From assembly GCA_965222715.1 (NCBI GenBank), contig OZ244961.1:140609-204608 (forward strand): a stretch of DNA of 64,000 bases. Direction: 5' to 3'. The position numbers and the translations under genes are program-made. The stretch comes from Minisyncoccota bacterium (lineage in GTDB: Bacteria > Patescibacteriota > Minisyncoccia > Phycocordibacterales > JABMNX01). This document shows positions 1 through 64,000 of the stretch, piece after piece (positions within the stretch are counted from its first letter, which is position 1; every line of letters starts with the position of its first letter). The notes under the pieces are model-generated. The model was not told the origin of the DNA and made no database searches. It saw only the letters and a program-made list of their open reading frames with translations.

Positions 1-87
1 CTGTTTGTGTAGTATTATTTTTTTTCTGTGGTGTCATGTCGTTATGTATTAAGTAATTATTAATGTGTTATATCTGTTCTGTGTTTG

Positions 88-1851
88 TTAATTTTTGGCA
101 AACATATCCCACACATGATCAGTATGTATATACCATTCGTGGATATTTAAAAATCGGTCGCCTGATGTGGTAACTGAACCCAACTTCACCCCTTCAATGT
201 TTTTTGGGGTAATGTACACGAAATCAGGTGAGTAGAGGAATACTGCAGGAATATCTTTCTGCACCTCTTCTTCAAACTCTATGTACACCTGATCTCTCTC
301 TTCAGTATCAAGAAGCGTTCTCCCTCGCTGGAGTAAGTCATCAACCGTGATGTTCGCATACAGTGCAATATTGAGGCCAGGGTCATTTCTTTGAGATGAG
401 TGCCAGAATGCAAAGAAGTCAAGCTCTCTTCCAATAACCTCACCAAAAAGCAACGCATCATACTCACGAGGTCGAATGACATTTTGATTTAAATTACCCG
501 CCTCAAATACTTTCAGTTCAACTATCGCGCCAAGTTCTTCCCACGACGCCTTGAGTGTTTCTGCAACAGCTTTTAACTCAGGAAGGTTTGATGTTGCTAA
601 AGAAAATCGAAGTATTCCGTCATCTTCTGATTCCCACACACCTTCTTCTTCATCAAATTCCCACCCATTACGTGAAAGAATGGCACGTGCTTCTTCAATA
701 TCTCCATCAAAGTTTTTTTCTAACACTTCCTCTGAAGAGAGGGCTGCTGGCCGTTCAATACTTTCAGGTGGGATAGGACTATCAATAGGTGTTCCGTAGC
801 CAGCAAAGACCTCATTAACAATTTTTTGTTTTGGTGCAGCTACATCAAGTGCTTTACGTACTTCAATGTTTGAGAAGACTTGAGCAGTATTTTGATTAAA
901 GAAGACGCCAAATATGCGAGGAAGAGGTGTTTGTAACACGTGTTTATTATGAACACTATCGAGTAACTCAGGCACCACACTATTTACCGAAGCAACATCT
1001 CCTTTATTATAGGCTCGGATTACAGAAGCTTCGTTTGGATAAAATCGTAATGTAATTTTCTGGATATACGGCTCTCCTAGCGTGTAGTCACTAAATGCTT
1101 CAAGTACGTACCTCTCTGGTATACCCGATGCGTTCTCTGAGATTCGTTTTACTTTATACGGCCCTGATCCAATTGGTGAGACGTTAATCTCACTAAAGGG
1201 AAACTGTGCAACATCAATATTTTCCCAGATATGTTCTGGCAACACACCAATTGTTGCGTTTTGAAGAAACGGAGCATACGGTCGAGCAAGGATAAACCGA
1301 ACAGTTCGTTCATCCATTTTCTCAACAATAACTCCATCCCAGTTTGCTCGTTGGGCACTCTTTAGTGTTGGATCGAGTGTTTTTTGAATGGTGAAAATAA
1401 CATCATCAGCGGTGACCGATACTCCATCATGAAACACCGCATCTTCTCGTATAGTAAATTCATACACCAAACCATCATCAGTAACAGTGTACCCTTCAGC
1501 AAGGTCGGGGATGACACCACCCTCTGGTGTCGCTTTGAGTAATCCAGAATAGATAAGAGACACCATATCTCTATCAGCGTCAGAGAGAGCGAGAACTGGG
1601 TTAATGAAGCGGGGTGACCCAATAATTCCTTCAGTAAAACTTCCACCTCGAGCTTCCACTTCAACTAATACAGAATTATTAAGAGAGGAAAGTAGGTTGA
1701 GTGAACTTAGTGCAAGGAGAGCAACAAGCACCCACAGCACTAGTTTTTCAAATGGAGAAAGTGATTTAGTAACACGTTCAAGACCACTTAAGTGAGGAAT
1801 CTCAAAACGTGTATGAATAATAGAACCTATTTTTTTCACAGTGTCTTTCAC
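88..1851 (-). CDS. ABC transporter substrate-binding protein, solute-binding family 5 (oligopeptide/nickel type)
   Basis: 587-aa ORF with N-terminal membrane anchor/signal and family-5 SBP-like length and architecture; no permease partner inside window. Confidence 0.65.
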   Translation of the reverse strand: MKDTVKKIGSIIHTRFEIPHLSGLERVTKSLSPFEKLVLWVLVALLALSSLNLLSSLNNSVLVEVEARGGSFTEGIIGSPRFINPVLALSDADRDMVSLIYSGLLKATPEGGVIPDLAEGYTVTDDGLVYEFTIREDAVFHDGVSVTADDVIFTIQKTLDPTLKSAQRANWDGVIVEKMDERTVRFILARPYAPFLQNATIGVLPEHIWENIDVAQFPFSEINVSPIGSGPYKVKRISENASGIPERYVLEAFSDYTLGEPYIQKITLRFYPNEASVIRAYNKGDVASVNSVVPELLDSVHNKHVLQTPLPRIFGVFFNQNTAQVFSNIEVRKALDVAAPKQKIVNEVFAGYGTPIDSPIPPESIERPAALSSEEVLEKNFDGDIEEARAILSRNGWEFDEEEGVWESEDDGILRFSLATSNLPELKAVAETLKASWEELGAIVELKVFEAGNLNQNVIRPREYDALLFGEVIGRELDFFAFWHSSQRNDPGLNIALYANITVDDLLQRGRTLLDTEERDQVYIEFEEEVQKDIPAVFLYSPDFVYITPKNIEGVKLGSVTTSGDRFLNIHEWYIHTDHVWDMFAKN

Positions 1852-1957
1852 AGGTAGTGTGTAGAGTTTCTAGGTACCATCAAACGAGAAATAGCCGCAC
1901 GAACACGCACTCATGTCTCTTTAGTAGGTAGTTATAGGCGACGAGTATATCTCTATC

Positions 1958-2191
1958 TTAACGAATAATAAGGGTAAGAAACGCTGTTAAAGCAAAAAGC
2001 ACACCAAGCACAATAGTTGTGTTGAATAGTGTTTTTTCAAAACCACGCCGTGTGTGGAATCCGCTGCTGAAGTTATCTCCACCAAACGCACCACCAAGAC
2101 CTGCACCTGTTTGCTGTAGCAGAATGCTCAGAACGAGGAGTATGGAGAGCGCGATTTGAATATATGGCAATATCGCTATAAGTGTTTCCAT
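1958..2191 (-). CDS. secG: preprotein translocase subunit SecG
   Basis: 77 aa, two TM helices, Gly-rich LLQQTGAGLGGAFGG loop typical of SecG. Confidence 0.7.
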   Translation of the reverse strand: METLIAILPYIQIALSILLVLSILLQQTGAGLGGAFGGDNFSSGFHTRRGFEKTLFNTTIVLGVLFALTAFLTLIIR

Positions 2192-2255
2192 TTAGTCGCC
2201 AGTATAACAGGAGTCTATAATTATGCAATAGTGCCACAGGTACTCTCTCATTGGA

Positions 2256-2283
2256 TTGACAGAGAACCTTCTAAAAGTATAAT
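2256..2283 (+). promoter_or_regulatory. sigma70-type promoter (TTGACA-16-TATAAT) for groES-groEL
   Basis: TTGACA at 2256-2261, TATAAT at 2278-2283, about 65 nt upstream of groES. Confidence 0.45.
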
Positions 2284-2302
2284 TACCTCGAAATAATGGT
2301 TA

Positions 2303-2329
2303 TTAGCACTCCTTGATCAGGAGATTTTA
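2303..2329 (+). promoter_or_regulatory. CIRCE-like inverted repeat (putative HrcA operator), right half degenerate
   Basis: TTAGCACTC-N9-GAGATTTTA versus CIRCE consensus TTAGCACTC-N9-GAGTGCTAA; located between promoter and groES start. Confidence 0.4.
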
Positions 2330-2348
2330 GGAGAAAAAGAAAAACAGT

Positions 2349-2672
2349 ATGGCAAAAACAACAACAAAGGCTTCAAAAAAGTCAAGAATACAGCCACTTG
2401 GCGATCGTGTACTTGTTTCTCTTCCTCCTCGAGAAGAGAAGACACAGTCAGGAATTATCATTCCAGAGACTGCTGAGCGAGAAAAGCCCGAGCAAGGCAA
2501 AGTGATTGCGGTTGGTAGTGGGCGAGTGACTGACTCAGGAGAGACGGTACCAGTATCAGTAAAGGTGGGTGATACGGTCGTATTCTCAAAATATGGATAC
2601 GATGAGATTACTGTTGACGGAGAGACGTACTACATTCTTCGAGAAGAAAATATTTTGGCGGTTATTAACTAA
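2349..2672 (+). CDS. groES: co-chaperonin GroES
   Basis: 107 aa, IQPLGDRVLV motif, immediately upstream of groEL. Confidence 0.9.
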   Translation: MAKTTTKASKKSRIQPLGDRVLVSLPPREEKTQSGIIIPETAEREKPEQGKVIAVGSGRVTDSGETVPVSVKVGDTVVFSKYGYDEITVDGETYYILREENILAVIN

Positions 2673-2702
2673 GGCCGCACTACATATTTTATTAGTGATT
2701 AA

Positions 2703-4364
<1,662 letters not shown>

Positions 4365-4385
4365 GTTTTACACTCACTACACAAA

Positions 4386-4413
4386 AAACGCTAAGAGTAC
4401 TCTTGGCGTTTTT
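4386..4413 (+). terminator. intrinsic terminator, copy 1 of conserved palindromic repeat AAACGCTAAGAGTACTCTTGGCGTTT
   Basis: perfect-ish 11-bp stem plus T-run directly after groEL stop. Confidence 0.6.
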
Positions 4414-4450
4414 TGTGTGATATAATCTTAAAAAATAAGTAATACATACT

Positions 4451-5011
4451 ATGACCATTCTATATATTATTTTAGGAGTTGTTGCGGTTGTTGTGTTGTG
4501 GGTTATTTTTGCATATAACCGCTTCATCACACTTATTAACCGCACTAAAGAAGCATGGGCTGACATCGACGTGCAGTTAAAGCGTCGGTATGATTTGATC
4601 CCTAATCTTATAAACACCGTAAAAGGATACGCAAAGCATGAACAGCAAACACTCTCACAAGTAACCGAAATGCGTGCAAAAGCAATGCAAGCAGGTAACC
4701 TCGGGGAGCGAGCAGAAGCAGAGAACATGTTGACCGAGGCACTCAAGTCTCTTTTTGCAGTTTCAGAAAATTATCCAGACCTTAAGGCAAACGAAAACTT
4801 CTTAGAATTACAACGAGAACTCTCTGACACTGAAAACAAAATTCAGGCTGCACGACGGTTTTACAATGCAAACGTGAGAGACTTTAACACTGCGCTTGAA
4901 TCATTTCCACAGAATATTGTTGGTAACGTATTCCGTTTTAGCATGCAAGAGTTCTTTGAGCTTGATGAAAGTGATGCTGCTGCGCGAGAGCCGGTGAATG
5001 TATCATTCTAG
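4451..5011 (+). CDS. LemA family membrane protein
   Basis: 186 aa, N-terminal TM, LemA-like conserved core (RRYDLIPNL, ENYPDLKAN). Confidence 0.75.
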   Translation: MTILYIILGVVAVVVLWVIFAYNRFITLINRTKEAWADIDVQLKRRYDLIPNLINTVKGYAKHEQQTLSQVTEMRAKAMQAGNLGERAEAENMLTEALKSLFAVSENYPDLKANENFLELQRELSDTENKIQAARRFYNANVRDFNTALESFPQNIVGNVFRFSMQEFFELDESDAAAREPVNVSF

Positions 5012-5023
5012 TGGTGGTGCGAT

Positions 5024-5542
5024 ATGGCAACATCAGGTATTTCTACAGGTCCTTCAATAGATAAGGCTGAGAAAGATAAACTCTTTTACTTCGTAACCAC
5101 CATTGTGGTTTTTCGTGAAAGTGATCAGAAGTGCCTTATCTTAAAACGCGATAAGAATGACGATGTGTATCCTGGGAAATGGGCACTTCCTGGTGGGCGG
5201 CTTGCTTGGAGCGACATTAATCTCTCAAAACCTGATTCTGTTGAAGGGGATGTAGAGAACTTCAATCGCCCTCTAGAGAATCATGTTGAGAGTATTGTTA
5301 AAGAAAAGGCAGGAATTGAAATAGATAATCGCCCACGATATCTTGAAAGTGTGTTCTTTATTCGAGGAGATGGCACTCCGTCAGTACTCGTACGGTTTGC
5401 AGTAACCTATCAAAGTGGAGAGGTAGAACCACGTGAAGAATTTACCCACCATGCGTGGGTGGGTGAAGAGGAAGTGGGAGACTACGATTGTATTAGTGGT
5501 ATTGATAGAGATATTGTACGAACCATTAAATTATTTTCTTAA
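5024..5542 (+). CDS. NUDIX hydrolase (tandem paralog 1)
   Basis: 172 aa; GG(R/K)L...E..RE..EE.G Nudix-box-like segment; shares the N-terminal DKLFYFV motif with the next gene. Confidence 0.55.
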   Translation: MATSGISTGPSIDKAEKDKLFYFVTTIVVFRESDQKCLILKRDKNDDVYPGKWALPGGRLAWSDINLSKPDSVEGDVENFNRPLENHVESIVKEKAGIEIDNRPRYLESVFFIRGDGTPSVLVRFAVTYQSGEVEPREEFTHHAWVGEEEVGDYDCISGIDRDIVRTIKLFS

Positions 5543-5553
5543 CATAAAAAACT

Positions 5554-6072
5554 ATGCAAGCTAAAGAAATAAGTATTGAGAAGGCAAAAAAAGATAAACT
5601 CTTTTATTTTGTCGCAAACGTGGTGGTGTATAACCCTGAGAATAATAAGTGTCTCATCTTGAAGCGTCACGAGAGAGAAGTGGCACATCCAAACAAGTGG
5701 GCAGTTCCCGGAGGAAAGCTTGAATGGCAGAACCTTGATATTAACAACCCAACGAGAATGAATGGTGACGTTATTGATTTTGAAGATGCTGTTGAAGATC
5801 TTTTGGTTCGAGAGACGAAAGAGGAATCAAATGTTTCTATCGAGAAAAAACTGCACTACATAAACAGCGTTGCATTCATTCGCCCTGATGGCATTCCGGT
5901 TGTGTTGGTAAAATTTGCTGCAAAATATACTGGTGGAGAAGTTGTGCTTGAAGAAGGAGGCTTCACTAATTTTGCATGGGTTGATGAAAAAGAGGTAGCG
6001 GAATACGAATGTATTGATGGTGTACAAGAAGAGGTGCGAGAAACCATACAGCACTTCAAGAAACATAACTAA
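5554..6072 (+). CDS. NUDIX hydrolase (tandem paralog 2)
   Basis: 172 aa, same length and collinear similarity to the 5024-5542 product; Nudix box RETKEESNV. Confidence 0.55.
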   Translation: MQAKEISIEKAKKDKLFYFVANVVVYNPENNKCLILKRHEREVAHPNKWAVPGGKLEWQNLDINNPTRMNGDVIDFEDAVEDLLVRETKEESNVSIEKKLHYINSVAFIRPDGIPVVLVKFAAKYTGGEVVLEEGGFTNFAWVDEKEVAEYECIDGVQEEVRETIQHFKKHN

Positions 6073-6074
6073 CT

Positions 6075-6971
6075 ATGGCGACAGTCTATACACATAAAGA
6101 TAGCAATATTAGAAAGACGTGGTTTTTAATGCTTACGTTTTTCTTGGTAGTGGTAGGAGTTGCATGGAGTTTTTCATACATTCTTGAGAGTCCAGTCATC
6201 CTTTGGGTTGCGGTTATTTTTAGTGTACTGATGAATGTTGGCGCATACTGGTACTCAGATAAGTTGGTCCTTAAAATGTCAGGTGCCGAACCCGTCTCTC
6301 GTGAATCGCACCGAGAACTATGGAATATACTTGAAAACCTCTCTATTACCGCCGGGCTGCCAATGCCAAAACTCTATATTATTAATGACGCAGCACCAAA
6401 CGCATTTGCAACAGGTCGTGATCCAGAGCATGCAGTTGTTGCAGTGACCACCGGATTACTTTCTATGCTTGATAGAAACGAGCTTGAGGGGGTAGTTGCG
6501 CACGAATTAGCGCATATTGGAAATCGTGACATGTTAGTGATGACAGTGGTAGTAGTACTTCTTGGTTTTATCACGCTTCTTTCTGATTTCTTTTTGCGGA
6601 TGACCATGTTCGGTGGGAATAATAGTGATCGTGATGGTCGTATGCAAATCATAATGGTTGTTGCAGGACTCGCACTTGCCATTCTCTCACCGATTATCGC
6701 AAAACTCATTCAACTTGCTATCTCACGGAAGCGAGAGTTTCTTGCTGATGCATCAGGTGCACTTCTAACTCGCTATCCTGAAGGGCTTGCCTCAGCACTT
6801 GAGAAGATTAGTGGATACAAAGAGCCGATGCGACGAGCAAACCATGCGACAGCACACCTCTTCATCTCAAACCCGTTTGGGAAAAGTACGAGAGGAAAGT
6901 TTTTGAATACATTATTCATGACCCACCCACCCACAGAAGAGCGGATTGCTGCGCTGCGAAGTAGCAGCTAA
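6075..6971 (+). CDS. htpX: zinc metalloprotease HtpX (M48 family)
   Basis: 298 aa, four TM segments, HELAHIGNRD HEXXH motif. Confidence 0.85.
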   Translation: MATVYTHKDSNIRKTWFLMLTFFLVVVGVAWSFSYILESPVILWVAVIFSVLMNVGAYWYSDKLVLKMSGAEPVSRESHRELWNILENLSITAGLPMPKLYIINDAAPNAFATGRDPEHAVVAVTTGLLSMLDRNELEGVVAHELAHIGNRDMLVMTVVVVLLGFITLLSDFFLRMTMFGGNNSDRDGRMQIIMVVAGLALAILSPIIAKLIQLAISRKREFLADASGALLTRYPEGLASALEKISGYKEPMRRANHATAHLFISNPFGKSTRGKFLNTLFMTHPPTEERIAALRSSS

Positions 6972-6975
6972 ACTC

Positions 6976-7004
6976 TTGACGTACTAGATGTATAGAAGTA
7001 TAAT
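6976..7004 (+). promoter_or_regulatory. sigma70-type promoter (TTGACG-17-TATAAT) preceding GC-rich unit
   Basis: TTGACG 6976-6981, TATAAT 6999-7004. Confidence 0.4.
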
Positions 7005-7011
7005 CCTCGTT

Positions 7012-7315
7012 GGTTTAGTTTGGTTTACATAGAGGCTTCAAGAAAGGGGAAGTGACAAATGGGTGCGACTGTTGAGGTTATTGTAAAGAGGCGTTTCGGA
7101 AGGGATGAGCGAAAGGTGGCTCAGAGACGGGCGGCTCGTCCGTGTGTACCGAGTTCGATCCGGAACGTCAGACCAGCAAGAATCGCAACCTCGGGGGTTG
7201 TCAGTGCGGCGGCCAGGATGGCAGGTGTCGCAAGAGTCCGCGGCATATGAAACATAAGCCGGACTGGATGCGCCAGTACTAGGGGGCACAATCACGAAAT
7301 ATCACAAAATACATG
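7012..7315 (+). ncRNA. GC-rich ~300-nt transcription unit of unknown nature (candidate structured ncRNA, or Arg-rich 63-aa small ORF 7059-7250)
   Basis: bounded by promoter 6976-7004 and terminator 7316-7350; GC far above genome background; weak resemblance to SRP-RNA helix-8 (GTCAGACCAGCAAGAATCGCAACC) not confirmable by eye. Confidence 0.25.
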
Positions 7316-7350
7316 GGGGCGGTTTGAGATAACTGCCCCTTTTGATTTGT
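7316..7350 (+). terminator. rho-independent terminator (GGGGCGG...CTGCCCC + T-run)
   Basis: GC stem followed by TTTTGATTTGTTTTTT. Confidence 0.6.
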
Positions 7351-7403
7351 TTTTTAAATTCTCATAACCAATTCTCTTAGTTCGGGATGGATTAGGATAT
7401 ATA

Positions 7404-7432
7404 TTGACTATTTAATCAAAATATTATATAAT
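7404..7432 (+). promoter_or_regulatory. sigma70-type promoter (TTGACT-17-TATAAT) for the GGDEF gene
   Basis: TTGACT 7404-7409, TATAAT 7427-7432; AGGAGG RBS 7467-7472 then ATG 7481. Confidence 0.5.
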
Positions 7433-7480
7433 TAAATTTAGATCTAGTCAGTATACTCATGCTACGAGGAGGTGTACATT

Positions 7481-8155
7481 ATGAGTGACAGTACCGCTAT
7501 TCCGCGTGTTGGAGATATCTCTGAGCGCGAGCTCGAGAACCTTCCGCACAAAACTCTGGTCGCGTTCGCACTGCGTGCGCAGTCGTTGGCAACGATCGAC
7601 GACATGACCCAGATTCTGAACCATCGCGCGTTCGAAGAAGAGGCCACTCGCCACTTCAACCGTATGAAGCGTAATGGTGATGAAGGGGTGATGCTTCTTC
7701 TGGACATCGACCTCTTCAAGAGGGTTAACGACACCTACGGCCACCTCGGCGGTAATGAGGTGATCAAAAAAGTTGCCAGCATCATGGAGGCATGTACTCG
7801 GCCCAGCGATCTCTGTGGACGCTATGGTGGGGAGGAGTTCATCATCTTCCTTCCCAATACCGGTAAGCAAGAAAGCAAGCTGGTCGCCGAGCGGATCCGC
7901 ACCATGGTCGAAGGGTCCACGGTGAAGTTCGAATCCCACGACATTTCATGCACGGTGAGTATCGGCCTCGCACTTCTTTCTGATGCGGAAGATCTCGAAG
8001 GCCTGATAGGTTCGGCCGACCGAGCGCTCTACAAGGCAAAAGGCGGAGGTCGGAATCGTGTCGTCACGGCTGATGCGAATCTCAACGAAAAGCGTCGCTT
8101 TACTGGAAGCAGCGATCGTCGTGGTCAAGATGTTCCGGATCGTCGGAAATCCTAA
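7481..8155 (+). CDS. diguanylate cyclase (GGDEF domain), GC-rich, likely horizontally acquired
   Basis: GGEEF active-site motif, RxxD I-site (RPSD) five residues upstream, conserved DxLT..NRR-like segments; codon GC well above neighbours; track start 7472 is a GTG inside the RBS, so ATG 7481 is preferred. Confidence 0.8.
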   Translation: MSDSTAIPRVGDISERELENLPHKTLVAFALRAQSLATIDDMTQILNHRAFEEEATRHFNRMKRNGDEGVMLLLDIDLFKRVNDTYGHLGGNEVIKKVASIMEACTRPSDLCGRYGGEEFIIFLPNTGKQESKLVAERIRTMVEGSTVKFESHDISCTVSIGLALLSDAEDLEGLIGSADRALYKAKGGGRNRVVTADANLNEKRRFTGSSDRRGQDVPDRRKS

Positions 8156-8178
8156 ACATTCATCTCGAATGAAAACTA

Positions 8179-8212
8179 GCGACCTTGGTGTACCCAAGGT
8201 CGTTTTCTTTTT
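8179..8212 (+). terminator. rho-independent terminator (GCGACCTTGG tgtac CCAAGGTCG + T-run)
   Basis: 10-bp stem and T-run after GGDEF stop. Confidence 0.6.
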
Positions 8213-8240
8213 GTTACTTTAAGTAAGTTATATTACAGTG

Positions 8241-8269
8241 GTATAGATTTTGGAGAGGTGGCAGAGTGG
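8241..8269 (+). repeat. direct repeat of the tRNA-Ser(GGA) 5' end plus 7 upstream bp (truncated tRNA 5' duplicate)
   Basis: GTATA.ATTTTGGAGAGGTGGCAGAGTGG recurs at 8359-8389; followed by a 13-bp perfect hairpin GAAGAAACACAAActgcTTTGTGTTTCTTC. Confidence 0.7.
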
Positions 8270-8367
8270 AAGAAACACAAACTGCTTTGTGTTTCTTCCG
8301 AAGCGTAGCGAAGGAGGACGACCCGAAGCCACCTCGTCCTGTAAGGCCAAAATACGAAGTATATTTT

Positions 8368-8455
<88 letters not shown>

Positions 8456-8504
8456 ATCTAACAGCTAGCACGAAGACCTTAATGCTTTAGTGCTTAGATA
8501 AATT

Positions 8505-9056
8505 ATGACTTCAAGAAAGATTAAAGTTCCAGAATTAGATTCATACTCTCATTGGCCGGAAAAGCCATATCAGTGGATGCTGACAGGATTAATTCATACG
8601 ATTCAAAAAGTTGATGAGGTAGAGGCAAATTATTTAGTTGCTCTTGGTTTGGTATGCTACACAGAATTTATGGGTCATGAGGTTTTGAAATTTAGAAAAT
8701 TACCAAATGGTTCTGGACAGGGTAAAAATGCATTTAACTTATTCGTTGGAGAATATATGGGTTATCAGGAGTTGTTAGATAAGCATGAAGAAGTTTATGA
8801 TTGGTTTAGGTGTGGTTTGTGTCATGAGTTCAAAATTAAAAATATCGATGGAGGAACTGAAAGTGGTGTATTCCATTTTTTTGTTGGAAATTCTGAAGAA
8901 GTAAAAAAAGTAAAGAAATTAGTTGATGCAGATCCAACAAAAGGTATAGCAGTTTCTAGTCAAGGGAAAAGAATTTTGTTTATAGAACCTTACCTGCACG
9001 ACTTTCAAAAAGGGGTAGAAAAATTCTTGAAAGAGTCCGGAAAAATTGAAATGTGA
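8505..9056 (+). CDS. hypothetical protein (very AT-rich, Cys/His-containing)
   Basis: 183-aa ORF right after tRNA-Ser; no recognisable domain. Confidence 0.45.
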   Translation: MTSRKIKVPELDSYSHWPEKPYQWMLTGLIHTIQKVDEVEANYLVALGLVCYTEFMGHEVLKFRKLPNGSGQGKNAFNLFVGEYMGYQELLDKHEEVYDWFRCGLCHEFKIKNIDGGTESGVFHFFVGNSEEVKKVKKLVDADPTKGIAVSSQGKRILFIEPYLHDFQKGVEKFLKESGKIEM

Positions 9057-9191
9057 GAAAATCTTGATGCGCACGAGGACCTTAATTTCAATAAACTAAA
9101 ATAGTTAAAAATAACCTTGCTGGGCTTGACCGACCACGGTTCCAGCCCGAGGTAGCCCGCATTTGTTTTAATACGTGTATACTTTATAAAT

Positions 9192-9413
9192 ATGAACGAA
9201 ATTAAAAAAGGAATGTATCGCCACTACAAAGGAGGGGAGTACGAAGTGTTAGGTGTTGCAAAACATTCTGAGACGCTTGAAGATGTGGTGGTATATCGCC
9301 ACCCAGGGAATGAACTCTCAGAATTGTGGGTGCGCCCACTTGAGATGTTTACTGAGACAGTGGAGGTAGATGGAAAAGAAGTGCCTCGTTTTGAATATAG
9401 CAAGGGTCTCTAA
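9192..9413 (+). CDS. DUF1653 family protein
   Basis: 73 aa, YRHYKGGEYEV...HSET motif characteristic of DUF1653. Confidence 0.6.
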   Translation: MNEIKKGMYRHYKGGEYEVLGVAKHSETLEDVVVYRHPGNELSELWVRPLEMFTETVEVDGKEVPRFEYSKGL

Positions 9414-9423
9414 ATCTTCTTTA

Positions 9424-10140
9424 CTACACACCTAGTGTATTAAGTAGTGTCTCTCGTTCTTTTTCTGTAAGTTCTCGTTTCTCTCCTACTTTCAGGTTTC
9501 CAAGTTTAAGGTGCATAATACGCACGCGTTTAAGGTCTTCAACTTGGTAGCCAAACGCAGCAGCCATACGTCTAATTTGGTGTTTTTTACCTTCGGTAAG
9601 GATGATTGAAAATGTTCTCTCGCCAAGTTTTTTCACTTTTGCCTCTTTGGTGCGATACCCCTCAATGTTTACTCCGCGACTGAGTCCGTTAATAACGGTG
9701 CCAGTTATTCGTTTATCAACTTTGACCACATACTCTTTTTCATGCGGATATTTTGGATTTAAAAGTCTATCAACAATACGCCCATCGTTCGTTAGGAGCA
9801 TGAGCCCATGAGATGCTTTGTCTAGTCTCCCCACAGGGAAGAATGCCTTACCTAATCCAGAGATGTCCTCAACAGACTGCTCTCCCTTTTGTGGATTATG
9901 TGAGACAACACCTCTTGGTTTGTTGTAGAGCACATACTGATAGCTTTTTGAAAGCTTCTCTACATTTTTAGACACTTCAACCACATCTTTTTTTTCTACC
10001 TGTGCACCGAGTTCTGCAACAACTCCATTAATACGCACATCACCACGCTTGATCATTTCATCTGCTTTTCTGCGCGAACAGTATCCTTTGAGGTAGAGGT
10101 AGCGATTAATGCGTATTGGAAATTCAATCAGATCTTCCAT
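9424..10140 (-). CDS. rRNA pseudouridine synthase (RsuA/RluB family, S4 domain)
   Basis: 238 aa, N-terminal S4 RNA-binding segment, catalytic PVGRLDKASHGLMLLTNDG motif. Confidence 0.8.
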   Translation of the reverse strand: MEDLIEFPIRINRYLYLKGYCSRRKADEMIKRGDVRINGVVAELGAQVEKKDVVEVSKNVEKLSKSYQYVLYNKPRGVVSHNPQKGEQSVEDISGLGKAFFPVGRLDKASHGLMLLTNDGRIVDRLLNPKYPHEKEYVVKVDKRITGTVINGLSRGVNIEGYRTKEAKVKKLGERTFSIILTEGKKHQIRRMAAAFGYQVEDLKRVRIMHLKLGNLKVGEKRELTEKERETLLNTLGV

Positions 10141-10215
10141 AAGTGTGTTTAGTTATAGCACTCTTTTGTATGCCGTGCATTGTTCTTCTTTATGTATGTC
10201 CTATAATACAAAGTA

Positions 10216-10680
10216 ATGAATCGTTTCCTACTCCTCATCGGTATCCCTATGGTGTTTGTTGCTGGTTCTTCTTTGTTCCTTCCCAATCAAAGTGTTCAAC
10301 GTAATACTGTGTTTAATACCACGCTATTTCCACTCTCTGTAAATGGAAAGACACTCTCTGTTGCAATTGCTGATACACCGCAACTCCGCCAAACAGGTCT
10401 TTCAGGAGTACCGTATTTACAAAAAGATACCGGGCTCTTTTTTGTGTTTCCTGAAAGTGGTACCTATGGCATGTGGATGAAAGACATGCACTTTTCTATA
10501 GATATTGTGTGGTTAGATAGTGCATTTCGCGTTGTTGATATACACAAGGGGGTATCACCAGAGACATATCCAGAAACATTTTATACAGATACACCGGCGC
10601 GATATGCGCTTGAGGCAGAAGCTGGTTTTGTTGAAGAGTTCGGTGTTGAAGAAGGGCAACTTTTTATATGGAATAGATAA
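10216..10680 (+). CDS. DUF192 domain protein (secreted)
   Basis: 154 aa, signal peptide, DUF192-like core (VFPESGTYGMWMKDMHFSIDIVWLD). Confidence 0.55.
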   Translation: MNRFLLLIGIPMVFVAGSSLFLPNQSVQRNTVFNTTLFPLSVNGKTLSVAIADTPQLRQTGLSGVPYLQKDTGLFFVFPESGTYGMWMKDMHFSIDIVWLDSAFRVVDIHKGVSPETYPETFYTDTPARYALEAEAGFVEEFGVEEGQLFIWNR

Positions 10681-10902
10681 GCAAAGAGAAGGGGTGCTTT
10701 TTTGTTTTTCTTTTTTAGTTACATATCAGTTGAGGGTATGATAAATACTCAATAAAAAAGCCGTTTTTACATACTTGGTTTGACCGTCATTTTTTTTTAT
10801 TTTCTACTGACCATTTTTGTACTTTTCCACAGAATTTTAAAGCTCGTGAGAGGTACAATAGGAAAACAACTACTCATTAACATATAATCTTCTTTCCGCA
10901 CT

Positions 10903-13248
10903 ATGCTTGAAGCTAACAAAAAGGCGAAAGCCGATGCTAAGATCAACGAGATCATGAATACAAAGGTCGAAAAAAATATCCCTACAGTAACTGCTGCTGA
11001 TTACAAAAAATTTGTACCAAAGATACAAAAACGAGATGGTTCTATTGTTTCTTTTGACTTTGAAAAGATTGTTACTGCAATTTACAAAGCAATGGAAGCA
11101 AGCGGAGAAGGTTCTCGTGAAGAAGCAGCAATGGTCGCGCACCGTGTTGTTGCAGATATGGTACGTATTGCACGGAAATACAAGAATTTCATGCCGACTG
11201 TTGAAGGATGTCAGGACGATGTTGAGCGAGAATTGATTCTTGCTGACTATGTTGCGACTGCAAAGTCATACATTCTCTATCGTGCAGAGCATGCGCGTCG
11301 CCGAGCACAGGAAGTTGCTATCCCTAAAGAAGTTCGAGAGACAATTGCGGAGAGTAGTAAATATTTTAAAACTCCATATCAAGAATTTATCTTCTATCAA
11401 TTTTATTCACGGTGGCGAGATGAGCTTGGCCGACGTGAGACGTGGGTTGAAGCAATTGATCGTTACATGGACTTTATGTATGAAAAACTTGGTGACAAAC
11501 TCACCAAGAAAGAATACAAAGATGTGCGTGAAGCAATTCTTAATCAAGACGTTTGTCCTTCTATGCGCCTCTTGTGGTCAGCAGGGAAAGCGTGTCGCGA
11601 TACGAACGTAACTGCGTATAACTGTGCGTACATTGCACCAACATCATGGCGTGATCTTTCTGAGATCATGTATGTGTCTATGTGTGGCGCGGGATGTGGT
11701 TTCTCAGTTGAGCCTGAAAATGTTGAGAAGTTCCCACAAATTCAAAAACAAAAGAAAGGTGAAGTGAAGAAAATTGTTGTAGAAGACAGTAAGGTTGGGT
11801 GGTGTAACGCGTTTGTTGAAGCGTGTGAGGCATGGGCTGGCGGAGGAGAAGCTGAGATTGATTATTCAAAAATTCGTCCTGCTGGTGCACGACTTCTTAC
11901 CATGGGTGGCCGCGCATCAGGACCCGCACCTCTTGAAGAGTTGATGAACTTTACTCGTCGTAAAATTCTTGCAAAGCAAGGTCGACGACTCTCAACCATT
12001 GATGTACACGATATTGCGTGTCAGATTGGCCTTATTGTTGTTGCTGGTGGGGTACGCAGAAGTGCGCTTATTTCACTCTCTTCACTTGATGACACTGATA
12101 TGCGTGACGCAAAGAAGGGCGCATTCTGGCAGACAGAAGGGCAACGCTCAATGGCAAACAACTCCGCAGTGTATGAAGTAAAACCAACTGCTGATGAATT
12201 CTTTGATGAATGGACTGCGCTCGTAAAAGCAAAAAGTGGTGAGCGAGGCATCTTTAACCGTGGTGGCTTTGAAACACAGTTACCAAAACGCCGATGGAAC
12301 AAACTAAAAGACAAAACACAACCAGGAGTCAATCCGTGTGGAGAAATTTACCTGCAGTCAAAGCAGTTCTGTAACCTTACCTCAATCGTTGTTCGTCCAA
12401 ATGACGACATGAAGAGTTTGAAACGAAAGGTTACTCTTGCGACACTTCTGGGAACATACCAAGCAACACTTACTGACTTTGAGTATCTTTCAAAAGATTG
12501 GAAGAAAAATTGTGAAGACGAACAACTACTTGGTGTATCAATTACTGGGTACTATGACAATGAATTAGTGCGTGATGATAATAACCTTGATGCACTTCGA
12601 GAGGAAAGCATTAAGACAAATAAGAAGTATGCAAAGCGATTCAAGAAAAAAGAATCAACGGCAATTACGTGTGTGAAGCCTCATGGAAACTCAGGACAAC
12701 TACTTGGTGTAGGTTCAGGTATGCACCCATGGTTCGCACGCCACTACATTCGCCGGGTACGTATTAGTGTAAATGATCCACTTCTTAAACTTGCTGAAGA
12801 GCAAGGTGTGCCAATTAAGCCTGAAGTAGGATACTCTACATCAAACGCTTCAACGATGGTACTCGAATTTCCAGTAAAGGCGCCTAAGGGTGCGGTATTA
12901 AACAAGGATGTCTCAGCGCTCGACCTTCTTCATGAATGGAAGCGACTCAAGAAACATTTCACTGAACACAATCCATCAGTAACAATTTACGTTGGTGATA
13001 ATGAATGGGTGGGTGTTGCAAACTTCTTGTATGAGAACTGGGATATTGTTGGCGGACTTTCATTCCTTCCACGAACAGATCATATCTACCAACTTGCTCC
13101 ATACGAAGAGATAGGTAAAGAAGAGTATGAGCGTAGAAAGAAAGATCTTGGTGAGATTGATTTCTCAAAACTAATCAGCTTCGAACGAGAAGATAACACG
13201 GTTGGTGCAAAGGAGCTTGCTTGTTTCGCGGGAACCTGTGAGATATAA
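10903..13248 (+). CDS. ribonucleotide reductase large subunit with N-terminal ATP-cone, probably class II (adenosylcobalamin-dependent)
   Basis: 781 aa; ATP-cone (KIQKRDGSIVSFDFEKIV), active-site NPCGEI, C-terminal Cys pair; no nrdB/nrdF neighbour. Confidence 0.8.
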   Translation: MLEANKKAKADAKINEIMNTKVEKNIPTVTAADYKKFVPKIQKRDGSIVSFDFEKIVTAIYKAMEASGEGSREEAAMVAHRVVADMVRIARKYKNFMPTVEGCQDDVERELILADYVATAKSYILYRAEHARRRAQEVAIPKEVRETIAESSKYFKTPYQEFIFYQFYSRWRDELGRRETWVEAIDRYMDFMYEKLGDKLTKKEYKDVREAILNQDVCPSMRLLWSAGKACRDTNVTAYNCAYIAPTSWRDLSEIMYVSMCGAGCGFSVEPENVEKFPQIQKQKKGEVKKIVVEDSKVGWCNAFVEACEAWAGGGEAEIDYSKIRPAGARLLTMGGRASGPAPLEELMNFTRRKILAKQGRRLSTIDVHDIACQIGLIVVAGGVRRSALISLSSLDDTDMRDAKKGAFWQTEGQRSMANNSAVYEVKPTADEFFDEWTALVKAKSGERGIFNRGGFETQLPKRRWNKLKDKTQPGVNPCGEIYLQSKQFCNLTSIVVRPNDDMKSLKRKVTLATLLGTYQATLTDFEYLSKDWKKNCEDEQLLGVSITGYYDNELVRDDNNLDALREESIKTNKKYAKRFKKKESTAITCVKPHGNSGQLLGVGSGMHPWFARHYIRRVRISVNDPLLKLAEEQGVPIKPEVGYSTSNASTMVLEFPVKAPKGAVLNKDVSALDLLHEWKRLKKHFTEHNPSVTIYVGDNEWVGVANFLYENWDIVGGLSFLPRTDHIYQLAPYEEIGKEEYERRKKDLGEIDFSKLISFEREDNTVGAKELACFAGTCEI

Positions 13249-13285
13249 AAAAGACATATAGAGATCTAGATACAAAAAATGGCTC

Positions 13286-13318
13286 AGTATATGAGCCATT
13301 TTTTGGTATGAGTTGCTA
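13286..13318 (+). terminator. rho-independent terminator (AAAAATGGCTCAgtatatGAGCCATTTTTT)
   Basis: hairpin plus T-run after RNR stop. Confidence 0.55.
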
Positions 13319-13346
13319 AAATATGTTTTTGTAGTATAGTGTTTGC

Positions 13347-13680
13347 TAGCTTGTATTGGGTAGTTACTGGATATAGTTTCTATATCTAGAGGAAAGTCCG
13401 AACACGTCCACGTAAGTGGAGAAGGGTAGCGGGTAACACCCGTCTAGGGCAACCTAAGAGGTGCGAGCAGAGACGCCTAATTCGAAAGATGAGGGACTCC
13501 TTCGGGAGTAGCTCTGGTGGAAACACTAGAAGTGAAACGGCTAAATCCTTACCTACGTGCAAGGCCGTGCTGAGTTTAACTCAGAGTGCCGCTTGAGGTG
13601 TACAGTGATGTACATCCCAGATAAATGACTACCGTCGTCATTCGTGGCGATACAGAATTCGGCTTATAGATACAAGTGCA
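13347..13680 (+). ncRNA. rnpB: RNase P RNA (bacterial type A)
   Basis: GGAAAGTCCGAACAC P4 strand, AGGGCAACC-type internal segment, 3' ACAGAATTCGGCTTATAG matching the conserved ACAGAAcCCGGCUUA; P1 pairing GCTTGTAT/ATACAAG; P3 hairpin 13362-13386. Confidence 0.8.
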
Positions 13681-13690
13681 ACATATGGTA

Positions 13691-13726
13691 ACGACCCCGC
13701 ATAGCGGGGTCGTTGTCGTTTTATTA
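13691..13726 (+). terminator. rho-independent terminator (ACGACCCCGC ata GCGGGGTCGT + T-run) after rnpB
   Basis: 10-bp GC stem and TTGTCGTTTTATT. Confidence 0.65.
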
Positions 13727-13802
13727 TACACATTACTACAATTACCTAAGGGTATTGTTCTTTGTTATACTGAGTATTACGTAACATACACTCTACTAGA
13801 TT

Positions 13803-16130
13803 ATGCCAAATCAAAAGCTTGATACATTCGGAACCACCATACTCATGGCATTAGCTTTTCTATTGCCACTTCTCTTTATTCCGTGGCCCTTTGCCTCCTT
13901 TACTGATACAAAATTCTTCTTACTTATATTAGGGGTAACTATAGCGGGGTTGTTGTGGACATTTGCACGACTCAAGTCAAATGAGATGCACATTCCAAAG
14001 ACATACCTAGTTATACCTATGGTGCTCTTCCCGCTACTTGCCGCAATCACTGGTTTATTCTCAGGAAATATACGAAATTCATTTTTAGGCCAGAGTTTTT
14101 CTCTCGACACGGTGCTCACCTCCTTTCTCCTATCTGTTTTATTTTTCTTAGGTATTTTCTTGTTTAATACAAAAGATAAGGTAGTGAAACTCTATCTCCT
14201 TATTCTTGCCTCGTGGCTCATATTTTTTATATACCAACTCGTACGTCTCTTTTTAGGTTTTGATGTTCTTTCCTTCGATCTCTTTTTTGGTAGTACCGGC
14301 AATTTACTTGGAAAGTGGAATGACGTCGCTATCTTTGCAGGCGTTATTACGCTCATGGCAACGCTTACTATAAGTGTATTACGTCCCTATGGGTTACTTA
14401 GTTGGCTTTCGTACGCTGGTCTAGTATCATCCCTCTTTCTCCTTGTCGTCGTTAACTTTCAAGTGGTGTGGATTGTACTTGCAGCCATTTCATTCTTATT
14501 ACTTGCGCAAGCATTTTTTAAAGCACGTTTTGCTGAAGTGATACAACAAAAAGAAGAGGGTGAAGAAAAAGAACGTGTTCCAGGTTTAGTATTGTGCGTG
14601 TTTGCTATATCAGTACTTTTTGTCTTTGCTGGAAACTTGTTTGAAGGATACATAAGTAGTTATTTAGGAATCGCTCAACTCGAAGCTCGACCATCTGTGC
14701 AGGCAACCACTCTTATAGTAAAAGATGTATACAGCACTAATCCGTTTTTAGGTATTGGTCCAAACAATTTTACAAAAGAATGGCTTACACATAAGCCTTC
14801 GGGAGTAAATCAATCTCCATTTTGGGATACAGACTTTTCATTTGGCGTCGGCATAATCCCAACATTTTTTATTACCCAGGGCGTACTGAGCGTACTACTG
14901 TGGCTTACATTTTTTGGGCTCTTTGTGTGGTTAGGAATTCGGACATTTGCTAATGTGCGTCAAAAAGTGTTCGATAACTACCTTGGCATGACTTCATTTC
15001 TTGCAGCACTCTTTCTTTGGGTACTTTCAATATTTTATGTGCCTGGTGTGGTGTTGTTCGCACTTACATTCCTCATTTCAGGTGTTTTTGTTGCAACACA
15101 AATTAACACTGGTGCGGTGAAAAAGATACACGTTGTATTTAGTGAAAATATTAGAACTGGTTTCATCAGTGTAGTACTCCTCTTTCTTCTTCTTGCAACC
15201 TTACTTTCTTCACTCTACATCGGAGTAACAAAGTTTGGTGCGTCTATATACACTACTCAGGCACAGATAGTCGCGAGAGACAGTGGAGATTTTGATACGG
15301 CTCAAAAACACATTAGCCAAGCACTACTCTTTAGTGAAGGTGATTATATCTATCGCGCCGCTTCAAATATTTCAATGCTTCGTCTTTCAGATATTGTTAG
15401 TAGAGGATCAGAGGCTGAGAATGCGCAGCAAGAGTTTCAAACAACGCTTTCTAACGCGCTTGATAGTGCTCGACAAGCACTTCGACTTGATGCAGAGAAC
15501 TATCAAAACTGGCTTACACTTGCGAGAGTATACGAGGGTCTTATTCCTCTTGGTATAGAGGGGGCATATAGTAATGCAAAAATTGGATACGAGCGAGCAC
15601 TTGAATACAACACGAACAATCCACGACTACATACAAACATTGCTCGCGTTGAAGCACTCCAGGGTAATAATGAGACTGCGCGAGAACGTATTACTTCAGC
15701 ACTACAGGCAAAAAATGATTACACTCCAGCCCTCTTCCTTCTTTCAGAAATAGAGGTTCGTGAAGGTAGAGTTTCTGACGCAATCTCTTCGGTTGAGAGT
15801 GCCTCACTCCTTGCGCCAAGTGATCCAACGGTGTTTTTCCAACTAGGTATTCTAAAATATTCAGAAAACGATTTTACCGGTGCTATACGAGCTCTTGAAC
15901 GTGCAGTTTTTCTAGATAATCAATATTCAAATGCGCGGTACTTCCTTGGTCTTTCTTATTACGAAGAGAGAAGGGGTGATGATGCACTTGAGCAGTTTGA
16001 ATTTATTCAGACATTGAATCCAGATAATGAAGAAATTGAGCTCATCATTCAAAACCTTATCGCAGGAAGAGCACCACTTGAAAACTTTACACCACCAACA
16101 AGCGCAACAGGGGGAAATCTCCCATTTTAA
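13803..16130 (+). CDS. polytopic membrane protein, O-antigen ligase/Wzy-like N-terminal region with C-terminal TPR repeats
   Basis: 775 aa, more than 10 TM helices then TPR-like repeats (YERALEYN..., LGLSYYEE...). Confidence 0.55.
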   Translation: MPNQKLDTFGTTILMALAFLLPLLFIPWPFASFTDTKFFLLILGVTIAGLLWTFARLKSNEMHIPKTYLVIPMVLFPLLAAITGLFSGNIRNSFLGQSFSLDTVLTSFLLSVLFFLGIFLFNTKDKVVKLYLLILASWLIFFIYQLVRLFLGFDVLSFDLFFGSTGNLLGKWNDVAIFAGVITLMATLTISVLRPYGLLSWLSYAGLVSSLFLLVVVNFQVVWIVLAAISFLLLAQAFFKARFAEVIQQKEEGEEKERVPGLVLCVFAISVLFVFAGNLFEGYISSYLGIAQLEARPSVQATTLIVKDVYSTNPFLGIGPNNFTKEWLTHKPSGVNQSPFWDTDFSFGVGIIPTFFITQGVLSVLLWLTFFGLFVWLGIRTFANVRQKVFDNYLGMTSFLAALFLWVLSIFYVPGVVLFALTFLISGVFVATQINTGAVKKIHVVFSENIRTGFISVVLLFLLLATLLSSLYIGVTKFGASIYTTQAQIVARDSGDFDTAQKHISQALLFSEGDYIYRAASNISMLRLSDIVSRGSEAENAQQEFQTTLSNALDSARQALRLDAENYQNWLTLARVYEGLIPLGIEGAYSNAKIGYERALEYNTNNPRLHTNIARVEALQGNNETARERITSALQAKNDYTPALFLLSEIEVREGRVSDAISSVESASLLAPSDPTVFFQLGILKYSENDFTGAIRALERAVFLDNQYSNARYFLGLSYYEERRGDDALEQFEFIQTLNPDNEEIELIIQNLIAGRAPLENFTPPTSATGGNLPF

Positions 16131-16136
16131 TGCAGT

Positions 16137-17813
16137 ATGGTTCGGCGGATTGTTTCACTTCTTCATCAAGAAATACGCGGCTTACATGAAGCCGCTTACT
16201 TTCTTGGGTTTTTTGCACTTTTCTCAGCGATACTAGCTTTGGTAAGAGACAGACTTCTTGCACACTACTTTGGTGCTGGAGAAGTACTTGATATTTACTA
16301 CGCAGCATTTCGTATTCCTGATCTAGTGTTTGTCTCTATTGCCTCAATGGTTTCGGTCTATGTGCTGATTCCGTTTCTAAATAAAAACGGAGAAAGTGAT
16401 GAAGAATATCACAAAGCATTTATTGGTCGGGTACTTTCAGTATTTTTATTCTCCATAACAGCAGTAAGTATTGTTTTATGGATCCTTGCCCCACAGTTAC
16501 TGCCGCGTCTGTTTCCAGGCCTCACTGATTCATCATATTTCGATACACTTGTACTCTTAACACGCATACTCCTTATACAGCCAATTCTACTTGGAGTCTC
16601 TAATATATTTGGAAGTATTACGCAGGTATATAGTCGTTTTGTACTCTATGCAGTAGCGCCACTTCTTTATAATGTTGGTATTATTGTTGGTGTTCTCTTC
16701 TTCTACCCAGCATTCGGTATTATTGGGCTTGGGTATGGCGTCATTCTTGGCGCCCTCCTTCATGCCGGTATTCAGCTACCATTTATGACGGCACGGGGTT
16801 TCCTTTCTCGTCTAACATTTCGCATTAATGCTGGGGAAATAAAAAGTATTGTACTTCTCTCTTTACCCCGAACGCTTGCCCTTTCTGCGCAACACATTGC
16901 CCTCCTTTTTCTTATTTCTCTCGCATCAGTTATGGCAGAAGGCTCAATCACCGTGTTTACCTTTTCTTTTAATCTCCAAGCGGTGCCGCTTGCAATCATT
17001 GGTTCGAGTTACTCTGTGGCTGCGTTTCCAACACTTGCACGGCTATTTTCAAATGGTAACCAAAAAGAGTTTAGGCAACACATATTAGTTGCTGCACGAC
17101 ATATTATCTTCTGGTCAACACCAATCATTGTACTTTTTATTGTCCTTCGTGCTCAAATTGTACGTGTCATTCTTGGGTCAGGGGAGTTTGATTGGGCTGA
17201 CACCCGCTTGACCGCGGCACTCTTAGCACTTTTCATGCTCTCTCTTATTGCACAAGGTCTTACCTATCTTTTTGTTCGTGGGTATTATGCCCAAGGGAAG
17301 ACACTTATTCCTCTTATTATAAATCTCTTTTCCGCAGGTATTATTATTGCTTCATCCTACCTATTCCTCACACTATTTAAAATATCTGAGATGTGGCGGT
17401 ACTTCTTTGAATCTCTTTTCAGAGTGGAAGACATTGTAGGTACAGAGGTCTTAATGCTCCCACTTAGTTTTTCACTTGGTATGATTATAAACGCTATTAT
17501 CCTCTGGATTCTTTTTGAGCGGGATACCCACACATTTACTGGACCGATGGTGAGAGTGTTATTCGAGACACTTTCAGCTTCAGTGGTAATGGGATTTGTT
17601 GCTCACCAATTACTCAACTTCTTTGACGACATCTTTGATATCAATACATTTTGGGGTATATTTTCGCAAGGCTTCTTTTCAGGTATACTCGGTATTGTCG
17701 CGGGTATCATCCTCTTAAAAGCTCTTGGAAGTCAAGAGTTAGAAGAGGTAAAGAATTCACTCCATCGTAAATTCTGGAAATCACGCCCAATAGGCGGAGG
17801 CACTGAGTTGTAG
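16137..17813 (+). CDS. murJ: lipid II flippase MurJ (MviN)
   Basis: 558 aa, 14 TM, conserved N-terminal RDRLLAHYFGAG...AFRIPDL motifs. Confidence 0.8.
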   Translation: MVRRIVSLLHQEIRGLHEAAYFLGFFALFSAILALVRDRLLAHYFGAGEVLDIYYAAFRIPDLVFVSIASMVSVYVLIPFLNKNGESDEEYHKAFIGRVLSVFLFSITAVSIVLWILAPQLLPRLFPGLTDSSYFDTLVLLTRILLIQPILLGVSNIFGSITQVYSRFVLYAVAPLLYNVGIIVGVLFFYPAFGIIGLGYGVILGALLHAGIQLPFMTARGFLSRLTFRINAGEIKSIVLLSLPRTLALSAQHIALLFLISLASVMAEGSITVFTFSFNLQAVPLAIIGSSYSVAAFPTLARLFSNGNQKEFRQHILVAARHIIFWSTPIIVLFIVLRAQIVRVILGSGEFDWADTRLTAALLALFMLSLIAQGLTYLFVRGYYAQGKTLIPLIINLFSAGIIIASSYLFLTLFKISEMWRYFFESLFRVEDIVGTEVLMLPLSFSLGMIINAIILWILFERDTHTFTGPMVRVLFETLSASVVMGFVAHQLLNFFDDIFDINTFWGIFSQGFFSGILGIVAGIILLKALGSQELEEVKNSLHRKFWKSRPIGGGTEL

Positions 17814-17834
17814 TACGCTACTCACATATATTGT

Positions 17835-19625
17835 ATGAATCATATACGGAATTTTAGTATTATCGCGCATATCGACCACGGCAAATCAACGCTTGCTGAT
17901 CGTATGCTCGAGGTGACCAAAACAGTTGAGGTCAGAAAAATGAAAGAGCAAGTGCTTGATAGCATGGATCTTGAACGTGAGCGGGGTATTACTATAAAAA
18001 TGCAGCCAGTGACAATGCAATATGCAAGAGATGGTGCTGAGTATACCTTTAACCTTATTGATACTCCTGGTCACATTGATTTTCATTACGAAGTATCTCG
18101 TGCACTTAAAGCTGTAGAAGGGGTAGTACTTCTTGTTGATAGTACTCAAGGAGTACAAGCGCAAACTCTCTCAACACTTCGTATGGCAGAAGAACTTGGT
18201 TTGGTTATTGTTCCAGTCTTAAGTAAGGTAGATTCACCTCTTGCTCGGGTGGAAGAAGTGAAAAAAGAAGTTGCTAAACTTCTTTCATGTAGTGAAGAGG
18301 ATATTCTTACCTGCTCAGGTAAGACCGGGGAAGGTGTTGAAGAAGTGCTTTGTAGGGTTATCGATGTTGTACCACCTCCACAGTCTACTGGAGAGGAATT
18401 CAGAGGTTTAATATTTGATTTTCAGTACTCGACACACCGAGGAGTTATCGTATACATTCGAGTGCTTGATGGCACGGTAAAGAGTGGCTCGCAGCTTTTC
18501 TTTAAGGGTGCGCAAGAAAAATTTAATGCGATTGAGGTTGGTATCTTCTCTCCTGAAGAAAAACCTGTTCAATCGCTTACTGCTGGTGCTATTGGCTACA
18601 TTGTAACTGGTATTAAGCGACCAGGAATTGCTTCTGTTGGAGATACTGTAGTGTTACAGGGAAGTAACGCCCAAGCTCTTTCAGGATATCGCACACCAGC
18701 GCCTATGGTTTGGGCGTCAGTCTATCCTGAGAGCCAAGACGATTTCACGGAACTACGCCAAGCGCTTGAGCGCCTTCGACTTTCTGATTCCTCGCTTTCG
18801 TTTGAGGAAGAAATGTCAGGAGTCATGGGTCGTGGTTTTCGCTGTGGCTTCTTAGGAATGCTTCATCTTGAAATCATTACTGAGCGACTCCAGAGAGAAT
18901 TTGGTCTTGGACTAGTGGTAACAACGCCAAGTATTACCTACGAAGCAGTGCTCAAAGGTGGAGAACACAAAAAGATATACTCTGCTATTCAGTTCCCCGA
19001 ACACAGCACTTTTGAAAAAATTCTTGAACCATGGGTTTCAATAGAAATCATTGTGCCCCCAGAGTATCTTGGTCCAGTCACCCAGCTACTGTATGAACAC
19101 GAAGCAATGATAGGAGATTCAGAAAACTTTGGTGACAATCGAATGCGTATTTGTGCTGACATGCCGCTGCGTGAGTTGATGCGTAACTTTTTTGATCGAC
19201 TCAAAAATGTTTCATCTGGTTTTGCTTCAATTCTCTATGAAATTGAAGATATGCTTGAGGCAGATGTAGTGCGACTAGACATTCTTGTCTCTGAAGAACT
19301 TGTGCCAGCATTTTCTCGTATTGTCTCACGTCGCCGTGTGCAAGAAGAAGCTGAATCACTTGTTGAACGTCTTTACACACTACTCCCAAAACAACAAGTG
19401 GTGACCAAGATTCAAGCGCAAGCCCTCGGAAGAATAATTGCCTCTAAAAAACTTTCTGCCCTTAAGAAGGATGTAACCGGACATCTTTACGGTGGTGATA
19501 TAACAAGAAAACGAAAGCTGTGGGAGAAGCAGAAGAAAGGAAAGAAGAAAATGCAGCAGTTTGCAAAAGCAAACATACCGCAAGAAGTGTTTCTTAAGGT
19601 AATGAGAGGGGAGGAGAAAAAATAA
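17835..19625 (+). CDS. lepA: elongation factor 4 (LepA)
   Basis: 596 aa, IRNFSIIAHIDHGKSTLADR G-domain and LepA C-terminal domain. Confidence 0.9.
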   Translation: MNHIRNFSIIAHIDHGKSTLADRMLEVTKTVEVRKMKEQVLDSMDLERERGITIKMQPVTMQYARDGAEYTFNLIDTPGHIDFHYEVSRALKAVEGVVLLVDSTQGVQAQTLSTLRMAEELGLVIVPVLSKVDSPLARVEEVKKEVAKLLSCSEEDILTCSGKTGEGVEEVLCRVIDVVPPPQSTGEEFRGLIFDFQYSTHRGVIVYIRVLDGTVKSGSQLFFKGAQEKFNAIEVGIFSPEEKPVQSLTAGAIGYIVTGIKRPGIASVGDTVVLQGSNAQALSGYRTPAPMVWASVYPESQDDFTELRQALERLRLSDSSLSFEEEMSGVMGRGFRCGFLGMLHLEIITERLQREFGLGLVVTTPSITYEAVLKGGEHKKIYSAIQFPEHSTFEKILEPWVSIEIIVPPEYLGPVTQLLYEHEAMIGDSENFGDNRMRICADMPLRELMRNFFDRLKNVSSGFASILYEIEDMLEADVVRLDILVSEELVPAFSRIVSRRRVQEEAESLVERLYTLLPKQQVVTKIQAQALGRIIASKKLSALKKDVTGHLYGGDITRKRKLWEKQKKGKKKMQQFAKANIPQEVFLKVMRGEEKK

Positions 19626-19797
19626 GTACTAATACCCAACTCCAGGAACCAGTCCGGGTGCAAAGAAAAGCACCATACTGATGATAATAAGTATACCGAG
19701 AACCATCCAGGTATACTTCACTATTTTTTTCGTTCGTTTATCGAATAACATACTATTGTTTTGAGGTATAATAAGCTAAAGACATACCTTTTTCAAG

Positions 19798-20196
19798 GTG
19801 TACGTATGTATGTTTGATTTTTACGAGAAACGAAAGATGCGACAGTGGTTTTTGTCGTGGCCCTCATTAATTATTCTTATTATTCTCACATTCTTTCTTG
19901 CTCGTGGGGTGTGGGGTGTGTATGTACAGGAGCGAGACACACGTATCACTAAAAATCAGCGTGTCGCTCATCTAGAAGAGTTAGAAGGCCGTGAGTCAGC
20001 ACTTCAGGAGGAACTTGATCGATTAGATACGGAACGTGGAGTCGAAGAAGAAATACGAAGAAAGTTTGAAGTTGCTAGGGAGGGAGAAAAAGTGATTGTA
20101 ATAGTTGATGCCCCTACTAATGCCGGAGAAGATAGTGGGGGTAATCCAAAAGGTTTTTGGCGTTCTTTTTTTGATACTGTTGTTTTTTGGGACTAG
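19798..20196 (+). CDS. septum formation initiator family protein (FtsB/DivIC-like)
   Basis: 132 aa, single N-terminal TM followed by coiled coil (LEELEGRESALQEELDRLD). Confidence 0.5.
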   Translation: MYVCMFDFYEKRKMRQWFLSWPSLIILIILTFFLARGVWGVYVQERDTRITKNQRVAHLEELEGRESALQEELDRLDTERGVEEEIRRKFEVAREGEKVIVIVDAPTNAGEDSGGNPKGFWRSFFDTVVFWD

Positions 20197-20245
20197 TGGA
20201 GGTGTGGTATACTACTTCGTATCATTAGGAGATAAAATAAATAGT

Positions 20246-20482
20246 ATGGATAAACAAGTAGTTATTTATAGCACCCCGACTTGTCATTTCTGTCAGATGA
20301 CAAAAGAATTCTTAAAAGAGAATAATATTGAGTACACAGATTATAATGTTGCTGAAGATATGGAAAAGCGACAAGAAATGATTGAGAAGAGTGGACAAAT
20401 GGGAGTACCAGTAACATTTGTCGATGAAGAGATGTTTGTGGGGTTTGATAAAGACAAACTCTCACAAGCTCTTGGATTGTAA
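20246..20482 (+). CDS. glutaredoxin-like protein (NrdH/Grx family, CHFC active site)
   Basis: 78 aa from ATG 20246, thioredoxin fold motifs (VVIYSTPTCHFCQ, GVPV); a longer alternative frame from 20105 would add a TM helix but overlaps ftsB. Confidence 0.6.
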   Translation: MDKQVVIYSTPTCHFCQMTKEFLKENNIEYTDYNVAEDMEKRQEMIEKSGQMGVPVTFVDEEMFVGFDKDKLSQALGL

Positions 20483-20550
20483 GGGCTCTAGAATAACTTA
20501 CGTGCAAAAAACACGAAAATTTTGTTGGTGTTTTTTAGCACTACAGTAAA

Positions 20551-20579
20551 TTGACAAAATTAATAAATCATTTTATTAT
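20551..20579 (+). promoter_or_regulatory. near-consensus sigma70 promoter (TTGACA-17-TATTAT)
   Basis: TTGACA 20551-20556, TATTAT 20574-20579; AGGAGG RBS 20603-20608 then ATG 20616. Confidence 0.55.
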
Positions 20580-20615
20580 ATATACCAGTTTCATTAAGGG
20601 TGTTAGGAGGTCTAG

Positions 20616-21119
20616 ATGGAACCCAAACTTCCCATATGCACCCAAGGATTACTTGGTCGTTGGGTGGATACTCTATTTGAGCCAGTAATGCGGTATATCT
20701 CATCAGGGGCACCTGAGGAGATGCCACAACGGACACATCGTTGGAATAATCACCATTTGAAAGAAGAGAAAGTCGCACATCTTAAATCAGGGTGGATGGC
20801 TGCACACTCTGGCGACCCAAATGCAAGCAGTGCTCCCCACATATTGGCGCATTTGACTCGATATGGTGGGTGGGACCATTACCTCGTGCTTTCTCCCAAA
20901 ACAGAAGAAAATTGTAGTTGGCACATTGGCTGGCAATGGTCTGGAGGCGCTGGCGTGTCTCGTGTTCCAGTCGAGGGTCCGGTACGAGTACTTGTTGGTC
21001 CAAAGCCAACGAAATGGTTTGGGATTAATGCGGAGACACATACCCAAATTCCGATTCAACAAATTGGCAAGGGGAAAATTGGTCGCAACAAAGAGTTCTT
21101 TAAGATCCCTCTTTTTTAA
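20616..21119 (+). CDS. hypothetical protein, Trp/His-rich, no recognisable domain
   Basis: 167-aa ORF with strong promoter, RBS and downstream terminator; GC (~48%) above flanks. Confidence 0.45.
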   Translation: MEPKLPICTQGLLGRWVDTLFEPVMRYISSGAPEEMPQRTHRWNNHHLKEEKVAHLKSGWMAAHSGDPNASSAPHILAHLTRYGGWDHYLVLSPKTEENCSWHIGWQWSGGAGVSRVPVEGPVRVLVGPKPTKWFGINAETHTQIPIQQIGKGKIGRNKEFFKIPLF

Positions 21120-21132
21120 GGGTTACCGGTTT

Positions 21133-21161
21133 GCACGTTGTCCGAAACAACGTGCTTTTTG
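21133..21161 (+). terminator. rho-independent terminator (GCACGTTG tccgaaa CAACGTGC + TTTTTG)
   Basis: 8-bp stem and T-run after 20616-21119 ORF. Confidence 0.6.
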
Positions 21162-21183
21162 TTTGTGTTATAGTACTCGCATT

Positions 21184-21255
21184 GCCCCTGTAGTTAAATG
21201 GATATAACAATCCCGTCCTAAGGGATTATTCTGGGTTCGATTCCTGGCGGGGGCA
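21184..21255 (+). tRNA. tRNA-Arg (anticodon CCT)
   Basis: cloverleaf by eye; anticodon loop GTCCTAA; followed by CCG, not CCA. Confidence 0.8.
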
Positions 21256-21282
21256 CCGAAATTAAAATACTGATATAAAACC

Positions 21283-21421
21283 AGTGTTTTAATTTTGGTC
21301 TCAGGAATCGAAAGACGGAACGAGCGGTAGCGAGTGAGTCCGGGTAGGAGCCACTTCGTACTATTCCAGTATACTGGCATAGTACGTTAGTGAGCTGACA
21401 CCGATTCCTGGCGGGGGCACA
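21283..21421 (+). repeat. tRNA 3'-flank structured element, copy A (ends in 19-nt repeat of the tRNA-Arg 3' end)
   Basis: core TCGAAAGACGGAACGAGCGGTAGCGAGTGAGTCCGGGTAGGAGCCACTT-hairpin-TAGTGAGCTGACACCG then CGATTCCTGGCGGGGGCAC, identical to 21237-21255; homologous to copies at 48970-49098, 57131-57228 and 58836-58952. Confidence 0.7.
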
Positions 21422-21586
21422 AAACTGCAAGAAAACCATACTTACGTCTCATTTCTTGCGTTTTGTGAAGTGGGGCGATATCAAGTGAAACGAGACCATC
21501 AGCCAGTGTTGTACTCTCCATACTATGAATTACATTCCTTGTTTTATTTAGCACTTTAAAAATGTATATGGTTTAATTTATTTATC

Positions 21587-22273
21587 ATGGAATATTTTTC
21601 TACAGAAACCTTGTTTTTACTGGTCACATTATTATCTATGTCTTTTATGCTTATTGCATACAAGCTGGGAAAGACATATGTTATTGCACTGACCGCTGTT
21701 TTACTTATACTTGCTAATTTAATTGGCCCCAAAATAGTTTCAGTATTTGGCTATGCTATAACTGCTGGTACTCCACTGTTTGCTGCGCTACCTCTTGCTA
21801 CAGATCTTTTAGCGGAGAGGTATGGAAAAGAGGTTGCCAGGAATGCCGTTTTCGCTGCGTTCTTAGCAATGGCACTTTTTATCGCTGTTAGTCAGCCAAT
21901 TATTGCAATGCAGTGGCTTGCTTTTGCTGAAGAAGCTGGTTCAGCCATTGATACTGTAGTAGGGGCCTCATTAAGACTTATGATTGCTTCTCCGGTTGCT
22001 TATCTTATTTGGCAACTCATTGATATACGTATCTTTGCTTGGATACGTAGCAAGACAGGAGAAAAAAAGCTTTGGTTGCGTAACAATGTAAGCACAATAA
22101 TTGCCCAAGCAGGTAGTACATATACTTTCTTTGGTATGGCATTCATTGGAACTGGAACTCCTTGGATAGAGATTGCAACAGTAACGGTAGTGTTTTATTG
22201 GGTCATAGCTCTTCTTGATACAGTCGTTGTATATTTCTCACGAAATATCGAACCACTGGAATTAAAAGTCTAA
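21587..22273 (+). CDS. queuosine-precursor transporter YhhQ family (DUF165)
   Basis: 228 aa, 6 TM, conserved RNNVSTIIAQAGSTYTFF-type segment. Confidence 0.55.
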   Translation: MEYFSTETLFLLVTLLSMSFMLIAYKLGKTYVIALTAVLLILANLIGPKIVSVFGYAITAGTPLFAALPLATDLLAERYGKEVARNAVFAAFLAMALFIAVSQPIIAMQWLAFAEEAGSAIDTVVGASLRLMIASPVAYLIWQLIDIRIFAWIRSKTGEKKLWLRNNVSTIIAQAGSTYTFFGMAFIGTGTPWIEIATVTVVFYWVIALLDTVVVYFSRNIEPLELKV

Positions 22274-22282
22274 TTAGTTAGT

Positions 22283-22768
22283 ATGAACGAAATCTTTCTT
22301 TGGCTCATTACCTTGGTACTTCTATTGTTTGGAGTATTAGGCACAGTTATCCCGGCCTTTCCTGGCATTACGCTTGTCTTTATTGGGATACTCTTTTACG
22401 CGTGGATGACCGAATTTGCAACAATATCAGTAACCTTTCTTGTGGTAGTTGGTATTATCTCGCTGCTTGCCATTGGGGCTGATTATGCGGGCTCAGCGCT
22501 TGGGGCAAGGTTTGGTGGGGGAAAGTGGAAATCAGTACTTGGTGGAGTACTTGGCCTTATTATTGGGGCCTTTGTATTAGGTCCGCTTGGGTTATTTTTT
22601 GGGGCACTATGTGGTGCGTTTCTTGGTGCTCTTGTTGAAGGTGCGACACATAGGGATGCTCTAAAGACAGGCTTTTTTACTGTACTTGGGGTTGTGGGAA
22701 GTACTGTAGTGCAGCTGTTTCTGGCCATTTCTCTCGTGGTAGCTTTCTTGCTCGCTCTTATTTTTTAA
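22283..22768 (+). CDS. DUF456 family membrane protein
   Basis: 161 aa, 4 TM, GTVIPAFPG N-terminal motif. Confidence 0.55.
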   Translation: MNEIFLWLITLVLLLFGVLGTVIPAFPGITLVFIGILFYAWMTEFATISVTFLVVVGIISLLAIGADYAGSALGARFGGGKWKSVLGGVLGLIIGAFVLGPLGLFFGALCGAFLGALVEGATHRDALKTGFFTVLGVVGSTVVQLFLAISLVVAFLLALIF

Positions 22769-22817
22769 AATACCGACACCCTGTATTTTTAAGGTATCTT
22801 TGGTATACTTTTGTGGT

Positions 22818-23141
22818 ATGCAGGATCTTGAAAAATTGCTTAAGAAGAACCTTGCACTGACAGAAGAGAACAATCGACTTCTTAAGAAAATGCGCCGCGG
22901 TGCCGTGTGGGGTTTTATTTTTAAGCTGATCTGGATTGCGGTTCTCATTGGTATTCCTGTATATCTTTACATTAACTTTCTATCGCCAGTTGTTGATGAA
23001 ATATCTGGTGTTGTTCAAAAAGTAGAAGAGACCACTGGAAAAGTTGAAAATCTTCAAGGAGAGGTAGAGTCACGTCTTGGAGAAAGCAGTCTCACAGATC
23101 TACTCGATAACCTCAACTTTTTTAATGGAGGAGGGGAGTAA
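22818..23141 (+). CDS. hypothetical membrane protein
   Basis: ATG 22818 (track start 22800 is TTG); single TM then coiled/acidic tail. Confidence 0.4.
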   Translation: MQDLEKLLKKNLALTEENNRLLKKMRRGAVWGFIFKLIWIAVLIGIPVYLYINFLSPVVDEISGVVQKVEETTGKVENLQGEVESRLGESSLTDLLDNLNFFNGGGE

Positions 23142-23154
23142 TATAAAAACACAC

Positions 23155-23228
23155 GCTCAGGTAGCTCAGTTGGTTAGAGCACTTGTCTGAAGAACAAGGG
23201 GTCGGCAGTTCGAATCTGCCCCTGAGCA
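23155..23228 (+). tRNA. tRNA-Phe (anticodon GAA)
   Basis: cloverleaf by eye; anticodon loop CTGAAGA. Confidence 0.85.
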
Positions 23229-23338
23229 CAAAGTGCGAATGATGAGTTTAGTAACCTGACGCCAAGATTGACCGCAAATCTGCCCAAAAAACACCACAAG
23301 TACTTGCGGTGTTTTTTAGTGACTCTAAACAGTTTCCT

Positions 23339-23857
23339 CTACGACGCCTTCACTTTTAGTTTGGTCTCTCGGTCCTTATCAATCTTTGGAAGTTTAATAG
23401 TGAGTACTCCATGTTTTTCATTTGCTTCAGCGCCATCAACTTCAACTTCCTGAGGAAGGAGAATAGTACGAGAAAATGATCCCCAATAAAGCTCTCGATA
23501 AAAATAATTATCTTCAGTTGCTTCTTTTTGTTCTTCTCGTTTTCCTTTAATGGTCACCATGTCACGAGTGATTGAAACATCAAGATGATCTGGCTTCACA
23601 CCAGCAACAATTGCCTTAATGACTATTTGATCGCTTGTCTGAAATACGTCAACACTTAATTGACCTTCCTCGTCTTCTACCCAACCATTTGATTCGCTGT
23701 CTTCATTTTCAACATCGATGCTAATGTTTTTCTCCCCACGGCGGGGAGCAGGTATTACTTCCTCTTCTTCAAAGATATCATCGTTGTAGTCATCAATTGA
23801 GGCGGTACCAGTGAGCCTCTCAAAGAATGATCGTTTTTCTTTTCCTCGCATAATCAT
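23339..23857 (-). CDS. Hsp20/alpha-crystallin family small heat-shock protein
   Basis: 172 aa, ACD core with GVLTIKLPK C-terminal motif. Confidence 0.8.
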   Translation of the reverse strand: MIMRGKEKRSFFERLTGTASIDDYNDDIFEEEEVIPAPRRGEKNISIDVENEDSESNGWVEDEEGQLSVDVFQTSDQIVIKAIVAGVKPDHLDVSITRDMVTIKGKREEQKEATEDNYFYRELYWGSFSRTILLPQEVEVDGAEANEKHGVLTIKLPKIDKDRETKLKVKAS

Positions 23858-24558
23858 TTTCGTTTAAAAAGTTGTAAGCACTTTTGGATTAGTTTTATTC
23901 TCTCTAACGTGAGTAGGAGCACAATAATACCTGCCCATACTGCTGCAAAAACAAATAATATACTCGTTTCGTTACTTTGTATTATAGAAAAGTTAAATAG
24001 TGCGTGCAATACAATAGCGAGGATAATTCCTATACCGACAAGAAATCGTTTTGCCCATTTTGTCTCACAAAAACTGAATGCAATAAAGACACCGATAGTA
24101 GCAGAGGCAAGTACGTGGAGGAGGGTCGCGCCAAGGAAGCGAAAATTCCCAGTTATTAAGCTCGTTAGTATTTCACCGTTTGCAAGTGGGTCGAGTAAAA
24201 AGAGAGTATTTTCAAGTGCGGCAAATCCAAGCGCAACACTAATCATATAAATGACTGGATCAATTGGTTCATTAACCTCTTTCTTCCGTAAAACAGAGAA
24301 GTACGCAAAGAGATACTTGAGTATCTCTTCAATCGTTGCCCATGCAACAATAAGGAGTGTTCCTGAAAAAAAAGCTTGCGCGTAGCGCTGAAGGGGAATT
24401 ACAAAAGGAATGGTCAACATGCCCATGAAAAATGCGAGAAAAATAAGACGTTTGGGTTCAGGATGTTTCTTATCTTCTCTGAGCCAGAACCAGAGCCATA
24501 TGAGTGCAGGGAGGATGCCGCCGAGCGCAGCAAAGAGAATTGTTTCTCCTGTTATCAT
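23854..24558 (-). CDS. PrsW family intramembrane metalloprotease
   Basis: 234 aa, multi-TM, EExxK (ATIEEILKY), FxxxE (GFAALEN) and HxxxN (HALFNF) motifs. Confidence 0.7.
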   Translation of the reverse strand: MITGETILFAALGGILPALIWLWFWLREDKKHPEPKRLIFLAFFMGMLTIPFVIPLQRYAQAFFSGTLLIVAWATIEEILKYLFAYFSVLRKKEVNEPIDPVIYMISVALGFAALENTLFLLDPLANGEILTSLITGNFRFLGATLLHVLASATIGVFIAFSFCETKWAKRFLVGIGIILAIVLHALFNFSIIQSNETSILFVFAAVWAGIIVLLLTLERIKLIQKCLQLFKRK

Positions 24559-24593
24559 TACTTAATAGTATACCTTGAGTAAGTAGCGTTAAC

Positions 24594-26810
24594 CTAGTGT
24601 GTAGGCCATTCTGTCACTATGAGTAATTCAGTATCTTTCTCTGGAAGTTTCTCCCAGATAGTTTCTGTGACAAATGGCATAAATGGATGAAGGAGCTTTA
24701 GTGAGGTGGTAAGCGTGTGATACAACACCCATTGTCGTGAGCTTTTTTCTTCCTCACTACCATCACTGAAAATCTTTTTACTCTCCTCTATAATTTCATC
24801 TGCAAAACGGTGCCATATATAGTGGTAGGTAGTGTCTGCTGCGAGATCAAGGCGAAAGGCGTCAATGTGTTCAGTTACATTTTTCACAACATCCTCAAGT
24901 TCTTGTAATAACTCTTCGTCACTTGCTACTAGAGATGGTTTTTGTTTAAGATCAACATCTTCTACATTTTCTAATACAAAGCGAGAAATATTCCACACTT
25001 TGTTTGCAAAGTGTTTGTACCCCCGCACTTTATCTTCTGAAAGTCGCAAATCGTTACCAACTGCCGCACCAACAATGAGTGAAAGACGAGTTGCGTCAGC
25101 ACCATATTTCTCAATCATATCGAGCGGGTCAATAATATTTCCAAGAGACTTACTCATTTTTTGACCTTTTGCGTCGCGTACAAGCCCGTGCAGATACACA
25201 GTTTTAAAAGGCACGTCTCCTAAGTGGTAGGTGCTCATCAGTATCATGCGCGCAACCCAGAAAAAGAGAATATCGTAGCCAGTTTCAAGTACGTTTGTTG
25301 GGTGGTAGGTTTTTAAATCATTTGTATTCTCTGGCCAACCAAGTGTTGAGAAGGTCCATAAACCTGAAGAAAACCACGTATCAAGTGTGTCAGGGTCTTG
25401 TTCCCAGCCATCTCCTTCAGGTGCTTCGGTGTCACAGTACACTTCATCATCCTTATACCACACTGGAATACGATGTCCGTACCAAATTTGTCGTGAGATA
25501 CACCACGGACGAAGGTTATCAATCCAATGGTAGTAAGTCTTTTTAAAACGATCAGGAAGTATGTTCGTTTGCCCACTCTCAACCACGTGTTTCATGAGTT
25601 GCTTAAGAGTAACGGTTTCACCAGAAGAAATACCCTCAATATTTGAGTGCTTAAGGGTGAATTCTTTCTCAACCCCAATAAACCATTGTTTCATTACTTG
25701 TGGCTCTATGGTTGCACCAGTTCGCTCAGCAGTAGCAATGTTATGTGTGTAATTTTCATCAACTCTAATAAGGAGGCCTTTTTTATCGAGTTTCTCGACA
25801 ATTTTTTCTCGCGCTTCAGTTATCTTCATTCCAGCGAACTCTTCAGCAACAGGAAGGAGTTTTCCGTATTGATCAATAATTTGTTCTTTATCAAGATCGT
25901 ATTTTTCTGCTAAATCAAAATCAACAACACTATGCCATGGTGTAATAGTCATTACGCCAGAGCCAAATTCTGGATTCGCTGCCGCATCTTTAATGATTGT
26001 TGCTGTTATTGCTCCGTTTATCCATTCAACTTCTATTTCTTGTCCATGTGAGTATTCTTGATAACGTTTATCATCTGGGTGCATCACCACATATTTATCA
26101 CCAAACTTTGTCTCTGGCCGTGCGGTACCGATTTCAAATGGACCATACTTAAAGTAATAAAATTTTCCTTTTTCTTCTTTGTACACAATCTCATCATCAG
26201 AAATGACCGTTTGTCCTTTGGGGTCCCAGTTAACCGATCGGTCTCCTTGATAGATAAGTCCATCGTCATACATTCGTTTAAACGCGGTGTAGACTGCCTT
26301 TGTACGATCTTCATCGAGAGTAAAGGCTTCACGACTCCAATCAACTGAAGAACCCATTTTCCGCACCTGGTTTGCAATGGTGTCATGGCTCTCTTGTGCA
26401 AATTCTTCAACTCGTCTTAAAAATTCTTCACGACCAAAGTCGTGTCGATTCTTCTTTTCTTTTTTATACAATTCTTTCTCAACCTTTGACTGTGTTGCAA
26501 TTGCTGCATGGTCTGTGCCGGGAAGCCACAAGGCTTTCTTTCCACGCATGCGTTCAAAACGAATAAGAATATCTTGAATGGCGAGCATAGCAGCATGGCC
26601 CATGTGGAGTGTCCCCGTTACGTTTGGTGGGGGAAGGACAATTGAGTATGGCTCAATTCGCTCGCCTTTCTTAGTTTCAGGTAAGTTATCGGGGTTGAAA
26701 AAACCGCTTTCTTCCCAGCGTTTGTAGATTGCATCCTCATTTGTGTGAGGGTCATACGGTTTTAAAAAAGCGTCATCCACCCCGTTAGAAATGTCTGATT
26801 TTTCATTCAT
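24594..26810 (-). CDS. valS: valine--tRNA ligase (short form lacking C-terminal coiled coil)
   Basis: 738 aa, PPPNVTGTLHMGHA HIGH region, KMSKSLGN motif. Confidence 0.9.
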   Translation of the reverse strand: MNEKSDISNGVDDAFLKPYDPHTNEDAIYKRWEESGFFNPDNLPETKKGERIEPYSIVLPPPNVTGTLHMGHAAMLAIQDILIRFERMRGKKALWLPGTDHAAIATQSKVEKELYKKEKKNRHDFGREEFLRRVEEFAQESHDTIANQVRKMGSSVDWSREAFTLDEDRTKAVYTAFKRMYDDGLIYQGDRSVNWDPKGQTVISDDEIVYKEEKGKFYYFKYGPFEIGTARPETKFGDKYVVMHPDDKRYQEYSHGQEIEVEWINGAITATIIKDAAANPEFGSGVMTITPWHSVVDFDLAEKYDLDKEQIIDQYGKLLPVAEEFAGMKITEAREKIVEKLDKKGLLIRVDENYTHNIATAERTGATIEPQVMKQWFIGVEKEFTLKHSNIEGISSGETVTLKQLMKHVVESGQTNILPDRFKKTYYHWIDNLRPWCISRQIWYGHRIPVWYKDDEVYCDTEAPEGDGWEQDPDTLDTWFSSGLWTFSTLGWPENTNDLKTYHPTNVLETGYDILFFWVARMILMSTYHLGDVPFKTVYLHGLVRDAKGQKMSKSLGNIIDPLDMIEKYGADATRLSLIVGAAVGNDLRLSEDKVRGYKHFANKVWNISRFVLENVEDVDLKQKPSLVASDEELLQELEDVVKNVTEHIDAFRLDLAADTTYHYIWHRFADEIIEESKKIFSDGSEEEKSSRQWVLYHTLTTSLKLLHPFMPFVTETIWEKLPEKDTELLIVTEWPTH

Positions 26811-26993
26811 AGCATTTTCTCTGTAGGACGCATTGCCCGTCTTTAATCATTACCTTCCATTCAGTAATATTTCTAACGGGGTCCATAGGTGCCATCATAG
26901 CAAACAGGCGCTTATTATCAACATATATTCTAACTAGTGTACTTCAGTAGAGTTGTGTGATTTACTTGCCTTAGAGATGAAAGGAGGTGCAAC

Positions 26994-27239
26994 ATGGTGT
27001 TGCCACGTTCTATGACTCACGAGCACGGGAGAGCGGTTGAGATTACCAGTACGGTAATGCGTATCTGTATTCGTGGACACCACTTCAATGTGCCGATCAA
27101 ATATGTTGAATTTCCGAAAGAAGGAAGCCAGCTACCGATTAGCATCACGTCAGACGCCACTTTGAGTGGCTCTGCTCCGTGCACCTGTCCAACTACTGAG
27201 GTACTCGTTCCACCTCTGTGCATACCCACACGTCTTTGA
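26994..27239 (+). CDS. candidate small Cys/His-containing protein (unverified)
   Basis: 81-aa ORF with perfect SD AAAGGAGGTG 5 nt before ATG and a terminator at 27276-27316; GC above background; no homology recognised. Confidence 0.3.
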   Translation: MVLPRSMTHEHGRAVEITSTVMRICIRGHHFNVPIKYVEFPKEGSQLPISITSDATLSGSAPCTCPTTEVLVPPLCIPTRL

Positions 27240-27275
27240 TTGTTCCAAAAAATATTTAAAGAAAAGACTTTTTAA

Positions 27276-27316
27276 CCCGCAGCTAACATTAGTGTAGCTG
27301 CGGGCAACTTTTTTGC
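27276..27316. terminator. bidirectional intrinsic terminator (CCCGCAGCTA ... TAGCTGCGGG) serving tsaD (-) and the 26994 ORF (+)
   Basis: 10-bp stem with T-runs on both sides. Confidence 0.6.
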
Positions 27317-27327
27317 ACACCTTGTAT

Positions 27328-28509
27328 CTATCGCAGGCTAAGATTCCCCTTTGCAACGATGTCTTTTATTTTAGGCACTTTTCTTTTAAGTGTATGGGAA
27401 ACGTATGCTGCTCCAGCAATCATAACAGCATTGTCCCCAGTTAATCCTTTTGGTGGTATATACACTTCTACATCTGGATATGTTCTTTGAATATGCGTTT
27501 CAAGTGTATAGCGAATATGCTCGTTTGCAGACACTCCGCCACCAAGAAGAAATGTTTGTACAGCGTAGGTATCAATCGCGGCAAGTGTCTTCTTTAGTAA
27601 AATATCAGCAGCGGCATCTTCAAATTCATGCGCAATTTGTTTCTTGTCAGTTTCAGTAAACATGCGCTTTCGCTCTTTAATATCACGAATAAGGTAGAGA
27701 ACTGCAGTCTTAAGTCCAGAGAATGAAAAATCAAAATCAGCACTATCGATCATTGGTCGTGGGAGTGTGTAGGCTTTTTCTAAATTTTCTTCTCGAGCAG
27801 CCTGTGCGAGCTTTGAAATCTCAGGACCACCAGGGTAGGGCAGCTCCAGCATACGAGCAACTTTATCAAATGCTTCACCCACTGCATCGTCTCGTGTCTC
27901 TCCAATGATTTCATACTCACCCCATTTTTTCATAAGGACTAGTTGCGTATGACCTCCAGAGATAAGGAGCGAGAGAGCAGGGAAGGCAACCGGTATAATT
28001 TCATTGTTTTTAATAAGTCCTGAGAGCACATGCCCCTCCATGTGGTTTGCGGGCATAAGTGGAATGTCCCATACAATAGAGAGTGCTTTAGCAAAATTAA
28101 CACCAACCCAGAGCGCAGGTTCAAGACCTGGGCCAACAGTTACCGTTATAAGATCAATAGGTGGTTTTTTAACATTTGAAAGAAATGCAATCAGGAGTAC
28201 AAAGAGCTCTGGCTCTCTTACAAGAAGTTCTTTTAATTCAGTGACCTGATCCCGTGAGAGTGGCGCGTTTGCTTGAGTAAGGAGTCGTGCATCGCTCAGT
28301 ACTTGTTGAAGTAATGGAGTGAGGTTCCGTGCGTGTTCACGTTTAGCAAGAGTGGGATAGACGCCACCATACTCCTTATGAAGTGCGACTTGAGAAAGGA
28401 GAGAATTCCCAAGCACTTCGAAAGAGACTCCTTTTGTGAGGTCACCGTCTGCCTCAACCAGGCTAAGCGCTGTTTCGTCGCACGACGTTTCTATGGCAAG
28501 AATTTTCAT
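27328..28509 (-). CDS. tsaD: tRNA N6-adenosine threonylcarbamoyltransferase TsaD (Kae1/YgjD family)
   Basis: 393 aa, MKILAIETSCDETA N-terminus, HMEGH metal site, C-terminal GLTGDNAVMIA. Confidence 0.8.
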   Translation of the reverse strand: MKILAIETSCDETALSLVEADGDLTKGVSFEVLGNSLLSQVALHKEYGGVYPTLAKREHARNLTPLLQQVLSDARLLTQANAPLSRDQVTELKELLVREPELFVLLIAFLSNVKKPPIDLITVTVGPGLEPALWVGVNFAKALSIVWDIPLMPANHMEGHVLSGLIKNNEIIPVAFPALSLLISGGHTQLVLMKKWGEYEIIGETRDDAVGEAFDKVARMLELPYPGGPEISKLAQAAREENLEKAYTLPRPMIDSADFDFSFSGLKTAVLYLIRDIKERKRMFTETDKKQIAHEFEDAAADILLKKTLAAIDTYAVQTFLLGGGVSANEHIRYTLETHIQRTYPDVEVYIPPKGLTGDNAVMIAGAAYVSHTLKRKVPKIKDIVAKGNLSLR

Positions 28510-28513
28510 ACAG

Positions 28514-28587
28514 TGGGCGATACAGAATTCGAATCTGTGACCTCATCAACGTCAATGATGCGCTCTAACCAACTGAGCTAATCGCCC
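28514..28587 (-). tRNA. tRNA-Val (anticodon GAC)
   Basis: cloverleaf by eye; anticodon loop TTGACGT. Confidence 0.85.
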
Positions 28588-28635
28588 TTTATAATAAGAG
28601 GATTATACCAAATAGGACTATTTTTCCTATTATTG

Positions 28636-28719
28636 CGGAGGAGGTGGGACTTGAACCCACAAGCGCCGAAGCGCGCCGCTTTTCGAGAGCGGTCCGTTAC
28701 CAATTCCGGGCACTCCTCC
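28636..28719 (-). tRNA. tRNA-Ser (anticodon CGA)
   Basis: cloverleaf by eye, long variable arm, G73; anticodon loop CTCGAAA. Confidence 0.8.
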
Positions 28720-28774
28720 AGTGGAATCCAGACTAGCACTTTTTGCAGAAACTCCCAAAATGTTGTATTCTAAT

Positions 28775-28800
28775 AAACGCCAAGGGTACCCTTGGCGTTT
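28775..28800. repeat. conserved palindromic terminator repeat copy 2 (AAACGCCAAGGGTACCCTTGGCGTTT)
   Basis: same AAACGCCAAG...CTTGGCGTTT arms as copies at 4386, 41432, 48668, 56993, 60593. Confidence 0.6.
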
Positions 28801-28851
28801 AGTTTGGCTTTGATAAGCCACGCCTAAATACTTAAATAAAAAGTTATTTTA

Positions 28852-28923
28852 GGCCCCATCGTCTAACGGTTAGGACGCGGCCTTTTCAAGGCTGAAATCG
28901 GGGTTCGATTCCCCGTGGGGTCA
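28852..28923 (+). tRNA. tRNA-Glu (anticodon TTC)
   Basis: cloverleaf by eye; anticodon loop TTTTCAA. Confidence 0.85.
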
Positions 28924-28936
28924 CAACTTTGTTGGT

Positions 28937-30724
28937 ATGGAAAAAATTAAAAAAGTAAAGAAACCTTTTAAAGAAGGTTTTATAGCAATTTGGAGTCATG
29001 TTTCTTTTTTCAAAAAAGAAGTCATTTTACTTATTGTTTTAGGTCTCATATCGGCAGCTGCAAACGGTGCCATGCCTTATATCACAGGTCGTTTTTTTGA
29101 TGCACTCATTCAAATTTCACAAGGCACTAGTCAGAATTCTACATTTCCTATCTGGGCAAGCTTACTTGCAATTTGGGCAATAATACAGTTAGTTGCAAAT
29201 AATATAGACTGGATAATTGATCGTATACGAAGAAGTGTAGACAGCGAACTACATATTGGTATACAGGCTCGTGGCTTTATAAAATTACTTCAACTTCCAC
29301 TTGGCTTCCATAAAGAACATAGAGTAAGTGAAGTCATTGAAAAAATTAGTCACTCTAGTTGGCGAGTACCTGCAGTATTTCGAACTATTGTTGACTTCGC
29401 ACCCCAATTTCTTAGCGTAGTTGTTGGAGTCACCCTTGCTTACTCAATCAGTCCACTACTTGCAAGCGTGCTACTTATTGGGGTAGTGGTTTATATACTG
29501 TTGTTAATTTTAATATTAAAACCTATTGCAGAACGTGATGAGCAGGGTTTAACGAAGTGGAGTGTAGCTTGGGGAGATGGTTCAGCTACAGTGCAACAAA
29601 CAGAAGCCGTGAAACAAGCTGCCGCGGAGGAATATGAAATACAAAAAATCAACAGTTCGCTTATGGACGAAGTGTTAGTAATGTGGAAAGGTCTTCAATA
29701 CGCCTGGAGTAATGTCAATTTTTTCCAAAGAACACTGGTGTTTCTAACACAATTAGCTGTATTTCTACTTTCCATTAAATTGGTTTCAGAAAATACAATT
29801 ACAGTAGGAGAACTCATTGCTCTTAATGGCTACGCTCAGATGTTTTTTGGTCCATTCGTCACCCTTGGATATAGTTGGGAAGTTATTCAAAATGGTCTTA
29901 ATTCAGCTAAACAAGTGAAAGAAATTTTTGATGAACCTATAGAAATATATAAACCTAAAAATGCAAAAAAAGTAGATGCACGTGGCGCGGTCTCCTTTAA
30001 AAAAGTTTCTTTTGGTTATGATTCAAGCAAAACCAAGGGTGTTTTAAAAGATATAAACTTTAATGTCTTGCCTGGGGAAGTGATCGCTCTTGTTGGTGAG
30101 TCTGGAGTGGGTAAGAGTACAGCAGTTTCCTTAATATCTGGCTATTTTTTCCCAGATAATGGCGTGGTTTTGGTTGATGGGGTTGATACCCGTTTATATA
30201 ACTTGAACGATTTACGAAGAAGAATAGCAACAGTTCCGCAGGAGATCAGCTTGTTTAACGACACTATTGGTGTGAATATTCAATACGGTTCATTTGAAGC
30301 AACGCAGAAAGAAATAGAAAAAGCTGCTGAAGAGGCGCACATAAAAGATTTTATCGAAAGTCTTCCTGAAAAATATGAAACGGTTGTTGGTGAACGTGGC
30401 ATGAAGCTTTCTGTTGGACAGAAACAACGTATAGCTATTGCACGTGCAATACTTCGAGATCCTTCAATTCTCATTCTTGATGAACCGACAAGCGCACTTG
30501 ATGCAAAAACAGAACAGTATATTACTCAATCACTTGAGAAGCTTATGAAGGGGCGCACCACGTTTATTATTGCCCACCGACTCAGCACCGTTCGTCGTGC
30601 TGATAAAGTACTTGTGTTTGATAAGGGAGAAGTTGTTGAGGAGGGGACACATGAGAGTTTGATGAAGATAAAGAATGGGGTGTATCGACGGCTGTATGAG
30701 TATCAAATTGGTCTACACAACTAG
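28937..30724 (+). CDS. ABC transporter ATP-binding protein/permease (exporter, MsbA-like)
   Basis: 595 aa, 6 TM then NBD with Walker A GESGVGKST, signature LSVGQKQR, Walker B ILILDE. Confidence 0.85.
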   Translation: MEKIKKVKKPFKEGFIAIWSHVSFFKKEVILLIVLGLISAAANGAMPYITGRFFDALIQISQGTSQNSTFPIWASLLAIWAIIQLVANNIDWIIDRIRRSVDSELHIGIQARGFIKLLQLPLGFHKEHRVSEVIEKISHSSWRVPAVFRTIVDFAPQFLSVVVGVTLAYSISPLLASVLLIGVVVYILLLILILKPIAERDEQGLTKWSVAWGDGSATVQQTEAVKQAAAEEYEIQKINSSLMDEVLVMWKGLQYAWSNVNFFQRTLVFLTQLAVFLLSIKLVSENTITVGELIALNGYAQMFFGPFVTLGYSWEVIQNGLNSAKQVKEIFDEPIEIYKPKNAKKVDARGAVSFKKVSFGYDSSKTKGVLKDINFNVLPGEVIALVGESGVGKSTAVSLISGYFFPDNGVVLVDGVDTRLYNLNDLRRRIATVPQEISLFNDTIGVNIQYGSFEATQKEIEKAAEEAHIKDFIESLPEKYETVVGERGMKLSVGQKQRIAIARAILRDPSILILDEPTSALDAKTEQYITQSLEKLMKGRTTFIIAHRLSTVRRADKVLVFDKGEVVEEGTHESLMKIKNGVYRRLYEYQIGLHN

Positions 30725-30831
30725 ACTACGTCTTTTTATATACCCAGCTTAATTAACCCAGCGCTACGCGTTGGGTTAATTTGTAGAGTGTCGTATACTT
30801 ACAGTATTATTGATTAAAAAATTCTCTATAT

Positions 30832-31203
30832 ATGACTGTACAAGAAATTGCAACTCGTCTTGTTGAGTTAAATAAGTCTCATGACTATAAAAAAGCATAT
30901 GAAGAACTGTATGCTGAAGACGTAGTAAGTATCGAGAACTGGGGTGACAGGGAAGTGTTTAAAGGAATGGACGCTATCAAGAAGAAGGGAGAAATGTGGG
31001 AGTCAATGCTCGAAGAGTTACACAGCACCTCAGTTGGCGCACCAATTATTGCAGATAAAAGTTTTGCAGTAACATTTTCAATGGACGTTACTTTTAATGA
31101 GAAAGGAGGTCCAGAGATGTCAGGACGCCAGCAGTTCACTGAGCTTGCGGTGTACCGAGTCAATGACGAAGGAAAAATTTATCACGAAGAATTTTTTGCC
31201 TAA
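30832..31203 (+). CDS. SnoaL-like / NTF2-fold protein
   Basis: 123 aa, pattern typical of ketosteroid-isomerase-like small proteins; weak. Confidence 0.4.
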   Translation: MTVQEIATRLVELNKSHDYKKAYEELYAEDVVSIENWGDREVFKGMDAIKKKGEMWESMLEELHSTSVGAPIIADKSFAVTFSMDVTFNEKGGPEMSGRQQFTELAVYRVNDEGKIYHEEFFA

Positions 31204-31221
31204 CTACAGTAAGATTGGATA

Positions 31222-32403
31222 ATGAAGATTGCCGTACAGGATTTTAAAGAAGTACATTTTTCTCGTGATGCGGTGCTTCTCTACATGAACCGCGTCTTCC
31301 TTCAAGTAGCCTTTGGAGTTATTGGTATATTTCTTCCGATCTTCTTTTTTCTTGAATTTAACCAGTCCCTTACTACTGTCGCGCTTCTCTACATGACGGT
31401 CTACGGAGGGCACCTGCTTCTTACGCCAATTGCTGCAAAACTCATCGCACCATTGGGAATGCGTAAGATGCTCATCGCTGGCGTACCGCTAGCAATGCTC
31501 GCTATGGGATCTCTTTTGTTTTGGGACTCAAACCCTTTGCTTGTGTGGGCGATTCACGTGACTCTTATTGTGCTCTACAAGGCACTGTATTGGGTACCGT
31601 ACCATGTTGACTTCACATTATTTACTGATAAAAAAGCGCGTGGACGACAGCTTTCTATTCTTCTTAACATAACCGAAATAGTTCTTATTCTCACACCACT
31701 CCTTGGCGGTTTTATTATTGCAAACTATGGTTTCCAGCATGTCTTCACTATCTCAACACTTTTATTTCTTGCTGCACTACCACCGCTCTTTTTCATTTCA
31801 AACCCCAAAGAAAGTTATTCTCTTGGTTTTTTTGAGACATTCAAAGAATTATTTAAAAAGAAAAGTAGACCACTCCTTATTGGATACGCTGCAGACGGAG
31901 CGCAGAGCACTATTTCTGCGATAGTGTGGCCCATCTTCATATTCCAGCTGTTTAATGGAGAGTACCTCTCGGTGGGTATTATCACCGCCTTCACGCTTGC
32001 AGCAATTATTATATTAAGGTTTTTTATCGGAGACATCATTGATAAGTGGAGTAAGCAGCGCATGGTTACCATTGGCGCTGGTCTCTACACAACTGGGTGG
32101 ATCATTAAAACCTTTGTTGAGACGGCCTTCCAAGTCTTTTTTGTGGATACTTACCACAACATTGGAAAAACAGTAAACCGCATATCGTTTGATGCAAACA
32201 CTTACACACAGTCAGCCGACAACGGTCACTACATCGATGAATTCACCTCTCTTAAAGAAATTTCACTTCTTATGGGAAGGATTATTATGCTCACATTGGT
32301 AATAGTCGTTGTATCTTTTACAAGTATACAGATGACGTTTATTGCCGCAGCAGTTGCGACACTCCTTATGACGGTTGTTAATCGGCTCGCTGTTTCCCGT
32401 TAG
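31222..32403 (+). CDS. MFS transporter
   Basis: 393 aa, about 12 TM helices, no other motifs. Confidence 0.55.
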   Translation: MKIAVQDFKEVHFSRDAVLLYMNRVFLQVAFGVIGIFLPIFFFLEFNQSLTTVALLYMTVYGGHLLLTPIAAKLIAPLGMRKMLIAGVPLAMLAMGSLLFWDSNPLLVWAIHVTLIVLYKALYWVPYHVDFTLFTDKKARGRQLSILLNITEIVLILTPLLGGFIIANYGFQHVFTISTLLFLAALPPLFFISNPKESYSLGFFETFKELFKKKSRPLLIGYAADGAQSTISAIVWPIFIFQLFNGEYLSVGIITAFTLAAIIILRFFIGDIIDKWSKQRMVTIGAGLYTTGWIIKTFVETAFQVFFVDTYHNIGKTVNRISFDANTYTQSADNGHYIDEFTSLKEISLLMGRIIMLTLVIVVVSFTSIQMTFIAAAVATLLMTVVNRLAVSR

Positions 32404-32404
32404 G

Positions 32405-33331
32405 TTACCGTACCCGTAAGTACGCGTAGATATCTTCAAGTGCCTTAATTGCGTCACCTGCTGCAATATTATTTTGGTGATAGAGTGCGTCTGAACAATC
32501 ACCCGCGGCCCAGATGCCTTCTCGGGAACTTTGTTGTGACTTTCCATCAACCTTGATTCGCTTAAAATCATCAAGTTCAACTAGATCTGCAACAAATGAT
32601 GTGTTAGGAATAAGACCAATCTCAACAAATACACCTGTTACTGCAAGCTCTTTTTCTTCTCCAGACTCTGTATCTTTATACTTTACTCCAGTAACAAATT
32701 TGTCCCCCAAGACTTCTGTTGTTTCAGCATTAGTAAGCGCAGTCATGTGTGGGTGTGCAAGCACTTTCTCAACAGTAACTGGATCTGCTTTAAATTCTGC
32801 TCTGTGGTGAAGGAGTGTGACGCTCTTAGTGTACTCAAGTAATTGAGCAGCTGTTTCAAACCCTGCGTTACCACCACCGATCACTACCACATCTTGCCCT
32901 GAGAAAAGTGGTCCGTCACATGATGCACAATAGGTAAGACCTTTTTGATCAAATTCTTCTGCACCAGGAACAGGAAGTTTTCGTCGGTGTGCACCAGAGC
33001 ATACCAAAAGCGTTTTTGCGGTATATGAGTTTCCGTCTTCTACTGTAACCACAAAGGTGCCATCTTTTTCTTCTACTTGTGTCACACATTGATCAGGCAC
33101 AATGTCTACTACTTCGTTCGCATAGGCTTTCAAGTGCTCCTCTAAGTCTTTTGCAAGATCATTTCCTGAGATAGCAACTGTTCCAATCCAGTTTTGAATT
33201 TCAGTTGACACGGTACTTTGTCCGCCCCATTCTTTTGCAATAAGTACAGTTTTTAACTTCTTTCGTGCGGCATATACTCCAGCTGAAACACCAGCTGGTC
33301 CACCCCCAAGAATTGCTACGTCGTACTCCAT
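32405..33331 (-). CDS. trxB: thioredoxin-disulfide reductase
   Basis: 308 aa, FAD GGGPAG, redox CASC, NADPH GGGNAG motifs. Confidence 0.85.
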   Translation of the reverse strand: MEYDVAILGGGPAGVSAGVYAARKKLKTVLIAKEWGGQSTVSTEIQNWIGTVAISGNDLAKDLEEHLKAYANEVVDIVPDQCVTQVEEKDGTFVVTVEDGNSYTAKTLLVCSGAHRRKLPVPGAEEFDQKGLTYCASCDGPLFSGQDVVVIGGGNAGFETAAQLLEYTKSVTLLHHRAEFKADPVTVEKVLAHPHMTALTNAETTEVLGDKFVTGVKYKDTESGEEKELAVTGVFVEIGLIPNTSFVADLVELDDFKRIKVDGKSQQSSREGIWAAGDCSDALYHQNNIAAGDAIKALEDIYAYLRVR

Positions 33332-33422
33332 AATTGTCCTTAGTTTTATTAGTCTACGTTATAGTAACACAGCCATTTCTTTTAAAGAAACGGCTGTGTA
33401 AAAATTCTGTCTTAGGGTCGGA

Positions 33423-34640
33423 TTACTTCAGCTTACTCCTTCGTAGGAAGGCTGGGACTGCACCCCAATCATCGTTATCGTCGTCTTTTTCAGTCTCCTC
33501 GTTCGCCTTACTTTTATCTGTTGCTTTTTCAGGCCCTTTGACATTTTCTTGTGCACCCCCGCCGATAACGCCAAGTGAGTTGTACACTTTATTTTCTTCT
33601 TTCTTTATTTCTTCCTTGCCATCTTCTTTTTTATTCATTTGGAAGAGTGAAGGGCCTTTGCTTGACGGTGTTGCACCTTCAGGGAATCCAGTTGCAATAA
33701 CAGTTACCTTCACTTCATTTTTCTTAAGTTTTGGATCTTGTACTGCGCCAAAGATTACTTTTGCATTTGGATCGATTGAGTCGGTAATTACCTTTGCAGC
33801 ATCTTGAATTTCAAGCATTGAGAGGTCATCACCTCCAGCAACCGCAAAGAGTACACCTTTTGCGCCAGTGATTGAGAGCTCAAGAAGTGGGGAAGAGATA
33901 GCTGCTTGTGCTGCGTCTTCTGCGCGCTTCTCACCAGTTGCGGTACCAATACCCATAAGTGCTGAACCAGCGCTATCCATAACTGCACGGATGTCTGCAA
34001 AGTCAACGTTAATGATACCGGGCATCGTAATCAATTCTGAGATACCTTCAACCGCTTGTCGAAGAATATCGTCACACATAGCAAATGCATTTTTGACACT
34101 TGTTTCTCGCTGTACAACCGCAAGGAGTCTGTCGTTTGGAATAACGACAAGGGCATCAACTTCTTTTTTCAGTTCTTCAAGTCCAGATTCAGCAAGTCGC
34201 ATACGTTGCTGTCCTTCAAATGAGAATGGTTTGGTTACGATACCAACAGTGAGCGCTCCTGACTCGCGTGCAATACGTGCAACCACCGGTGCTGCACCAG
34301 TACCGGTACCACCACCAAACCCACAGGTGATGAATATCATGTCTGAACCTTTCAAAGCTTCCTGGATTTCTTCAGTTGTTTCTTCTGCTGCGCGCTTTCC
34401 AACATCTGGATTCATTCCTGCGCCAAGTCCTCGAGTAAGGTTCTTGCCAATGTGAATCTTCTTTTTTGCTTTTGAATGGTGAAGATCTTGTGCGTCAGTG
34501 TTGATGCCAACAAAGTCGACACCTTGTACTTTTGAGTTAACCATGTGGTTAACCGCATTAATTCCCGAACCGCCAACACCAACAACACGAATCCGAGCAA
34601 ATGCCTCAACGTCTGGTTGTACCTTTTTCATAATGCCCAA
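33423..34640 (-). CDS. ftsZ: cell division GTPase FtsZ
   Basis: 405 aa, GGGTGTG tubulin signature, acidic C-terminal tail. Confidence 0.95.
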   Translation of the reverse strand: MGIMKKVQPDVEAFARIRVVGVGGSGINAVNHMVNSKVQGVDFVGINTDAQDLHHSKAKKKIHIGKNLTRGLGAGMNPDVGKRAAEETTEEIQEALKGSDMIFITCGFGGGTGTGAAPVVARIARESGALTVGIVTKPFSFEGQQRMRLAESGLEELKKEVDALVVIPNDRLLAVVQRETSVKNAFAMCDDILRQAVEGISELITMPGIINVDFADIRAVMDSAGSALMGIGTATGEKRAEDAAQAAISSPLLELSITGAKGVLFAVAGGDDLSMLEIQDAAKVITDSIDPNAKVIFGAVQDPKLKKNEVKVTVIATGFPEGATPSSKGPSLFQMNKKEDGKEEIKKEENKVYNSLGVIGGGAQENVKGPEKATDKSKANEETEKDDDNDDWGAVPAFLRRSKLK

Positions 34641-34742
34641 TCTATAACTAATTTATGTAGCACCATCATAGCAGGAGGAATAAAAAAATAAACCCGTTGA
34701 CATTTCCGGGTTTTGTTTCGATATTTTACCTCTAATTGGTCT

Positions 34743-35915
34743 TTATGGGAGAAAGCGCTTGATCCATTGAATGAGGTTCCCGCCAGTTTGTTGTGCAATT
34801 TGTATACCTACCGGGCTCTCGTCATCGTCCGCTGAAGCGCCCCAAATACAGAGACCGTATGCAACCGCCCATGAGGCGTCTTTAATAGGAGACTGACTAC
34901 CAAAACGAGGGGAAGCAAGTTTTGAAGGAAGCTTCAGTGCAGCTTTTGCCATATCTTCTATTGTGGCAACCCCTGAGCCACCACCGGTAATAATAATTCC
35001 TGCGGGAAGGAGTCCATTCTTTCCGATTTTTTTGAGATGGTTTTCAATAAGTTCAAAAATATCCGAGAGGCGTGCAACAATAATTTCATCTAACTTTTTT
35101 TGTGAGTAATCAGCGTTTGTAATCGCACCTTTTTTAATTTGCTCAGCTTCTTCAAGAGAGACTTTTAATCCAAGAGCAATGTCGTTGGTAATATCAGTTG
35201 AGCCAATAGGGAAGACCTTTAATGAAATAGGAATATTATCTTCAAAGACGACAATTGAAACAGTTTCAGAGCCAATGTTTGCAAGCACACACCCCGCGAT
35301 CTTCTGTGACTTGGTAAGTGTGACCAAACTAGCGGCGATGGGGGATGCCATAACGTCGTAGACATCAACACCAGCTTCTTCAACTGACTGGATGAGATCA
35401 TTTAAATGTTGCTCAATTGATACTATAAAAAGTGTTTCAACCTCTAGCCGAGAACCATGCATACCAATTGGTCGACCGAGAATGACTTCTCCGTCTATTT
35501 TAAATTGGGTTGGGATAACGTGCACTACTTTACGGTTTGCAATATGTTGTGCAATTTTCTCTTCACTATTCTCAATTGCCTTCTTAACGTCAAGGTCAGT
35601 GACCGCACCATCTGCCCGCGTAATAATAACTTCTCCACGTGAGCGAACCTCTTCAAGACCAACACCACCTACTGAGAGGTAGGCATTTTTAATACGCACT
35701 TGAGCAGCTTTTTCAGCTTGATCAACTGCATGTCGGATACTCCGGACAATGTCATTTGAGTTGATGATGTAGCCGTGGCGAAGTCCTTTAGACTCAGCAA
35801 AACCAGTTCCAATAATACGGGGGAACTGTCGTTTCTTTTTTCTCTCATGCTCAATAACAACTACCTTTACTTGGTACGTGCCGATATCGATGCCAGTAGT
35901 TATATTTCGTGCCAT
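34743..35915 (-). CDS. ftsA: cell division protein FtsA
   Basis: 390 aa actin-fold ATPase immediately upstream of ftsZ. Confidence 0.9.
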   Translation of the reverse strand: MARNITTGIDIGTYQVKVVVIEHERKKKRQFPRIIGTGFAESKGLRHGYIINSNDIVRSIRHAVDQAEKAAQVRIKNAYLSVGGVGLEEVRSRGEVIITRADGAVTDLDVKKAIENSEEKIAQHIANRKVVHVIPTQFKIDGEVILGRPIGMHGSRLEVETLFIVSIEQHLNDLIQSVEEAGVDVYDVMASPIAASLVTLTKSQKIAGCVLANIGSETVSIVVFEDNIPISLKVFPIGSTDITNDIALGLKVSLEEAEQIKKGAITNADYSQKKLDEIIVARLSDIFELIENHLKKIGKNGLLPAGIIITGGGSGVATIEDMAKAALKLPSKLASPRFGSQSPIKDASWAVAYGLCIWGASADDDESPVGIQIAQQTGGNLIQWIKRFLP

Positions 35916-35995
35916 AACAAAAACAAACGCTCTTCACATAAAAGAGCAACAACAAGCTACACGTAAACGAACAAGTTAAGATACCCGCCTACTCT

Positions 35996-36406
35996 CTACA
36001 GTTTGAGACGACGCAGGTACGTGCGCTCCATTCTCTCCATTGTACTACCATGGCGTAGGCCTTTCAAATGCAGCAATCCGTGGATAAAGATAAACGCAAG
36101 ATACTTCTTCTCACTCATCCCAAATTCCTTTGCACGTTTTTTTGCTTTACGAGGATTAATAAAAATTTCTCCTTCTTTTTTCGAAAGAGGAAATGAAAGC
36201 ACATCAGGAATATAAGTCTTTCCTCTATAAGACTTGTTTAGTTTCTGTGCACGCGTATCACCAACAAAAGCAACACTCAATTCATAGTGTTCTCCAAGAA
36301 CATCATTCTTTATTTGTAGAAGTGGGAGGGAGGGGATAGCATTACGCACCGTACTAGAAACCGAGATGCCCGATTCGGTTGGGAATGTATGTGATACACG
36401 TGCCAT
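35996..36406 (-). CDS. ybeY: rRNA maturation endoribonuclease YbeY
   Basis: 136 aa, HGLLHLKGLRH zinc-binding motif. Confidence 0.7.
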   Translation of the reverse strand: MARVSHTFPTESGISVSSTVRNAIPSLPLLQIKNDVLGEHYELSVAFVGDTRAQKLNKSYRGKTYIPDVLSFPLSKKEGEIFINPRKAKKRAKEFGMSEKKYLAFIFIHGLLHLKGLRHGSTMERMERTYLRRLKL

Positions 36407-36430
36407 TAGTATGGTGTTCGAGCCGCAGTC

Positions 36431-36697
36431 TTACCGGCGTCGTCGGAATGATTGTTCAGCAACTTTTCCTTGTTTGTAGAGTTTTTCAAATTCTTCCTTC
36501 CGGGAGAGTTTGCGGAGTGCTTGTTGCTTCTTTTTAAATTCTGAGTCAGAACGTGAGTGGTAACGAATACCGCGAACACGACGAAGTACACCTGATCCTT
36601 GGACGCGTCGAGTGAAGCGTCGAATCAAGCTTGTTGCATTCTCGTTATTATTTTTTGTTACCTCTACGTTTATCATACGTGGGAAGTACTCTACCAC
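36431..36697 (-). CDS. rpsU: 30S ribosomal protein S21 (probable)
   Basis: 88 aa, very basic, LIRRFTRRVQGSGVLRRVR resembles the S21 core. Confidence 0.45.
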   Translation of the reverse strand: MVEYFPRMINVEVTKNNNENATSLIRRFTRRVQGSGVLRRVRGIRYHSRSDSEFKKKQQALRKLSRKEEFEKLYKQGKVAEQSFRRRR

Positions 36698-36738
36698 AGT
36701 AGAATGTAAGAGGCAATATAGTGAACCGCAAGAGATGT

Positions 36739-37899
36739 CTAGAGGGTGCGGAGATGTTCAGGGAGTCTCTCAACAGGAATAATTTCTTGTGCACGAGTAT
36801 CCATATTTCGCACGATCACTGTTCCGTCGAGTGCCTCTTTGTGTCCCATGATAATGCAGTACGGAATTGAAAGGTCTTCGGTTAATCGTAGTTGTTCAGT
36901 GAGTTGTTCTTTGCCAAGTGATTGGTGGACAGTAATACGTGACTTGCGAAGTTTTTCAAGAACCACCAAGCTACGCAGTCTTGCTTCAAAGCCAACCTGA
37001 ATAAAATGGAATCGCGGTTTGTACGATTTTCTCCCATCAATTTGTTTTGGCATCCGACCTTTCTTCTCATACTCAAATATAACTCCCGCTGCAGGAATTT
37101 GTTGTCGAAATGCTTTTCGTGCAAGTTCATCGTACCGTCCACCGTGTGCACATACTGAAAATGATCCATCTTCCCCTGGAATACGAATCTCAAAGAGCGT
37201 CTTTGAATAGCAGTCTCGATGTCCAATAAGCATAGGATCAAGTTCGTAAGGAACTTCAGCAACTTCAAAATACTCAAGAATTTCACGGAAATGTTTTCTA
37301 CTTGCCTCAGAAAGGAACTCAACAGTACATGGTGCTTCACTACAGAGCGGATGTTGCTTCCTGAGTAATTGTTCGTACGCGTAAAACACATCTTTTTTAA
37401 ATGCCTGTCGTGAATGGCTTGGCATATCAGCAAGATTCTTTTTTAAATAGTTGGTGAGCTCTTTAGTGAATTTATTTGCTGAATCTTTATCACCAATACT
37501 ATTTACGTATACACAGTGATCAGAAATATTAAGATCATCAAGTATTGCAAGCGCTGCTTTTATTAAAAGTGCTTCAGCAATACTGTTTGAAAGTCCAATA
37601 ACATGTAACCCAAACAGTACTTTATTTGAACCTTTTTGCTCGACTCCTCTGTGGTAGAAAAGAGTTGGTTCTTTAAGGCGTGCGTGCCCATGCTCTATAT
37701 ATGAGCGCACCACTGCTGCCAGCTCTTTATCAAACGGATTTACATACTCAGTGTGTTGAGGGATACGTGAGCGATTTTTAGGACCATACTCAGGCATGAT
37801 TTCTTCAATAGGAGAGAATCCGTAGTGTTCAATAACAGAAATGGCTCGCTTCAATGCTTGATCGGTTCGTGTGTACGGTGTGTGTGTAAGTGTAATCAT
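36739..37899 (-). CDS. hisS: histidine--tRNA ligase (short form)
   Basis: 386 aa class II aaRS, motif 3 GGRYDELA; genome style makes a HisZ role unlikely. Confidence 0.6.
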   Translation of the reverse strand: MITLTHTPYTRTDQALKRAISVIEHYGFSPIEEIMPEYGPKNRSRIPQHTEYVNPFDKELAAVVRSYIEHGHARLKEPTLFYHRGVEQKGSNKVLFGLHVIGLSNSIAEALLIKAALAILDDLNISDHCVYVNSIGDKDSANKFTKELTNYLKKNLADMPSHSRQAFKKDVFYAYEQLLRKQHPLCSEAPCTVEFLSEASRKHFREILEYFEVAEVPYELDPMLIGHRDCYSKTLFEIRIPGEDGSFSVCAHGGRYDELARKAFRQQIPAAGVIFEYEKKGRMPKQIDGRKSYKPRFHFIQVGFEARLRSLVVLEKLRKSRITVHQSLGKEQLTEQLRLTEDLSIPYCIIMGHKEALDGTVIVRNMDTRAQEIIPVERLPEHLRTL

Positions 37900-37913
37900 A
37901 CGTAGGTGTGCTG

Positions 37914-38579
37914 TTATTGACCCGGTAATAAAGATGCTTCTGTTAATGGGAATAGTCGTACAAATGCTTTCCCAATAATGTATTCATCTTCAAGTACTCC
38001 CCAGGTGCGTGAGTCCGAACTCTCTTTACGATTGTCACCCATGACAAAATATTCACCACGAGAAAGTGTTACTGTTCCTGATTCACTCTCAAGGTTATCA
38101 GGTGAAAGGTATGTTTCATCAAGTACAAATCCCTCAGGATGTTCACTATTTACAATAATGACTGCTTTCCCTTGTAGTATGACTGTTTCTCCAGGAAGCC
38201 CAATAACGCGTTTTATAAAAAACTTAGATTGCTCAAGAGGGAAGCGAAAAATAATGACATCACCTCGCTCTGGTTCATTAAAGTGGTAGCTCAACTGGTC
38301 AACAATAAGATACTGCCCATGCTGAAATGTGTCTTCCATTGATGCGCCACTGACTACAAACGGTTGTGCAACAAAAAGTCGTATTGGTGCAACAATAAGT
38401 ATGGCAAGGAGTATTAATTTCACTAGCTCAAGCACTGAGTTGTGTGTATCTGACTTGTGAGGTGTAGGTGAATGAGGGGATTGAGAGGGAGATTTGAGAG
38501 ACACATCATTAACTTGTTGTACTTCAGAAGATGAAGACGTGTTCTGTGTGTGCTCTGACATAGATTGAGAAGAGTTCAA
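37914..38579 (-). CDS. lepB: signal peptidase I
   Basis: 221 aa, Ser-rich low-complexity N-terminus, TM, SGASMEDT Ser box, GDNRKESSDSR box. Confidence 0.8.
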   Translation of the reverse strand: MNSSQSMSEHTQNTSSSSEVQQVNDVSLKSPSQSPHSPTPHKSDTHNSVLELVKLILLAILIVAPIRLFVAQPFVVSGASMEDTFQHGQYLIVDQLSYHFNEPERGDVIIFRFPLEQSKFFIKRVIGLPGETVILQGKAVIIVNSEHPEGFVLDETYLSPDNLESESGTVTLSRGEYFVMGDNRKESSDSRTWGVLEDEYIIGKAFVRLFPLTEASLLPGQ

Positions 38580-38682
38580 ACAACAAACATGTTGTAGTTA
38601 CCGCATTGTAGTACAAAGGTTCGTTTGACACAATACATTTTTTTATGTTTTAGCGTTTTTGCATCTAAGCGTGATACACTAA

Positions 38683-39279
38683 GTGATAATGAATTATATT
38701 ATTGCTGGTCTCGGAAACACAGGAGAAGAGTATACAGACACTCGTCACAACATTGGGCGGATGATGGTCGAGTATTTTCATGCAAAACATACATTTTCAG
38801 AATGGAGTGAGGAAAAAAAGAAGAATGCGCAGGTTTCAAAAGGAAAAATTGGTAGACATGCTGTAACGTTAGTGCTTCCCGAACTACTCATGAATCGTTC
38901 TGGGGCGGTGTTAAAGCATTTTGTGACCAGTAAAAAGAAGGCAGCAACACTTGTGGTGGTGTATGACGATCTAGATCTTGGTTTTGGCACCTGTCGCGTT
39001 TCTTTTTCTCGTGGATCAGGAGGGCATCGTGGTGTTGAATCAATTAGTAAGAGTGTAGAGACAAAAGATTTCATACGAGTGCGTGTCGGTATATCACCAA
39101 CAACCTCAAAGGGAGTGGTAAAGAAACCTCATGGTGAGCAGGCAGTACTCAATTTTGTAATGGGGAAGTTTACTACAAAAGAGCAAAGTGCACTCCCAGC
39201 ACTGTTTCGTCGGGTAGAGACAATTCTTGAAACTATTATTACTCAAGGTCACGTTGCAGCAATGAACCAGCACAACTAA
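38683..39279 (+). CDS. pth: peptidyl-tRNA hydrolase
   Basis: 198 aa, GLGNTGEEYTDTRHNIG N-terminal signature. Confidence 0.85.
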   Translation: MIMNYIIAGLGNTGEEYTDTRHNIGRMMVEYFHAKHTFSEWSEEKKKNAQVSKGKIGRHAVTLVLPELLMNRSGAVLKHFVTSKKKAATLVVVYDDLDLGFGTCRVSFSRGSGGHRGVESISKSVETKDFIRVRVGISPTTSKGVVKKPHGEQAVLNFVMGKFTTKEQSALPALFRRVETILETIITQGHVAAMNQHN

Positions 39280-39335
39280 TGTTCCTAAAACGAAAATAAA
39301 AAACATCCCATATGGGATGTTTTTTGCTTCTCATT

Positions 39336-40475
39336 TTATTTTTCTTCCTTCGGTACTTCTTTGTAGGCAAGTGTCATACGTTGCTCTTTTGGCTCAAAGA
39401 GTGTGATAGTAAATTCGTACGTCTTCCCAAGTTCAAGTGTTTTGTGCAATTCTTCTTCTGACTCAAACTCTGAGATGTGTACCAATCCAGCAACACCTTC
39501 TTCAATTGAAGCGAGGGCACCATGTTTGTTGTACTTAATGATCACACCACTTACCTTGCTGCCTTTAGCATACTTCTCAGCTGCTTCGTTCCATGGATTT
39601 TCTTTAAGCGCCTTAATTGAGAGTGAGATCTTGCCGTTTTGAATATCAATCACCTTTACTTTTACTTTCTCACCAACTTGGTACACCGTTCGTGGGTCTT
39701 CAACCAGCGCCCAATCAATTTCTGATATGTGCACCAATCCTTCAAGTCCTTCTCGAAGTTTTACAAAGACACCAAAATCAACCGCACCAGTCACTTCACC
39801 TTCAAGTACGTCACCGATTGTGTAATCCTCAACATCGGCATCAGTTGCTTCTTCTGGAGATTTTTCAGAGAAAATCATTTTGTTCTCTTTCGGGTCAGCA
39901 GTAATCACTGATACTGAAAGTTTTGTACCAATGAGTTTACGAAGCTCTTCAAGGATACGGTCCTTGTCTCCATCTTCTACACGAGGGTAGTTTTCAGATT
40001 TAAGTTGAGACGCAGGAAGGAATCCTTGGATACCTTGCCACTCAAGAATAAGTCCTCCTTTGTTTGCATCTTTAACAGGAAGTTCAAGAATGGTTTTATT
40101 CGCTATTGCCTCTTCTGCTTCTGCCCAAATAAGTGCTTGTCGTGCTTCTTTAAGTGAGAGTTCAATGTAGCCACCCTCTCCTTCAGTGTCGACAACTTTT
40201 GCAGCAATACTATCGCCAACATTTGTTTTACGCAAAATGTCGCGTGCGTTCATAAACTCACGACCATAGATAATACCAGTGCCAAATGGTGGTAAGTCGA
40301 TAAAGATATGTGAACGATCAATGGCAATAACTGGTCCCTCAACCAAATCACCCACTTGTGGTGGGTTAGGGGTGAGCTCAGAGAGCTCAGTCATGACCGT
40401 CTTCTTCTTTTTTACATCTGTATCAGATGTTTTTTCATCTACCTTCTCAGATGGTGTAATTGTTGTTTCTGTCAT
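39336..40475 (-). CDS. rpsA: 30S ribosomal protein S1 (four S1 domains)
   Basis: 379 aa with repeated S1 OB-fold segments. Confidence 0.75.
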   Translation of the reverse strand: MTETTITPSEKVDEKTSDTDVKKKKTVMTELSELTPNPPQVGDLVEGPVIAIDRSHIFIDLPPFGTGIIYGREFMNARDILRKTNVGDSIAAKVVDTEGEGGYIELSLKEARQALIWAEAEEAIANKTILELPVKDANKGGLILEWQGIQGFLPASQLKSENYPRVEDGDKDRILEELRKLIGTKLSVSVITADPKENKMIFSEKSPEEATDADVEDYTIGDVLEGEVTGAVDFGVFVKLREGLEGLVHISEIDWALVEDPRTVYQVGEKVKVKVIDIQNGKISLSIKALKENPWNEAAEKYAKGSKVSGVIIKYNKHGALASIEEGVAGLVHISEFESEEELHKTLELGKTYEFTITLFEPKEQRMTLAYKEVPKEEK

Positions 40476-40612
40476 AAAAATGTGTGAGAGGTGCTGTGCT
40501 ACTGAACAATGTCTCTAGAGCCTTTCTTCGTATCAGTAGGGTTAGCAGCACTTCTCGCTAACAAAAAACCCGCATCTACGGGGTAGCAGTACTATACTTT
40601 GCTGGTGCATAA

Positions 40613-40657
40613 AAGTCAAAAGTAAAACCGCCCCAAGCACTTCTGCGCTTGGGGCGG
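40613..40657 (-). terminator. GC-rich intrinsic terminator for the GC-rich secreted-protein gene
   Basis: minus-strand CCGCCCCAAGC gcagaagt GCTTGGGGCGG followed by TTTTACTTTT. Confidence 0.6.
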
Positions 40658-40710
40658 GGGTTGAACGGGAACGACGATTTGATCGTCAGAGAGACTTCGG
40701 CACCGGCCGA

Positions 40711-41229
40711 TCAGGATGCGATCGTCAGACCGCTCCAGCCGCCGGACAGCAGGGTCGTCTTCAGCAACAGGCCGGACGTACCGGAAGTGTCGATGAAGTC
40801 GTTGTTGGTGTCGAACGCCGCGACCTCCAGCGCGGAGGGCGGCATCTTGGCCAGGCCGGCGGTCGTGCCGACGTTCAGCTGATCGAAGTCCATGAAGGCG
40901 CTCACCTGGTCGAGATCGTGGATCACGACGTTCGGCGGGTTGCCGATGTCGGCGCCGTCGGAATACAGAAGCCACTGGGTCCGGTCGAAGTCGGACAGAT
41001 CGCCGATGTCGGCCAGCATGGTCTGCTGGCGCGCGGCCGGCGTCGTCGAGTCGTTGGTCGTGACCGAGCAGTCGAACGCCGCGACCTCCACCGCGGTGCC
41101 GTTCAGGCCGATGTCGACGTCGAGCGCATTGCAGTCGTTACTGGCGAGCGCCGCGTTCGGCGGTGCCATGGCGACGAAACCCAAGATGGCGGCTGCCATC
41201 AGCGGGGTCATGAAGAAACGTTTCCTCAT
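40711..41229 (-). CDS. secreted hypothetical protein with internal EVAAFD repeat, GC-rich (likely horizontally acquired)
   Basis: 172 aa from ATG 41229 (GGGAG RBS); signal peptide MRKRFFMTPLMAAAILGFVAMAPPNAALA; about 63% GC versus about 39% background. Confidence 0.55.
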   Translation of the reverse strand: MRKRFFMTPLMAAAILGFVAMAPPNAALASNDCNALDVDIGLNGTAVEVAAFDCSVTTNDSTTPAARQQTMLADIGDLSDFDRTQWLLYSDGADIGNPPNVVIHDLDQVSAFMDFDQLNVGTTAGLAKMPPSALEVAAFDTNNDFIDTSGTSGLLLKTTLLSGGWSGLTIAS

Positions 41230-41377
41230 TCGCTTTTCTCCCATTCGAGTGTGAAGAACAGTGCCTCACTGTTGAGACCTGCCCAGTGTATCATATAAAG
41301 AAATATTGTCAAGTCCTCACATATGTGGTGTGGAAAACAACTTTATTACTTAAGAATGTGTGTAAAATGAAAGAAAT

Positions 41378-41403
41378 AAACGCCACGAATACCCTTGGTG
41401 TTT
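41378..41403. repeat. degenerate copy of the conserved palindromic repeat (AAACGCCACGAATACCCTTGGTGTTT)
   Basis: arms diverged from AAACGCCAAG/CTTGGCGTTT. Confidence 0.45.
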
Positions 41404-41431
41404 CGCTCAAAATGGCTCTATAGAGCTCTGT

Positions 41432-41456
41432 AAACGCCAAGGGTATTCTTGGCGTT
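41432..41456. repeat. conserved palindromic repeat copy (AAACGCCAAGGGTATTCTTGGCGTTT)
   Basis: intact arms; lies in a divergent intergenic region. Confidence 0.6.
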
Positions 41457-41491
41457 TAACGCGGCAGCCTTCTCGTGTATACTAATCGGAT

Positions 41492-42124
41492 ATGGTTATC
41501 ACACATCATGGAGGCGAGTGTATAAAAGTTACACAAGGCGATACGACACTTGTCTTTAACCCCATCTCAAAGGAATCAAAACTATCTGGATCAAAATTTG
41601 GTGCAGATATTGCACTTATCTCAACCAACGACCCTGACTTTAATGGTGTTGAGCAGGTTACTCGGGGAGATAAAGCCCCATTTGTTATTCAGGGCCCGGG
41701 AGAGTATGAGGTGCAGAAAATTTTTATCAAAGGGTTTCCATCAGTATCTCACTATGGCGGCAGCGAACGACCTAATACTATCTACATGGTCACGCTTGAG
41801 GGCATGAATCTTTGTTTTCTTGGTGCACTCTCAGAGAAAAAAATTGAACCAAAAGTGCTCGAAGATATTGATAGTGTTGATGTGCTCTTTGTGCCTATTG
41901 GGAACGATGGGGTACTCAATGCAGCAGACGCACACGACGTTGCGGTAAAGCTCGAGGCGCACATGATTATTCCTATCCATTACGATGGTGTTGGTGATAA
42001 AAATGCACTCTCTACATTTTTAAAAGAAGGAGGCGCTGAAAAAGTAAAGCCAGTTGAAAAACTTTCAATTAAGAAAAAAGATGTCGAAGGAGCAACTGGA
42101 GACATTGTCGTATTATCTTCATAG
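41492..42124 (+). CDS. metallo-beta-lactamase-fold metal-dependent hydrolase (UPF0173/Lactamase_B_3-like), degenerate metal motif
   Basis: 210 aa, MVITHHGGECIKV N-terminus resembles M.ITWLGHA...IE of this family. Confidence 0.5.
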   Translation: MVITHHGGECIKVTQGDTTLVFNPISKESKLSGSKFGADIALISTNDPDFNGVEQVTRGDKAPFVIQGPGEYEVQKIFIKGFPSVSHYGGSERPNTIYMVTLEGMNLCFLGALSEKKIEPKVLEDIDSVDVLFVPIGNDGVLNAADAHDVAVKLEAHMIIPIHYDGVGDKNALSTFLKEGGAEKVKPVEKLSIKKKDVEGATGDIVVLSS

Positions 42125-42144
42125 ACGTAGTATAGGTATACGTC

Positions 42145-42693
42145 ATGCCTAAAAAAATTTTTACCACACTTGAGAAGCTAAGACAGCGACCAGTTCGCGA
42201 GCGTCGAGCACTTGCGTTTAGTGCTGCAGCAACAATTACTGGAGTTATTTTTATCATATGGGCAGTTTCTTTTCTTGCAACACTCCACATAGAAGGGGGT
42301 ACACAGGCTACTAACCAAGAAGCACACTCGTTTGGTGTTTTCATGGATTCAATTAGAGAAGCAACAGAAACAGTAGGAAGAGATGTAGAAGCTGTGCGCA
42401 CACAAATACATACACTGACTGAAGAAGCTCAGCAGGCACAAAACAGTACCAGAGAGAACGTACAAGAAGACGCTTTTGTTATTGAAGAGGTGAAAGATAC
42501 AGCACATGAAGTGGGTAGTGTAGAAGGTGATGAAGAAAACAGTGAAGTACTTACAGAAGATTCAGCAGTAGACACTCCTCGCAGTACTACCCATAGTACT
42601 ACTACTACACAAACAGAAGCACAGAGTAAAACAGAAGATAAGGCAGAGGTCACATCTTCAGGACTTGAGATTATACGGGTTGATGACGAATAA
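42145..42693 (+). CDS. hypothetical membrane-anchored protein with acidic, Thr-rich C-terminus
   Basis: 182 aa, one TM helix, low-complexity tail. Confidence 0.45.
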   Translation: MPKKIFTTLEKLRQRPVRERRALAFSAAATITGVIFIIWAVSFLATLHIEGGTQATNQEAHSFGVFMDSIREATETVGRDVEAVRTQIHTLTEEAQQAQNSTRENVQEDAFVIEEVKDTAHEVGSVEGDEENSEVLTEDSAVDTPRSTTHSTTTTQTEAQSKTEDKAEVTSSGLEIIRVDDE

Positions 42694-42794
42694 CGTACCT
42701 TTCTAATATGCTCATACAGTCGTGTAACAAGCGCTTAATTATGGTATAATGGGAGGTAACGAGAGCCTTTCGTGGGCACTCTTTCTTTATTACT

Positions 42795-45299
42795 ATGGCG
42801 AAAAAAAATACTGGCAAAAAAGAAACAACTCCTGGAGATGGGGATAAAAATGGGGGTGTGGACGGTACAGACAAGAGCCGTCAGAGCGTCATCCCACAAG
42901 GAGTGAGTGCTGAGATGCGTGAGGCGTATCTTAATTATGCGATGTCAGTGATTACCTCACGTGCGCTTCCCGATGTTCGTGACGGACTCAAGCCGGTGCA
43001 TCGACGCATTCTCTTTACTATGCATCAAATGGGGCTCACGTCTTCTGCTCGTTTTCGTAAATCAGCTGCGGTTGTTGGAGATGTGCTCGGTAAGTTTCAC
43101 CCGCACGGTGACACTGCTGTATATGATGCCTTAGCAAAAATGGCGCAAGACTTTTCAATGCGCTACCCACTTATTATTGGACAAGGTAACTTCGGTTCTG
43201 TTGATGGTGATGCGCCGGCTGCTATGCGGTACACCGAAGCAAAAATGGAGAAACTTGCTGGTGAGATGCTTCGTGATTTAGAGAAAGAAACTGTCGAGTG
43301 GCGAGGCAACTATGACAACACTCGGAAGGAGCCAGAAGTGCTTCCTGCTGGAGCACCAGCACTGCTTTTAAATGGTACCCTCGGTATTGCAGTGGGTATG
43401 GCGACTAATATTCCACCACATAATCTCACTGAAGTATCTGAAGCAACCATACACCTCATTGATAATCCAAAGGCAACCACCGAAGACTTGATGGAGTTTG
43501 TACAAGGACCCGACTTTCCAAGTGGGTGTATTGCGTTTAACGAAAAAGATATTCATCAAGCGTATGCAAGTGGTAAGGGAGGAGTAGTGGTGCGCGGTGT
43601 TGCAACTATTGATGAAGACGCAAAGGGAAGTGCGCAAATTATTATTTCTTCAATTCCATTTCGTGTAAATAAAGCTGACCTTATTACAAAGATTGCTGAT
43701 TTAGTACATGCAAAGAAAATAGAAGGTATTAAAGGACTTCGTGATGAATCAACAACAGAGACGCGGATTGTCATTGATCTTAAGGGAAGTTCACATCCAC
43801 AGACAGTCCTCAATTACCTCTACAAGCACACCCAGCTTGAAGAAACATTTCACTACAACATGGTCGCACTTCTTGATGGTGTGCCACAAACACTGTCATT
43901 AAAGAGTATTCTTGAAGCTTTCATCCTACACCGAAAGGAAGTGGTCACACGACGTACACAGTTTGAACTAAAGAAAGCAGAAGCACGTGAACACATCTTA
44001 CTTGGTCTTAAAAAAGCACTTGATCATATTGATGCGATCATTAAGACGATTAAGAAATCAAAAGATGCGAGCGCCGCGCATGCCGCATTGATGAAAGAAT
44101 TTAAATTCTCAGAACTTCAGGCAACAGCGATCCTTGAAATGAAGCTTCAAAAACTTGCAGGGCTTGAGCGTAAGAAAATTGAAGACGAATTGAAAGCAAT
44201 TCAAGCACTCATTAAAGAACTCACTGAACTTCTAAAAAGTGAAAAGAAGATACTTGGAGTGGTAAAAGATGAACTCAAAGAGTTGGTAAAAAACTTTGGT
44301 GACGAACGTCGTACAAAAATAATGAAAAGTGGTGTGAAGTCACTCTCTGTTGAGGATTTGGTACCTGATGAAGAAAGTATGCTTGTCTTTACCAAGGGCG
44401 GGTATGTAAAGCGCACTAACCCAAGCGAGTACAAGCGACAAAAACGTGGAGGTGTTGGTGTTGTTGATTTAAGTACTAAAGAAGAAGATGTGGTAACACG
44501 GTTCTTAACCACGAGCACGCACAGTGACCTCCTATTCTTTACTGATAAAGGAAAGGTATACCAGATAAAGATGTACGATATTCCTGAAGGGCGTCGAGCA
44601 ACAAAAGGAAAATCTATTATGAACTTCCTTTCAGTTCAACAAGATGAATATGTGACCTCAATTCTTGCCATGCCAAAAGAGGCAAAGAAACATGATTTCT
44701 CACTTATGATGGTGACTAAAAATGGTATTGCTAAAAAGGTCTCTGCCGAAAATTTCCACGACGTACGTCGTAGTGGCCTTATTGCGATTACTCTTAAAGA
44801 TAACGACGAGCTTATTTCAGCGTCATTTGTGGAGAAGGGCGAAGATATTTCTGTTGCTACTAAAAAAGGGCAGTCAATTCGATTTAAGGAGTCTGACATT
44901 CGTGAAATGGGACGAACTGCTGCAGGAGTTCGCGCAATAAAACTTGGTAAAGGTGATGTGGTTATTGGCGCACAGGTGATTCATACCGATTACAAAGAGC
45001 CTGAACTGCTCGTCCTATCAAGCGCAGGGTACGGAAAGAAAACAGCTCTCAGTGAATATAAAGTACAGAAACGTGGTGGCTCTGGTATTAAGACGGTGAA
45101 GATAACCCAGAAGACAGGAGATCTTATTGCTATGGCGGTTGTTGATGGTACTGAGGGCGAGGTTGTTGCAGTATCACAAAAAGGACAAGTTATTCGTATT
45201 GGACTTGATGAGGTGCCGTCACTGTCACGACAAACACAAGGTGTGCGGGTTATGAAACTTCGTGAAGGAGACAATGTTGCTTCAATGGTCTGCCTCTAG
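42795..45299 (+). CDS. gyrA: DNA gyrase subunit A
   Basis: 834 aa, AMSVITSRALPDVRDGLKPVHRR active-site region, GyrA-box QKRGGVG in the CTD; no gyrB adjacent. Confidence 0.9.
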   Translation: MAKKNTGKKETTPGDGDKNGGVDGTDKSRQSVIPQGVSAEMREAYLNYAMSVITSRALPDVRDGLKPVHRRILFTMHQMGLTSSARFRKSAAVVGDVLGKFHPHGDTAVYDALAKMAQDFSMRYPLIIGQGNFGSVDGDAPAAMRYTEAKMEKLAGEMLRDLEKETVEWRGNYDNTRKEPEVLPAGAPALLLNGTLGIAVGMATNIPPHNLTEVSEATIHLIDNPKATTEDLMEFVQGPDFPSGCIAFNEKDIHQAYASGKGGVVVRGVATIDEDAKGSAQIIISSIPFRVNKADLITKIADLVHAKKIEGIKGLRDESTTETRIVIDLKGSSHPQTVLNYLYKHTQLEETFHYNMVALLDGVPQTLSLKSILEAFILHRKEVVTRRTQFELKKAEAREHILLGLKKALDHIDAIIKTIKKSKDASAAHAALMKEFKFSELQATAILEMKLQKLAGLERKKIEDELKAIQALIKELTELLKSEKKILGVVKDELKELVKNFGDERRTKIMKSGVKSLSVEDLVPDEESMLVFTKGGYVKRTNPSEYKRQKRGGVGVVDLSTKEEDVVTRFLTTSTHSDLLFFTDKGKVYQIKMYDIPEGRRATKGKSIMNFLSVQQDEYVTSILAMPKEAKKHDFSLMMVTKNGIAKKVSAENFHDVRRSGLIAITLKDNDELISASFVEKGEDISVATKKGQSIRFKESDIREMGRTAAGVRAIKLGKGDVVIGAQVIHTDYKEPELLVLSSAGYGKKTALSEYKVQKRGGSGIKTVKITQKTGDLIAMAVVDGTEGEVVAVSQKGQVIRIGLDEVPSLSRQTQGVRVMKLREGDNVASMVCL

Positions 45300-45355
45300 T
45301 GTGTTGTTAAGGTATATTTCTTTTATTTACCGACACGCCACCGTATAATCTATAT

Positions 45356-45895
45356 ATGCGTTTTGCTGACCCGAAAGCAAATATTGGTCGGTTTGAATTA
45401 GAACCGGGTAGTGTCGTTGCTGATTTTGGCGCTGGTGGTGGTGAGTATACACTCAAAGCAGCGGAGGTTGTCGGACATAGCGGGGTAGTCTATGCTATTG
45501 ATGTACAACAGGATCTCCTTAAACGGCTCTCTAATAGAGCAAAAGCAGGAGGGCATAAGAATATTGAGGTGGTGTGGGGAGACATTGAAACCTTAGGTGG
45601 CAGTACACTCCCCGCTATGTCAGTTGATGCACTTATTCTCTCAAACACCTTATTTCAGGTTGAAAACAAAGAAGGTCTTTTTAAAGAGATTGACCGAGTG
45701 GTGAAGCGGAATGGAAAAGTCTTAGTCATTGACTGGAAAGACTCGTTTGGTGGGATGGGGCCAGAAGAAGATGCGTTAGTCTTACCACGTGAAGCGAAAG
45801 ACTTATTTCTTAATATTAACATGGTACCGCTTCGTGAAATGGAGGCAGGATCGCATCATTACGGTATACTATTTATACGAAAAGATAGAAGGTAA
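45356..45895 (+). CDS. class I SAM-dependent methyltransferase
   Basis: 179 aa, motif I VADFGAGGGEYT. Confidence 0.7.
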   Translation: MRFADPKANIGRFELEPGSVVADFGAGGGEYTLKAAEVVGHSGVVYAIDVQQDLLKRLSNRAKAGGHKNIEVVWGDIETLGGSTLPAMSVDALILSNTLFQVENKEGLFKEIDRVVKRNGKVLVIDWKDSFGGMGPEEDALVLPREAKDLFLNINMVPLREMEAGSHHYGILFIRKDRR

Positions 45896-45898
45896 TAT

Positions 45899-47206
45899 AT
45901 GAAAGGACTGAGTATATTTCAAATTGTTGTTATCGGGGCGTTTGTATTCTTTACTGTTGTTGGGGTACTTATTTTTGCTGGTGTTGGTGGGTTAGGTGGA
46001 GACAGTCGTTCTGTTGGAGAAGTAGAGATTTGGGGAACGTACGACGAGCAAGTGTTGACGAGTTTACTCCGCAGTCGATCATTTGATGATCCACGTTTTG
46101 AAGAGGTGACCTACGTTGAGAAGGACCCTCGTTTTTTTACTGAAGAACTTATTGAAGCTCTCGCCTCAGGTAGTGGACCTGATTTGTTTTTCTTAGAACA
46201 GGACTCAATTCTACGCTTTATAGATAAGGTTCAGCCGATTCCATACGAAACATTTTCTCAAAGAGAATTTAGAGACACGTTTATAGAAGAAGGAGAACTC
46301 TTCTTAACAGAAGCTGGTATTGTCGCTCTTCCATTTATGGTTGACCCAATGGTCTTGTACTGGAACCGTGATCACTACACTCGCGGAGGAGTCGTGCGTC
46401 CTCCACAATTTTGGGATGAGCTACAGACACTTGCCCTCAATAGTTCACTCACACGACGAGGAGAGTCTGGGGCAATTCTTCAAAGTGCATTTGCAATTGG
46501 TGAGTATAGTAATATAAACCATGCAAAAGAACTACTCTCACTTCTTATGCTTCAAGCGGGGACTTCAATTACCGCATATACTGAAAGTGGTGAACTTATA
46601 CCAACACTCTTGGTGCGTCTACAGAATGGTCAAATTCCTTCTGAAAATGCACTTCGTTTCTACACTGACTTTGCGAATCCAACAAAGTCTGTCTATACCT
46701 GGAACCGCGCGCTTGATGAGGCGCAAGAAGAATTTGTAGCGGGGACACTTTCAAACTACATTGGTTTTGCGAGTGAGCTGCCTGATATTAGACGACAGAA
46801 CTCAAATTTGAATTTTGATGTTGCTATGGTGCCTCAGGTGCGCACCGGCACTCGAAGTGTTACGTTCGGCACGGTAACTGGTCTTGCTATCCCACGAGCT
46901 TCAGACAATATAAACGGTGCTGCGCAAATTGCGTTTGCGTTAACGTCAGACGATCTCCTTAGTGAAGTGAGTGACGTAACGGGGCTTCCACCTGTTTCTC
47001 GATCATTACTGAGTGATACACCAAGTGATCCATTTAAAGTTATCTTTAGAGATGCAGCATTACGTGCAGATGCGTGGCTTGAACCGAATAATACTGAAAC
47101 AGAACGCATATTTAAACAAATGATCGAATCGGTTGTTTCAGGTCGTGCACGCGTGAGTCAAGCTGTGGAAGTTGCCCAACAAGAACTCAGAAGTTTGTTA
47201 GAATAA
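45899..47206 (+). CDS. extracellular solute-binding protein (ABC transporter SBP family 1-like)
   Basis: 435 aa, N-terminal TM anchor, sugar-SBP-like length; weak. Confidence 0.5.
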   Translation: MKGLSIFQIVVIGAFVFFTVVGVLIFAGVGGLGGDSRSVGEVEIWGTYDEQVLTSLLRSRSFDDPRFEEVTYVEKDPRFFTEELIEALASGSGPDLFFLEQDSILRFIDKVQPIPYETFSQREFRDTFIEEGELFLTEAGIVALPFMVDPMVLYWNRDHYTRGGVVRPPQFWDELQTLALNSSLTRRGESGAILQSAFAIGEYSNINHAKELLSLLMLQAGTSITAYTESGELIPTLLVRLQNGQIPSENALRFYTDFANPTKSVYTWNRALDEAQEEFVAGTLSNYIGFASELPDIRRQNSNLNFDVAMVPQVRTGTRSVTFGTVTGLAIPRASDNINGAAQIAFALTSDDLLSEVSDVTGLPPVSRSLLSDTPSDPFKVIFRDAALRADAWLEPNNTETERIFKQMIESVVSGRARVSQAVEVAQQELRSLLE

Positions 47207-47225
47207 GTATATTACGTCACATACT

Positions 47226-47597
47226 ATGTTCACTAAATATCTTTACCTGTTTGTTGCAGTTACCACACTCTTTTTCTTAAGTGATATTCCGCATGCTTTT
47301 GCGCAGTCGGGTGGTTGTGACTCTGGCACTGGGTTACGTAACCCTCTTAATAATATTTGTAGCTTTGAAGATTTTGTTGAACTTCTGCTTGAGGCAGTAG
47401 TGCGCATCGGACTTCCAATTGCAGTGCTCTTTATTGTGTACTCTGGATTTCTCTTTGCAACAGCTCAGGGTAATGAAGAAAAAATCAAAAAAGCAAAACA
47501 AGCGTTTTTCTACACAGTTATTGGTATTACCATCTTCCTTGGGGCATGGGCGCTTGCGGTCATTATTGGAAACACCATACAGCTCCTTGCTGGATAG
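47226..47597 (+). CDS. TrbC/VirB2-like pilin-type small membrane protein (paralog 1)
   Basis: 123 aa: signal peptide, Cys pair, TM1-charged loop (QGNEEKIKKAK)-TM2 topology. Confidence 0.5.
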   Translation: MFTKYLYLFVAVTTLFFLSDIPHAFAQSGGCDSGTGLRNPLNNICSFEDFVELLLEAVVRIGLPIAVLFIVYSGFLFATAQGNEEKIKKAKQAFFYTVIGITIFLGAWALAVIIGNTIQLLAG

Positions 47598-47601
47598 TAG
47601 T

Positions 47602-47904
47602 ATGAAAAGAACATTTCTTCTTAGCACAACATTGTTTCTCACCCCATTTCTTGCACTTGCTGCCCCAAGTAATTTTCCTGAACTTGTTGGTCTCTTTATT
47701 TTCTATATTAATCTTATTATCCCACTAATAATTGCACTTGCAGTTCTCGGTTTCTTTTGGGGTGTTGCGCAATATATACTTGCATCGAAAGATACCTCAA
47801 AGATACAAGACGCCCGAAAAATGATCCTCTGGAGCCTGATTGCAATCTTTGTTATGACATCAGTGTGGGGAATACTACGGGTGCTTGCTAATACATTTCT
47901 ATAG
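47602..47904 (+). CDS. TrbC/VirB2-like pilin-type small membrane protein (paralog 2)
   Basis: 100 aa from ATG 47602: signal peptide, FFWGVAQYILASKD...WSLIAIFVMTSVWG two-helix core. Confidence 0.5.
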   Translation: MKRTFLLSTTLFLTPFLALAAPSNFPELVGLFIFYINLIIPLIIALAVLGFFWGVAQYILASKDTSKIQDARKMILWSLIAIFVMTSVWGILRVLANTFL

Positions 47905-48020
47905 ACTACTAGTGTATATGTAATCCACAGCAGTTCATTGCCTAGCATCTTATAACCCAGCTATGATACTATAAAGTGTACAGGTTATTTATTAGCACTT
48001 AATAATACGTAATTATTACA

Positions 48021-48371
48021 ATGAAAAAGTTTTTAATACTTCCAGGATTCCTTGCAGGTCTTCTTGTTGCTCCACTTGCAGTACAGGCACAAGGTGATCT
48101 CCAGGGTGTCATCACTGTCTTTTCAGACCTTATCAACCTCGCTATTCCTCTAGTGCTTGCACTTGCAGTACTCTACTTCTTCTGGGGACTCGCAATGTTT
48201 GTGCTTGCTCAAGGAAATGAAGACAAGCGTAAGGAAGGACGAGATATCATGATTTACGGTATCATTGCTCTCTTTGTGATGGTGTCCGTCTGGGGTCTTA
48301 TCGGAATCTTACAAGATACATTTGGTGTAGATAACACTAACCCAATTGTCCCTGAAGAGATTCGAAGGTAG
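48021..48371 (+). CDS. TrbC/VirB2-like pilin-type small membrane protein (paralog 3)
   Basis: 116 aa: signal peptide ending AQA, LYFFWGLAMFVLAQGNEDKRKEGRD...VMVSVWG core. Confidence 0.5.
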   Translation: MKKFLILPGFLAGLLVAPLAVQAQGDLQGVITVFSDLINLAIPLVLALAVLYFFWGLAMFVLAQGNEDKRKEGRDIMIYGIIALFVMVSVWGLIGILQDTFGVDNTNPIVPEEIRR

Positions 48372-48405
48372 GGTGTCTCTCAAGGTTCTCTAACGTATTT
48401 TCTTT

Positions 48406-48648
48406 ATGTCAGTTGATGACTTAGTGAGTCGCATCTCACAGTACATTATCGATCCAATCATTCTGCTCTTGTTCGCGCTTGGGTTGTTGTACTTCCTCTG
48501 GGGTGTTGCCATATTTATATGGCAGTCTGATAGTGAAGATGCTCGGAAGAAGGGTGTACAACATATGCTTTGGGGAATCATTGGAATGTTTATTATGATT
48601 GCCGCACTCGGTATCATAAATCTCATTGAAGGAACCTTTGGTTTGTAA
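48406..48648 (+). CDS. TrbC/VirB2-like pilin-type small membrane protein (paralog 4, no signal peptide)
   Basis: 80 aa: LYFLWGVAIFIWQSDSEDARKKG...IMIAALG core. Confidence 0.45.
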   Translation: MSVDDLVSRISQYIIDPIILLLFALGLLYFLWGVAIFIWQSDSEDARKKGVQHMLWGIIGMFIMIAALGIINLIEGTFGL

Positions 48649-48667
48649 GTATAGACTTAGCTAAAAT

Positions 48668-48698
48668 AAAAAACGCCAAAGCTGCTCTTGGCGTTTTT
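48668..48698 (+). terminator. conserved palindromic terminator repeat copy (AAAACGCCAAAGCTGCTCTTGGCGTTTT)
   Basis: stem plus T-run immediately after the last pilin-like gene. Confidence 0.6.
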
Positions 48699-48759
48699 TA
48701 TTTTAATTGAAAAAAAGAAGTAAAGCGTGTATTATTTTTCTTTGTATTGATTACTCAGA

Positions 48760-48832
48760 CCGCCTATAGCTCAGTTGGTAGAGCAACCGCCTCTTAAGCG
48801 GTGGGTCCTAGGTTCGAGTCCTAGTGGGCGGA
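48760..48832 (+). tRNA. tRNA-Lys (anticodon CTT)
   Basis: cloverleaf by eye with C1-G72; anticodon loop CTCTTAA. Confidence 0.75.
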
Positions 48833-48859
48833 CTGAGTAATCAATAAGAACATACACAA

Positions 48860-48941
48860 GCGCGGGTGGTGAAATTGGTAGACACGCTTGCCTTAGGAGC
48901 AAGTGCCTTCGGGCATGGAGGTTCGAGTCCTCTCCCGCGCA
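48860..48941 (+). tRNA. tRNA-Leu (anticodon TAG)
   Basis: cloverleaf by eye, long variable arm; anticodon loop CTTAGGA. Confidence 0.8.
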
Positions 48942-48969
48942 CAAAAAAGAATTTAAAACCAATTTGAAT

Positions 48970-49098
48970 TTTCGGTGCCCGGGACGGGAGTCGGTGTCAG
49001 CTCACTAAGCGTTATGCGCTAAGTGGCTCCTACCCGGACTCACTCGCTATCGCTCGTTCCGTCTTTCGACTCCCTTGAACCAAAATTAAAACACTGAC
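48970..49098 (-). repeat. tRNA 3'-flank structured element, copy B (24-nt repeat of the tRNA-Leu(TAA) 3' end)
   Basis: minus-strand reading: CAGTGTTTTAATTTTGGT-TCAAGGGAGTCGAAAGACGGAACGAGCGATAGCGAGTGAGTCCGGGTAGGAGCCACTT-hairpin-TAGTGAGCTGACACCGAC-GTCCCGGGCACCGAAA. Confidence 0.7.
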
Positions 49099-49121
49099 CC
49101 TCGCCAGTGTTTCAATTTCGG

Positions 49122-49202
49122 TGCCCGGGACGGGAGTCGAACCCGTATCCTAGAAGGACCCGATTTTAAGTCGAGCGCGTATACCAATTCCGCCACCCGG
49201 GC
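49122..49202 (-). tRNA. tRNA-Leu (anticodon TAA)
   Basis: cloverleaf by eye, long variable arm; anticodon loop CTTAAAA; followed by CCG. Confidence 0.8.
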
Positions 49203-49240
49203 AATAAGCAAAGCTCTCACGTATTGGAGAATTTTACTAG

Positions 49241-49312
49241 AGGCACGGGCGGGAATCGAACCCGCGCATCGCGGTTTTGCAGACCGCTGTGTTACCACTT
49301 CACCACCGTGCC
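49241..49312 (-). tRNA. tRNA-Cys (anticodon GCA)
   Basis: cloverleaf by eye, U73; anticodon loop CTGCAAA. Confidence 0.85.
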
Positions 49313-49454
49313 AAATTTTAATTAGTCTATCACGATTCCCGCCCGTCTCGGGCGGTCTCGATCCTTACAGGATCAGTACAGGTTGTCGATATTTTACTTC
49401 GTCCCTCATAAAATATCTGACAACCTTTTTCGACGCTACGCAATCTCGCGTCTC

Positions 49455-49508
49455 AACCCGCGCATCGCGGTTTTGCAGACCGCTGTGTTACCACTTCACC
49501 ACCGTGCC
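49455..49508 (-). pseudogene. truncated duplicate of tRNA-Cys (5' two-thirds only, no T-arm 3' strand or acceptor 3')
   Basis: 54 nt identical to 49259-49312, then diverges into long hairpins (49383-49425, GATCCTgtaAGGATC, CCGCCCGagaCGGGCGG). Confidence 0.7.
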
Positions 49509-49519
49509 TTTTTATTTTC

Positions 49520-49849
49520 TTACTCTTCTATTTCTCGAGAAATATCATCAATATGTTGTCGATGTTTTTCTCCAGTATCAATTTCAAACTCAACAAAAGG
49601 AATTCGTTTAGAATGCATCCGTTTTTTTAGATATTCCTTGAATTCACTCCGTTTTCTTCGTGCAAAATGTAGCGCCTGAGTCTCGTGTGTTTCCGGATAG
49701 ACGGTAAAATATACCGTTGCTCGTTTAAAGTCTTTTGAGATACTCACATTCGTTACTGTAATAAGTGATACACGGTTAGACTCTCGACTTAAAAATTCAG
49801 CCGCTACCTCTTGTATGTGTTTTGATACCTGATCACTTCTCTGCGACAT
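49520..49849 (-). CDS. rbfA: ribosome-binding factor A
   Basis: 109 aa immediately downstream of infB; KRATVYFTVYPE resembles the RbfA core. Confidence 0.6.
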   Translation of the reverse strand: MSQRSDQVSKHIQEVAAEFLSRESNRVSLITVTNVSISKDFKRATVYFTVYPETHETQALHFARRKRSEFKEYLKKRMHSKRIPFVEFEIDTGEKHRQHIDDISREIEE

Positions 49850-49855
49850 AGTATC

Positions 49856-51367
49856 TTACTTTTTTACCAGAATAAAGCTCTCAACGATATCTTTTGGGGC
49901 GAGTTCAATACGTGAGTCAATTTGTGTTCCGAACTCGTTTCCTTCTTCGACTGTTTTTGATTCAGCTTTTTGCTGCTGAAGTGTAAGAATAGTGCCGGTA
50001 CCAATACGGTTGCCACGTCGTGAAATGTGCACAGTTGTTCCTACTTTTAATACTCCAGAATCAACCCGACCGCCAACAACTTGTTTGTTTTTTGTTTTAC
50101 TAAACACTTTAAGAATGGTCGCACTACCAGTTACCTCCTCGGTCTCTACTTTCGGTGCCTCAGACTGTACCTTCTCCTCAAGCCATTCAGTAAGTTTATA
50201 AATAATGTCAAAAATATGTGGTTCGATATCATTTCGTTGAGCCAAATCACGTGCAGCTGAATCAATACCTACGTTAAATCCAATGACTAATGAGTGTGGA
50301 CTTCCTTGTGCCGTTTTAATGTCTCCTTCGGATATATCACCAACATTTTTCTGTACTATTTTTATATCAACACGGTCGTGATGTATTTTCCCAATTTCAT
50401 GCTCTATTGCTTCAAGAGAACCGAGTACATCCGCACGAAGAATAATAGGAACTTGGATAGTGTCAGCATCCTCTTCTTCAGATACCGTGTGTGGTGCTTG
50501 CGTAGATACTTCAGGCGCTTGGTGTGCTGCAGCTTCAGCCTCGGCCTCTTTTTTTGTACTGTACACAGTAAAATGATCACCTGCATGTGGAACAGAATCA
50601 AATCCCACAATTCGTATTGGACTTGAGAATGTTGCCTCATTAATAGCCTTACCAGTAAAATCTTCCATTATACGGACTGGTGCAACACTTCCACCAGCTT
50701 GAACAAACATCCCTTTTTTAAGTGAACCATTTTTAATTAAGAGTGTTGCGGAGATACCTTTTTTAGTATCACGGTGTGCTTCAATAACAACTCCTTGAGC
50801 TGCTTCATTAGTATCTCCAGTAAGTTCAGAGATGTCAGCGACCAGCAAGATCATATCAAGTAAGTCATCAACTCCTTCTCCGGTTTTTGCAGAAATTGGT
50901 ACGAATGGTATGTCACCACCCATACCTTCAAGATATATCTCATTCTCAAGAAGATTGGTCTTTGTACGTTCAACATTCGCCTCTGGTCGATCAATTTTGT
51001 TTATTGCCACAACTGTAGGTATGCCGCTTTCCTGTATCGCACGGAATGCTTCAAGTGTCTGTGTTTTTACACCCTCTTCTGCAGATACTACGAGGATTGC
51101 AATATCAGCGACCTTGCTTCCGCGTGAGCGCATTGCTTTAAAAGACTCGTGCCCAGGAGTGTCGAGGAAGGTAATACGCTGTACTCCGTCTTTACCTTGG
51201 TGCTCTACCTCATATGCTGAAATATGTTGAGTAATACCACCAGCTTCCTTTTCTACAACATTTGTTTTTCTGATGTAGTCAAGGAGTGCTGATTTACCAT
51301 GGTCAACATGTCCCATAACCACAACAACTGGTGCTCGTTTTTCTTTCTGTGCGTTCTCTGTTGACAT
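49856..51367 (-). CDS. infB: translation initiation factor IF-2 (short, no N-terminal extension)
   Basis: 503 aa, VVVMGHVDHGKSALLD G-domain, IF-2 C-terminal domains. Confidence 0.9.
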   Translation of the reverse strand: MSTENAQKEKRAPVVVVMGHVDHGKSALLDYIRKTNVVEKEAGGITQHISAYEVEHQGKDGVQRITFLDTPGHESFKAMRSRGSKVADIAILVVSAEEGVKTQTLEAFRAIQESGIPTVVAINKIDRPEANVERTKTNLLENEIYLEGMGGDIPFVPISAKTGEGVDDLLDMILLVADISELTGDTNEAAQGVVIEAHRDTKKGISATLLIKNGSLKKGMFVQAGGSVAPVRIMEDFTGKAINEATFSSPIRIVGFDSVPHAGDHFTVYSTKKEAEAEAAAHQAPEVSTQAPHTVSEEEDADTIQVPIILRADVLGSLEAIEHEIGKIHHDRVDIKIVQKNVGDISEGDIKTAQGSPHSLVIGFNVGIDSAARDLAQRNDIEPHIFDIIYKLTEWLEEKVQSEAPKVETEEVTGSATILKVFSKTKNKQVVGGRVDSGVLKVGTTVHISRRGNRIGTGTILTLQQQKAESKTVEEGNEFGTQIDSRIELAPKDIVESFILVKK

Positions 51368-51406
51368 AGTAGTTTTGTATAAATAGTGTGCGACATGCGT
51401 ACCCTT

Positions 51407-51937
51407 TTACTTTAATGCTTTTCGAGCTTTTTCAATTGCTTCTTTTTCTTCATCAGTGAGTTCGTGTGTTGAAGCAAATGCAGTAACTGGTTTTGAGAAG
51501 AAACTCATACGATCACGTGCGTGAAGTGTTGAAATCACCACACCATCTCCTTTTTCATTAACAAAAGCTGTTGAGAAGCTCTGGTTTCCTCCAGCACCAG
51601 TACCTTTAAAGGGGTTAAATCGAATTGTTTCAACACCTTGGACGCTTCGTGAGAGGCGTTTCTCTACTCGAGTAAGATATTCCTCCACTTCTTTTCGAAA
51701 TGCGTGGAGTTCATCGTGTCCATCTTTGATAGTCATGATGGTGCCCTCAAGGCTTCGTGCATTCTTGCCTGAAAGGAGTCTTCGTACCTTAAGCTCGAGC
51801 CGAATACTCCATAAGAGAAACAGCAGCACTAATACACCAAGAGCGTATACAACATATTCTATTGGAATTGATCCAAGCGCTTCCATAATGGGGTAGAGTA
51901 ACGTTACGTGCAGCATGTACGGCGACAGCTCGTACAT
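51407..51937 (-). CDS. DUF4446-like membrane protein
   Basis: 176 aa, N-terminal TM, coiled region, conserved GTGAGGNQSF-type segment; weak. Confidence 0.4.
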   Translation of the reverse strand: MYELSPYMLHVTLLYPIMEALGSIPIEYVVYALGVLVLLFLLWSIRLELKVRRLLSGKNARSLEGTIMTIKDGHDELHAFRKEVEEYLTRVEKRLSRSVQGVETIRFNPFKGTGAGGNQSFSTAFVNEKGDGVVISTLHARDRMSFFSKPVTAFASTHELTDEEKEAIEKARKALK

Positions 51938-52015
51938 CTAATACAAAAGCCATTATACATCTGAGCGAGGCTTTTGCAAAAGCACTCCAAATAGTAGAGA
52001 ATTGTCGATAATTCA

Positions 52016-53212
52016 ATGAAACATATATTTAAGAAAAAAAGAATATATTTAGACTATGCGGCAGCAACCCCACTTGATCCTCGTGTCTTTAGAAAAATGA
52101 AGCCATATTGGCATACCTACTTTGGAAACCCTGGGGGAATACATGCAGAAGGGGTGTGTGTACGAGAAACTCTTGAGCGATCTAGAGAAGCTGTTGCACG
52201 CAATCTCTCTGTTAAAGCAAAGGACATTATCTTTACTTCTGGTGGTACAGAATCAAACAACCTAGCACTGATGGGGTATATTTCTTCGTTCTCTACAAAA
52301 GAGGATCCTACAAATATTCATGTTCTAACGCTTGCGACAGAACATCCATCAATTCTCGAAACGTGTAAGCATGTAGAAAAAAAAGGAGTATCTGTCACGT
52401 ACCTTGAGGTAAATGAAGAGGGGATTGTTACTCCTCAAATGGTGCGAGAAAAACTTACCCCACAAACACGTCTTGTATCAATAAGTTATGTAAATAGTGA
52501 AATTGGAACAATAGCACCAATTCGTGACATCAGAAAAGTAATACGAGGGTATGAGAAAAAAGAAGGGACTCGCATTGTATTTCATACTGACGCAAGTCAA
52601 GCGCCACTTTATTTTGATTGCAGTCCAGAACATCTCGGTGTTGAGTTACTGACACTCGATGCGCAAAAAATATATGGACCGAAAGGTGTGGGGGTACTTT
52701 ATAAAAACGCGCATGTAGATCTTGAACCAATTATGTATGGGGGGAGTCAGGAGAGTGGGATGCGGCCGGGTACAGAGAATACACCGCTCATTGTTGGTAT
52801 GAGTGAAGCTCTACATTACGCCTGTGAGGATAGGGAAGAAGCGTACGCTCAGATGAAAGAACTACAAGAATATTTTCTTAAGGAAGTTGAGTCACACATT
52901 CCGCGCGCTGTACTTAATGGGAGTCGTACAGAGCGTTCGCCAAATAATATTAATATTTCAATTCCGCACATCGATAGTGAATATCTCGTTGTTGCTCTTG
53001 ATGAACATGGTATAGCAGCAGCAACAAAAAGCGCATGCCTTGGATATAGTAAAAAGGGTTCATATGTTATTACATCCTTAAAAAAGGGTACTGATTCAGA
53101 AGATAATGCACTACGTTTTTCAATGGGAAGAGAAACAACTAAGAGAGATATTGATCGAGTCATCTCGGTGCTTGTTCGTGAGATAACAAAACTTGACAAA
53201 GTAAAATTCTAG
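52016..53212 (+). CDS. cysteine desulfurase (aminotransferase class V, IscS/NifS family)
   Basis: 398 aa, YLDYAAATPLDP N-terminus, PLP-lysine region, catalytic Cys near C-terminus (SACLGY). Confidence 0.85.
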   Translation: MKHIFKKKRIYLDYAAATPLDPRVFRKMKPYWHTYFGNPGGIHAEGVCVRETLERSREAVARNLSVKAKDIIFTSGGTESNNLALMGYISSFSTKEDPTNIHVLTLATEHPSILETCKHVEKKGVSVTYLEVNEEGIVTPQMVREKLTPQTRLVSISYVNSEIGTIAPIRDIRKVIRGYEKKEGTRIVFHTDASQAPLYFDCSPEHLGVELLTLDAQKIYGPKGVGVLYKNAHVDLEPIMYGGSQESGMRPGTENTPLIVGMSEALHYACEDREEAYAQMKELQEYFLKEVESHIPRAVLNGSRTERSPNNINISIPHIDSEYLVVALDEHGIAAATKSACLGYSKKGSYVITSLKKGTDSEDNALRFSMGRETTKRDIDRVISVLVREITKLDKVKF

Positions 53213-53317
53213 TGTTAATTTCTCGTTTAGGTGACGCTTCAATGTGTCTCGTTCTCTGTACGTGAACGTCTGTTTTTTCTTGCGAGTGCGCTACGGTTTC
53301 TGTATCATAGTAGTATT

Positions 53318-54220
53318 ATGGATATTGAGCATCTCACAAAGTCCCAGATAGTGCTCCTCACACTACTTGTGAGCTTTGTGACCTCAATTGCAACCGGTAT
53401 TGTGACTGTTACACTCCTTGACGAGGCGCCCCCAGTGGTGACGCAGACGATTAACCGTGTGGTTGAACACACTGTTGAACGAGTGGTCCCCGGAGAAACT
53501 CAAACAGCAACAGTAGTGACCAAAGAGAAAACCGTTGTAGTGAACGAGGATGACCTCATTACTGAAGCAATTAATAAAAATCTCGATAAGATCGTTCGCA
53601 TCTTTATTGCAGCAGAGGAAGGAATGGTATATCGCGGTGTTGGGGTGATTGTTTCAAAAGATGGAGTCGTTGCTGCTGCAACGGATCGTGCCGTTGTCTC
53701 TGGTGGTTCAACATTCTCAGTTCGACTATCAAATGGTAATGAGGTCGAAGGTACCTTAGTTGAAGATACGAGTGAGCGACCAACAGCACTCTTGCGACTT
53801 TCGTTTACAGAAGAGGGTGGAGTTATACCAGGAAGTGTGAAGTATGCGGATATAAACACGCTCAAACTTGGTCAGAGTGTACTCACACTCTATGGTCGCA
53901 ATAGGACCAGTGTTGCAGCTGGTATTATCGCTGGACTTGATGAAGAGGAATCAGAAGTACCAGTAGAAGAAGCTGTTGAGGGTGAAGAACAACAAGAGCC
54001 TAAGGTTGTCTCAGTTCTTACTGCTGTTGAGACAAACATTAATGCAAGTAATATTGAGCGCGGTGGAGTACTCCTCAATTTGTTTGGAGATGTTGTGGGG
54101 ATAAGTACTCGAGAAAGTCGTCTCCATGGACAATCTCATTTCACACCAATACAAGTTGCACAATCTCAGATAGTTGCTCTTGCTGCAAAAGAAGCTGAAA
54201 CTTCTGAAGAGGGGCAGTAG
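53318..54220 (+). CDS. trypsin-like (HtrA/S1C-like) domain protein lacking catalytic His and Ser: probable inactive protease homolog
   Basis: N-terminal TM from ATG 53318; Trypsin_2-like core but GNSGG box replaced by ERGGV and no His in the expected block. Confidence 0.5.
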   Translation: MDIEHLTKSQIVLLTLLVSFVTSIATGIVTVTLLDEAPPVVTQTINRVVEHTVERVVPGETQTATVVTKEKTVVVNEDDLITEAINKNLDKIVRIFIAAEEGMVYRGVGVIVSKDGVVAAATDRAVVSGGSTFSVRLSNGNEVEGTLVEDTSERPTALLRLSFTEEGGVIPGSVKYADINTLKLGQSVLTLYGRNRTSVAAGIIAGLDEEESEVPVEEAVEGEEQQEPKVVSVLTAVETNINASNIERGGVLLNLFGDVVGISTRESRLHGQSHFTPIQVAQSQIVALAAKEAETSEEGQ

Positions 54221-54252
54221 TAATTAATTATATAGATGCTCTATAGTTAGCT

Positions 54253-56964
54253 ATGACACCATTTAATAATTTCACAACCAAAGCAAAAGAAGCAGTGCGT
54301 AAGGCGCACGAGCTTGCTATTGAACGTGGAGAGAATCATATTAATCCACTTCACTTACTTGCTGCACTTGTCCTTCAAGAGGAGAGCATGGTGCTTTCAA
54401 TTCTTGAGCGAATGGATATTGATACTATTTTATTTACTGACACGCTCCTTGAATCAATTGAAGGCGGTGAAAGTGGTGAGACCATTTCACCATCACACCA
54501 ACTCTATCTAACACCTGAACTTGCACAAGTACTTGAAGGTGCAACAAAGGTTGCTGAGAATTTCAATGATACTCGTGTCTCCACAGAACACCTTTTTATT
54601 TCAATTGTTGATACGCCTGGGCCGGCGGCGCAAGTACTTGCACAATTTCAAATCAATCGAAATGCAGTATTAAATGTATTTAATGAGCTCCGTGATAGCG
54701 ATGATCCCGATGTATTACAACCAAAACAAAATCGTGCTCTTGGTCGCTACACCAGAAGTCTCACAAAACTTGCAGCGGAAAATAAACTTGATCCTGTTAT
54801 TGGGCGCGATAGTGAGATCACTCGCGTGATTCAAATTCTTTCACGTCGTACAAAAAATAACCCAATTCTTATTGGTGAAGCGGGTGTAGGAAAAACTGCT
54901 ATTGCAGAAGGTCTTGCGGCGCGTATGGCAAGTGGTGATATTCCTGATTCTTTAAAAGATAAAGAATTGGTTACCCTTGATTTAGGAATGCTTATTGCAG
55001 GCACAAAGTATCGTGGAGAGTTTGAAGAGCGATTGAAGTCAATTATGAAAGAAGTAGAGCGAGCCGAAGGGAAAGTCATTCTTTTTATTGACGAATTACA
55101 TACGCTTGTAGGTGCTGGTGCGGCAGAAGGGGCAATGGATGCATCAAACATGTTAAAACCTGCCCTTGCGCGGGGTGAGTTGCGTGTGATTGGCGCAACC
55201 ACATTAAAAGAATATCAAAAATATATTGAGCGAGACGCCGCGCTCACTCGTCGGTTCCAACCAGTGCATGTATCTGAGCCATCCATTGAAGATGCTGTCG
55301 CTATTTTACGTGGTTTAAAGGAAAAGTATGAACTTTTTCATGGTGTGCGTATTACTGATGACGCCATTATTGCGGCAGTGACACTAAGCACACGATATAT
55401 TTCTGATCGTTTCTTACCAGATAAAGCGGTTGATCTTATTGATGAAGCAGCGTCTTCGCTCCGCATTTCACTTGAAAATAAACCGCCAGTCCTTGAAGAA
55501 ACACACCGAAAGGTGATGCGTCTTGAAATTGAAAAAGAGGCGCTTCGCAAGGAAGCTGAAGCGGGCGAGAAGAAAGCAAAAGATCGTATAAAGAAAATTG
55601 AAAAAGAGATATCTGATCTTAAAGAGAAGACTTCTGAGCTTGAATTAAAGTGGACAAATGAAAAAGAAGTACTTGGAGAAATTAAAGTACTCAAAAAGAG
55701 TTTAGAAGAGCTGCGCATTGAAGCAGAAGCAGCTGAAGCAACAGCTGATCTTTCTCGTGCTGCTGAGATTCGCTATGGGAAAATTCCTCAACAGGAGAAA
55801 GAGCTTGAATCAAAAATGAAGAAGCTGAAGAAGTTACAGAGCTCACGTCGAATTCTTAAAGAAGAGATTACTGAGAGTGATATTGCAGAAGTGGTCTCGC
55901 GTTGGACGAATATTCCTGTTGCACGAATGCTTGAGGAAGAAGCTGAGAAGTTGGCACGTATGGAAGAGGAACTCAAAGAGCGTATTGTTGGTCAAGATGA
56001 GGCGGTGAAGCTTATTTCTGACGCGGTGAAGCGCTCACGTGCTGGTATTTCTGACCCACATCGCCCAATTGGCTCATTTGTATTCCTTGGGCCAACAGGA
56101 GTTGGTAAGACAGAGTTAACCAAAGCTCTCACTGAGTTTCTCTTTGATGATGAATCAGCTCTCATTAGGGTTGATATGTCTGAGTATATGGAGAAGCACT
56201 CGGTATCTAAAATGATTGGCTCACCTCCAGGGTACGTTGGTCACGAAGAGGGTGGTGCACTCACTGAATTGGTTCGACACCGACCATACTCAGTACTCCT
56301 TTTTGATGAAATTGAAAAAGCACATCCTGAAGTCTTTAATATCTTACTTCAAGTGCTTGATAATGGTCACTTGACTGATGCAAAGGGACGAAAGGTAAAC
56401 TTTAAAAACACGGTGATTATCCTCACATCTAACATTGGCGCTGAGTACATTGACCGTATGACCAAGTTTGGTTTCTCAAACTCTGAAGATTCTGAGGCAA
56501 CACAGTACGAAGAGACAAAAGAGAAAGTACTTCGTGCTCTCCGAGATAACTTCCGACCAGAATTTATTAACCGACTTGATGAAATTGTTATCTTTGACAT
56601 TCTCTCGCCTGAAGCAATTAAAGATATTGTGGGTATTCAAATTGATATTGTGAAAGAGCGACTCTTGCGCAAGGAAATCAAGCTTACTGTATCAAGTGAT
56701 GTGCTCTCATACCTTGCTAAAGAAGGGTATAACCCACAATATGGTGCACGTCCACTGAAGCGGCTTATTCAGTCAAAAATTCTTACACCAATTGCCAATA
56801 TAATGGTCTCGCAAGGAATTATGGAGGGTGGTTCAGTCTCAGTTGATATAAAGAAAGGTGGGGAAGAAGGAGAATTTGATTTTACTGTCAAGAAAAAGCG
56901 AGCACGTACAACTCGGAAAGCGCAACCAACTAGAGTAAAAAGAAAAGCAGTTGCGTCTAAGTAA
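54253..56964 (+). CDS. clpB: ATP-dependent chaperone ClpB
   Basis: 903 aa, Clp-N, two AAA+ modules ([16 protein letters not shown]), long coiled-coil middle domain. Confidence 0.9.
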
Positions 56965-56992
56965 CTTTTAAGTAAGTAGAAGTCTCACAAAA

Positions 56993-57018
56993 AAACACCA
57001 AGAGTACTCTTGGTGTTT
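56993..57018 (+). terminator. conserved palindromic terminator repeat copy (AAACACCAAGAGTACTCTTGGTGTTT; compensatory G>A/C>T in arms)
   Basis: directly after clpB stop, followed by T-run. Confidence 0.6.
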
Positions 57019-57130
57019 TTTATAGCTTATTGGTGGGGGATTTGGCGCCAGTTCTAAACTCACTCTGTTCGTTAAGAACTCGCTGCCCCGTCGTTCAAAT
57101 CACTCTCGGTAGGAAATTTATGATTCCCTA

Positions 57131-57228
57131 GGCGTCAGCTCACTAACCTCAAAATAGTTTTGTTAACAAAACTATTTTGAGGAAGTGGCTCCTGCCCGAG
57201 CTCGCCGTCGTTCGTTCCTCACGACATG
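57131..57228 (-). repeat. tRNA 3'-flank structured element, copy D (degenerate, 3' of tRNA-Tyr)
   Basis: minus-strand GGAACGAACGACGGCGAGCTCGGGCAGGAGCCACTTCCTCAAAATAGTTTTGTTAACAAAACTATTTTGAGGTTAGTGAGCTGACGCC; nearly identical to copy C in the hairpin region. Confidence 0.6.
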
Positions 57229-57285
57229 GCTCCGCTTCACAAAACGCAGAAAACCAGACGCAGGTCTGGTTTTCTTGCAGTTTTG

Positions 57286-57369
57286 TGCGCCGGGAGGGAT
57301 TTGAACCCCCGTAGGACTAAGTCCGTCAGATTTACAGTCTGATGCAATTGACCACTCTGCCACCGACGC
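57286..57369 (-). tRNA. tRNA-Tyr (anticodon GTA)
   Basis: cloverleaf by eye, long variable arm, A73; anticodon loop CTGTAAA. Confidence 0.85.
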
Positions 57370-57394
57370 ATTTCACATTCCGTTATATATTTTA

Positions 57395-57467
57395 GGACGT
57401 TACGGACACGTCCGTCAGATTCTTAACATTATTGGTCTGAAGCAACTAACCACTCTGCCACCGACGC
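57395..57467 (-). pseudogene. decayed partial duplicate of tRNA-Tyr (acceptor 5', D-arm, anticodon arm with 15-nt loop, no T-arm)
   Basis: TGCGTCGGTGGCAGAGTGG identical to the tRNA-Tyr 5' end, then diverged TTCAGAC-15nt-TCTGACGGAC. Confidence 0.6.
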
Positions 57468-57577
57468 AATGTGGCCTATTTTAGCCTGTTTGTCCTGTTT
57501 TCTCAACCCTTCTGTAACAAGATTTATACAACTATACAACTTGTATCATTGTTTTCATCAAGCTACTATTAGGTGTA

Positions 57578-58411
57578 ATGAAATACGTACTTGCACTTGC
57601 TGTTCTATTTGTACTCATTGGGGGTACTTTTTTGCTATTGCCGGATGCGACTTTTGCACAATTCGATAACCCATCCCAAGGTACTGCAGTCCCTGGGGGC
57701 AATACTTCTTCTGGTTTAACGGAGAGAGTGGGGGGTGGAGGACTAGTGCCATGTGGAGGTCCAGGGCAAGACGCGTGTACCACATGTCACGCACTTCAAC
57801 TTGCACAAAATGTTGTTGAGTTCATTGTGCAAGTCTCATTTGTGATTGCTGCACTTCTGTTTGCCTACGCAGGCTTTCTCTTCTTTACTTCCTCTGCAGT
57901 TGACTCCATTTCAACAGCAAAAAATATTTTTACCAATACCGTTGTTGGTATCATCATCATTCTTACTGCTTGGCTCTTAGTAAATGTACTTCTTCATACA
58001 CTTACCGGTAAAGGAGTTAACCCTTTCACTGAATTGTTGTGTGACATAACTGAGCAACCCATACGAAACAATGCAACGAACAATTCAATAAACACTACCG
58101 GGGGCACAGCTAGTGGTGTGAGTACGGAAGGTGTTTCAGAAAATGATTCAGAGATAGATCCACTTCAAGATGCGCGAGATCGTGCAGCAGAAATACAGGC
58201 TGAACGTGATCGACAACTAGAAGAAGAGCGTCAGGCAGCAGTTGAAGCGGGGGGAGACCCTGACGAAGTGCCGTTGGTCAATAAATGGTTTTTTAGAACA
58301 CAGACAGGTCCACAAGGAGAAGAGGTGGGGCCTTTTGATTCGCAACCAGAATGTGTAAGTCGTGCAATTGCTTCAGGGGTAAATCCATTTTGTTACGCAA
58401 AATCAATCTAG
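57578..58411 (+). CDS. TrbC/VirB2-like pilin-type membrane protein (paralog 5) with 130-aa C-terminal Asn/Thr- and acidic-rich extension
   Basis: 277 aa: signal peptide, Cys-rich segment (CGGPGQDACTTCH), two-helix core collinear with 47226-47597. Confidence 0.45.
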   Translation: MKYVLALAVLFVLIGGTFLLLPDATFAQFDNPSQGTAVPGGNTSSGLTERVGGGGLVPCGGPGQDACTTCHALQLAQNVVEFIVQVSFVIAALLFAYAGFLFFTSSAVDSISTAKNIFTNTVVGIIIILTAWLLVNVLLHTLTGKGVNPFTELLCDITEQPIRNNATNNSINTTGGTASGVSTEGVSENDSEIDPLQDARDRAAEIQAERDRQLEEERQAAVEAGGDPDEVPLVNKWFFRTQTGPQGEEVGPFDSQPECVSRAIASGVNPFCYAKSI

Positions 58412-58461
58412 TTTGACTCGGTAGTACCTATCATGTATAGTGGTCAAGCAATTTTCTATAT

Positions 58462-58620
58462 ATGTCACAAGATAGATTAATAAAACTCGCGTGCCAGGAA
58501 TGTAAGCGTATTAACTACTGGTCAAGCAAAAATAAGAAGCTTGTTGAGCGAAAGATTGAGCTCAAGAAGTACTGTAAATGGTGCAAGAAGCAGACAGCAC
58601 ATAAGGAGATGAAGAAATAA
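58462..58620 (+). CDS. rpmG: 50S ribosomal protein L33
   Basis: 52 aa, CxxC...CxxC zinc ribbon (CQECKRINYW...YCKWCKK); classic rpmG-tRNA-Trp linkage. Confidence 0.8.
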   Translation: MSQDRLIKLACQECKRINYWSSKNKKLVERKIELKKYCKWCKKQTAHKEMKK

Positions 58621-58701
58621 GATACTCCTACCAAACCTGTAAAAACTGCGTAGCACCTACGCAGTTTTTACGTTATAGTGTTGGGACTTCTATAGAGTAT
58701 T

Positions 58702-58772
58702 GGGCCTATAGTTCAGTGGTAGAATAACGGTCTCCAAAACCGTCGACCGAGGTTCGAGTCCTCGTGGGCCCG
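58702..58772 (+). tRNA. tRNA-Trp (anticodon CCA)
   Basis: cloverleaf by eye, G73; anticodon loop CTCCAAA. Confidence 0.85.
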
Positions 58773-58835
58773 CAATGATACAAAACAATAGCGTTTAGCT
58801 ATTATGTTGTAACTATCATTTCGAGGATTCAAGTG

Positions 58836-58952
58836 GACTCGAAAGACGGAGCCGAAGGCGAGTCCGGGCAGGAGCCACTTCCTCAAAATATTTTATGTTA
58901 ACAAAAGTATTTTGAGGTTAGTGAGCTGACGCCGAGTCCTCGTGGGCCCGCA
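58836..58952 (+). repeat. tRNA 3'-flank structured element, copy C (21-nt repeat of the tRNA-Trp 3' end)
   Basis: GGACTCGAAAGACGGAGCCGAAGGCGAGTCCGGGCAGGAGCCACTT-hairpin(CCTCAAAATA...TATTTTGAGG)-TTAGTGAGCTGACGCCGAGTCCTCGTGGGCCCGCAA. Confidence 0.7.
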
Positions 58953-59039
58953 AAACATTTTTCATACACCTTAGAATCCACCCCTCTTACTATTTCGTCA
59001 TATGAAGAAATAGTAAGATAGTGTGTTACGTAGAATCTG

Positions 59040-59966
59040 TTAATGGTTCTTTAGAAATTTTGACACAAAGCTCTCCATTTTTTTTATTTCACTTGGGTGT
59101 AACCACTGGATATCACCATCTCGCTTGAACCACGTTCGCTGTCGTTTAGCATACTGCCATATCTTATTTCGCAACTCCTTAATCATATCTTCTTTGGACA
59201 TTTCTCCAGTAAGGTGTCGCGCCATATAACGATACTCAAGTCCAAGAGACTCCATTCGCTCCAACGATACTCCTTCTTGATTGAGTCGTTTTGCTTCATT
59301 AAGCATTCCTTCTTCAAGCCGTGCGGTAAGGCGGTTGTATATTTTTTCTTTTAATACTTCATCAGGCAGATCTAAACCAATTTTACATGCGAAGTAAGGG
59401 GTTTTGTGTACTTCTTGCGGGACACTACCGAGCGTCTCAGCTATTTCAATTGCGCGAATGATGCGCGGTCGATTGTGTATGTCTATAGTTTTTCTTCGTT
59501 CAGGGTCAAGTGCTTCAAGTCTCTCAAGTAATACATCTGTTTTTTGTGAATCAAGTACTTCTCGCAATTCTTTGTTTGGTGGTACTTCAGGAAAAGAGAC
59601 CTCTCCAAGAAGTGCCGAGAGATAAAACCCAGTGCCACCAGCAAGTATAGGGAGTTTTCCTCTCAAATCTATATCTTTGATTGCCTCATCTGCATCTTTT
59701 TTAAATTGAGAAGCAGTATAGGTTTCTGTTGGGTCAGCAACATTAAGAAGGTGGTGTGGTACTCGTTGCATCTCTTCCTGGGTAATTTTACCTGAGCCAA
59801 TGTCTAATCCACGGTATACCTGCCGAGAGTCCACTGAAATTACCTCACCATTAAATTTCTTAGCAAGAATTACAGCCACATCGCTCTTACCTGTCGCTGT
59901 TGGACCAACAACTATAAGCACCTTAAGAGGCTTTTGAGGTATATTTTCAGCCATATTTTTTGACAT
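59040..59966 (-). CDS. miaA: tRNA dimethylallyltransferase
   Basis: 308 aa, P-loop GPTATGKS, conserved DSRQVYRGLDIGSGK. Confidence 0.85.
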   Translation of the reverse strand: MSKNMAENIPQKPLKVLIVVGPTATGKSDVAVILAKKFNGEVISVDSRQVYRGLDIGSGKITQEEMQRVPHHLLNVADPTETYTASQFKKDADEAIKDIDLRGKLPILAGGTGFYLSALLGEVSFPEVPPNKELREVLDSQKTDVLLERLEALDPERRKTIDIHNRPRIIRAIEIAETLGSVPQEVHKTPYFACKIGLDLPDEVLKEKIYNRLTARLEEGMLNEAKRLNQEGVSLERMESLGLEYRYMARHLTGEMSKEDMIKELRNKIWQYAKRQRTWFKRDGDIQWLHPSEIKKMESFVSKFLKNH

Positions 59967-60026
59967 ACAGGTAAGTTTATTGATATACTATACCCACAAT
60001 TACTTAGTATAACCAGAATAAACATT

Positions 60027-60563
60027 ATGTCAGAAGTAACAACAGCTGAAGGGAAACAAGTACCAAGCGTAACTTTCAAAATGCGTGTACAGAACGAATC
60101 TGGAGAGTACGACTGGAAAGATGTTTCAAGCGATGAAATCTTTAAGAGTAAAAAAGTAGTCCTCTTTGCACTTCCTGGAGCATTTACTCCAACTTGTTCA
60201 TCAACTCACTTGCCAGGATATGAAGCAGCATATGATGAGCTCAAAGGTCTTGGAGTGGACGAGGTGTATTGTCTCTCAGTAAATGATGCATTTGTGATGA
60301 ATGCATGGGGGAAGGATCAGGGAGTGAAAAATGTAAAACTCATTCCTGATGGAAGTGGAGAATTTACTCGTGGTATTGGTATGATGGTCAAGAAAGACAA
60401 TCTTGGTTTTGGAGATCGAAGTTGGCGTTATAGCTTCTACGCAGAAGACGGCGAAATTAAGAAGATGTTCGTTGAGCCAGGTTTCGAAGATAACTGTCCT
60501 ACTGATCCATTTGAGGTCTCAGATGCAGAGACTATGAAAAATTACCTTAAAGAACAAGCATAA
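60027..60563 (+). CDS. peroxiredoxin (Prx5-like, AhpC/TSA superfamily)
   Basis: 178 aa, peroxidatic Cys motif PGAFTPTCS. Confidence 0.8.
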   Translation: MSEVTTAEGKQVPSVTFKMRVQNESGEYDWKDVSSDEIFKSKKVVLFALPGAFTPTCSSTHLPGYEAAYDELKGLGVDEVYCLSVNDAFVMNAWGKDQGVKNVKLIPDGSGEFTRGIGMMVKKDNLGFGDRSWRYSFYAEDGEIKKMFVEPGFEDNCPTDPFEVSDAETMKNYLKEQA

Positions 60564-60592
60564 CAATAGTTTGCTAGAAAAAAAATAAAAAT

Positions 60593-60618
60593 AAACGCCA
60601 AGAGTACTCTTGGCGTTT
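60593..60618 (+). terminator. conserved palindromic terminator repeat copy (AAACGCCAAGAGTACTCTTGGCGTTT)
   Basis: after peroxiredoxin stop, followed by ATTTTTG. Confidence 0.6.
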
Positions 60619-60627
60619 ATTTTTGAG

Positions 60628-60672
60628 TATAAAAAGAAAACGGCGACTCTCTATTGCTAGAAGGTCGCCGTT
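60628..60672 (-). terminator. intrinsic terminator for pyrFE (AACGGCGAC ... GTCGCCGTT + T-run on the minus strand)
   Basis: 9-bp GC stem, 16-nt loop, T-run. Confidence 0.5.
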
Positions 60673-60693
60673 TGTGTGTCAGAAGTATGTATT

Positions 60694-61980
60694 TCAACAC
60701 TTCAAACCAAGTTCCTCGACAACGATACGCCGCACTTCTTGCGCAGGATCATCGGCGTTGATGATTTGTCTGCCAGAGACGATTGCGTTTGCGCCAGCTT
60801 CCATTGCTTCAGTTGGGGCCATCACACGTTTTTGGTCGTTCGTTTCAGCTTCGGGGGAACGAACTCCTGGGGTAACTCCAAAGAGATCAGGATATTTCCC
60901 CTTAACTTTCCCAATCTCTTTGGGCGAACAGACGATACTGCCGACATTGACTGCGTCGACAAGCTCTACGAGACGAAGAACTTGCGTCATCGACTTGCGG
61001 CCAAAAATTTCACCACAGTCATCGTCGCTGAGGGATGTGAGCACCGTTACGGCAAGAGTTTTGATACCGTGCGGGTGGAGCATATCCACTGCCTTTTGCA
61101 TCATCGCTCGACCGCCCGATGCATGGATCGTTAGCGCCCATGGATAGAATTTGGGATCCATGTCGATGATATGTTGGCAGTAGTTCCCGATCGTGTTGGG
61201 TATGTCATGCAGCTTCGGGTCGAGCATGACAGGACCGTACACGGCCAAGTCTTCAGCGATGGCAAAGCCCTCTTTGAGGAGCAGGTCGTTGACCTTGAGG
61301 CCACAACCTGTTCCTTGGAGTGAGGAAGCCAGCTGGAGCGCTGTTTGACGATTCATTCCATCAAGCGCCACAATGACTTTTGGATCTTCGTGGCCAATTG
61401 GAACGAAGATCTCTTTCCGAACGTCGTGCAGCGTTGCACCAGCCCAGACGTCCATATCTACGCCGTGTTCTTGGAACATTTGTTGCCACCCCTGCTCGCG
61501 ATCAACAAGGACCACAAGTATTGGTGTTGCACCAGCGGCGCGGATTGCATGATAAGCATCCAGTTTGGATGCCCCGTCGGTAATCACGTCGTCGAGGATG
61601 GCGACGCGTTCTCCGGCAAAGATCTCACCGATCAACTTAGCATTCCCGACTCGGCCGCTCTTCTCAGTTTCTCGGATAGTGGCATACGGAATACCGGTCA
61701 TGTACGAAACAACACCGGCGATACCACTTACCGAAGAAGGAACCTCAACAAATCGATCGACGTCGAGTCGTCGAAGAGCGTTGGCGTAAATGCGTGCCAA
61801 CGGTCCAGTTGATTCCGGGGCCGAGCGATGGTCACGTATGTTGATGTAGGTGTCGGTCGTGCCACCTTTTTTGAGTGGCAGACCTCTTGAAGGGTCGTAT
61901 TTCAACAACCCAGGATGAGATCGGATGAGCTGAATTGCGGCCCGTTGTTCAGGTCGCGTGAGAAATGTCACATGCTCCAC
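60694..61980 (-). CDS. bifunctional orotate phosphoribosyltransferase / orotidine-5'-phosphate decarboxylase (PyrE-PyrF fusion), GC-rich
   Basis: 428 aa: N-terminal PRTase (VAILDDVITDGAS), C-terminal OMP decarboxylase (VIVALDG...LKVND); GC about 53% versus about 39% background. Confidence 0.75.
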   Translation of the reverse strand: MEHVTFLTRPEQRAAIQLIRSHPGLLKYDPSRGLPLKKGGTTDTYINIRDHRSAPESTGPLARIYANALRRLDVDRFVEVPSSVSGIAGVVSYMTGIPYATIRETEKSGRVGNAKLIGEIFAGERVAILDDVITDGASKLDAYHAIRAAGATPILVVLVDREQGWQQMFQEHGVDMDVWAGATLHDVRKEIFVPIGHEDPKVIVALDGMNRQTALQLASSLQGTGCGLKVNDLLLKEGFAIAEDLAVYGPVMLDPKLHDIPNTIGNYCQHIIDMDPKFYPWALTIHASGGRAMMQKAVDMLHPHGIKTLAVTVLTSLSDDDCGEIFGRKSMTQVLRLVELVDAVNVGSIVCSPKEIGKVKGKYPDLFGVTPGVRSPEAETNDQKRVMAPTEAMEAGANAIVSGRQIINADDPAQEVRRIVVEELGLKC

Positions 61981-62104
61981 TTTACGTCTCCTTTGTTGGT
62001 TTTGTGGAAGGACTCTATATCCACAGAAACCCTACTTGAATAGGGTATAAAAATCAAGCTATACAACTTGCAAGACACGGTTTTGATTTTCCTTCACAGA
62101 GTGC

Positions 62105-62154
62105 TGGAGGGGAGACTCGAACTCCGACAAACAGTACTTTAAGTACTGTTTGTC
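62105..62154 (-). pseudogene. orphan tRNA 3' fragment (T-arm plus acceptor 3' strand GGAGTTCGAGTCTCCCCTCCAGCA) preceded by a perfect 13-bp hairpin
   Basis: minus-strand GACAAACAGTACTttaAGTACTGTTTGTC then a T-arm-like sequence; no matching 5' half found. Confidence 0.4.
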
Positions 62155-62203
62155 TTCTAATTGAAACTGCAATTTTGAGACCATCAGTAGTCTTCTGCAC
62201 AAA

Positions 62204-62288
62204 TGGTGCCGCGGGAGAGAATCGAACTCTCACCTCTTGCGAGACACGATTTTGAGTCGTGCGCGTCTACCAATTCCGCCACCGCGGC
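62204..62288 (-). tRNA. tRNA-Leu (anticodon CAA), CCA encoded
   Basis: cloverleaf by eye, long variable arm; anticodon loop CTCAAAA; 3' ...GCGGCACCA. Confidence 0.85.
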
Positions 62289-62397
62289 ATCATTTGTGTA
62301 TAAAACCTCTTAATGATACACCGTATCATTAAGTACCGATTCCACCACTCCAGCAATACAGAAGAGTGTACAGAAATGTATGATGTAAGGCAATGTA

Positions 62398-63453
62398 ATG
62401 ATACAATACACGGTAATTATGGAAGCAGAACACTTTTACAACGATTCGATTTTTTGGGTTGAGCTTGAAAAGATTCACCCGAACCCATTTCAGCCACGAA
62501 AAGAGTTTAATGAAGCTAAGCTAAGTGAGCTTGCTGATTCAATTCGTCAGTACGGTGTACTTCAACCACTCGTTGTTACTCGTCGTGAAAAAGAAAAAGA
62601 AGATGGAGGTCTTGCTGTTGAGTATGAACTCATTGCTGGTGAGCGACGGCTACGCGCCTCACGGTTAGCTGGACTTTCACAGATTCCTGTTATTATCCGC
62701 ACCAGCGACGAGACAGACAAGATGAAGCTCGAACTTGCGATCATTGAGAACTTACAACGTGAAGACCTTAATCCAATCGATCGAGCAAAGGCATTCAAAC
62801 GTCTCGTTGATGAATTTGGGTTAAAGCATGGAGAAGTAGGGAAGAAAGTAGGAAAGAGCCGCGAATACGTTTCAAATACACTGCGACTCTTACTCATGCC
62901 AGAAGAAATACAACAAGCACTTTCTGACGGAAGCATCTCTGAAGGACATGCCCGACCAATATTGATGCTTACGGGGAAAGACGATGAGCAGAAAACACTC
63001 TTTAAGGAAATAATGTACAAGAAGCTTACCGTACGGGAAGCGGAAGAGATTGCACGTCGCATTGCAACAGATCGAGTTCGCAAGAAAGAAAATGCACTTA
63101 GCCCTGAATTAATCGCACTTGAAGAAGAGTTAACGCAGAAACTTGGTACACGAGTACAGATTGAAGAGCGTGAAGGTGGTGGGCGAGTGCACATTGATTA
63201 TTTTTCAGTTGATGATTTGCGCAATATTCTAGAGAAGATAGAGGGTGAGCAGAACAAAGGCTTTTTAGAACGTCTAACCTCTTTTACGCAAGGAACGCAG
63301 CAAACTACTCAAACAGAAGTACGTGAGAAAACAGATATTACTCATGATGGTGCTGAAGAACAAAAAACCCCAATTGATGATAGATCTGAAAAAGAGAAAG
63401 AAAAAGAAGAAAACGACGAAGATCTCTACTCAGTTAAAAACTTCTCTATTTAG
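62398..63453 (+). CDS. parB: chromosome partitioning protein ParB/Spo0J with acidic C-terminal extension
   Basis: 351 aa, ParB box GERRLRA, HTH region, C-terminal Glu/Lys-rich tail. Confidence 0.8.
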   Translation: MIQYTVIMEAEHFYNDSIFWVELEKIHPNPFQPRKEFNEAKLSELADSIRQYGVLQPLVVTRREKEKEDGGLAVEYELIAGERRLRASRLAGLSQIPVIIRTSDETDKMKLELAIIENLQREDLNPIDRAKAFKRLVDEFGLKHGEVGKKVGKSREYVSNTLRLLLMPEEIQQALSDGSISEGHARPILMLTGKDDEQKTLFKEIMYKKLTVREAEEIARRIATDRVRKKENALSPELIALEEELTQKLGTRVQIEEREGGGRVHIDYFSVDDLRNILEKIEGEQNKGFLERLTSFTQGTQQTTQTEVREKTDITHDGAEEQKTPIDDRSEKEKEKEENDEDLYSVKNFSI

Positions 63454-63476
63454 TACACCTTCATTTAAATACCACC

Positions 63477-63980
63477 TTACTTTTTTTGGAGGGCGTTTCT
63501 AATGTGGCGCTTTGCAAGTGTTGTCTTAGCATAATCCAACCATTTGCGAGTCGGTTTACTTTTCTCTTTGGTGTGTATTTCAACAATATCACCGTTTTGA
63601 AGTTTTGTGTCTATTGAGGCCATTTTGTTATTAATTTTCACGCCGGATATATGATCACCGATATCTGAGTGTATCGCGTAGGCAAAATCAATAGGGCTTG
63701 AATCGATTGGCAAATCAATCACATCACCATCTGGTGTAAAGGTAAAGACACGGTGACTAAAGAAATCATTCTTAATATCACTTAAATACTCTTCTCGTTC
63801 TTTTTTAGATAAATCATTTCGTTCATCGGCAACCTGTTTAATCCACTCAGGAACTGCCATATTAAATTCATTTTCTTTTTTGTTTTTAGCAGTTTCTTCA
63901 TTTCGTAAGTTAGGGAAAAACTGTCGCACCCATTCAATACCAGCCGCTTTTTCTCCACGTTGCTGTGCTTTGTATGCCAA
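63477..63980 (-). CDS. RelA/SpoT family protein, C-terminal part (TGS domain); gene probably continues past the window end
   Basis: TGS-like FTPDGDVIDLPIDSSPIDFAYAIHSDIGDHISGVKINNKMASIDTKLQNGDIVEI; HD and synthetase domains would lie beyond 64000. Confidence 0.5.
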   Translation of the reverse strand: MAYKAQQRGEKAAGIEWVRQFFPNLRNEETAKNKKENEFNMAVPEWIKQVADERNDLSKKEREEYLSDIKNDFFSHRVFTFTPDGDVIDLPIDSSPIDFAYAIHSDIGDHISGVKINNKMASIDTKLQNGDIVEIHTKEKSKPTRKWLDYAKTTLAKRHIRNALQKK

Positions 63981-64000
63981 ATGTGAGGCAATACCAAACT

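Follow-up and report, generated by a model that had tools for sequence, protein, structure and literature searches.

A structured element between duplicated tRNA gene 3′ ends in Patescibacteria, tentatively read as a protein-less insertion element

Four copies of a small (about 100-250 nt), protein-less and highly structured element are found in the window, i.e. the whole 64,000-nucleotide stretch that was analysed, behind the genes for tRNA-Arg, tRNA-Leu(TAA), tRNA-Tyr and tRNA-Trp, together with a fifth, degenerate copy and two remnants. The family, referred to here as unit E, is specific to Patescibacteria (CPR) and apparently undescribed, a literature search having found no description of it. 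Its parts follow one another in the order host gene 3′ end (a), trailer hairpin, antisense segment (a′), conserved junction (helices P2 and P3) and second a. From sequence comparison we tentatively prefer to explain it as a protein-less insertion element that would be active as a folded single strand, entering and duplicating the 3′ ends of genes with a′ as its guide. A structured mobile element is favoured because of the covariation in the fold, the patchy distribution, the decay within tandem arrays, the differences between tRNA clusters and the occurrence of tmRNA and topA hosts.

All features that a first-pass annotation had listed for the copy behind tRNA-Arg(CCT) (copy A), namely the tRNA gene, the hairpin, the antisense, the core and the 19-nt repeat, are present; its end lies at 21420, one base before the 21421 given earlier (Table 1). 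The antisense stretch CAGGAATCGAA (21302-21312) is 100% complementary over 11 nt to TTCGATTCCTG (21236-21246), and a second inverted match involving a′ covers 9 nt, likewise at 100%. The fold and the model alignment place a′ as the 5′ strand of a closing helix P1, whose 3′ strand is the first 9 nt of the distal repeat. Within the core, J1/2 reads AAAG, P2 is formed by GAC...GTC with a GGA/GAG internal loop, and P3 has a GGU/ACC base, an AGG/GAC internal loop and the helix AGCCACU/AGUGaGCU with a bulged A. The trailer hairpin P0 of copy A is shared with copy B and with one copy in locus L076. P0 and an 'anti-acceptor' segment are also present after the distal repeat in some loci (L010, L097), and for this reason both may be parts of the host trailer or of an older unit and not of the element itself. 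The remnant behind copy A has a copy-C-type hairpin (AAACTGCAAGAAA / TTTCTTGCGTTTT) and then GTGAAGTGGGGCGATATC..., like the start of copy C.

Table 1. Coordinates of unit E copies, their parts and remnants in the window
Feature	Position	Strand	Basis or remark
Copy A, host gene tRNA-Arg(CCT)	21184..21255	+	ARAGORN; Rfam tRNA 54.4 bits
Copy A, proximal repeat a	21238-21256	+	last 19 nt of tRNA-Arg(CCT), C56 to discriminator +1
Copy A, trailer hairpin P0	21255..21299	+	arms ACCGAAATTAAAATACTG / CAGTGTTTTAATTTTGGT; terminator-like
Copy A, P0 hairpin arms	21255-21272 and 21282-21299	+	
Copy A, antisense a′ CAGGAATCG, then AA of J1/2	21302..21312	+	complementary to tRNA positions 54-64
Copy A, conserved core	21311..21401	+	covariance-model match 21299-21413, 82.2 bits; covariation
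Copy A, variable tip of P3	21357-21386	+	
Copy A, distal repeat a, CGATTCCTGGCGGGGGCAC	21402..21420	+	exact copy of tRNA 3′ end (100%); same 19 nt as proximal repeat
Decayed remnant of older unit behind copy A	21421..21513	+	read directly from sequence
Probable remnant behind tRNA-Phe	23230..23290	+	below covariance-model threshold
tRNA-Phe remnant, GAGTTTAGTAACCTGACGCC	23244-23263	+	resembles P3 3′ strand and GACGCC
Copy B and host tRNA-Leu(TAA) (49202-49120)	48970..49202	-	model match 89.6 bits
Copy B, proximal repeat	49139-49116	-	
Copy B, P0 hairpin	49130-49071	-	
Copy B, a′ GGGAGTCGAA	49074-49065	-	
Copy B, core	49078-48982	-	model match
Copy B, distal 24-nt repeat	48993-48970	-	
Copy C and host tRNA-Tyr (57369-57285)	57120..57369	-	model match 51.9 bits
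Copy C, long P0 hairpin	57275-57248	-	CUGC loop
Copy C, core	57248-57120	-	directly after P0
Degenerate mini-copy behind copy C	57033..57109	-	model match 23.4 bits, E=3e-4
Copy D and host tRNA-Trp (58702-58773)	58702..58953	+	model match 80.7 bits
Copy D, proximal repeat, followed by trailer hairpin	58755-58775	+	
Copy D, a′ region	58830-58843	+	
Copy D, core	58830-58944	+	model match
Copy D, P3 tip	58881-58917	+	
Copy D, distal 21-nt repeat	58933-58953	+	

The core motifs occur exactly four times in the window at 0 mismatches, and the covariance model recovers these four copies with E-values from 1e-22 to 1e-12. The earlier claim that all of them have both flanks re-matched to their own tRNA holds for copies A, B and D. 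Copy C consists of the core without tRNA-matched flanks or a tRNA-matched closing helix ('type C'); the Tyr-matched antisense (CCGAGAGTGATTTGAAC, 88% complementary to GTTCAAATCCCTCCCGG of tRNA-Tyr) and a decayed repeat (CAAATCCCCCAC) sit in the separate mini-copy downstream, which is without P2 and has a diverged P3. In the remnant behind tRNA-Phe, the P3-like stretch is followed by CAAATCTGCCC, like the 3′ strand of the tRNA-Phe T-arm. Altogether, about a third of the tRNAs in the window carry the element. Copies A and B differ in a′ by two transitions only, the very two differences between their T-arms; an argument from this pair that a′ is re-templated at each move was dropped after realignment had reduced the difference to these two transitions. 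Within the genome, P2 is similar between copies and the P3 tips are mosaic.

The antisense is 7-17 nt long, with complementarity to the host of up to 17 nt, and spans the T-loop from C56, the T-stem 3′ strand and, in some cases, all of the acceptor 3′ strand. The left edge of the duplication coincides exactly with the beginning of the complementarity to a′; in the main class this is T-loop position C56, where the edge lies in 45 of 57 cases. The right edge is usually discriminator +1, and lengths range from 19 nt to more than 50 nt, with about 115 nt for topA. Since the 3′ end of the host gene is duplicated directly on both flanks of the element from this point on, the gene remains intact, and a′ and the downstream copy close the junction (P1). 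Element termini that are inverted copies of the T-arm, as proposed earlier, do not describe the left segment, which is genuinely antisense to the tRNA 3′ strand and not a copy of the tRNA 5′ strand. At 14 of 17 G.U positions in the T-stem and at all 4 in the acceptor, a′ has the Watson-Crick complement; in tRNA-Ala, for example, G3.U70 becomes A-U via a′, which also pairs with T-loop bases 56-60. An origin as a tandem tRNA pseudogene or duplicate was rejected on the same positions, at most of which the G.U pairs are not retained.

In some copies the antisense follows the trailer of the gene rather than CCA, and in 'type C' copies pairing involves upstream sequence only. Against the guide reading, guides matching unique trailer sequences ('type C' and the 3′-end classes) are hard to explain as pre-existing, and the strictly Watson-Crick a′ could mean templating from the target, i.e. 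an inverted duplication, rather than a guide. The discriminator of the tRNA genes is usually followed by C, often CAA; CCA follows it in 11 of 64 distal and 6 of 64 proximal copies. As a sign of a retro-copy of the mature tRNA 3′ end, whose distal repeat would carry a post-transcriptional CCA absent from the gene, this excess is weak, and the lack of a clear retro-signature counts against the insertion-element reading. In seven loci (L019, L021, L031, L039, L040, L043 and L055) the distal copy is mutated yet a′, as judged by eye, still matches the tRNA.

Across the family, the core is made up of J1/2 (GAAAG), of P2, whose loop is GGAG/CGAG, and of P3, which contains the bulged A, a U.U pair and the variable tip. 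P1, built from a′ and the downstream repeat copy and up to 17 bp long, closes a three-way junction in which P3 stacks on P1 with no unpaired base in between. The fold on the tRNA-sense strand is supported by covariation: paired cells amount to 82% vs 70% in shuffles, and the covariation score is 0.313 vs 0.117 shuffled (0 of 500 shuffles reach 0.313; slid controls 0.05-0.12), figures that pertain to sequences gathered by a pattern fixing part of P3 and to a structure derived from these same sequences. Among the covarying pairs are 17/78 (AU 23, GC 16, CG 11, UA 3) and 84/148 (CG 39, UA 12). The strands are asymmetric, with G.U vs A.C at 43:23, and strand-specific tandem G.A motifs are seen in the aligned sequences; compensatory changes beyond both kinds of control, combined with such asymmetry, are the general mark of a structured RNA. 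At fixed points of the fold some copies have extra hairpins or expansions, and diverged subfamilies show compensatory changes in the otherwise 'invariant' P3 helix. Mini-hairpins of the GCGAAGC type, which are unusually stable in DNA, are common in the P3 tips.

A search of public genomes with the core pattern returned 111 stretches, nearly all from Patescibacteria, and the covariance model identified 140 copies, spread over 100 of these 111 loci. Several CPR classes are represented, genomes contain numerous copies, and the core is conserved at nearly every nucleotide. The hosts are tRNAs of 19 amino-acid types, but also tmRNA genes, rarely protein genes (the topA 3′ end) and sites after terminators; the element always lies on the same strand as the host gene and 3′ of it, and the loci share no common downstream gene. 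As the same architecture recurs in more than 100 independent public assemblies, the four copies are neither chance nor an assembly artefact, the latter having been raised in the first-pass annotation. Searches of phage, plasmid and viral contig collections returned no copies.

Pfam scans of the about 48 proteins of the window revealed no recombinase, transposase, reverse transcriptase or mobile-type nuclease, and all-against-all ORF clustering of the 111 loci yielded housekeeping genes only (GatA/C, ValRS, RluD, LigA, SmpB, TsaD). The earlier suggestion to look for a recombinase or TnpB gene thus led to none in the window or among the 111 loci, and the same two sets contain no integrase and no TnpA (Y1 HUH); a recombinase may be encoded elsewhere in the genome. 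No catalytic motif or enzyme was identified for the element, which speaks against the insertion-element reading. Likewise, an Rfam 15 scan of the whole window at gathering thresholds gave tRNAs and RNase P only, and scans of the element regions at E<=10, and of L001, L003, L010 and L076 at E<=1, gave no match on the element. In line with the first-pass proposal that Rfam be consulted, unit E fits no Rfam family, including hammerhead, twister-sister, hatchet, pistol, HDV, group I, group II D5/D6, 5S, T-box and tmRNA.

Several individual candidates were rejected. A hammerhead of type II topology would call for CUGANGA where the core has CUGAC(G/A)C, the G8-equivalent is part of a covarying pair (with 84), and the P2/P3 junction has 2-3 nt and a further helix vs the single-nucleotide H17. 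Of a group II D5/D6 remnant, only the branch A of domain VI, 7-8 nt from the 3′ end, has a counterpart, namely the A bulged out 8 nt before that end; there is no Intron_gpII match and no reverse transcriptase, and where a domain V would be 34 nt long with a paired AGC triad, a 2-nt bulge and a GNRA loop, P2 has a tandem G.A loop (GGAG/CGAG), variable length and a 5′ bulge. Published Patescibacteria tRNA introns sit in the anticodon loop, and CPR/Patescibacteria are described as being without group II introns (PMC13011429). A group I intron was rejected on size and on the lack of an Rfam match, and neither a 5S rRNA-like three-way junction nor K-turn readings of the AGG/GAC and GGAG/CGAG loops fit in register. 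A MITE would have terminal inverted repeats and a short duplication of fixed length; here the left end (trailer hairpin or a′) is no inverted copy of the right end (GCUGACRCC), and the duplication varies from 19 to more than 100 nt. For an IS200/IS605 member or derivative, no TnpA/TnpB ORF was found and a long target duplication is present. Direct repeats of the tRNA 3′ end, as expected of integrative elements, are seen in the window (19-24 nt, exact) and at most tRNA-linked loci; plain recombinase att scars are nevertheless unlikely, given a core with RNA-type covariation and no linked integrase in the window or the 111 loci. Of the three options first offered, a mobile element and a structured non-coding RNA are therefore combined in the preferred reading, and the third, att scars of this plain kind, recedes.

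In tandem arrays the inner repeat is perfect and the outer one decayed, and in one inner copy 2 of the 10 a′ positions do not match the tRNA. The element sets of the syntenic Cys-Leu/Leu-Lys clusters differ between the window, L076 and L100; occurrence is patchy, and decay is evident in many copies. Orthologous copies with an intact core exist across species (L003/L067 and the topA trio L059/L092/L096). In the topA trio, a′ covaries with synonymous ORF changes and tracks the functional (proximal) ORF sequence, and P2 is identical while the distal ORF fragment decays. To judge from the sequences, such orthologous copies are no less compatible with host selection at the level of the locus, or with concerted evolution, than with mobility. 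Exact-protein look-ups for close relatives gave no empty/filled allele pair, and a single metagenome scan for empty sites returned one unrelated tRNA-Arg locus, without the element. Insertion is something we infer from comparative anatomy.

As an insertion element, unit E would most likely act as an RNA co-transcribed with the tRNA, the folded single strand being the active form. Its a′, serving as internal guide, would pair with the T-loop/T-stem 3′ strand and so bring the core's 3′ end to the 55|56 phosphodiester; insertion with re-synthesis of the displaced gene end, catalysed either by the RNA itself or by a host enzyme in trans, would produce a repeat whose left edge is fixed and whose right edge varies. 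Each new copy would enter beside the gene, with older ones being displaced outward and decaying. A stronger form, which we consider unlikely, is a self-contained guide-directed mobile RNA, a ribozyme-like 'gene-end invader', whose a′ would pair with the T-loop/T-stem 3′ strand of tRNA or tmRNA or with any matching sequence and whose core would catalyse or template the attachment of the element's 3′ end to position 56; alternatively, the same chemistry might swap or repair tRNA 3′ ends.

The main rival, possible although rather doubtful in our view, is a cis-acting trailer RNA of the host, co-transcribed with tRNA, tmRNA or some mRNAs, in which a′ would toggle between the host 3′ strand and the downstream decoy copy, and the junction would bind a protein or ligand and control 3′-end processing, folding quality control or stability; its spread would be due to duplication or gene conversion, not transposition. 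Such a role would suit a core kept by compensatory evolution across CPR classes, the conservation of orthologous copies between species (in the topA trio with identical P2, a decaying distal fragment and an a′ that follows the functional ORF), the persistence of the a′ match in the seven loci with mutated distal copies, the upstream-only pairing of 'type C' copies and the constant strand and position relative to the host gene, and the similar P2 and mosaic P3 tips within a genome would fit concerted evolution. However, only about a third of the window tRNAs carry the element and syntenic tRNA clusters differ; the many decaying copies, tandem duplicates and nested remnants are unexpected for a processing signal, the host-derived repeat is far longer than pairing needs, and the hosts are heterogeneous with no common downstream gene.

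Mobilisation in trans of a miniature integrative element by a site-specific (tyrosine/Xer-like) recombinase appears quite improbable. Here, single-stranded a′ and a would fold into a duplex copy of the tRNA from T-loop to 3′ end, a folded attP as in CTX phage or integron attC, and one-strand exchange with the chromosomal tRNA gene would give tRNA(a) - element - a′ - core - a. The observed direct-a ... inverted-a′ - about 90 nt - direct-a would be the arrangement predicted, and the target sublocations correspond to the integrase classes, which reportedly comprise tmRNA and the 3′ ends of protein genes besides the T-loop and the extreme 3′ end. Blocks of identity whose inner edge is fixed and whose outer edge varies are typical of attL/attR and are seen here; the strictly Watson-Crick a′ would suit a complement made at the DNA level, as would the DNA-stable mini-hairpins in the tips. 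These points are opposed by the absence of an integrase or mobile-element gene in the window and of any enriched in the 111 loci, by the need for every copy to have an attP matched to its own tRNA, by the G.U-tolerant covariation and tandem G.A motifs, which point to RNA, and by the lack of copies in the phage, plasmid and viral collections. An origin as a passive side effect of template switching in replication or of ectopic gene conversion among tRNA genes is highly improbable. Microhomology at the conserved T-loop (CGAnTCC) and at the tRNA end would let a pre-existing insert be copied between tRNA genes, so that the direct-inverted-direct pattern arises without element-encoded activity, and the coincidence of the left edge with the most conserved tRNA sequence, the C or CAA after the discriminator, the inner copy with a mismatched a′ and the two T-arm-like transitions between copies A and B agree with this. 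It leaves unexplained why P2 and P3 covary and are under purifying selection across phyla, and does not account for the insertions in topA or behind unrelated terminators, where a′ is matched, or for the a′ complementarity of up to 17 nt.

CPR/Patescibacteria genomes are tiny, yet the element is multi-copy per genome across several CPR classes. If mobile, it would combine a compact choice of target by base pairing with a duplication of the gene end that spares the target gene, and would be relevant to the persistence of selfish elements in minimal genomes and perhaps to tools for programmable insertion. As a host RNA, it would uncover a new tRNA-specific layer of tRNA/tmRNA maturation or quality control in a major, poorly understood bacterial branch. 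On either reading, the duplicated tRNA 3′ ends, which resemble stray tRNA fragments or att-site scars, could matter for annotation.

Compared with known systems, unit E resembles tRNA/tmRNA-targeting integrative elements (prophages and genomic islands with tyrosine integrases) in its targets, from T-loop to 3′ end or at protein-gene 3′ ends, in the direct repeats that restore the gene and in identity blocks of varying length. Unlike these, it is 100-250 nt long and non-coding, has no linked integrase, is stacked in tandem behind one gene, and possesses a conserved covarying fold with an internal antisense of the repeat. With CTX-phage attP(+)/XerCD and integron attC it shares inverted segments about 90 nt apart that pair and imitate a duplex target, partial conservation of structure rather than sequence, and an integrated copy between direct repeats; in those systems the target is a single fixed one (dif or attI) and the recombinases are known, whereas the segment of unit E is re-matched to many genes and its G.U pairs and G.A motifs favour RNA. 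Similarly to introns, it would be a structured RNA whose internal guide pairs with the flank of the insertion site; it has tRNA and tmRNA hosts, some copies lie directly behind terminator hairpins, and the bulged A 8 nt from the P3 3′ end recalls intron domain VI. In contrast to introns, it matches no Rfam intron model, is far too small, has no reverse transcriptase or homing endonuclease and leaves the gene uninterrupted, and no splicing is needed because the gene end is duplicated.

Subterminal hairpins, a short guide at the foot of a hairpin that base-pairs with the target or cleavage site, and non-autonomous copies are also known from IS200/IS605 with its miniature derivatives and TnpB omega-RNA, but guides there are 4-5 nt long, there is no target duplication and TnpA/TnpB is nearby in the family; unit E has a putative guide of 7-17 nt, a duplication of 19 to more than 100 nt and no TnpA/TnpB gene seen. 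MITEs, REPINs, Correia elements and Rickettsia palindromic elements are likewise short, non-coding, multi-copy and foldable, some being tolerated inside genes; they have terminal inverted repeats and short fixed target duplications, in place of the target-matched antisense, gene-3′-end specificity and junction core conserved across phyla of unit E. The 3′ETS-leuZ sponge, mascRNA, the tRNA-like domain of tmRNA, YrlA, viral TLS and the T-box also adjoin or derive from tRNA sequence, and long-P1 copies of unit E imitate an acceptor/T minihelix as tRNA-mimicking RNAs do. Unlike the trailer and mimic RNAs, it has no T-loop or free NCCA end, forms a repeated family matched to each host gene, and takes its specificity from the T-arm antisense and not from anticodon or CCA. 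A guide-directed mobile RNA of this kind would be distinct from group I/II introns, IS200/605, IS110 bridge RNAs and CRISPR-associated transposons.

The element first recognized behind tRNA-Arg(CCT) is genuine and widespread. Its layout at 21184-21420 (copy A) reads as the first-pass annotation had described it, with tRNA, hairpin, antisense, core and an exact 19-nt repeat in succession, and the core between antisense and distal repeat is conserved. Three more copies, with both flanks matched to the local tRNA, had been claimed behind tRNA-Leu(TAA), tRNA-Tyr and tRNA-Trp (copies B, C and D). All three carry the core, with motifs identical to those of copy A (0 mismatches), and the Leu and Trp copies have exact repeats of 24 and 21 nt, both with matched antisense. 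The claim of matched flanks did not hold for the Tyr copy, in which a long hairpin is followed at once by the core, and both repeat and matched antisense are absent. The mini-copy downstream of it has a 17-nt antisense, 88% complementary to tRNA-Tyr, and a decayed repeat; a covariance model recovered the four copies and the mini-copy. Copies A and B have the trailer hairpin (P0) in common and, with one difference, the core helix P2, and their a′ segments (antisense of the host gene 3′ end, a) differ at exactly the two positions distinguishing their T-arms. In copies C and D the tip of the second core helix, P3, is the sole common part. This mosaic sharing of parts suggests recombination among the copies.

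Features located in the window
Feature	Position	Strand	Remark
Class A bacterial RNase P RNA	13348-13682	+	128 bits
tRNA-Arg(CCT)	21184-21255	+	host gene of copy A
Copy A hairpin	21255-21299	+	directly 3′ of tRNA-Arg(CCT)
Copy A antisense CAGGAATCGAA	21302-21312	+	perfect complement of tRNA TTCGATTCCTG, 21236-21246
Copy A distal repeat	21402-21420	+	exact 19-nt match to tRNA 3′ end, 21238-21256; terminates element
Remnant behind copy A	21421-21513	+	decayed unit, subtype other than copy A
Probable remnant behind tRNA-Phe	23244-23263	+	graded as probable
YbeY	35996-36406		window gene
Degenerate mini-copy	57107-57033	-	separate unit downstream of Tyr copy C
Palindromic P3 tips	21365-21376; 57158-57171 and 58893-58906		CCAGTATACTGG; GTTAAC-centred
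ORFs matching the type IV secretion system pilin family (PF18895)	48021-48371 and 57578-58411		one between copies C and D
Isolated tRNA 3′ fragment GGAGTTCGAGTCTCCCCTCCAGCAC	62101-62125	-	T-arm and 3′ acceptor strand from another tRNA

Public genomes, one per species, were searched with the pattern GGAGCCACT-N(11-41)-TAGTGAGCTGAC. It matched 111 stretches (L001-L111), about 8 of which are expected by chance on our own estimate, and nearly all of the 80 titles listed are Patescibacteria (candidate phyla radiation, CPR); Saccharibacteria, Paceibacteria/Parcubacteria, Kaiserbacteria, Spechtbacterales, Vogelbacteria and Peregrinibacteria are among the lineages with matches. Recurrence beside tRNA 3′ ends was seen in relatives as well: in the 111 loci the P3 motif usually stands 80-170 nt downstream of the end of a same-strand tRNA, with 19 amino-acid types represented, and the 14 nt 3′ of the core are found exactly in the upstream tRNA in about half of them. 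Covariance model R1, built from 56 copies, yielded 140 copies in 100 loci, including many diverged ones that the pattern overlooks. The pattern had 0 matches in viral contigs, and phage and plasmid records queried with one element copy gave no match. Three matches bear non-CPR labels. L024 (Rhodobiaceae) is clearly a chance match, the remainder of the element being absent; genuine elements are present in L030 (Desulfovibrionaceae), at the end of a contig, and in L042 (Bdellovibrionales), 3′ of tRNA-Ser, and these two may be mis-binned CPR contigs or else rare non-CPR occurrences.

The structure, defined on alignment A1, comprises a closing helix (P1) of a′ paired with the repeat, a joining segment (J1/2) AAAG, P2 (3-bp base G-N-C/G-N′-C, GGAG/CGAG loop, variable stem) and P3 (base GG-N/N′-CC, internal loop AGG/GAC, AGCCACU/AGUGaGCU with a bulged A, a U·U pair and a variable tip). 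Alignment and covariation support this fold: paired cells amount to 82.4% against 70.3% when shuffled, and covariation scores 0.313, compared with 0.117 for shuffles (0/500 as high) and 0.05-0.12 for slid partners, with the caveats that the search pattern fixes part of P3 and that the same sequences served to derive the structure. Individual pairs change on both sides, as at 17/78 (AU 23, GC 16, CG 11, UA 3) and 84/148 (CG 39, UA 12, UG 2, GC 1). Set against the two caveats, diverged subfamilies found by the model show compensatory changes in the "invariant" P3 helix (AAGC/GaCUU, CGC/GaCG), and the internal loop varies too. G·U outnumbers A·C by 43:23, and recurrent GAG...CGA tandem G·A motifs, noted by eye in the aligned sequences, occur on the tRNA-sense strand only; both features make the sense strand the folded one, most simply an RNA transcribed together with the tRNA. 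Additional, optional hairpins enter at one point, GGGCAG^GAGCC, and P2 is enlarged in some copies; such additions and helix expansions are usual in functional RNAs. In the Rfam scan no family matched the element at any threshold tried.

Inside the GGGCAG^GAGCC junction, a subgroup made up of L034, L049, L078 and L097 (minus-strand copy) has a large AT-rich insertion of ~100-120 nt, with CCCACACCATAC...GTATGGTGTGGG as its long closing stem. The variable P3 tips sort into a small number of recurring AT-rich types that are perfect palindromes (UUCCAGUAUACUGGAA, UACGAUAUAUCGUA, UUGUUAACAA), found in the window and in L016, L027, L032, L059, L068, L071, L076 and L077; these types are common to distant genomes and exchanged between otherwise unlike copies, and they may serve in dimerisation or kissing contacts, or bind a dimeric protein. 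Motifs of the GA-GCGAAGC-GA type, that is, a GNA triloop with a C-G closing pair and tandem G·A on its flanks, are very frequent in P2 and P3 tips (e.g. L008, L012, L014, L035, L051, L062). GCGAAGC is an exceptionally stable DNA mini-hairpin, and a single-stranded-DNA form of the element therefore stays in play.

The left edge of the direct repeat is fixed at T-loop C56, two bases past GCUGAC, in 45 of 57 cases. The right edge is variable, most commonly at the discriminator or one base beyond (19-20 nt); in several loci the repeat runs at least 30 nt into the trailer, and in L096, where the host gene is topA, its length as read from the sequence is ~115 nt. Contiguous pairing of a′ with the repeat start reaches at least 7 bp in 47 of 81 copies (about 3.3 in shuffles); T-loop bases 56-60 likewise pair, and the longest pairing, 17 bp, takes in the acceptor 3′ strand too. 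A copy of the tRNA 5′ strands is ruled out as the identity of a′, since at 14 of 17 G·U positions in the T-stem and at all four in the acceptor, including G3·U70 of tRNA-Ala, a′ has the base that forms a Watson-Crick pair with the 3′ strand.

In one subclass P0, with a CUGC loop, lies directly 5′ of a′, and 9 of 59 loci have extra acceptor-strand antisense 5′ of P0 (1.7 expected). Because both also occur 3′ of the distal repeat in some loci, they may be parts of the trailer or of an older unit. The CUGC-loop hairpin seems to be a breakpoint, which suggests recombination or cleavage at its loop. At L078 (~4300-4420) P0 is split by ~30 nt inserted in its loop; at L096 and L005 the long duplication ends at or within this loop (break after GCAAGCAAAC).

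Hosts other than tRNA genes were also found. The tmRNA hosts (L007, L010, L085, L107) have a T-loop-to-3′-end repeat as in tRNAs, and L084 has a tmRNA-like arrangement by eye, an ARAGORN call of tmRNA being absent. Three related genomes (the topA trio, L059/L092/L096) have topA as host, at an identical site 75 nt before the stop codon. "Type C" copies stand directly behind terminator-like hairpins with the tRNA-like P1 absent, and in a subclass (L071, L105) the repeat begins at the very 3′ terminus of the tRNA, trailer included. The Cys-Leu(TAA)/Leu(TAG)-Lys tRNA cluster is alike in order and unlike in element content between the window (behind Leu(TAA) only), L076 (two behind Cys, two behind Leu(TAA), and Lys) and L100 (two behind Cys, and Leu(TAG)). 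In the L076 arrays the tRNA-proximal unit has a perfect or near-perfect distal repeat and that of the outer unit is decayed; a′ of one inner unit has two mismatches to its tRNA. Other features are signs of maintenance over long periods. Where distal repeats are mutated, a′ nonetheless matches the tRNA. L003/L067 and the topA trio appear to be orthologous copies, on the basis of a common host gene and site and of sequence similarity. Within the trio, P2 is identical in L059 and L092, the distal ORF fragment is decaying, and a′ covaries with synonymous ORF changes (CGAAGAC/GTCTTCG vs CAAAAAC/GTTTTTG); wobble pairing of the U's with the older distal copy is still possible, an RNA-type path.

Some 80 nt 3′ of tRNA-Leu(CAA) lies the isolated fragment GGAGTTCGAGTCTCCCCTCCAGCAC, between a perfect hairpin, GACAAACAGTACTTAAAGTACTGTTTGTC, which immediately precedes it, and TCTGTGAAGG, which resembles a type C junction; the fragment is perhaps an att-type scar of some age or a wholly decayed element. 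Together with RNase P RNA and YbeY, genes for peptidyl-tRNA hydrolase, TsaD, MiaA and several aminoacyl-tRNA synthetases mark the window as an ordinary CPR housekeeping chromosome segment. Encoded CCA is rare in the tRNA genes of related loci (6/64), where C comes next after the discriminator in 61/64 and CAA in 30/64; in the window C follows in 11 of 13 tRNA genes. The 3′ context appears to be conserved and is perhaps a processing signal.

In combination, these data describe a large CPR-specific, protein-less family with a covariation-supported fold, which occupies the trailer 3′ of tRNA genes, tmRNA genes and a few others, is flanked by the duplicated host-gene 3′ end and carries antisense to the start of that duplication. 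Patchy element content of syntenic clusters, age-ordered tandem stacks, nested remnants and heterogeneous hosts argue for arrival by insertion; a search for close relatives in which to compare empty sites yielded none. In such an event a′ would act as a guide fixing the insertion point, the 3′ end of the core would abut C56 with P3 stacked on P1, and the duplication could arise when the displaced gene end is synthesised anew, or be carried by the integrating intermediate. The chief alternative is that the element acts in cis for the host, as a trailer RNA whose a′ switches between pairing with the 3′ strand of the tRNA itself and pairing with the decoy copy, a reading favoured by the conservation of orthologous copies. 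It is compatible with insertion, since an element that is domesticated or addictive would agree with either.

Insertion of a folded attP driven by a recombinase predicts the direct-inverted-direct order well, but fits the RNA-type evidence more poorly and lacks an enzyme: the recombinase system raised in the first-pass annotation found no counterpart, as neither recombinase nor transposase, nor any other linked enzyme, was detected in a Pfam scan of ~48 window proteins (housekeeping or without assigned function) or in ORF clusters of the 111 loci (housekeeping families only). A purely passive template-switch origin would leave the selection on the core unexplained.

The family is absent from Rfam and, as far as searched, without description in the literature, the nearest paper concerning group I introns in Patescibacteria tRNA anticodon loops (PMC13011429). 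That insertion proceeds by a categorically new guide-directed, protein-less mechanism we regard as unlikely, and the family is conservatively filed with gene-3′-end-targeting insertion elements and structured trailer RNAs.

Follow-up and report, generated by a model that had tools for sequence, protein, structure and literature searches.

Does a short, sharply bounded GC-rich island in a genome of 42% GC mark a foreign gene, an assembly artifact, or something native to the lineage that carries it? The island considered here lies between rpsA and an MBL-fold hydrolase gene (MBL), with pth and gyrA as its other neighbors, in a genome of the Paceibacteria (CPR). It was studied in a 64-kb stretch of that genome, which we call the window throughout. 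The initial annotation described a segment of about 63% GC between rpsA and the MBL-fold gene, and such a segment is indeed present (positions 40628-41229, about 65% GC). In our view it is probable that the lineage has a native accessory gene that evolves fast, that the island represents its local allele, and that the product in this genome is an exported, very acidic protein. The interval between MBL and rpsA is referred to below as the slot, and its gene, ORF and transcription unit are named accordingly.

The GC-rich island and its gene

The compositional contrast at the island is steep. In 100-nt windows, GC content runs at 0.63-0.72 from about 40650 to 41200 and at 0.35-0.46 in both flanks, compared with a window mean of 0.424, and the step at either end is completed over about 50 nt. 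When 200-nt windows with a GC content of at least 0.55 are considered, the island is the only run longer than 700 nt; other stretches at or above 0.55 comprise 7021-8121 (a noncoding unit and a GGDEF gene), a tRNA cluster, and a pyrE/pyrF-like gene. No tRNA lies within 7 kb of the island, and neither flanking direct repeats nor integrase or mobility genes were found. The slot gene is read in the same direction as rpsA, and its features are listed in Table 1.

Table 1. Positions of the slot gene, its expression signals, and neighboring elements in the window
Feature	Position	Strand	Description
Slot ORF	40711..41229	-	172 aa; GC3 0.90; no homologue found in searches
Predicted Sec signal peptide	41143..41229	-	Taken from the translation: residues 1-29, MRKRFFMTPLMAAAILGFVAMAPPNAALA, with cleavage before SN
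Internal direct repeat, copy 1	41071..41096	-	26 nt, encodes ...AVEVAAFD
Internal direct repeat, copy 2	40810..40835	-	26 nt, encodes ...ALEVAAFD; 25/26 identical to copy 1
Slot-gene promoter	41285..41312	-	TTGACA, 16 nt, TACACT with upstream TG; near-consensus sigma-70
5' UTR	41230..41284	-	55 nt; small hairpin 41263-41278; GTTCTTCACACT motif; RBS GGGAGA 41237-41242
Stop codon and conserved GC palindrome	40703..40713	-	TGA-TCGGCCGG
Intrinsic terminator	40618..40657	-	13-bp stem 40657-40628, 10 G-C pairs, loop AGAA, then TTTTACTTTT T tract
rpsA promoter	40591..40619	-	TTGACT-17-TATAGT; conserved in relatives; native right-hand border of the slot unit
Two inverted copies of genome-wide palindrome AAACGCCAAGRGTAYYCTTGGCGTTT	41378..41457	.	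Between slot promoter and MBL promoter
MBL promoter	41456-41483		

The expression signals proposed by the initial annotation are in place: the host-type promoter with its TTGACA element is found at 41312-41285, and the gene has a GC-rich hairpin terminator of its own, in which 10 of the 13 stem pairs are G-C. The T tract of this terminator is overlapped by the -35 element of the rpsA promoter. A smaller hairpin, TCGGC-cggt-GCCGA, whose stem has 5 bp and whose loop is CGGT, follows the stop codon; the terminator, with its AGAA loop, lies 54 nt downstream. The transcript is predicted to begin near 41278 and to stop near 40620. The two palindromes beside the island (41378-41403 and 41432-41457) had been noted as possible marks of an insertion. 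Both copies exist, but we reject their reading as insertion scars, since the same element recurs in the window at 4386, 28775, and 60593, the first and last of which lie at gene ends, and since one relative (L001) carries an unrelated palindrome at the equivalent spot.

Analysis of codon positions supports the slot ORF as a real protein-coding gene. Codon periodicity ends at the stop codon. GC content at the three codon positions is 0.58, 0.47, and 0.90 (GC1, GC2, and GC3), and GC3 lies 9.4 standard deviations above the 0.34 ± 0.06 of the 54 other ORFs in the window (z 9.4). Codon choice is of the high-GC-bacterial type (CTG, GCC/GCG, GGC, ACC/ACG, and CCG). An alternative 177-aa reading from an upstream ATG at 41244 has no RBS.

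The ORF opens with a predicted Sec-type signal of classical layout, in which the basic n-region (MRKR), the 18-residue hydrophobic h-region (FFMTPLMAAAILGFVAMA), and the c-region with its A-x-A site (PPNA-ALA before SN) can all be read from the translation alone, in agreement with the 172-aa signal-peptide protein originally described. The mature part, of 143 aa, is 12.6% Asp, which confirms the many Asp residues remarked on earlier, with 1.4% Glu, 1.4% Lys, and a net charge of -16; the Asp and Glu values for proteins in the rest of the window are 5.1% and 8.1%. The C terminus (...LLLKTTLLSGGWSGLTIAS) has no LPXTG, PEP-CTERM, or GlyGly-CTERM motif, no transmembrane helix, and no basic tail, and it matches nothing in NCBIfam or Pfam. 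AlphaFold2 run without an alignment gave an uninformative pLDDT of 34. Given its Sec signal peptide, the product is most likely exported; it is very acidic and probably poorly structured. We infer that it may be made in large amounts and have its role outside the cell, such as binding cations or mediating contact with a host or partner cell.

The duplicated EVAAFD motif reported for this protein is present. At the DNA level, 25 of 26 nt are identical (E = 5e-5 within the window); at the protein level, the repeat spans only about 9 to 13 residues and alone is not significant (z 2.2). The element GCCGAYATCGGC is present three times in the slot ORF. Because of the near-identical 26-nt repeat and these three copies, the long ORF seen here has probably grown in part by internal duplication. 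The idea that the protein consists of tandem copies of the short peptide found in relatives was dropped, as alignments gave it no support (z no higher than 2.6).

The slot in related genomes

Searches for homologues of the slot protein recovered only the protein itself, both in 5.8 billion protein clusters (word-indexed search) and in an exhaustive phmmer search over 1.84 billion representatives. The tblastn searches against plasmid and phage collections returned nothing, and no family in Pfam or NCBIfam matched, consistent with the earlier view that the protein has no recognizable domain. The high-GC donor that the initial annotation envisaged is thus without a homologue in the clusters, representatives, plasmids, and phages searched. 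A second long allele, the 103-aa ORF of L083, likewise had no homologue match at all, and the slot ORFs of eight relatives had no significant match in Pfam. The slot unit compared with Rfam, at the gathering cutoff and at an E value of up to 1, gave nothing but chance miRNA matches on the palindromes.

The slot itself is readily found by its surroundings. The gene order pth, rpsA, MBL, small ORF, gyrA is the same in relatives, and the gap is flanked by MBL and rpsA in 68 of 80 genome loci and in 134 of 167 loci overall. This gap measures 165-3419 nt; where it is “empty,” its length is about 170-300 nt. The transcription unit occupies it in 10 of the 12 informative close relatives (rpsA 79-85% identical). 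Carriers include L081, L001, L005, L089, L004, L083, L003, L085, and L090, and, at greater distance, L014, L061, L078, L029, and L038; their sequences come from independent NCBI, ENA, JGI, and Logan assemblies. The databases hold no relative whose RpsA is more than 85% identical to that of the window, and the recent history of the locus is not visible.

The unit has a common architecture. An exact TTGACA, a spacer of 16-18 nt, and TAnnnT are present in 15 of 18 slot units of relatives, and TGn precedes the -10 element in most of them. The ATG follows 53-66 nt after the -10 element in most units, and an RBS motif stands upstream of 15 of the 18 ORFs. Comparison of the whole window gap with the first 80 loci by blastn yielded nothing at an E value of 0.01 or below over its length, only short in-register flank matches. 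Around the RBS and ATG, the window matches L083 in register at 17 of 18 nt (E = 0.005) and L081 at 18 of 20 nt (E = 0.076). Around the stop codon, TGA-TCGGCCGG matches L061 at 13 of 13 nt and L005 at 16 of 17 nt. The conserved motif CC-TGA-YCGGCCGG at the ORF end is in register with the stop in the window, L061, L001, L005, and L004, while in L078, L115, and L014 the GC palindrome comes within 15 nt after the stop. Similar GC-rich terminators close the unit in L001, L081, L083, and L086. The flank matches to the window are short and singly weak (E = 0.005-0.08 in a 13-kb search space), and it is their collinearity, position, and common architecture that argue for a shared unit. These expression signals and the stop motif are kept across lineages whose RpsA proteins are only 67-85% identical. 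Since the same unit recurs with conserved RBS-ATG and stop matches, the GC-rich part starts and ends inside a conserved native unit. The description of a foreign segment wedged between two genes is therefore not upheld, as the same slot, promoter layout, 5' UTR length, and GC3-rich ORFs are present in most close relatives.

Between these flanks, the ORFs range from 36 to 172 aa, are GC3 rich, and cannot be aligned between most lineages. Their GC3 is 0.58-0.92, compared with 0.23-0.35 for rpsA in the same relatives, and no codon periodicity is seen in the 150 nt past the stop. Third positions are almost only C or G, mostly C. Pooled slot ORFs are rich in Ala, Thr, Gly, Ser, Asp, Asn, and Ile, poor in Lys and Gln, and nearly devoid of Glu. 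The window protein aligned with every relative's slot peptide (Smith-Waterman with shuffles) reached a best z of 2.6, and BLASTP against L083 gave an E value of 35. Significance was reached only by the pairs L001-L005 (z 14), L090-L014 (z 4.6), and L014-L061 (z 4.0). Protein homology of the window ORF with those of relatives is not demonstrable, and we do not claim it. The public gene call in the L083 slot is an antisense ORF.

Closely related pairs show how quickly the gene changes. L029 and L038 have RpsA proteins that are 98% identical and slot proteins that are 64% identical with indels (dN/dS 0.70 vs 0.02 for rpsA). The corresponding values for L001 and L005 are 89% and 54% (dN/dS 0.06 for rpsA vs 0.88), with rpsA synonymous sites near saturation (dS 1.12). 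In this pair, dS is lower for the slot than for rpsA, a hint that lineages may exchange alleles. Alleles of different lineages differ in length and by indels. Six contigs of one related lineage, recovered from different samples and identical in RpsA, also have an identical 46-aa slot ORF. With dN/dS near 1, some short alleles could also be decaying. The slot gene is dispensable: about 520 nt are cleanly absent from L002 relative to L081, so that the whole unit is gone, promoter included, and no ORF is present in L086, which has just the promoter, about 100 nt, and the terminator. The slot of other relatives holds unrelated cargo, such as csrA or a methyltransferase-like ORF.

Origin of the GC-rich segment

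Our preferred account, a native slot gene, would place this gene between MBL and rpsA in a Kaiserbacteria-like clade of Paceibacteria. The frame conserved between lineages comprises a near-consensus sigma-70 promoter, a strong RBS in a 5' UTR of about 55-65 nt, the GC palindrome at the stop, and a terminator that is GC rich. Within this frame, ordinary substitutions and indels would change the coding sequence quickly, sequence constraint being weak, with no hypermutation device.

Under recent horizontal acquisition, the gene would instead stem from a high-GC bacterium, which may be the host of the episymbiont, and would not yet have drifted to the local composition. The atypical GC content (0.65 vs 0.42), the high GC3, the high-GC codon choice, and the alien Asp/Glu makeup all fit this view, as do a slot of variable size with unrelated cargo in other relatives and the clear homologues that exist for two other, milder GC outliers of the window. 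We nonetheless regard acquisition as unlikely. The slot gene itself has no homologue in any collection searched, and its GC-rich part begins a few codons past the conserved RBS-ATG and ends at the conserved stop motif, so an insertion must have replaced only the interior of the ORF, in frame. A GC3-rich ORF sits in the same unit in 10 of the 12 close lineages despite the near-saturated rpsA synonymous sites of L001 and L005 (dS 1.12), and no empty site with insertion junctions was encountered, the only clean absence (L002) taking the promoter too. An assembly chimera or contamination, with high-GC reads of another organism joined into the CPR contig, would also produce sharp composition steps over about 50 nt at both ends, and the metagenome-derived single contig of 617 kb has been seen once. 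Against this stand the internal position of the segment with syntenic host genes on both sides, the overlap of the slot terminator T tract with the -35 element of the rpsA promoter, and a promoter, RBS, stop motif, and terminator that match the slot unit in the independent NCBI, ENA, JGI, and Logan assemblies; a chimera is so improbable as to be nearly negligible. The misassembly that the initial annotation had considered is very unlikely for the same reason, namely that the unit recurs in independent assemblies of relatives.

Two further explanations concern what the unit does. If it works mainly as a structured or dual-function RNA, its ORF would play a secondary part or be incidental. Whole transcripts do fold better than shuffled ones (z -4.8 for the window and -4.2 for L081), in relatives a short ORF is followed by a GC-rich 3' region of 250-330 nt that shows no codon periodicity, L086 retains promoter, about 100 nt, and terminator without an ORF, and dN/dS lies near 1. 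However, ORF bodies fold like codon- or dinucleotide-shuffled controls (z -1.8 to +2.1), so the hairpins of the UTR and terminator are the probable source of the whole-transcript signal. The codon-position pattern (0.58/0.47/0.90) is that of coding sequence and does not continue past the stop codon, 15 of 18 ORFs have an RBS motif upstream, and Rfam offers no match even at an E value of up to 1 save the chance miRNA matches, with sequences too divergent for covariation. The RNA explanation is quite unlikely for the unit, and as a reading of the ORF body it is rejected by the Rfam searches and shuffle controls. Programmed diversification in trans, by a diversity-generating retroelement (DGR) whose reverse transcriptase and template repeat lie elsewhere in the genome or by gene conversion from silent cassettes resembling that of vls/pilE, would make the conserved flanks and the stop palindrome homing or recombination signals. 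Variability between conserved flanks and a GC-rich palindrome straddling the ORF end favor it, as do third positions that are mostly C and residues largely of the NNC type, with very little Glu and few Lys and Gln; NNC codons are the expected product when the adenines of AAC codons are mutagenized. A variable gene that is GC rich while its genome is AT rich has a precedent in Borrelia vls (PMC11499132). Yet no long ORF with a YxDD motif and no second copy resembling a template occurs in the window, a DGR template being understood as a repeat no shorter than 60 bp whose differences from the variable region fall mainly at adenines, and 14 relatives have no second ORF copy or silent cassette within ±10 kb. 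Length differences and indels between alleles are not a DGR product, the post-stop hairpin has a 5-bp stem and a CGGT loop rather than 7-10 bp and GRNA, the coding strand has slightly more C than G (0.35 vs 0.30, a weakly negative GC skew) where vls has a skew of +0.52, and the ORF is identical in the six contigs from different samples (one lineage). We judge programmed diversification decidedly improbable.

The native-gene account, which we still hold to be probable, does not extend to the persistent GC3 of 0.8-0.9 in genomes with a GC3 of about 0.3. A locus-specific process may hold slot GC3 at about 0.8-0.9 while the coding sequence turns over wholly between lineages, the variable part being delimited by the promoter/5' UTR and the CC-TGA-YCGGCCGG palindrome. 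We advance this tentatively, as a rather unlikely addition. Candidates are strongly GC-biased gene conversion at a transformation-fed recombination hot spot, or a targeted diversification or replacement mechanism without prior description that would use the conserved ends.

For those who curate CPR genomes, an orphan ORF within a sharply bounded GC-rich island need not mean contamination or recent transfer. The slot locus is probably native and clade-wide, and gene callers may miss such an ORF or take the wrong strand. These genomes are only about 0.6 Mb, yet a dispensable gene keeps a near-perfect promoter, a strong RBS, and a predicted exported product in most close lineages, which makes it a candidate for the poorly understood interface between episymbiont and partner. 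Slot GC3 stays near 90% beside genes at about 33%, in lineages between which synonymous sites are otherwise nearly saturated. The slot is a clean natural test case for local composition off equilibrium, whether through synonymous-site selection, biased gene conversion, or allele exchange.

Comparison with known systems

The slot shares with genomic islands a sharp compositional contrast and a variable intergenic position beside a highly conserved gene. It lacks their donor homologue, integrase, tRNA, and direct-repeat junctions; its compositional border falls inside a conserved native unit, and the anomaly is common to many relatives. Dual-function small RNAs that also encode a short peptide include RNAIII/delta-haemolysin and SgrS/SgrT, and the units of relatives resemble them in having a strong promoter, an ORF of 36-56 aa, a long, GC-rich, structured 3' part, and a terminator. 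In contrast, the window ORF fills nearly the whole transcript and has a predicted signal peptide, and conservation of RNA structure is not demonstrable.

DGRs are common in CPR. As in their targets, the variable stretch of the slot ends at a GC-rich inverted repeat near the stop codon and has third positions that are mostly C. The inverted repeat of DGRs, frequent but not universal, has a stem of 7-10 bp and a GRNA loop and lies 4-34 bp past the variable region (PMC6602519). The slot differs in its misfit hairpin and in the length variation of its alleles, with no reverse transcriptase or template repeat found in the 64-kb window and no C-type-lectin-like scaffold evident.

ORFan genes for small secreted or surface proteins are alike in many respects, having no homologues, a signal peptide, low-complexity bias, dN/dS near 1, indels, and a patchy presence. 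Unlike in ORFans, the expression signals and stop motif of the slot unit are conserved at 67-85% RpsA identity, and slot GC3 is about 0.8-0.9 compared with about 0.3 for the genome, which fast evolution alone does not predict.

The vls cassettes of Borrelia have 49% G+C in a genome of 28.6%, and selective pressure to maintain this difference was inferred by the authors (PMC11499132). They have a GC skew of +0.52, G runs, and adjacent silent cassettes that are about 90% identical to the expression site (PMC11499132). The slot departs from vls in its slightly negative skew, its single copy in 64 kb, and the invariance of one population, and resembles vlsE/vls as a variable gene for an exported protein, predicted as such here, with a G+C content far above that of its genome.

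GC-rich island and its coding frame

Its genes and nearest relatives assign the window to a Paceibacteria/Kaiserbacteria-like member of the Candidate Phyla Radiation. The mean GC content of the window is 42.4%, and a GC-rich island stands out between rpsA and an MBL-fold hydrolase gene: in 100-nt windows, GC content reaches 0.63 to 0.72 over approximately 40650-41200, compared with 0.35 to 0.46 on either side. Here lies a 172-aa open reading frame (ORF) with GC1/GC2/GC3 values of 0.58/0.47/0.90, its GC3 standing 9.4 standard deviations from the 54 other ORFs of the window (0.337 +/- 0.060). Base frequencies at its third positions are 0.02/0.53/0.37/0.07 for A/C/G/T, compared with 0.35/0.16/0.17/0.32 in rpsA. 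Codon periodicity identifies the 172-aa frame as the coding frame, and the antisense ORFs over it are by-products. The N terminus is predicted to be a textbook Sec signal: MRKR leads into 18 hydrophobic residues, and ALA stands before SN. The mature protein of 143 residues contains 12.6% Asp, 1.4% Glu, and 1.4% Lys (net charge -16), and the duplicated EVAAFD motif corresponds to a 26-nt direct repeat (25/26 identical, copies 261 nt apart). The initial annotation had described a GC-rich island encoding a signal-peptide protein with an internal repeat, a promoter, and a terminator; composition, translation, and signal scans bear this out, and the feature is real.

Features of the island and its surroundings, with the copies of the AAACGCCAAGRGTAYYCTTGGCGTTT palindrome in the window
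Feature	Position	Strand	Basis or context
rpsA	39336-40475	minus	
rpsA promoter TTGACT-17-TATAGT	40619-40591	minus	signal scan; directly after slot terminator
Slot-unit terminator, 13-bp G-C-rich stem	40657-40628	minus	signal scan
Slot ORF, 172 aa	40711-41229	minus	
Slot-gene promoter TTGACA-16-(TG)TACACT	41312-41285	minus	signal scan
MBL-fold hydrolase gene	41492-42124	plus	
26-nt palindrome	4386-4411		after 549-aa gene (gene end)
26-nt palindrome	28775-28800		between two divergently oriented tRNA genes
26-nt palindromes	41378-41403 and 41432-41457		between slot and MBL promoters
26-nt palindrome	60593-60618		between convergent genes (gene ends)

The protein matched only itself among 5.8 billion protein clusters and in an exhaustive phmmer search of 1.84 billion representatives, and Pfam, NCBIfam, and plasmid and phage collections yielded no match. 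A second long allele, from the related locus L083, is likewise without any homologue. AlphaFold2 run without an alignment on the window protein was uninformative (pLDDT 34).

Two other genes of the window are GC outliers, milder than the island and with clear homologues: a stand-alone GGDEF diguanylate cyclase gene (7472-8155; GC3, 0.61; TIGR00254, E 3e-45) and a 428-aa gene (60694-61980; GC3, 0.53) whose translation looks like a pyrE-pyrF fusion. As candidates for gene acquisition, both are more conventional than the slot ORF. Just upstream of the GGDEF gene, at 6977-7350, a near-consensus promoter (TTGACG-17-TATAAT) precedes approximately 300 nt at 53% GC without codon periodicity, closed by a terminator-like hairpin near 7318-7350. 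No Rfam family matches this stretch at a cutoff as loose as E <= 1; it is a candidate for an undescribed noncoding RNA.

The MBL-rpsA gap in relatives

Relatives were collected by RpsA from genomes, metagenomes, and an exact look-up of the best protein matches; RpsA identity to the closest one found does not exceed 85%. The order pth, rpsA, MBL, small ORF, gyrA is conserved among them, and MBL and rpsA bound the gap in 68/80 genome loci and 134/167 loci overall. In this group the gap is a variable site in general: its length runs between 165 and 3419 nt (median, 549), and "empty" gaps measure approximately 170 to 300 nt. In the near clade (RpsA 79 to 85% identical), a small transcription unit read towards rpsA, which we call the slot unit, occupies the gap in 10 of the 12 informative lineages (the window and loci L081, L001, L005, L089, L004, L083, L003, L085, and L090). 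More distant relatives (L054, L022, L015, and L076) carry other cargo, such as a csrA-like 64-aa ORF in L054 and a methyltransferase-like 237-aa ORF in L022; where the gap measures 2 to 3.4 kb, it holds membrane or secreted proteins.

The architecture of the slot unit is strikingly constant across lineages. An exact TTGACA, a 16- to 18-nt spacer, and TAnnnT are present in 15 of 18 units (the more distant L014, L061, L078, L029, L038, and L057 included), most with TGn before the -10 element and an ATG 53 to 66 nt past it. The window matches L083 in register at 17/18 nt around the ribosome-binding site and start (tgggagaWaagcgaATGaRgaa) and L081 at 18/20 nt in an untranslated-region motif. L081 and L004 have their entire promoter and untranslated region in common. 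The last sense codon, stop, and GC palindrome are also conserved: TCC-TGA-TCGGCCGG in the window, GCC-TGA-TCGGCCGG in L061, and ACC/TCC-TGA-CCGGCCGG in L001 and L005. A new stop lies one codon ahead of ACC-TGA-CCGCCGG in L004, and CGGCCGG lies <=15 nt from the stop in L078, L115, and L014. A GC-rich terminator closes the unit, just ahead of the rpsA promoter and a leader hairpin, both conserved. In the window (40569-40619), a short G-C hairpin and U tract (CCCGTAGATGCGGG-TTTTTT) directly follow this promoter. L081, L002, L083, and L086 keep this leader, which may serve attenuation or autoregulation of ribosomal protein S1.

Between these conserved ends, the ORFs (36 to 172 aa) are mostly unalignable with each other. 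Under shuffle controls, similarity was found for L001-L005 (z 14), L090-L014 (z 4.6), L014-L061 (z 4.0), and no other pair; L029 and L038 are also alignable. The window protein scored z <= 2.6 against all relatives' slot proteins, and BLASTP against L083 gave E = 35. What the ORFs share is a GC3 of 0.58 to 0.92, compared with 0.23 to 0.35 for rpsA (window, 0.90 versus 0.33; L081, 0.85 versus 0.29; L089, 0.81 versus 0.31), and no codon periodicity was found in the 150 nt past the stop. Apart from the slot ORF and its antisense shadow, no GC-rich ORF reaches such a GC3 in the window or in any close relative scanned. In pooled composition, Ala, Thr, Gly, Ser, Leu, Ile, Asp, and Asn are foremost and Glu is 0.9%. 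Signal peptides occur in the alleles of the window, L083, L029/L038, and L057; short alleles are without them. The L029 (3447-3782) and L038 (8281-8658) alleles, of 111 to 125 aa and GC3 0.90 to 0.92, combine a signal peptide with Cys at its end and repeated Asp-rich, GGxGD-like motifs that recall calcium-binding repeats; Pfam gave no match. Gene callers are misled by GC-rich slots: in L083 (2234-2926), the publicly annotated gene is an antisense ORF of 230 aa that lacks codon periodicity, the sense ORF of 103 aa behind an RBS (GC3, 0.91) is uncalled, and the 53-aa ORF of L081 has no call at all.

Inheritance, divergence, and origin of the slot unit

Where pairs are alignable, comparison indicates a unit that is inherited with the genome yet changes fast. 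L029 and L038, with 98% RpsA identity, share 64% slot protein identity with several indels (dN/dS, 0.70 versus 0.02 for rpsA; dS, 0.34 versus 0.48). L001 and L005, with 89% RpsA identity, share 54% (dN/dS, 0.88 versus 0.06; dS, 0.38 versus 1.12); the lower slot dS in this pair could reflect third-position constraint or later allele exchange. The unit is also dispensable: approximately 520 nt present in L081 are cleanly absent from L002 between near-identical flanks, and L086 retains only the promoter, approximately 100 nt, and the terminator. One lineage, represented by six contigs that come from different samples and are identical in RpsA, shows no sign of ongoing hypermutation: all six share an identical 46-aa slot ORF and have only 2 variable columns in 1400 nt upstream, compared with 8 in rpsA.

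The initial proposal of a foreign insertion, taken as a gene recently acquired from a high-GC organism, is not supported: searches turned up no donor, and the points where composition changes fall within conserved native sequence. An assembly chimera is contradicted by matching architecture in many independent assemblies. The palindromes between the slot and MBL promoters had been suggested to mark the insertion, a reading we reject since copies lie at three other window sites, at gene ends or tRNA genes, and the palindrome at the corresponding place in L001 is unrelated. Five copies occur against a chance expectation of 0, and the stem flanked by A and T runs resembles a bidirectional terminator or REP-type element in layout.

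In relatives, the GC-rich 3' parts may have an RNA role. Taken whole, the transcripts of the window and L081 fold more stably than their shuffled versions (z -4.8 and -4.2), but ORF bodies do not stand out against codon and dinucleotide shuffles (z -1.8 to +2.1), and Rfam gave no relevant match. The resemblance to a diversity-generating retroelement (DGR) target or cassette-based variation is suggestive, as a GC palindrome closes the variable stretch and C predominates at third positions. However, no template-like copy or YxDD ORF was found in the 64-kb window and no second copy within +/-10 kb in 14 relatives, and one related population is invariant. Unequal allele lengths and a hairpin after the stop unlike the described form further argue against a DGR, as does a slightly negative coding-strand GC skew, unlike Borrelia vls, against cassettes.

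The reading we favor for the island is the local allele of an accessory gene that is native, strongly promoted, and fast-evolving; among slot alleles, it is unusually long and signal-peptide-bearing. The protein it encodes is most likely exported and highly acidic, and probably disordered; from sequence, we infer export, abundance, and a possible cation-binding or host-contact role. This reading does not account for the GC3 of 0.8 to 0.9 that persists in AT-rich genomes or for the conserved TGA-YCGGCCGG end that accompanies it. GC-biased gene conversion, a hypothesis set out for bacteria (PMC4450053), third-position selection, and allele exchange are possible causes of the high GC3, and we give a minority chance to a locus-specific process that drives composition or diversifies the slot. 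As a gene, the slot belongs to a known kind, the orphan, fast-evolving genes for secreted proteins.

Follow-up and report, generated by a model that had tools for sequence, protein, structure and literature searches.

The locus comprises four adjacent genes on the plus strand, encoding pilin-like products of 123, 100, 116 and 80 aa: pil1 (type 1, the TrbC-like member; 47226-47597), pil2 (type 2; 47602-47904), which starts 4 nt past the stop codon of pil1, pil3 (type 3; 48021-48371) and pil4 (type 4; 48406-48648), the last gene of the array, whose product is a bare helical hairpin. These are the four consecutive small ORFs from which the original prediction proceeded, and the same four products are called in the public annotation. 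A longer ORF with a TTG start (47419-47904) was rejected as the true second gene, as it overlaps pil1 by 179 nt, while both the orthologs and the public annotation begin at the ATG in position 47602.

Two more plus-strand genes precede the array, the same that the original prediction had named as its neighbours: a class I SAM-dependent methyltransferase of 179 aa (45356-45895; Pfam Methyltransf_31/11/25, E 1e-15) and, 3 nt downstream of it, an orphan solute-binding-protein-like (SBP) gene (45899-47206), encoding a protein of 435 aa with an N-terminal TM anchor. The latter gives weak matches to the MalE/UgpB NCBIfam models, its orthologs carry PF01547/PF13416, no ABC permease or ATPase gene adjoins it, and its stop codon lies 19 nt ahead of pil1. 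The intergenic gaps in the series methyltransferase-SBP-pil1-pil2-pil3-pil4 are 3, 19, 4, 116 and 34 nt. The AT-rich 116-nt spacer between pil2 and pil3 (47905-48020) corresponds to 100-136 nt 5' of pil3 in the relatives and is weakly conserved in sequence. Possibly, it harbors an internal promoter; the count of promoter-like sites in it (47938-47967 and 47977-48006) is not above the shuffle expectation. A regulatory RNA in this spacer was considered and rejected due to the poor conservation and the lack of Rfam matches for the region. Downstream of pil4, a strong intrinsic terminator (48662-48705, plus strand), with a U-run 3' of its GC-rich core (48674-48693), is predicted to end the pilin transcription unit: the folding energy of its RNA is -19.8 kcal/mol (z = -6.3), and none of 200 shuffles was as stable. 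A promoter-like site (48707-48735) follows it, ahead of tRNA-Lys. The array, situated between gyrA-methyltransferase-SBP and a tRNA cluster, is chromosomal and operon-like and belongs to a conserved housekeeping neighbourhood.

Architecture of the array products

Signal peptide cleavage sites of the AxA type were found in the products of pil1 (between AFA and Q), pil2 (between ALA and A) and pil3 (between VQA and Q); pil4 has no signal peptide. Hydropathy segments reveal in all four products two long hydrophobic helices with a charged loop between them (GNEEKIKKAK in pil1, KDTSKIQDARK in pil2, GNEDKRKEGRD in pil3 and SDSEDARKKG in pil4). The AF2 model of pil3 contains two long helices (27-62 and 67-101; pLDDT 78.5), and that of pil4 is a hairpin (H3-39/H44-78; pLDDT 89.5). 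Each array product is a helical hairpin, composed of two transmembrane helices and a short charged loop.

The pil1 product contains a Cys pair (GGCDSG...NNIC) and a GLxNPLxN motif, pil2 has GFFWG and SVWG motifs, and pil3 has YFFWG and SVWG motifs and a conserved C-terminal tail, NPIVP..IR. In the family as a whole, FFWG, SVWG and a Pro in helix 1 are conserved. The original prediction had described the signal peptides of the first three products and their absence from the fourth, the Cys pair of the first, the two helices with a charged loop, and the two-TM topology after signal peptide cleavage, all of which agree with our data. As to the FFWG/YFFWG/YFLWG ending that it ascribed to the first helix, this is present in pil2-4 but not in pil1, which has YSGFLFATAQG instead, and the SVWG ending of the second helix is confined to pil2 and pil3.

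Family assignment

With PF18895 (T4SS_pilin), whose curated gathering cut-off is 26.6 bits, the products of pil1, pil3 and pil4 scored 39.9, 39.6 and 31.9 bits, respectively, and pil2 scored 25.4 bits, 1.2 bits under the cut-off. The alignments span most of the Pfam profile, up to positions 3-71 of 71. With a family HMM from which the window sequences had been left out (the window being the whole 64-kb stretch of DNA that was analysed), the four products gave 94-131 bits, pil2 reaching 103.9, while composition-matched shuffles (200 per product) gave at most 10.9 bits. The paralogy of the four products, whose pairwise identity is 22-41%, is real and not an effect of composition. Homologs of pil3 numbered 183, and all of them among the matches listed carry PF18895; about 25,000 family representatives are all of the same architecture. 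The cut-off of PF04956 (TrbC/VirB2; 27.9 bits) was passed by pil1 (30.0 bits, E = 6e-7), a search of pil2-4 with this model gave no match, and type 1 orthologs in the related loci bear 'weak' PF04956 marks. The attribution to the VirB2/TrbC family made in the original prediction was, in this way, upheld by both models, one through three products and the other through pil1.

The link of the array products to canonical VirB2 is, as far as sequence comparisons go, remote. The best PDB sequence match (E = 0.021) was TraM of 8cw4, a chain in 70 copies, which we take to be the VirB2 pilin of pKM101. In hhalign, the type 1 profile gave E = 0.007 but a probability of 5% with A. tumefaciens VirB2, and the type 3 profile gave nothing; the type 1 profile retrieved only GPCR noise from the PDB, and tblastn of pil1 and pil4 against 72,556 plasmids yielded no match. 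The array products share with canonical VirB2/TrbC/TraM of Gram-negative T4SSs (PF04956) the signal peptide, the two hydrophobic helices and the basic loop, and pil1 and Agrobacterium VirB2 have in common an NNIC[ST]F segment. However, only pil1 passes PF04956, no profile comparison with VirB2 reached significance, the signal peptides, which pil4 lacks altogether, are short, the host is a monoderm, and in place of the one major pilin of canonical systems there are four co-encoded classes with no adjoining VirB3-B11 genes.

The second family to which all four genes are related is the Mbov_0395 pilin-like family of mycoplasma ICEs (NF045849), a two-helix protein of 80 residues which, like pil4, has no signal peptide. 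The scores with this model were 28.9 (pil1), 22.9 (pil2), 19.7 (pil3) and 34.4 (pil4) bits at an equivalog cut-off of 40, pil4 being aligned to positions 7-79 of 80 (E = 1.3e-8). The array genes are homologous to this family, yet not its equivalogs, and while Mbov_0395 genes reside in mobile ICEs next to VirB4-type genes, those of the window belong to a conserved chromosomal housekeeping block. These matches are in keeping with the proposal that the CPR T4SS descends from MPF-FATA systems. As for type IV pili, their pilin signature is absent from the array products, which have AxA signal peptidase I sites instead of a class III peptide (G|F/M...E5), and a pair of TM helices that carries no globular domain instead of a single N-terminal hydrophobic helix with a globular head; T4P families were not found in the Pfam scan of these products.

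A fifth pilin-domain gene and multi-hairpin fusions

One more pilin-domain gene, pil5 (57578-58411, plus strand), overlooked in the original prediction, is unlinked to the array. Its product of 277 aa consists of a signal peptide, a Gly/Cys-rich N-terminal segment, a type 1-like hairpin and, at the C terminus, an extension of about 135 aa for which an extracellular location is predicted. It scored 30.4 bits with PF18895 (residues 74-138), which is above the cut-off, and 69 bits with the type 1 HMM. Orthologs of pil5 are located 3' of clpB in two related loci (L004 and L006), and in another one (L001) the hairpin is fused to an S8 peptidase. Hairpins are also fused to each other: in 71 of the 149 best-scoring representatives, 2-8 hairpins are joined, in the type orders 1-2, 2-3, 3-3 and 3-4, and a single polypeptide of 6-8 hairpins would be a 12-16-TM protein.

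Conservation of gene order and ortholog divergence

The block gyrA–methyltransferase–orphan SBP–pilin array was met again in about 85 related loci. Five genome loci and about 70 of the 80 metagenome loci have it in common. The metagenomic SBP homologs (39-64% identity) have pilin genes directly 3' in about 70 of 80 cases, and the methyltransferase gene is 5' of SBP in nearly all of the 85 loci. The linkage between the array and SBP is inseparable from the general synteny with gyrA.

In the 44 complete arrays, the order of types is fixed: type 1 is followed by types 2/3 and then by the short type 4 without a signal peptide, which is the last gene in the large majority of them. Both this order and the block as a whole are conserved throughout a large clade. 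Positional orthologs of every paralog were found in the three closest related genomes, with an identity of 53-73% (60-64% for pil1, which occupies the first position of the array, 53-60% for pil2 and 62-73% for pil3). Among the window's own paralogs, the identity in this comparison is 20-41%. As a further reference, it is 61-64% for the neighbouring SBP and 69-71% for IF2, so that the divergence of the pilins is similar to that of SBP and somewhat greater than that of IF2. To judge from these comparisons, the four paralogs are ancient and fixed. The higher identity between orthologs than between paralogs, taken together with the fixed order, argues for distinct, non-redundant subunits and against antigenic diversification. 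Across lineages, the copy number in the array varies from 2 to 7, and one relative (L003) contains a recent duplicate with 94% identity.

Host and type IV secretion context

The host is a CPR bacterium of the Paceibacteria type; its genome is reduced, as supposed in the original prediction, and the contig is 617 kb long. The named pilin homologs come from Kaiserbacteria, Paceibacterota and Yonathbacteria, and the ParB relatives from Paceibacterota and Parcubacteria MAGs, the best being 75% identical. The original prediction also held that no VirB4, VirB6 or VirD4 is nearby. Indeed, neither these nor VirB3 were found in the window among the scanned ORFs (all those from 500 aa upwards and almost all from 150 aa upwards); those assigned to a Pfam family are housekeeping genes, and three (8505-9056, 20616-21119 and 42145-42693) match no family. 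Outside the window, no VirB4 was situated less than 10 kb from parB in the 22 relatives or less than 6 kb from the array in the 80 metagenome loci. Across about 100 related loci, the 6-10 kb adjoining the array or parB contained none of VirB4, VirB6, VirB3 and VirD4.

According to a recent survey (Quinonero-Coronel et al. 2025, Microb Genom; PMC12102498), VirB4 is present in 2,417 of 3,035 Patescibacteria genomes (80%), in Paceibacteria usually near dnaA/dnaN, and VirB2-like genes occur in 1,948 VirB4-containing assemblies, in only 1,135 of them near virB4. A non-conjugative role of the Patescibacteria T4SS is favoured in the literature (PMC10633639 and PMC12102498), with which the 'not conjugation' of the original prediction agrees. 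The role of the T4SS in Saccharibacteria has been called 'completely unknown' (PMC11665869), and for Patescibacteria in general it is acknowledged that the question of what the T4SS and its pilin arrays do is open.

Comparison with known pilin arrays

Tandem VirB2-like arrays in Patescibacteria are already published, and the array in the window is no new kind of system. PMC12102498 reports 441 VirB2 arrays, defined as two or more pilin-HMM genes that a Patescibacteria genome has in tandem or one gene apart; they comprise 2-11 tandem PF18895/PF04956 genes with an identity of about 25% on average and 54% at most. By this definition the four consecutive genes of the window form a VirB2 array, and their identity of 22-41% places them within the published divergence; in many genomes of that survey, too, pilin genes are located away from virB4. 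The published arrays are mainly from Microgenomatia and Saccharimonadia, and their variety is interpreted there as host-range versatility. The related assemblies found by us are absent from the supplement of PMC12102498, and the linkage with gyrA, methyltransferase and SBP, the fixed order, the positional orthology and the multi-hairpin fusions are not described in the parts of its text that were consulted. The gyrA–methyltransferase–SBP–array block, the fixed order with positional orthologs, and pil5 with the fusions of 2–8 hairpins seem to go beyond what the literature describes.

In Ca. Southlakia epibionticum ML1, the only species tested for essentiality, every one of six PF18895 genes (SEML1_0014-0019) proved essential (Wang et al. 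2023, Cell; PMC10633639). This array, of the same phylum, likewise consists of tandem small genes with PF18895 (some members also with PF04956), its products of 103-185 aa are divergent paralogs of a shared fold, as in the window, and neither array has a relaxase-type conjugation context. However, the six genes lie inside a T4SS cluster, adjoining VirB4 SEML1_0008, PrgI SEML1_0010 and VirB6-like genes, in the vicinity of recF, where the genome numbering begins (PMC10633639), whereas there is no T4SS gene in the 64 kb around the four genes described here; the former array belongs to Saccharimonadia and the latter to Paceibacteria. Bartonella Trw and Anaplasma phagocytophilum, cited in PMC12102498, provide examples of host-associated bacteria whose T4SS has several pilin paralogs in tandem and serves a purpose other than conjugation. 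Those paralogs are regarded as versions of a single subunit, employed in antigenic or host-range variation, unlike the paralogs of the window, which are old ordered classes with conserved orthologs.

Possible function of the array

We suppose that the four distinct PF18895 paralogs of the array belong to the Patescibacteria branch of the VirB2/TrbC superfamily and that their products are probably T4SS-dependent surface subunits. The inserted hairpins would have both termini on the outer side of the membrane and the loop on the cytoplasmic side, and the four classes may represent non-interchangeable subunits assembling together. A VirB4 machine of MPF-FATA origin, in this class usually encoded near dnaA, which is outside the window, could pull the subunits from the membrane to build an extracellular or envelope-spanning pilus or conduit of the Patescibacteria T4SS, addressed to the host cell and not to conjugation. 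The colinear natural fusions of neighbouring types support co-assembly. Against the pilus are the fusions of 6-8 hairpins, awkward for a classical monomer pilus, the absence of T4SS genes from the window and the related loci, the remoteness of canonical VirB2, and the fact that no filament formed by a PF18895 protein is reported in the consulted literature on the Patescibacteria T4SS; besides, T4SSs of monoderms are normally devoid of pili.

The same hairpins could, with a lower yet appreciable probability, be resident proteins of the cytoplasmic membrane, either forming a small-subunit oligomer or scaffold, which might act with the presumably co-transcribed SBP in uptake, or serving as a generic N-out/C-out anchor that displays extracellular domains. 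Their fold is a generic TM hairpin, which anchors other domains in pil5 and in the S8 peptidase fusion and would become a 12-16-TM protein in the longest fusions, and in about 85 loci the array is always coupled to SBP, in no case to VirB4. However, this coupling cannot be told from the gyrA synteny, pil1 scores above the TrbC/VirB2 cut-off, in other CPR classes the curated family is associated with T4SS loci, the essential array of S. epibionticum stands beside VirB4, and the high expression of T4SS pilins, which in Paceibacterales rank with the most strongly expressed of the genes that have no known function (PMC10936435), suits a structural polymer. We find it distinctly unlikely that the array is a diversification device, whose paralogs are swapped or alternately expressed for evasion or for fitting host strains, as proposed for Bartonella Trw/Anaplasma and, for VirB2 arrays, in PMC12102498. 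The low identity within the array, like the 25% average reported there, the variable copy number and the recent duplicate in L003 are in line with such a device. Nevertheless, the paralog expansion and antigenic diversification put forward in the original prediction are at variance with the positional orthologs, about as conserved as SBP, and with the fixed order; moreover, none of the four genes is disrupted, they share one terminated unit, silent cassettes and repeats are lacking, and the fusions put different types in one protein, which implies their simultaneous use. Finally, it is hardly conceivable that the genes encode unrelated small hydrophobic proteins (holin-like or generic membrane peptides), matching the HMMs owing to transmembrane composition. 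The modest Pfam scores (25-40 bits), the GPCR helices among the PDB profile matches and the lack of plasmid matches might be taken in this sense; they are strongly outweighed by the low scores of the shuffles, the extent of the profile alignments, the single architecture of the family and the conservation of FFWG, SVWG and the helix 1 Pro.

The ordered, deeply conserved distinct pilin classes provide a lead for the most species-rich CPR class, as do the natural multi-hairpin fusions, indicative of co-assembly, and the coupling of the pilin genes to an orphan SBP and a methyltransferase instead of an ATPase. As a speculative, rather improbable extension, the methyltransferase, SBP and the ordered pilin classes might constitute one conserved functional module in a large Paceibacteria clade, i.e., a heteromeric surface or envelope structure of non-interchangeable subunits, which the natural fusions place next to each other, with the SBP-fold protein as its ligand-capturing or host-binding part. 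Such a nutrient-scavenging or host-docking apparatus would have no genetic coupling to the VirB4 machine and might, in part, work without it. Should the pilins form a conduit through which host molecules are taken, the SBP linkage would offer a concrete handle on the mechanism.

Pilin Array and Its Neighborhood

Four co-directional ORFs, pil1-pil4 (types 1-4; 123, 100, 116 and 80 aa), occupy positions 47226-48648, and the public annotation (a single 617,472-bp contig) lists these four products. Each has a short charged loop between two long hydrophobic helices (hereafter, a hairpin); pil1, pil2 and pil3 start with a hydrophobic signal that ends in an AxA-type site (AFA|Q, ALA|A and VQA|Q, respectively), pil4 lacks a signal peptide, and a Cys pair is present in pil1. 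In these respects the original prediction of four genes sharing one architecture was accurate, including the absence of the signal peptide in the fourth gene and the Cys pair in the first; of the motifs ascribed to the whole set, however, the FFWG type is found in pil2-pil4 and not in pil1, and SVWG in pil2 and pil3 only. Pairwise identity of the four proteins is 22-41%. An HMM built exclusively from orthologs of other genomes assigned them 94-131 bits, while composition-matched shuffles (200 of each pilin) did not exceed 10.9 bits; hence their resemblance reflects homology and not hydrophobic composition, and a compositional artefact is excluded.

The array is preceded by gyrA (42795-45299), a class I SAM methyltransferase gene (179 aa, 45356-45895) and a gene of a solute-binding-protein-like protein (SBP; 435 aa, 45899-47206) with an N-terminal membrane anchor, the last two being the neighbors that had been predicted. 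The packing from the methyltransferase gene to pil4 is operon-like, with successive gaps of 3, 19, 4, 116 and 34 nt, and pil4 is followed by a strong intrinsic terminator (48662-48705; -19.8 kcal/mol, z = -6.3), a promoter-like site and, immediately downstream, a convergent cluster of four tRNA genes. The spacer before the type 3 gene is always 100-136 nt long (47905-48020 in the window; 9882-10000, 9865-10000, 9901-10000 and 9865-10000 in the related loci L001, L003, L004 and L005), while other junctions measure 3-45 nt; it is AT-rich, carries a loosely conserved GTAATTAT element and may be an internal promoter setting subunit ratios.

The scan of the 64-kb window covered every ORF from 500 aa upward and nearly all from 150 aa upward. 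Products that could be identified are, among others, GroEL, ribonucleotide reductase, MurJ, LepA, ValRS, FtsA, FtsZ, HisRS, signal peptidase, GyrA, IF2, ClpB, MiaA and ParB, and three ORFs had no Pfam family. None of the scanned ORFs encodes VirB4, VirB6, VirB3 or VirD4; the original prediction had likewise noted no VirB4, VirB6 or VirD4 nearby.

Family Assignment

The search against PF18895 (T4SS_pilin, cut-off 26.6 bits) and PF04956 (TrbC/VirB2, cut-off 27.9 bits) supports the predicted VirB2/TrbC-type identity: pil1, pil3 and pil4 pass the former (39.9, 39.6 and 31.9 bits), pil2 falls below it (25.4 bits), and pil1 also passes the latter (30.0 bits). The NCBIfam model of the Mbov_0395 pilin-like conjugal transfer protein (mycoplasma ICE) matches all four below its cut-off, the best being pil4 (34.4 vs. 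40 bits, with nearly the whole 80-position profile aligned). Pil3 yielded 183 significant matches; among the matches listed, PF18895 is present in 120 of 120 homologs, and the named ones belong to Kaiserbacteria, Paceibacterota, Yonathbacteria and Campbellbacteria. An exhaustive profile search returned 25,077 cluster representatives at E <= 1e-3, so the PF18895-type family is very large. The mature N-terminal segment of pil1 (residues 33-47, SGTGLRNPLNNICSF) resembles Agrobacterium VirB2 (SAGGGTDPATMVNNICTF), including NNIC[ST]F, with weak support (hhalign E = 0.007, probability 5%).

Conservation of the Block and of the Array Order

Close homologs of pil3 in four other assemblies share the neighborhood lactamase_B-gyrA-methyltransferase-SBP-pilins-(tRNAs)-rbfA-infB, and each paralog of the window is matched by an ortholog in the corresponding position of the array. 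Identities to L001, L003 and L004 are 64, 60 and 62% for pil1, 54, 60 and 53% for pil2, 73, 65 and 62% for pil3, and 64, 61 and 64% for pil4, as compared with 20-41% between the window paralogs in the same alignment. Set beside SBP (61-64%), IF2 (69-71%) and GyrA (78-85%) of the same genomes, these values indicate that the pilins are not hypervariable. The only sign of ongoing expansion in close relatives is a fifth array gene in L003 (10656-11009), which shows 94% identity to the type 3 gene located two positions before it (10001-10336) but is missing most of the signal peptide, and which looks like a recent partial duplication.

The block is deeply conserved. Scanning metagenomes with the SBP alignment yielded 80 loci in which the SBP is 39-64% identical, and in about 70 of them pilin ORFs lie directly 3' of the SBP gene, an arrangement that persists at identities as low as 39%; the others, with one exception, end within 600 nt of the SBP stop. 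Upstream, gyrA and the methyltransferase gene are found wherever sequence is available. The SBP is an orphan, with no ABC permease or ATPase gene among its neighbors in the window or the 80 loci. According to type-specific HMMs, the 44 complete arrays (2-7 genes, mean 4.4) are clearly ordered: they start with one or two type 1 genes, continue with one to four of type 2/3 and, in the large majority, close with a single short type 4 gene, the commonest exact pattern being the 1-2-3-4 of the window. No VirB4-like gene was detected within 6 kb in any of the 80 loci, nor VirB4 within 10 kb of parB in 22 relatives.

Other Hairpin Proteins

A family-HMM scan of the whole window, comprising 771 reading-frame segments of 40 aa or more, revealed exactly one further pilin-domain gene, pil5 (57578-58411, + strand, 277 aa, PF18895), just after clpB and tRNA-Tyr. 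Its product combines a signal peptide and a Gly/Cys-rich segment with a type 1-like hairpin, which is extended C-terminally by about 135 aa; orthologs of 278 and 328 aa occupy this site in L004 and L006, respectively. At this position L001 (19210-20333) encodes a 521-aa protein whose Peptidase_S8 domain precedes a weak T4SS_pilin domain; here the hairpin appears to anchor a secreted protease.

Among the best-scoring 149 of the 25,077 family representatives, 71 carry 2-8 hairpins per polypeptide (e.g., three in P0125, seven in P0171 and eight in P0232); the linkers are short and Gly-rich, and no signal peptide occurs internally. Both ends of a hairpin must therefore be on the same membrane side. 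The types joined (1-2, 2-3, 3-3 and 3-4) match the array order, "Rosetta-stone" evidence that neighboring classes function as adjacent parts of a single assembly. Such fusions are not mentioned in those parts of the literature on Patescibacteria pilins that are considered here.

Possible Function

The survey by Quinonero-Coronel et al. (2025; PMC12102498), based on PF18895 and PF04956 searches of 3,035 Patescibacteria genomes, reports VirB4 in 2,417 of them, VirB2-like genes in 1,948 VirB4-containing assemblies (near virB4 in only 1,135), a usual location of Paceibacteria virB4 near dnaA/dnaN, and 441 arrays of 2-11 pilin genes with a mean identity of about 25%; pilin variety is proposed to aid host adaptation. 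As such arrays are already published, that of the window is a further example of a described phenomenon, to which our analysis adds a conserved block running from gyrA through the methyltransferase and SBP genes to the pilins, an ordered series of classes, pil5 as a fifth pilin-domain gene, and fusions of several hairpins. S. epibionticum requires each of six PF18895 genes (SEML1_0014-0019) for epibiotic growth (Wang et al., 2023; PMC10633639); unlike pil1-pil4, these genes adjoin VirB4, PrgI and VirB6-like genes. In Paceibacterales, T4SS pilins rank with the genes of unknown function whose expression is highest (Kuroda et al., 2024; PMC10936435), and a 2025 review discusses whether a pilus or conduit could exist in these monoderms (PMC12857230).

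The data demonstrate the family membership, elements of the topology, the operon-like packing, the deeply conserved block with its order, and the fusions. We consider it rather probable that pil1-pil4 are distinct subunits which assemble with one another in the Patescibacteria T4SS, as components of its extracellular or envelope-spanning part. In this case the genes for the ATPase and the channel would lie elsewhere in the genome, and the pilins would depend on VirB4, could form a filament or conduit and might act at the host interface. The main competing explanation, that the hairpins remain membrane-resident and serve as a scaffold or anchor, perhaps in cooperation with the co-encoded orphan SBP, is in agreement with the constant SBP linkage, the fusions of hairpins to an extension or a protease and the multi-hairpin proteins with 12-16 TM helices; still, we regard it as rather unlikely. 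As to antigenic diversification, suggested by the original prediction, it conflicts with the positional orthology, the ordinary divergence rates, the fixed array order and the fusions, and is not favored, being in our opinion improbable.

Other Features of the Window

A GC-rich islet (40616-41298; about 0.49 vs. 0.42 in the window) flanked by the S1 protein gene and the lactamase_B gene holds a 177-aa ORF with a signal peptide (40711-41244, - strand); the much shorter corresponding gap in L004 suggests an insertion. A long hairpin structure lies nearby (41376-41459). The window also contains a bacterial class A RNase P RNA (13348-13682, 128 bits), 13 tRNA genes (e.g., at 48760-49312) and a gene of a stand-alone GGDEF diguanylate cyclase domain protein (227 aa, 7472-8155, + strand); cyclic-di-GMP signaling in a reduced genome of about 0.6 Mb may deserve attention.
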